A stretch of DNA of 11,265 nucleotides from Calditrichaceae bacterium (lineage in GTDB: Bacteria; Calditrichota; Calditrichia; Calditrichales; JBFXGD01), in assembly GCA_050178385.1 (NCBI GenBank), contig JBFXGD010000115.1:1-11265 (forward strand). The letters run 5' to 3'. The position numbers were made by a program, and so were the translations under genes. Positions 1-11,265 of the stretch are shown piece by piece. Each line of letters begins with the position of its first letter. The first letter of the stretch is position 1. The notes beneath the pieces are model-generated. The model searched no databases, had not been told where the DNA came from, and saw only the letters and a program-made list of their open reading frames with translations.

Positions 1-372
1 GAAACGCTGCTAAAACATAATCCCCATATGACATTCTGTTATGTGTCGGGAGCCGGAACCGACAGTTCTGAAAATGGAAAGGTGATGTGGGCCAGGGTAA
101 AGGGGAAGACCGAAAACGATCTTCTGAAGATGGCTTTTAAGTCCGCTTATATGTTTCGTCCGGGATACATTCAGCCGACGAAAGGATTAAAGAACGCGTA
201 TAAAATATACCGGTATTTATCACCGTTTTATCCGGTCTGGAAAACGTTGTTTCCGAACTATGTCTGTACACTTGAGGAGATCGGACTAGCAATGATCAGT
301 GTCGTAAAAGAAGATACGGAACAAAAGATACTGGAGAATAAAGAGATTCGGCAGATTGCGGCGCGATCATAG
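1..372 (+). CDS. NAD(P)-binding epimerase/dehydratase-like (atypical SDR, CC3/TIP30-like) protein, 5'-truncated
   Basis: Frame is open from base 1 (ETLLKHNPH-MTFCYVSGAGTDSSE...), so the real start lies outside the window. The motifs 'FCYVSGAGTD', 'WARVKGKTENDL' and 'FRPGYIQP' are typical of the C-terminal half of this Rossmann-fold family. Stop TAG at 370-372. Confidence 0.85.
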   Translation, partial: ETLLKHNPHMTFCYVSGAGTDSSENGKVMWARVKGKTENDLLKMAFKSAYMFRPGYIQPTKGLKNAYKIYRYLSPFYPVWKTLFPNYVCTLEEIGLAMISVVKEDTEQKILENKEIRQIAARS

Positions 373-601
373 GCTTTTAGAATAAAAAATTACCTTATCT
401 GAGCGGTGCTCATCTACCGCTTATGAATCAAGAATTGCCAGACCGCCCGCTGAAGTCTCTTTGTAGATACTCGGCAAATCATTTTTATTGATACAAGCCG
501 GTACGATAAAATCCGCTTCTGCCTGACTGGTCAGATTGGATTTAATCCTTTGTGATTGAGCGCGGGCGGATGTGTCGGTGTGAATGTATCGGATTTTGTT
601 C

Positions 602-1165
602 TTAATGCTTGACCGGGATGCTTTTACCAAATTTTTTCACGACTTTACCGGTGGATGTAAAAGATATTCCCTGACCCATTTTTGTGGTGATCATTAACGC
701 TTCCACTATCGGGCTGCTCACTTCATTTTCTGTATTCCATTCGACGATAAAATTTGCCCCGGTACCGCCTGTTTTATCCTTATCCTCTATGATAATATTC
801 AATGTTTCAAGCGGTAATAATACTCTATTGGTGTCAATATATTTCCGTATCAGACGGCCCTTTGTATCATGATAATATACTTTTTTCAATGTAACCGGAT
901 AACGCAGGTCCGTATTATGGATACTTAAAGTCGCGGATAATTGTATGGTGCTTTTCTGATCTTTGTAAAAAATCTCTGAATAGATGGGAAGATAAATAAT
1001 TTCACCATAGAATATATCAGGTTCGTTTTCAATAAGATAGGAATACTGATACGGTTTTATCAGCTCTTCTTTGTTCTGAGAATTAACTGTATTTTCCGGT
1101 GATTTCCCGCAGGACCAGAAACTCAATACAAAAGAAAACAACAGTATAAAATATATTGACCGCAT
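602..1165 (-). CDS. DUF3124-family predicted lipoprotein (187 aa)
   Basis: The ORF-track start at 1366 looks too long. ATG at 1165 has a GGAG RBS just upstream and begins a lipoprotein signal (MRSIYFILLFSFVLSFWS-C). The motifs 'YLPIYSEI', 'LSATLSIHNTD', 'YHDTKG', 'GGTGANFIVEW', 'PIVEALM' and 'QGISFTS' match my recollection of DUF3124. Confidence 0.82.
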   Translation of the reverse strand: MRSIYFILLFSFVLSFWSCGKSPENTVNSQNKEELIKPYQYSYLIENEPDIFYGEIIYLPIYSEIFYKDQKSTIQLSATLSIHNTDLRYPVTLKKVYYHDTKGRLIRKYIDTNRVLLPLETLNIIIEDKDKTGGTGANFIVEWNTENEVSSPIVEALMITTKMGQGISFTSTGKVVKKFGKSIPVKH

Positions 1166-1442
1166 AATCTCTCCAAATAACTGAACATCAGATTTTAAGA
1201 AATTACCATTTTTCTTGCTCGAGATCAAAGAAATTAAAAACAAAAAAATCATTTTTACGGTCTTTTCTAAACGCCTGTTAAAAGAATGATCAGGGAGACA
1301 CCATAATTTTAAAAGATAAGGGTATTCAATATCAGGAAGACATAATGCGTTTAAAATTATAGGCACTAAATTGGTTAGTACATCTAACTTTCGTTACCAC
1401 CATTTAATAAAATTAAAGGTTTAGGAAATAAAAATTATTTTA

Positions 1443-1471
1443 TTGTGTGGATATATACGATTTGTTATAAT
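1443..1471 (+). promoter_or_regulatory. Putative sigma70 promoter for the TonB-dependent receptor
   Basis: TTGTGT (1443-1448), 17-nt spacer, TATAAT (1466-1471), with extended -10 TG at 1463-1464 (TGnTATAAT). Confidence 0.6.
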
Positions 1472-1754
1472 TAAGTGTTCATTTTGCGTTTTGATACGAA
1501 ATCTGAATCCTATCACACTCTAATCAGCTGGTAACGGAAAATTCTAACCACCAAAAATCTGTAGTTGAATCATTCGGAGAAAGACAGGAACATCCAAAAG
1601 TGCGGTTACAGTTCATCGGGCAGGCAGATGATATAGACTTATGTTTATGATTCCCGGCGGCAAAAGATGCATCTATAACGTTTTGTTCTAAAATATATTT
1701 CTGACAACATCATATCGGGGAAAGGAGGGGAACAGGTATTGATATCCGGGGGAT

Positions 1755-1782
1755 TTTTAATTAATCGTACTTTTAATTAATC
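1755..1782. repeat. Direct repeat TTTTAATTAATC x2 just upstream of the receptor RBS; possible operator
   Basis: Identical 12-mers at 1755-1766 and 1771-1782 (period 16), each containing the palindrome TTAATTAA. Confidence 0.45.
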
Positions 1783-1805
1783 CCATGCAATTTTGGAGGT
1801 TGTGT

Positions 1806-4800
1806 ATGAAGATTACCAATTTTTTGTTTAGTGTGATTTTCTCTTTTATGGTATTGTTAGCGCCATTGACTATCCATGCTCAGGGAGTTACAAAAGCTGC
1901 GTTAAACGGAATCGTCACCGATGACCAGGGTGTACCCCTCGAAGGGGCAAATGTTGTCGCGGTACATGAGCCAAGCGGGACGTCCTATGGCACTTCTGTA
2001 AGATCGGGGGGGGTTTTTGATATTCTTGATATGCGTGTGGGGGGACCCTATACGGTCTCAGTGACATTTGTCGGATATACTCCAATGGAAGAACGGAATG
2101 TGTTTTTAAGTTTAGGACAGACCGTCCGGATTGATTTTAAAGTACGTGAAGAAGCCCTGACAGGCGAAACCATTGAGGTAATAGCAGAGCGTGACGAGGT
2201 CATGAACAGTGACAGAACAGGGGCGGCAACATTTATCAACCCTGAAGAAGTAGCTCAGATGCCTTCCGTTAAAAGAAGCACACGGGATCTAGTCCGATTA
2301 GATCCTCGAAGTGACGGCAACTTTAGTATCGGGGGGAGAAACTGGCTTTACAATAACCTGTCGCTTGACGGTTCTTATTTTAATAATCCTTATGGTCTGG
2401 ATGATCCGTCTCCGGGCGGCCAGGCCAATGCAGAACCTGTTCCGTATGATGCCGTTGAGCAGGTTCAGGTTTCTGTAGCGCCTTTTGATGTAAGAGAAGG
2501 CGGTTTCACCGGTGCCGGTATCAATACGGTGACGAAAAGCGGTACAAACACTTTCAGAGGATCTCTCTACAGTTTTTACAGAGATGAAAATTTTATAGGC
2601 AACAAAGTTAAGGGTACAGAGGTGATCGCGAATCCTGATCTTTCTTTTAACCAATCGGGTTTTACAGTGAGTGGGCCGATTATTGAAAATAAACTGTTTT
2701 TCTTTATCAACGGTGAACTTGAGAGAAGAGATGACCCGGGGACAAATTTTGCGGCGGATCGGGACGGTAACGTTGAATTTGGGGAGTCACGCGTAAGCGC
2801 CGCAATTATGGACTCCATACGGCAAAGAATGATAGATGTGTACGGGTACGATCCGGGACCGTATGAGGGGTATGTTCATGAGACCAATAATGAAAAGCTG
2901 CTTTTCAAACTGGACTGGAACATCAATGAAAGCAATAACGCCTCTTTCAGGTATAATTATCTCGACGCGAGGCGTGATCTTCCACCTCATCCGTTTGTTT
3001 TAAGTTTTGGTGGAACCGGCCGCGGACCGAATCAGAGCAGTTTGCCTTTCAGAAATTCGGGTTATGAAATAAACAATGAACTCAATTCCTACGCGCTCGA
3101 AGTGAACAGCCGATTTGGAAAACTCACGAACCGATTCTTTGCAAGTTATAACCGTTTCCGCGATTTCAGAAATCCGTTCAGCGAAGATTTTCCTACCATT
3201 GATATCGCCGAAAACGGGGTAACCTATACCACGCTTGGAGAAGAGCCGTTTTCGATCAACAATATCCTGGATCAGGATGTATGGCAGTTTACCAATAACG
3301 TGACCTATTTTAAGGGAAAGCACGTATTGACGGCGGGAACGACTTTTGAGACCTATTCATTTTATAACTCATTCAACATATTTCGTCATGGTGTGTTTTT
3401 CCTGCCGTATTTTGTTGATTTTGAAGGCGACGGGATACCCAACGGCAGTATGTTTCCATCTCTTGATGATTTTTTTGCGGCAACGGATCCCAGTGATCCG
3501 ATTGATCTGAGAGGAATGGTTGGGAGCGGTCCATATAAAGGAGAAGATATTGATGTGGGACAGCTGGCGGTTTATGGCCAGGATGAATATTTACTCACAC
3601 CAAATTTTAATGTGAAGCTCGGGTTGAGAGTTGATGTCCCGTTTTATTTCAATGATGTGGTAGATAATCCGTTTTCAAGAGAATTGACTCTGCTGGATGA
3701 GAAGGGTAATCCTGAGACGGTAGATCAAAGCAAACTGCCGGATTCATCACCCCTGTTTTCTCCCCGATTTGGCTTTAACTGGGATGTCAAGGGAGACAGG
3801 AGTACTCAGGTTCGGGGCGGGACAGGTATCTTTACCGGACGCGTGCCGTTTGTCTGGGTTGGAAACAACATCTCCAATCCCGGTCAGAATCCAAATTTAC
3901 CGGCGCATCAAAGGTCTTTTGACCTGAATGCCATGGATGATGATTTCAAATGGCCGCAGGTATGGACGACGAACCTGGCGGTTGACCAGAAACTACCCTG
4001 GTGGGGACTGTTGGGCACTCTCGAATTTATTTATGGTGATGATATCAACTCTGTGTTTGTAAGAAACGCGGATCTCGTTAGTCCGGTACGCACTCTCCCC
4101 ATTGACGGCCGTCCTTATTATGGTGGCGCGGGGAACAATGAACTGAATCCGGATGGCGGAGCAGGAGTGTACGTTATTGATAATACCGGAAAAGGATACA
4201 ATTACAGTTTTACCGCCCAGTTGCGTAAGTCATTTGATATGGGATTAAACACAACTTTCTCGTACACGTTTCTGGAGGCGAAGAACACCCTCAAATCAAC
4301 AGAAATTGCCAGTGTTTTATGGGCTGAGAATCCAACAAAAGGTAATCCGAACAAACCGGAATTGGGTTATTCAGAGTTTGGAAACCGGCACAGGTTTATC
4401 GGCGGAGCCACCTATCGTCATGTTTGGTCAAAGAGTTGGGCCACTCATTTTGGAATGTTTTTCGAATACGCAGAGGGTAACAGATTCTTCGGCGCCGGCG
4501 GCAACAGGTATTCTTTCCTTTATTCAGGTGATGTAAACGGTGATGGAATGGCAGGAAATGATCTGATTTATGTGCCGCGCGACGAAAGTGAAATCAATTT
4601 TGAAGATTACACTGATGATAACGGAAATCTTGTCACTGCAGCGGATCAATGGACCCGGTTTAATAAATTTATCGAACAGGATGATTATTTAAAAGAGCAC
4701 CGCGGAGAGATAACCGAGCGGTTTGGCGCGATCAATCCATGGTTCAGTAATATCGATTTAAGGATTCTGCAGGATTTCGCCATTAATATGAATGGTCACA

Positions 4801-5057
4801 AACACACTTTCCAGCTTAGTCTGGATATCTTAAATGTGGCTAACCTGATCAATTCGGACTGGGGTGTGAGAGAAGTTGCCAGTTCAGCGGCTACTTCACC
4901 GCTGGAACTAGCCACCAATGAAGACGGAAGCCCCAAATTTACGGCGGGAGGAGATCCCATATTTCATTATCAGGGACCAAGCAAGACTTATATTGATGAT
5001 CCGGGACTGGATTCACGCTGGCGCGCCCAGATTGGAATCCGTTACCTGTTTAATTAA
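1806..5057 (+). CDS. Oar-like TonB-dependent outer-membrane receptor with N-terminal carboxypeptidase-regulatory-like domain
   Basis: ATG at 1806 is preceded by GGAGGT (1795-1800), so it is preferred over 1785. Signal peptide ends in IHA-Q. CarboxypepD_reg-like N-terminus 'GIVTDDQGVPLEGANVVAVHEPSGT...GGPYTVSVTFVGY'; plug motif 'FDVREGGFTGAGINTVTKSGTN'; 'GDVNGDG..NDLIYVP'; C-terminal beta-signal 'RAQIGIRYLFN'. Confidence 0.93.
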   Translation: MKITNFLFSVIFSFMVLLAPLTIHAQGVTKAALNGIVTDDQGVPLEGANVVAVHEPSGTSYGTSVRSGGVFDILDMRVGGPYTVSVTFVGYTPMEERNVFLSLGQTVRIDFKVREEALTGETIEVIAERDEVMNSDRTGAATFINPEEVAQMPSVKRSTRDLVRLDPRSDGNFSIGGRNWLYNNLSLDGSYFNNPYGLDDPSPGGQANAEPVPYDAVEQVQVSVAPFDVREGGFTGAGINTVTKSGTNTFRGSLYSFYRDENFIGNKVKGTEVIANPDLSFNQSGFTVSGPIIENKLFFFINGELERRDDPGTNFAADRDGNVEFGESRVSAAIMDSIRQRMIDVYGYDPGPYEGYVHETNNEKLLFKLDWNINESNNASFRYNYLDARRDLPPHPFVLSFGGTGRGPNQSSLPFRNSGYEINNELNSYALEVNSRFGKLTNRFFASYNRFRDFRNPFSEDFPTIDIAENGVTYTTLGEEPFSINNILDQDVWQFTNNVTYFKGKHVLTAGTTFETYSFYNSFNIFRHGVFFLPYFVDFEGDGIPNGSMFPSLDDFFAATDPSDPIDLRGMVGSGPYKGEDIDVGQLAVYGQDEYLLTPNFNVKLGLRVDVPFYFNDVVDNPFSRELTLLDEKGNPETVDQSKLPDSSPLFSPRFGFNWDVKGDRSTQVRGGTGIFTGRVPFVWVGNNISNPGQNPNLPAHQRSFDLNAMDDDFKWPQVWTTNLAVDQKLPWWGLLGTLEFIYGDDINSVFVRNADLVSPVRTLPIDGRPYYGGAGNNELNPDGGAGVYVIDNTGKGYNYSFTAQLRKSFDMGLNTTFSYTFLEAKNTLKSTEIASVLWAENPTKGNPNKPELGYSEFGNRHRFIGGATYRHVWSKSWATHFGMFFEYAEGNRFFGAGGNRYSFLYSGDVNGDGMAGNDLIYVPRDESEINFEDYTDDNGNLVTAADQWTRFNKFIEQDDYLKEHRGEITERFGAINPWFSNIDLRILQDFAINMNGHKHTFQLSLDILNVANLINSDWGVREVASSAATSPLELATNEDGSPKFTAGGDPIFHYQGPSKTYIDDPGLDSRWRAQIGIRYLFN

Positions 5058-5069
5058 TTGATGCAAAAC

Positions 5070-5102
5070 AAAAGCCCTGTTCAGATTGGACAGGGCTTTT
5101 TT
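5070..5102. terminator. Intrinsic terminator, probably bidirectional, between the convergent receptor and HAD genes
   Basis: AAAAGCCCTGTTCA-GAT-TGGACAGGGCTTTTTT: GC-rich stem (one G-U pair on +) with an A tract before and a T tract after. Confidence 0.88.
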
Positions 5103-5127
5103 CATTTGAAAAGCAATAATATTTTTG

Positions 5128-5853
5128 TTAATCACAGGCAGCCACGATCTGAAGAATATCTTCCGCTTTAATTGCCTTGAAATCAGGTTTTGCCCGCCAT
5201 GAATCCGCGCCGTTTTCTGCTCCGTAGAGCGCGCTGATACTCCTTAGGTTCAATTCGCTCTTTTGCTTTTCCAGATATTTGTTGGCGTTGATCACGCACT
5301 GCACGTCTGTTTCATGGTCGCCCACATAAAAAATAGTACCGGGATTCGACATGCGCAGCTTTTCGATACATAACAACAACCCGCGCGGGTTGGGCTTTTG
5401 CTCTCGTATATCAACTTCTTCATACCCGATGATTAGGTTAAAAAAAGATAGCAGGTCATTCTCTTTCAATTTAGCGACAATGCTTGATCTTGAATTTTGG
5501 GAAACAATCGCCTGAATTTTTATTCCGGGATGACGAATAACATTTTCAATCCCAGGGAAGATCGGTACATCAGTATGATCCGCCAACTGAAATTCTGTCC
5601 ATAATCTGCCCGCTTCGTCAATCTGATGATCGTTTAACCGGAATTCATTTCTGTAAAGTTCCCGCCAGTTGGCAGACTCAATATTTGCTTTTTGATAGTT
5701 TGGGATTGAATGAAGGGCAGGGAATTCATCTGAATTTTTCCCGCTGATCTTTTCTATAATTTTTTTTGTGACATTCAAATTCTTCTGTCTGGTATCGACA
5801 AGCGTGCCGTCATAATCCCAGATAATTGTATTCGTATTCCGTTTTTGGAGCAT
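5128..5853 (-). CDS. HAD-superfamily hydrolase (subfamily IA, phosphoglycolate-phosphatase-like)
   Basis: Motif I 'WDYDGTLVDT', motif II 'IVSQN', motif III 'QKPNP', motif IV 'YVGDHETD'. RBS AGGAG upstream of the ATG. Confidence 0.9.
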   Translation of the reverse strand: MLQKRNTNTIIWDYDGTLVDTRQKNLNVTKKIIEKISGKNSDEFPALHSIPNYQKANIESANWRELYRNEFRLNDHQIDEAGRLWTEFQLADHTDVPIFPGIENVIRHPGIKIQAIVSQNSRSSIVAKLKENDLLSFFNLIIGYEEVDIREQKPNPRGLLLCIEKLRMSNPGTIFYVGDHETDVQCVINANKYLEKQKSELNLRSISALYGAENGADSWRAKPDFKAIKAEDILQIVAACD

Positions 5854-6073
5854 AATTTACTCCTGTTAGTTAAAATCTGGTAACATTTGCTAAAAATACT
5901 TCTTGCGGATCTTAACCGCTATAAAAATCAACGGGAAAGTTTTCGGACACATAATGAAATATAGATATAAATTAATGAATCAGCAATTTTACGGTCAGAA
6001 GACATTATTTAAAATGGATAAATGAAATTAAATAATAAGATGTTCCGATTTAGAGCCGGTTGAGTTCCGGGGC

Positions 6074-6113
6074 AAAAAAAAGACCTTGCTAAGTTTATAT
6101 TTAACAAGGTCTT
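6074..6113 (-). terminator. Intrinsic terminator of tRNA-Asn
   Basis: Minus strand reads AAGACCTTGTTAA-(8 nt loop)-TTAGCAAGGTCTT followed by a T run (8 T in total), starting 4 nt after the tRNA 3' end. Confidence 0.85.
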
Positions 6114-6117
6114 AATG

Positions 6118-6190
6118 CTCCGGCGGTAGGACTCGAACCTACAACCTAGTGGTTAACAGCCACCCGCTCTGCCGATTGAGCTACGCCGGA
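6118..6190 (-). tRNA. tRNA-Asn (anticodon GTT); CCA not encoded
   Basis: Reverse complement TCCGGCG-TA-GCTCAATCGGCAGAGC-G-GGTGG-CTGTTAA-CCACT-AGGTT-GTAGG-TTCGAGT-CCTAC-CGCCGGA-G: perfect 7-bp acceptor stem, D arm, anticodon GTT, TTCGA T-loop, discriminator G, followed by CAT rather than CCA. Confidence 0.98.
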
Positions 6191-6216
6191 ATGATTGTTT
6201 CAAAATAGAAGTGCAA

Positions 6217-6245
6217 AATATAAGGACTACTTACATATGAGTCAA
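6217..6245 (-). promoter_or_regulatory. sigma70 promoter of tRNA-Asn
   Basis: Minus strand: TTGACT (6245-6240), 17-nt spacer, TATATT (6222-6217), 26 nt upstream of the mature tRNA 5' end. Confidence 0.75.
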
Positions 6246-6281
6246 GATATTCAGTTGATTTTTTTTAAATATTTTTATGTT

Positions 6282-7310
6282 TTATGAGATACCAACACCG
6301 GCAATAACCGCATTACACTCAGGACACATACCGTTTTGAATTTTGTTCATGAAAACCGTATGCCAGTCTCGTTCGATCAGGGCGGTGTGACATTCCGGAC
6401 AATATGTGGTTTGGCCTTCAGAATCATGAACATTCCCCACATAACAGTACTTTATGCCCATAGATTGGGCAATACTACGGGCGCGTTTGAGCGTTGCGGG
6501 AGGTGTGGAAATTTTGTCATGCATCTTGAAATCCGGATGGAAAGCGGTAAAATGTAATGGAATTTTATCACCAAGATTATTAAGAATCCATTCACACATT
6601 TTTTTGATTTCGTCATCCGAATCATTCTCACCGGGAATAAGCAAAGTTGTTATTTCAAACCAGATATTTGTTTCATGACGAAGCCACGTGAGTGTGTCGA
6701 GGACAGGACCAAGATGCGAAAATGTGAGCTTATGATAAAAAGTTTCGGTAAAGGCTTTTAAATCAACATTAGCTGCATCTATATATTTATAAACGTCCTT
6801 TCGCGCTTTCTTATCAATATAGCCGGATGTAACCATTACTGATTTGATGCCTTTATCACGGCCTATTCTGGAAATATCTATGACGTATTCCCCGAAGATA
6901 GTTGGATCATTGTAAGTATAGGCTATGGAAGGAACCTTTCTCCGGATAGCAAGATCAACCACCTGTTCAGGGGTCGCGCTCATTGCGTTTAAATCATCCA
7001 GCCGGCTTTTGCTCATTGACCAGTTCTGGCAAAACTTACAACCTAAATTACAACCGGCTGTTCCAAAACTCAGGATGGAAGATCCCGGAAAAAAGTGATT
7101 TAATGGTTTCTTCTCAATAGGATCAACCGCAAATCCCGTTGGTCTGCCGTAACCGGCGGAGTATAATTTTCCGTCTATATTTTGGCGAATAAAGCAGAAT
7201 CCTGACTGACCCGCCCCAATTTTACAGTATCTGGGGCAGAGCGTACACAAAACCCGGTCATTTTCCAGCTCTTCCCACCAGTTTGCTAATTTTAATTCGC
7301 TACTCATCAT
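6282..7310 (-). CDS. amrS: AmmeMemoRadiSam system radical SAM enzyme (PflA-related)
   Basis: N-terminal 'CTLCPRYC...GFCFIR', 'DPIEKKPLNHF', radical SAM CxxxCxxC 'GCNLGCKFCQN', 'AYTYNDP', 'DAANVDLK', 'PLHFTAFHP', 'YVGNV', and C-terminal paired CPEC...CPEC. Confidence 0.93.
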   Translation of the reverse strand: MMSSELKLANWWEELENDRVLCTLCPRYCKIGAGQSGFCFIRQNIDGKLYSAGYGRPTGFAVDPIEKKPLNHFFPGSSILSFGTAGCNLGCKFCQNWSMSKSRLDDLNAMSATPEQVVDLAIRRKVPSIAYTYNDPTIFGEYVIDISRIGRDKGIKSVMVTSGYIDKKARKDVYKYIDAANVDLKAFTETFYHKLTFSHLGPVLDTLTWLRHETNIWFEITTLLIPGENDSDDEIKKMCEWILNNLGDKIPLHFTAFHPDFKMHDKISTPPATLKRARSIAQSMGIKYCYVGNVHDSEGQTTYCPECHTALIERDWHTVFMNKIQNGMCPECNAVIAGVGIS

Positions 7311-7452
7311 AACTCAATTTTGCAAAATAAATGGTATGAAAGCAATAACCATCACTAATAAGTTTACAGCGATATTATTATAAAACGATGAATTTGGATC
7401 AAATATGCCATAAGTTAGTAGAAGTTTACAAAAAAATGATTTAATTACGATG

Positions 7453-7480
7453 ATCTTTTGAACAATTATGTTCAAAAGAT
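7453..7480. promoter_or_regulatory. Perfect 12-bp inverted repeat (candidate operator) in the divergent amrS / signalling-module intergenic region
   Basis: ATCTTTTGAACA-atta-TGTTCAAAAGAT. The right-hand part (TATGTTCAAAAGA, 7467-7479) recurs exactly at 7901-7913. Confidence 0.6.
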
Positions 7481-7579
7481 AAAAAAAACTCAAATGTTTT
7501 ACTTAGGTGTCGAAGATTATTTTAAGAAAAAGTAAATATCAGATTAGAACGAATATTTTAAGGATAAAGATAAGCTTAT

Positions 7580-7825
7580 ATGGAAGGTACAAAGGATATG
7601 ATCGGGTTGCCGACAGGAGGTCAGGACGACTATCAAAAATTTATAGAATTACTCAGAACCAGATTGAATATATTAAACGCTTCAGTTTTTTTATTGCAGG
7701 ATACTATAAATTGTGAAGATAACAAAACAAATGGATATATTAAACGTATCAACAATGAACTCGAACGTATTAGAACGTTAATAATTGATTTTCCGGAAAA
7801 ATCCAGGGGGGAAAATCAGAAGTAA
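7580..7825 (+). CDS. Small protein resembling a stand-alone HisKA (DHp) domain that lacks the phospho-acceptor His
   Basis: 'ELLRTRLNILNASVFLLQD...YIKRINNELERIRTLIIDF' follows the HisKA pattern 'HELRTPL..I.....LL......Y...I..E..RL..LI.DL'. Same strand and directly upstream of a histidine kinase. Start is uncertain (7580 or 7598). Confidence 0.7.
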   Translation: MEGTKDMIGLPTGGQDDYQKFIELLRTRLNILNASVFLLQDTINCEDNKTNGYIKRINNELERIRTLIIDFPEKSRGENQK

Positions 7826-8003
7826 AGATGTCTCTGATTTGGATACATTCACCATTGAGAAAAGATCCTTTTATATTTGCCATTTCAATTCAGATGCAGC
7901 TATGTTCAAAAGACCTTTTTAATTTTAAACGGATTAGATTGCAGGACGCATACAAGTGTTTATTTTTTTAGTATAACATAAATCAGAAAGAAATTCTTGG
8001 GAT

Positions 8004-9146
8004 ATGGAAACTAAAGAACCGCATATTTTACTTATTGAAGACGAACCGGATGTTCGGGAAAGTTATATCAGTATGCTTGATATGCTCGGCTACAATGCTG
8101 ATACTGCAGAAAACGGCATGGAAGGCCTGCAGAAAGTGATGAGTAATAATTATGATATCGTTATAACTGATTTGAATATGCCCGTTATGAATGGGCTTGA
8201 GACCCTCATGCGAATCAAGAAGAAAGCGCCGCAAATCGAAGTGATTGTTATGACGGGATACGCGACTATTGATAACGCGATCAGCGCAATGAAGCAAGGG
8301 GCTTTTGATTATATCACCAAGCCTGTATCGATCGAACATGTAAAAATTGTTTTAAGCAAATGTCATCAGCAAATTGAAGCTCATCGCGAAAACAAAAAAT
8401 TGAGGGATTTGAATACACGGCTGAGCGAATTGAATGAGCTCAAGGACAAATTTATTACTATCACGACTCATGAGATAAGAACACCGCTGGCAGTATTGAA
8501 AGGTTATTATGAGCTGATTGATTTGCAGATCGACAGAAAGGCAGATCCTGAATTAGATGAGTATATGGAAATCATGTCCGGGACAATCCAGGAAATGATT
8601 GAAATGCTTGATAGTATGCATGATTTGTCAAATTTTGACAAAGCCATCAGGGAATATAAAAACAGCGAATTTGATGTAAATAAGATACTGGAATCCGTGT
8701 ACAAAGAATTTAAGGTATTATTCGACCAGCGAAATATCTCCTTTTATTTAAGTCCTGAAAATGAATCGGCGATTGTAAATGCCGACCCGGCTTTATTAAA
8801 AAGAGCGATCAGGGAATTGACTCAAAACGCTCTTAAATTTACGGATAAAGAGGGCACGGTTACTCTTCATTTGAAAAAAATTCCACTAAAAAACAAAGTA
8901 TTTCTAATGGTAGAAGATACCGGAATCGGTATTCCGGCTCACAAAATTGATCTGATTTTTGAACCATTCTATGAAGTCCAGGATGTGATGTACCACTCCA
9001 GTTCCAAAACCGGATTTATGGGGGGCGGGATCGGGGTCGGTCTTTCACTGGTCAGGGAAATTTTAAACACCTGCGCCGGGGAAATCGCAGTCGAGAGTTC
9101 GCCTGGAAAGGGGAGTACCTTTACAATAATTCTGCCTTTGTCATAA
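8004..9146 (+). CDS. Cytoplasmic hybrid histidine kinase / response regulator (REC-HisKA-HATPase_c)
   Basis: Receiver: 'LLIEDE', phospho-Asp D56 in 'ITDLNMP', 'MTG', 'TKP'. H-box 'THEIRTPL' (H156); N-box 'ELTQNALKF'; G1 'DTGIGI'; F-box 'FEPF'; G2 'GGGIGVGL'; 'GKGSTF'. No hydrophobic TM segment or sensor domain. Confidence 0.95.
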   Translation: METKEPHILLIEDEPDVRESYISMLDMLGYNADTAENGMEGLQKVMSNNYDIVITDLNMPVMNGLETLMRIKKKAPQIEVIVMTGYATIDNAISAMKQGAFDYITKPVSIEHVKIVLSKCHQQIEAHRENKKLRDLNTRLSELNELKDKFITITTHEIRTPLAVLKGYYELIDLQIDRKADPELDEYMEIMSGTIQEMIEMLDSMHDLSNFDKAIREYKNSEFDVNKILESVYKEFKVLFDQRNISFYLSPENESAIVNADPALLKRAIRELTQNALKFTDKEGTVTLHLKKIPLKNKVFLMVEDTGIGIPAHKIDLIFEPFYEVQDVMYHSSSKTGFMGGGIGVGLSLVREILNTCAGEIAVESSPGKGSTFTIILPLS

Positions 9147-9162
9147 TCAATCAGAGATTTAA

Positions 9163-9206
9163 AAATAAAAAAGGGACTGCTGTTAACCGCAGTCCCTTTT
9201 TTATTT
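9163..9206. terminator. Bidirectional intrinsic terminator between the convergent kinase and PfkB genes
   Basis: Perfect 18-bp inverted repeat AAATAAAAAAGGGACTGC-(TGTTAACC)-GCAGTCCCTTTTTTATTT, overlapping the PfkB stop codon by 2 nt. Confidence 0.92.
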
Positions 9207-10104
9207 AAAAACGGGTCAACGATTCAAACTCGCCATATCTGTAATCCAGCTGCTCCTGTGTCAGACTTATCAGGCTTTTAAAGCTGAAATCTTCCACATT
9301 GTATGAGGCAATTGAACTTCCGTAGATAAGCGCCTTTCTTAGTGTCTCATCGGAATGATTGCCGCTTTTGGCAATGTACCCCAAAAACCCACCGGCAAAT
9401 GAGTCACCGGCTCCGGTCGGATCGATTACTTTTTCAATCGGATAGGCGGGAGTGAAGAAAAATTTATCATCATTATAAAGAAGAGCTCCGTGTTCACCCT
9501 TTTTAATAACCAATGTTTTTGGGCCCATATCTTTAATTTTACGGACCGCCTTTATGAGATTCAGCTCATCTGTCAGTTCGCGGGTTTCTTCGTCATTGAG
9601 AATAATGATGTCGCATTTTTTTATGACTTCTTCAAGAATTTTCCTTTTACCGCTTATCCAGAAATTCATGGTATCGAGCACAACTAATTTTGGTTTGTTA
9701 ATTTGTTCAAGAACCTGATATTGAAGCTCCGGATCAATATTGGCCAGGAAAACATATTCCGCGTCTTTGTACTGTGCCGGAATTCTCGGCTGGAAATCTT
9801 CGAAAACATTCAGATAAGTGTATAATGTATCGCGCCGGTTCATGTCCTGATGATAACGTCCGCCCCATCTGAAGGTTTCTCCGCTTTCAACATAGAGACC
9901 TTCAAAATTGACGTTTCTTTTTTTTAGAAATGATATGCGGGACATGTCAAAATCGGATCCCACAACACCGACCACGTTGACATTACTGAAGAAACTGGCG
10001 GCCGCGCTGAAATAGAGTGCGGATCCTCCAAGGGAATCATTAGCGGTCCCGTGAGGCGTCTCTACAGTATCAAAGGCGATGGAGCCGACAACTAATATAC
10101 TCAT
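9205..10104 (-). CDS. PfkB/ribokinase-family carbohydrate or nucleoside kinase
   Basis: 'VVGSIAFD', 'LGGSA', 'GVVGSDF', 'NDEE', 'KKGEHGA' and the PfkB signature 'DPTGAGDSFAGG'. RBS AGGAG; starts 14 nt after the argS stop. Confidence 0.93.
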   Translation of the reverse strand: MSILVVGSIAFDTVETPHGTANDSLGGSALYFSAAASFFSNVNVVGVVGSDFDMSRISFLKKRNVNFEGLYVESGETFRWGGRYHQDMNRRDTLYTYLNVFEDFQPRIPAQYKDAEYVFLANIDPELQYQVLEQINKPKLVVLDTMNFWISGKRKILEEVIKKCDIIILNDEETRELTDELNLIKAVRKIKDMGPKTLVIKKGEHGALLYNDDKFFFTPAYPIEKVIDPTGAGDSFAGGFLGYIAKSGNHSDETLRKALIYGSSIASYNVEDFSFKSLISLTQEQLDYRYGEFESLTRF

Positions 10105-10118
10105 TTTTTCTCCTGATT

Positions 10119-11265
10119 TTACATGCGGACCGGAGCGGATATTCCAAGTTTCTCCAATCCATTGGCAATAACAATTCTTGTGGCATCTATCAGCGCTAAC
10201 CTCGCGACAGTTAGTTTGGATTCATCTGTAATAACTCTGCAGACGGTATAAAATTTGTGAAAAAGGGTAGCGAGTTCAAAGAGATAATTTGCCATTCTGT
10301 GAGGTTCGTAGTTCACTGCGCTGGCTTCAAGAACAACAGGATAATCTATAAGATGCTTGATCAGATTGATCTCTTCCGCGGCGCTCAGTAAAGCCAGATT
10401 TGCTTTTTTGTCCAATTCAATGTTTTTGGATTCACCGAGTGCGATAATACTGCAGATCCGGGCGTGGGCATATTGGATATAATAAACCGGATTTTCATCC
10501 GACTGTGTTTTTGCAAGCGAAAGATCGAAATTTAAATGTGAGTTCATGTGTCTCATGATAAAGAAGTATCGTGTGACATCCGCGCCGACTTCATCGAGCA
10601 GCTCATCCAGCGTAACAAAATTCGCTTTCCGGGTGGACATCTTCACTTTCTCGCCATTTTCGGTGAGGGTGACGAATTGATGAATGAGAACATGGACCTT
10701 TTTTGTATCATAACCCAGCGCGTCCAGCGCAGCCAGCACGTCGGGATAAGTCGCGATATGATCAGCGCCGAATATATCGATTATATTATCGAATCCGCGC
10801 TTATATTTTTCGACATGATATGCCATATCAGGCAGACGGTAGGTTGGTTCTCCGGTGTTTTTGATGATAACCCTGTCCTGGTCAAAACCCAGTTTTGTAG
10901 TCAAAAACCAGGTTGCTCCCTCTCTCTCTGCCACGAGTTCTTTTTCTTTTAATCCCTGAATGGTTGAGTCGATTTTGCCGTCATCATAAAGTGATTGCTC
11001 ATTGTAAAACATATCGAACTCAAAACCAAGGCGTTTAATTGTCTTTTTGATATCGCCAAAAATGCTTTGTTCAGCCCGGTCCTTAAAAATGGAGCTGTCT
11101 GCTTTGTCTTTAAGCGAATCACCGTATTCGTTCTGAATCTCGCGGGCAATTTCAATGATGTATTCACCCTGATAATGGTCTTCAGGAAATTCAATATCCA
11201 AACCGATTAGTTCCAGATACCTCTGGCGCACTGAATTTCCAAGTACGCGCATCTGCCGGCCGGCG
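10119..11265 (-). CDS. argS: Arginine--tRNA ligase, 5'-truncated by the window edge
   Basis: Frame is open to the edge (AGRQ-MRVLG). 'TYRLPDMAYH', 'GADH', KMSKS-like 'KMSTRK', 'NPVYYIQYAHARICSI' (DALR anticodon-binding domain) and the C-terminal 'LGISAPVRM'. Confidence 0.98.
   Translation of the reverse strand, partial: AGRQMRVLGNSVRQRYLELIGLDIEFPEDHYQGEYIIEIAREIQNEYGDSLKDKADSSIFKDRAEQSIFGDIKKTIKRLGFEFDMFYNEQSLYDDGKIDSTIQGLKEKELVAEREGATWFLTTKLGFDQDRVIIKNTGEPTYRLPDMAYHVEKYKRGFDNIIDIFGADHIATYPDVLAALDALGYDTKKVHVLIHQFVTLTENGEKVKMSTRKANFVTLDELLDEVGADVTRYFFIMRHMNSHLNFDLSLAKTQSDENPVYYIQYAHARICSIIALGESKNIELDKKANLALLSAAEEINLIKHLIDYPVVLEASAVNYEPHRMANYLFELATLFHKFYTVCRVITDESKLTVARLALIDATRIVIANGLEKLGISAPVRM

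Follow-up and report, generated by a model that had tools for sequence, protein, structure and literature searches.

The window, that is, the whole stretch of DNA analysed here, is an entire contig of 11,265 bases from a 3.89-Mb draft genome that is 94% complete. Six public DNA runs contain part of this stretch, one of them with 0.92 of its words; none of the public runs listed as containing it is an RNA run. At the locus under study we found the following features:

6282-7310, minus strand: radical-SAM gene, divergent, upstream of the small gene
7580-7825 (stop codon included), plus strand: the small gene, an ATG-start open reading frame for an 81-residue His-less, DHp-like mini-protein
7646-7648, plus strand: GAA codon of Glu23, which falls opposite the phospho-acceptor His in alignments with HisKA domains
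7826-8003, plus strand: 178-nt spacer that separates the small gene from the kinase gene; no other spacer of the family is as long (174 nt in a same-genus relative)
8004-9146, plus strand: the partner gene, encoding a cytoplasmic REC-HisKA-HATPase_c kinase of 380 residues (Pfam E-values 3.3e-30, 9.1e-11 and 1.5e-26, respectively)

The small reading frame and its GAA codon for Glu23 are present in the sequence as originally predicted. The start codon is separated by two sense codons from the upstream in-frame stop, so that a longer N-terminus of the small protein is impossible. The product contains no His at all, residue 24 (His+1 in DHp numbering) is Leu and residue 28, at the position of the DHp Pro, is Arg; all three statements of the original prediction were verified in the window protein. 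Because 178 nt part the small gene from the kinase gene, their separate transcription is possible in the window. Within positions 7250-8050, six promoter-like sites were found on the plus strand, which is not above chance (4.2 ± 1.7 in shuffled sequences), and no terminator-like site was found on the same strand. The spacer at 7826-8003 gave no match in Rfam.

The small gene is widespread in the phylum (Calditrichota by source labels). A six-frame search with the single protein gave a match at E<=0.01 in 67 of 86 genomes, and a search with the family profile located the small gene in 69 of them (E<=0.001); in the high-quality genomes of the phylum the profile, at the same threshold, found it in 45 of 53. 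For the analysis of conservation, 54 places were taken with long flanks, which together with the window gave 55 loci. A stand-alone open frame was present in all 55, with gene models of 68-93 residues and products 24-91% identical to the window protein. In the seven of 13 close pairs where dS was unsaturated, the dN/dS of the small gene was 0.056-0.109 (0.109 against the same-genus copy), similar to that of the neighbouring kinase in close pairs (0.031-0.068). The original prediction had looked to conserved homologues with dN/dS below 1 for confirmation, and such homologues were found. The open reading frame at 7580-7825 is a real gene under purifying selection.

Database searches returned the same picture of a short, free-standing protein. 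When 1.84 billion representative proteins were searched exhaustively with HMMER, 36 matches were obtained at E<=1e-3, all of them 50-105 residues long. Since every one of these matches falls in this size range, the small gene is not a kinase fragment, and the decaying remnant that the original prediction had weighed against itself was not borne out: the homologues stand alone. The small gene is thus neither open by chance nor what is left of a decaying kinase. Among 5.8 billion proteins, a word-based search turned up a single relative, at 91% identity; it comes from a Calditrichaceae genome and carries the source label hypothetical protein. When the search was confined to longer proteins, one match of 207 residues was obtained. 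It was considered as a possible fusion and rejected, since it is the small protein itself, lengthened at the N-terminus by an unconserved stretch. In the ESM Atlas the nearest clusters were unnamed Calditrichota proteins, and the third cluster was of 83 residues, with HisKA in 35% of its members, which gives no more than a lead.

The synteny with a REC-type histidine kinase gene that had been put forward for the window was kept throughout the family. Wherever enough sequence follows the small gene, the gene directly behind it on the same strand is an orthologue of the REC-kinase (54 of 54 loci). The 55th locus has only 129 bases downstream, and its kinase stands at the start of another contig. 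The kinase orthologues at these loci show 38-90% identity, with a coverage of 97-100% in 52 loci; in one further case the coverage is 66% because of a contig end (L049), and in another the kinase frame is split in two (L071). Counted over 52 loci, the two genes are separated by a median of 17 nt (range -8 to 178 nt). Such short distances are typical of an operon, and the small gene is probably co-transcribed as a rule with a sensor-less REC-HisKA-HATPase kinase. The partner has neither a sensor domain nor a membrane domain. Asp56, Lys106, His156 with its H-box, Asn275 and the glycine boxes are kept in 51 of 51 aligned kinase orthologues; to judge by its sequence, the partner kinase is a working enzyme.

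A single kinase orthologue was present in 73 of the 86 genomes (E<=1e-60). Both genes occur together in 68 genomes and are both missing from 12, five genomes have only the kinase and one has only the small gene, at a contig edge. No recognisable small gene was found in the upstream DNA of the five kinase-only genomes. The genus to which two of these five belong also holds one truncated and one diverged copy of the small gene. The existence of five genomes with a kinase and no recognisable small gene implies that the kinase is not strictly dependent on the small protein. The surroundings of the pair are variable. Radical-SAM, PfkB and ArgS neighbours are confined to the closer families; in one family of loci gltX and an NtrC-type activator lie upstream of the pair, in another the genes for PTS EIIC, EIID and HPr occupy this place, and in yet another a REC-PAS protein is encoded downstream. 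As the flanking genes differ between clades, only the pair of small gene and kinase is conserved. Inheritance and loss of the small gene go hand in hand with those of one sensor-less REC-kinase.

We then consider the relation of the small protein to DHp domains. The match to Pfam HisKA (PF00512) that the original prediction suggested seeking with HMMER was found, but the window protein on its own stayed below the gathering score (17.2 against 26.9 bits; E 0.0055). The match places residues 25-78 on profile positions 13-64 and starts just past the His position. HisKA is the commonest Pfam family among the members (36 of 55 at E<=1, best 8.8e-6), with DUF1128 second (8 of 55). A clearer result was obtained with hhalign when the small family was aligned with 30 diverse HisKA segments taken from the window's own genome: a probability of 92% and an E-value of 6.6e-7 over 56 columns, with Glu23 on the sole invariant column, which is the phospho-acceptor His. 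The score of 35.8 compares with 12.0 and 11.9 for reversed alignments and 14.4 for the best of 100 column shuffles. In the window genome as a whole, HisKA is matched 53 times at E<=0.001, and none of the open frames concerned is shorter than 258 residues. When aligned with the 51 orthologues of the neighbouring kinase, the family again placed Glu23 on the His (His156), and LRTRL opposite IRTPL, in a weak alignment (E 0.012, probability 3.6%). Thus, the DHp register first drawn by eye was reproduced by two profile-profile alignments. Taken together, these comparisons argue that the DHp homology of the small protein holds at the level of families and profiles.

A special likeness to the DHp of the next gene, as the by-eye alignment had implied, was not upheld. 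BLASTP of the window protein against the neighbouring kinase produced no DHp alignment, the best hit (E 1.8) lying in a different region. The closest larger relatives are instead CA-less REC-HisKA proteins, found in related Calditrichota genomes as frames of 226-270 residues (L108-L111). BLASTP aligned the window protein with the His-bearing DHp of such a protein at E 6e-8 (33% identity and 67% positives over 45 residues). The family profile matched larger relatives in 14 related genomes, with E-values of 2e-7 to 8e-4; they lie in open frames of 227-269 residues, plus one frame of 474 residues. The two larger relatives that were scanned with Pfam have a receiver and a HisKA domain, lack a catalytic domain and keep the His. 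Like the small protein, the CA-less REC-HisKA proteins are without a catalytic domain; unlike it, they retain the His in an NHEINQPL-type H-box, carry a receiver domain and are encoded away from the pair. With the query used, no full-length orthologue of these proteins was found in the window genome, where the best candidate was a protein of 388 residues with 38% identity. The likeness of the small protein to DHp domains is not specific to that of the neighbouring kinase. When run against PDB sequences, the family profile gave no match at E<0.1; seven matches were obtained at E<=10, none of them a kinase, the best being a non-kinase at E 0.13. In the window genome the profile matched nothing except the small protein itself. 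On these profile comparisons, the small family has diverged far from working DHp domains.

Structure prediction is in agreement with a hairpin. Given the 55-sequence alignment, AlphaFold2 predicted a helical hairpin with helices at residues 15-42 and 48-79 and a mean pLDDT of 77.3, and the ten-residue blocks within 21-40 and 51-70 reached mean values of 89-94. The DHp-like fold expected in the original prediction was thus obtained in the form of an antiparallel two-helix hairpin with a confident core. A Foldseek search of the PDB gave no match at E<=1e-3. Its top row was the histidine kinase chain 7ltq_B (E 0.37), and four of the top seven rows were histidine-kinase DHp chains, including those of CpxA and EnvZ, none of them significant. 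In a wide search with VIA-align, 1224 chains were found at Z>=5, with unrelated hairpins and designed bundles in the lead; HK853 ranked 14th (Z 7.8), tied with unrelated hairpins, and DesK and ShkA ranked 46th and 48th. The predicted fold is therefore to be regarded as generic, and the structure searches do not discriminate. Prediction of a complex of two kinase and two small chains gave scores of 0.00 and 0.00, values that come from a four-chain run of a tool calibrated on pairs of single chains, with the partner's own fold uncertain in at least one run; these scores speak neither for binding nor against it.

The residues on which DHp chemistry depends were followed across the 55 members, with these counts:

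Position 23 (DHp His): Glu 33, Ser 15, Thr 5, Ala 2, His 0
Position 24 (acidic His+1 of DHp): Phe, Asn, Glu, Tyr, Leu and others, mostly non-acidic
Position 27 (His+4 Thr/Asn of DHp): Ser 19, Thr 14, Val 6, Ala 4, Ile 3, Asn 3, and others
Position 28 (DHp Pro): Arg 53, His 2

The loss of the His anticipated from the window protein is conserved, no member having His at position 23. His occupies any one alignment column in at most four of the 55 sequences, and 19 of the 55 proteins are without any His. The family also lacks a CA-like domain, its members ending shortly after helix 2. In the absence of both a phospho-accepting His and a CA-like domain, the family would have no means of His-based phosphate relay; on the evidence of the alignment, it cannot pass phosphate through His. 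The His+4 Thr/Asn of DHp domains is the residue used for phosphatase activity. A phosphatase of the Spo0E, CheZ or HisKA-phosphatase type was considered as a family-wide function and rejected, as position 27 is not conserved. None of the corresponding Pfam families occurred among the 25 of 67 families listed for the 55 members at E<=1. The original prediction had further proposed that Glu23 may imitate phospho-His. Glu is fixed only in the order of the window and in family f5; elsewhere in the class the position is taken by Ser, Thr or Ala (22 of 55). Mimicry of phospho-His by Glu is thus not a family-wide property.

Other positions are under strong constraint. Arg26 (His+3), Leu38 and Tyr53 are invariant in the 55 members, and Arg28, Ser35, Leu39, Glu60, Ile64 and Arg65 are kept in at least 90% of them. 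Helix 1 contains a near-constant stretch, LRxRLN(V/I)(L/I)(N/S/G)(T/A)SxFLL, and presents a conserved polar surface consisting of Arg26, Arg28, Asn30, Asn/Ser/Gly33, Thr/Ala34 and Ser35. Compared with the HisKA DHp (PF00512), the small protein is a homologous two-helix hairpin in which residues 23-78 correspond to the H-box helix and helix 2. It keeps the Arg at His+3, the Leu at His+6 and the Tyr of helix 2. It differs from the HisKA DHp in having no CA domain, no His, no acidic residue at His+1 and no conserved Thr/Asn at His+4, and in the replacement of the Pro by Arg.

These observations suggest that the small protein is a phosphate-blind, non-phosphorylatable copy of a DHp, which acts by binding to the adjacent kinase, preferably to its REC domain, and thereby tunes the output of this enzyme. 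We assign this reading a probability of about 50%. More generally, the small protein probably tunes the adjacent kinase by binding rather than by carrying phosphate. With the His, the acidic His+1 residue and the conserved Thr/Asn at His+4, the family has given up the residues for autophosphorylation, phosphotransfer and phosphatase activity, and it has retained the hairpin scaffold together with the strongly conserved polar surface of helix 1. Two copies most likely pair into a homodimeric, DHp-like four-helix bundle, which would act purely by binding the kinase encoded next door. In the preferred mode, the bundle would offer a phosphate-blind docking face to a receiver domain, in the simplest case the N-terminal REC of the kinase itself. 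Such docking would tune kinase output, whether by inhibition or by activation. REC is preferred as the partner because the conserved polar helix-1 positions 30, 34 and 35 correspond to His+7, His+11 and His+12, which we take to be receiver-contact and specificity positions in DHp domains. The small family differs at these three positions from the kinase, which has Ala163 (in the window) and the invariant Gly167 and Tyr168. In a mirror-tree comparison, the distances of the small protein correlated with those of REC at 0.70, of linker plus DHp at 0.71 and of CA at 0.61, and the partial correlations given CA were 0.46 and 0.47; REC and DHp are not separated by these values, all of which are inflated by shared phylogeny.

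The main idea of the original prediction was that the hairpin replaces one protomer in the DHp of the neighbouring kinase. The resulting dominant-negative heterodimer would be a half-dead bundle that either could not autophosphorylate in trans or could not dock its regulator. We regard this as unlikely, although several points speak for it. DHp domains, to which the small protein is homologous, are dimerisation modules, and the synteny with one kinase is strict. A precedent exists in RetS, which disrupts the GacS dimer via the DHp-DHp interface (PMC8498467). The mirror-tree distances track linker plus DHp as they do REC, and both more than CA, a weak signal as kin share phylogeny. Against it, neither BLASTP (E 1.8) nor hhalign (E 0.012) revealed a special similarity of the hairpin to the DHp of the neighbour. 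Where the kinase has the invariant Gly167 and Tyr168 on helix 1, the small family has Thr/Ala34 and Ser35. Moreover, the sequence of the kinase suggests that its dimer is probably also held by the linker helix between REC and DHp.

Somewhat more doubtful is a role outside two-component signalling, in which the small protein would be a coiled-coil or hairpin protein, for example a scaffold or a chaperone-like partner. Its adjacency to the kinase would then reflect co-regulation only, and its HisKA likeness distant ancestry without related function. The generic fold would fit such a role, as would the failure of the profile to find kinases among PDB sequences or in its own genome and the five genomes that have the kinase without the small gene. 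One member is labelled 'prefoldin subunit 5', which is probably an automatic coiled-coil label. Against this stand the joint gain or loss of the two genes in 80 of 86 genomes (68 with both, 12 with neither) and their strict adjacency while all other neighbours change. The short, operon-typical gaps and the significant homology to DHp domains also weigh against a protein without a part in signalling.

A third alternative makes the small protein a pseudo-substrate: the ATPase domain of the kinase, or another kinase, would phosphorylate Ser or Thr at position 23, and Glu would be a fixed phosphomimic. GHKL-type anti-sigma kinases, which phosphorylate Ser on their partners, provide a model. Position 23 is limited to Glu, Ser, Thr and Ala (33, 15, 5 and 2 members), a pattern resembling that of a phosphosite and its mimic, and it is the exact site to which CA delivers phosphate in a true DHp. 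Two members, however, have Ala, and the split at position 23 follows phylogeny, so that it amounts effectively to one change. Phosphorylation of Ser or Thr on a DHp is, to our knowledge, not an established activity of HisKA-type kinases, and we consider this alternative highly improbable. Finally, the idea of a kinase gene in decay, or of a chance open frame that codes for nothing, for which the shortness of the gene and its annotation as hypothetical only might be cited, is already refuted by the intact frame in 55 of 55 loci at 24-91% identity, by the dN/dS of 0.056-0.109 and by the homologue lengths of 50-105 residues among the 1.84 billion representatives.

The preferred reading, a DHp copy that acts by binding, has partial parallels among known systems. 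Spo0B, ChpT and PhyT are likewise DHp-like hairpins without kinase activity of their own that dock receiver domains (for ChpT, PMC3433190). Unlike the small family, they still possess the His that accepts phosphate, as well as a degenerate CA-like domain. Sda, which is a helical hairpin, and KipI are proteins of Bacillota that are not known as operon partners of their kinases. Both are small and cytoplasmic, and each controls its own particular histidine kinase by binding to it, as is proposed here for the small protein. PMC12189002 describes both as small anti-kinases thought to block the contact between CA and DHp. They differ from the small family in that they are not known to be DHp homologues and are described as acting from outside the bundle. 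Neither the Sda nor the KipI family was present among the 25 of 67 families listed for the 55 members (E<=1), and the window protein matches HisKA only.

A DHp that does not phosphorylate has also been put to use in larger regulators. DivL is described as a pseudo-kinase used as a regulator (PMC12189002). In DivL, and in RetS acting on GacS, a non-phosphorylating DHp likewise serves as a binding module that controls a kinase or reads a receiver (PMC12189002 and PMC8498467). DivL and RetS are large multidomain membrane proteins, whereas here a bare hairpin has its own gene beside the presumed target. A similar logic is found in eukaryotic microProteins, of which the Id-type HLH proteins are examples. 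These, too, are small single-domain paralogues that consist of a dimerisation module without the functional residues. The Id-type proteins have a different fold and belong to a different domain of life and a different pathway, so that the analogy is one of logic only. By this analogy, the bare phosphate-blind DHp hairpin might be a phylum-wide bacterial microProtein that serves as the dedicated regulatory input of the sensor-less REC-kinase, through REC capture or through replacement of a DHp protomer, with position 23 (Glu in one clade, Ser/Thr in the other) as a fixed or switchable phospho-mimic on which the bound state would depend. In this full form the proposal is improbable. If it is true, the kinase's own dimerisation module would have provided the material for a new level of two-component control.

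The small family is not represented by any Pfam or NCBIfam model, and its members are labelled hypothetical protein in the sources, apart from the one 'prefoldin subunit 5'. No description of a His-less stand-alone DHp protein was found in the full-text literature outside subscription journals. The small protein is an unannotated, His-less DHp mini-protein with a probable accessory role for the kinase. The family also draws attention to a blind spot in the annotation of small signalling proteins.

Control of a histidine kinase is usually ascribed to the sensor domains that it carries or to accessory proteins unrelated to it. In the present case, a sensor-less kinase is paired throughout the phylum with a free-standing, His-less copy of the kinase dimerisation hairpin. 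If the small protein does bind the kinase or its receiver, this pair would be a natural case in which a signalling enzyme is governed by a pared-down, inactive version of its own interaction module. The small protein would then help to explain how partners are told apart in two-component systems, and designed kinase modulators could be modelled on it.

Left of the small gene, which encodes the His-less DHp-like mini-protein, and in the spacer that separates it from the gene for the REC-HisKA-HATPase_c kinase (REC-kinase), the contig carries the following features:

602-1366 (-), DUF3124 protein (Pfam, E = 8.1e-47)
1785-5057 (+), 1090-aa ORF
6118-6190 (-), tRNA gene (Rfam RF00005, 70.7 bits)
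6282-7310 (-), radical-SAM enzyme of 342 aa, divergent and upstream of the small gene
7826-8003, spacer of 178 nt separating the small gene from the kinase gene

On its left side, the contig is taken up by the DUF3124 protein and the 1090-aa ORF, the latter of which looks, by eye, like an outer-membrane protein of the TonB-dependent-receptor type. The tRNA gene is flanked by genes for a HAD-family hydrolase and the radical-SAM enzyme, which ends in a Cys-rich C-terminal tail with weak zinc-ribbon matches. The radical-SAM gene occupies the same place in 17 of the 54 fetched loci, being kept in part of the window's order, and is outside the conserved small-gene/kinase pair.

The median spacer length in the family is 17 nt; the spacer in the window is ~10-fold longer, and a comparable length was observed only in the same-genus relative (174 nt). 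Neither an Rfam match nor a terminator-like site was found in the 178-nt spacer, and promoter-like hexamers occurred there at chance level only.

The neighbors of the pair were also analyzed in other clades. In one family of the class (loci L039, L040, L042 and L050), genes for PTS mannose-type EIIC, EIID and HPr lie just upstream on the same strand. This adjacency hints that the kinase of this clade is tied to the phosphotransferase system. In another family (L027, L030, L037 and L038), the pair is preceded by gltX and the gene for an NtrC-type sigma-54 activator, and in a further one (L041, L046, L056 and L060) a REC-PAS protein is encoded downstream.

Among larger proteins, the small hairpin is most closely related to a family of receiver + HisKA proteins without the catalytic ATPase (CA) domain, with open frames of 226-270 aa (loci L108-L111 from relatives G006, G019, G001 and G003; for example L109:1099-1794, (-)). 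Near-full-length matches were obtained in ~19 genomes of the window's order; in the window's own genome, a search with this query returned no full-length orthologue. The H-box is of the NHEINQPL type with the His retained. These could be CA-less phosphotransfer proteins.

Seven related genomes (G024, G049, G065, G081, G082, G080 and G083; loci L112-L118) have either an altered copy of the small gene or no recognizable one. In five of them, no recognizable small ORF was found upstream of the REC-kinase orthologue. The copy in G080 ends early, after helix 1, and that in G083 is diverged (70 aa). Thus, retention of the kinase in the five genomes without a recognizable small ORF, together with the shortened and diverged copies, shows that the small gene decays in particular lineages while the kinase persists.
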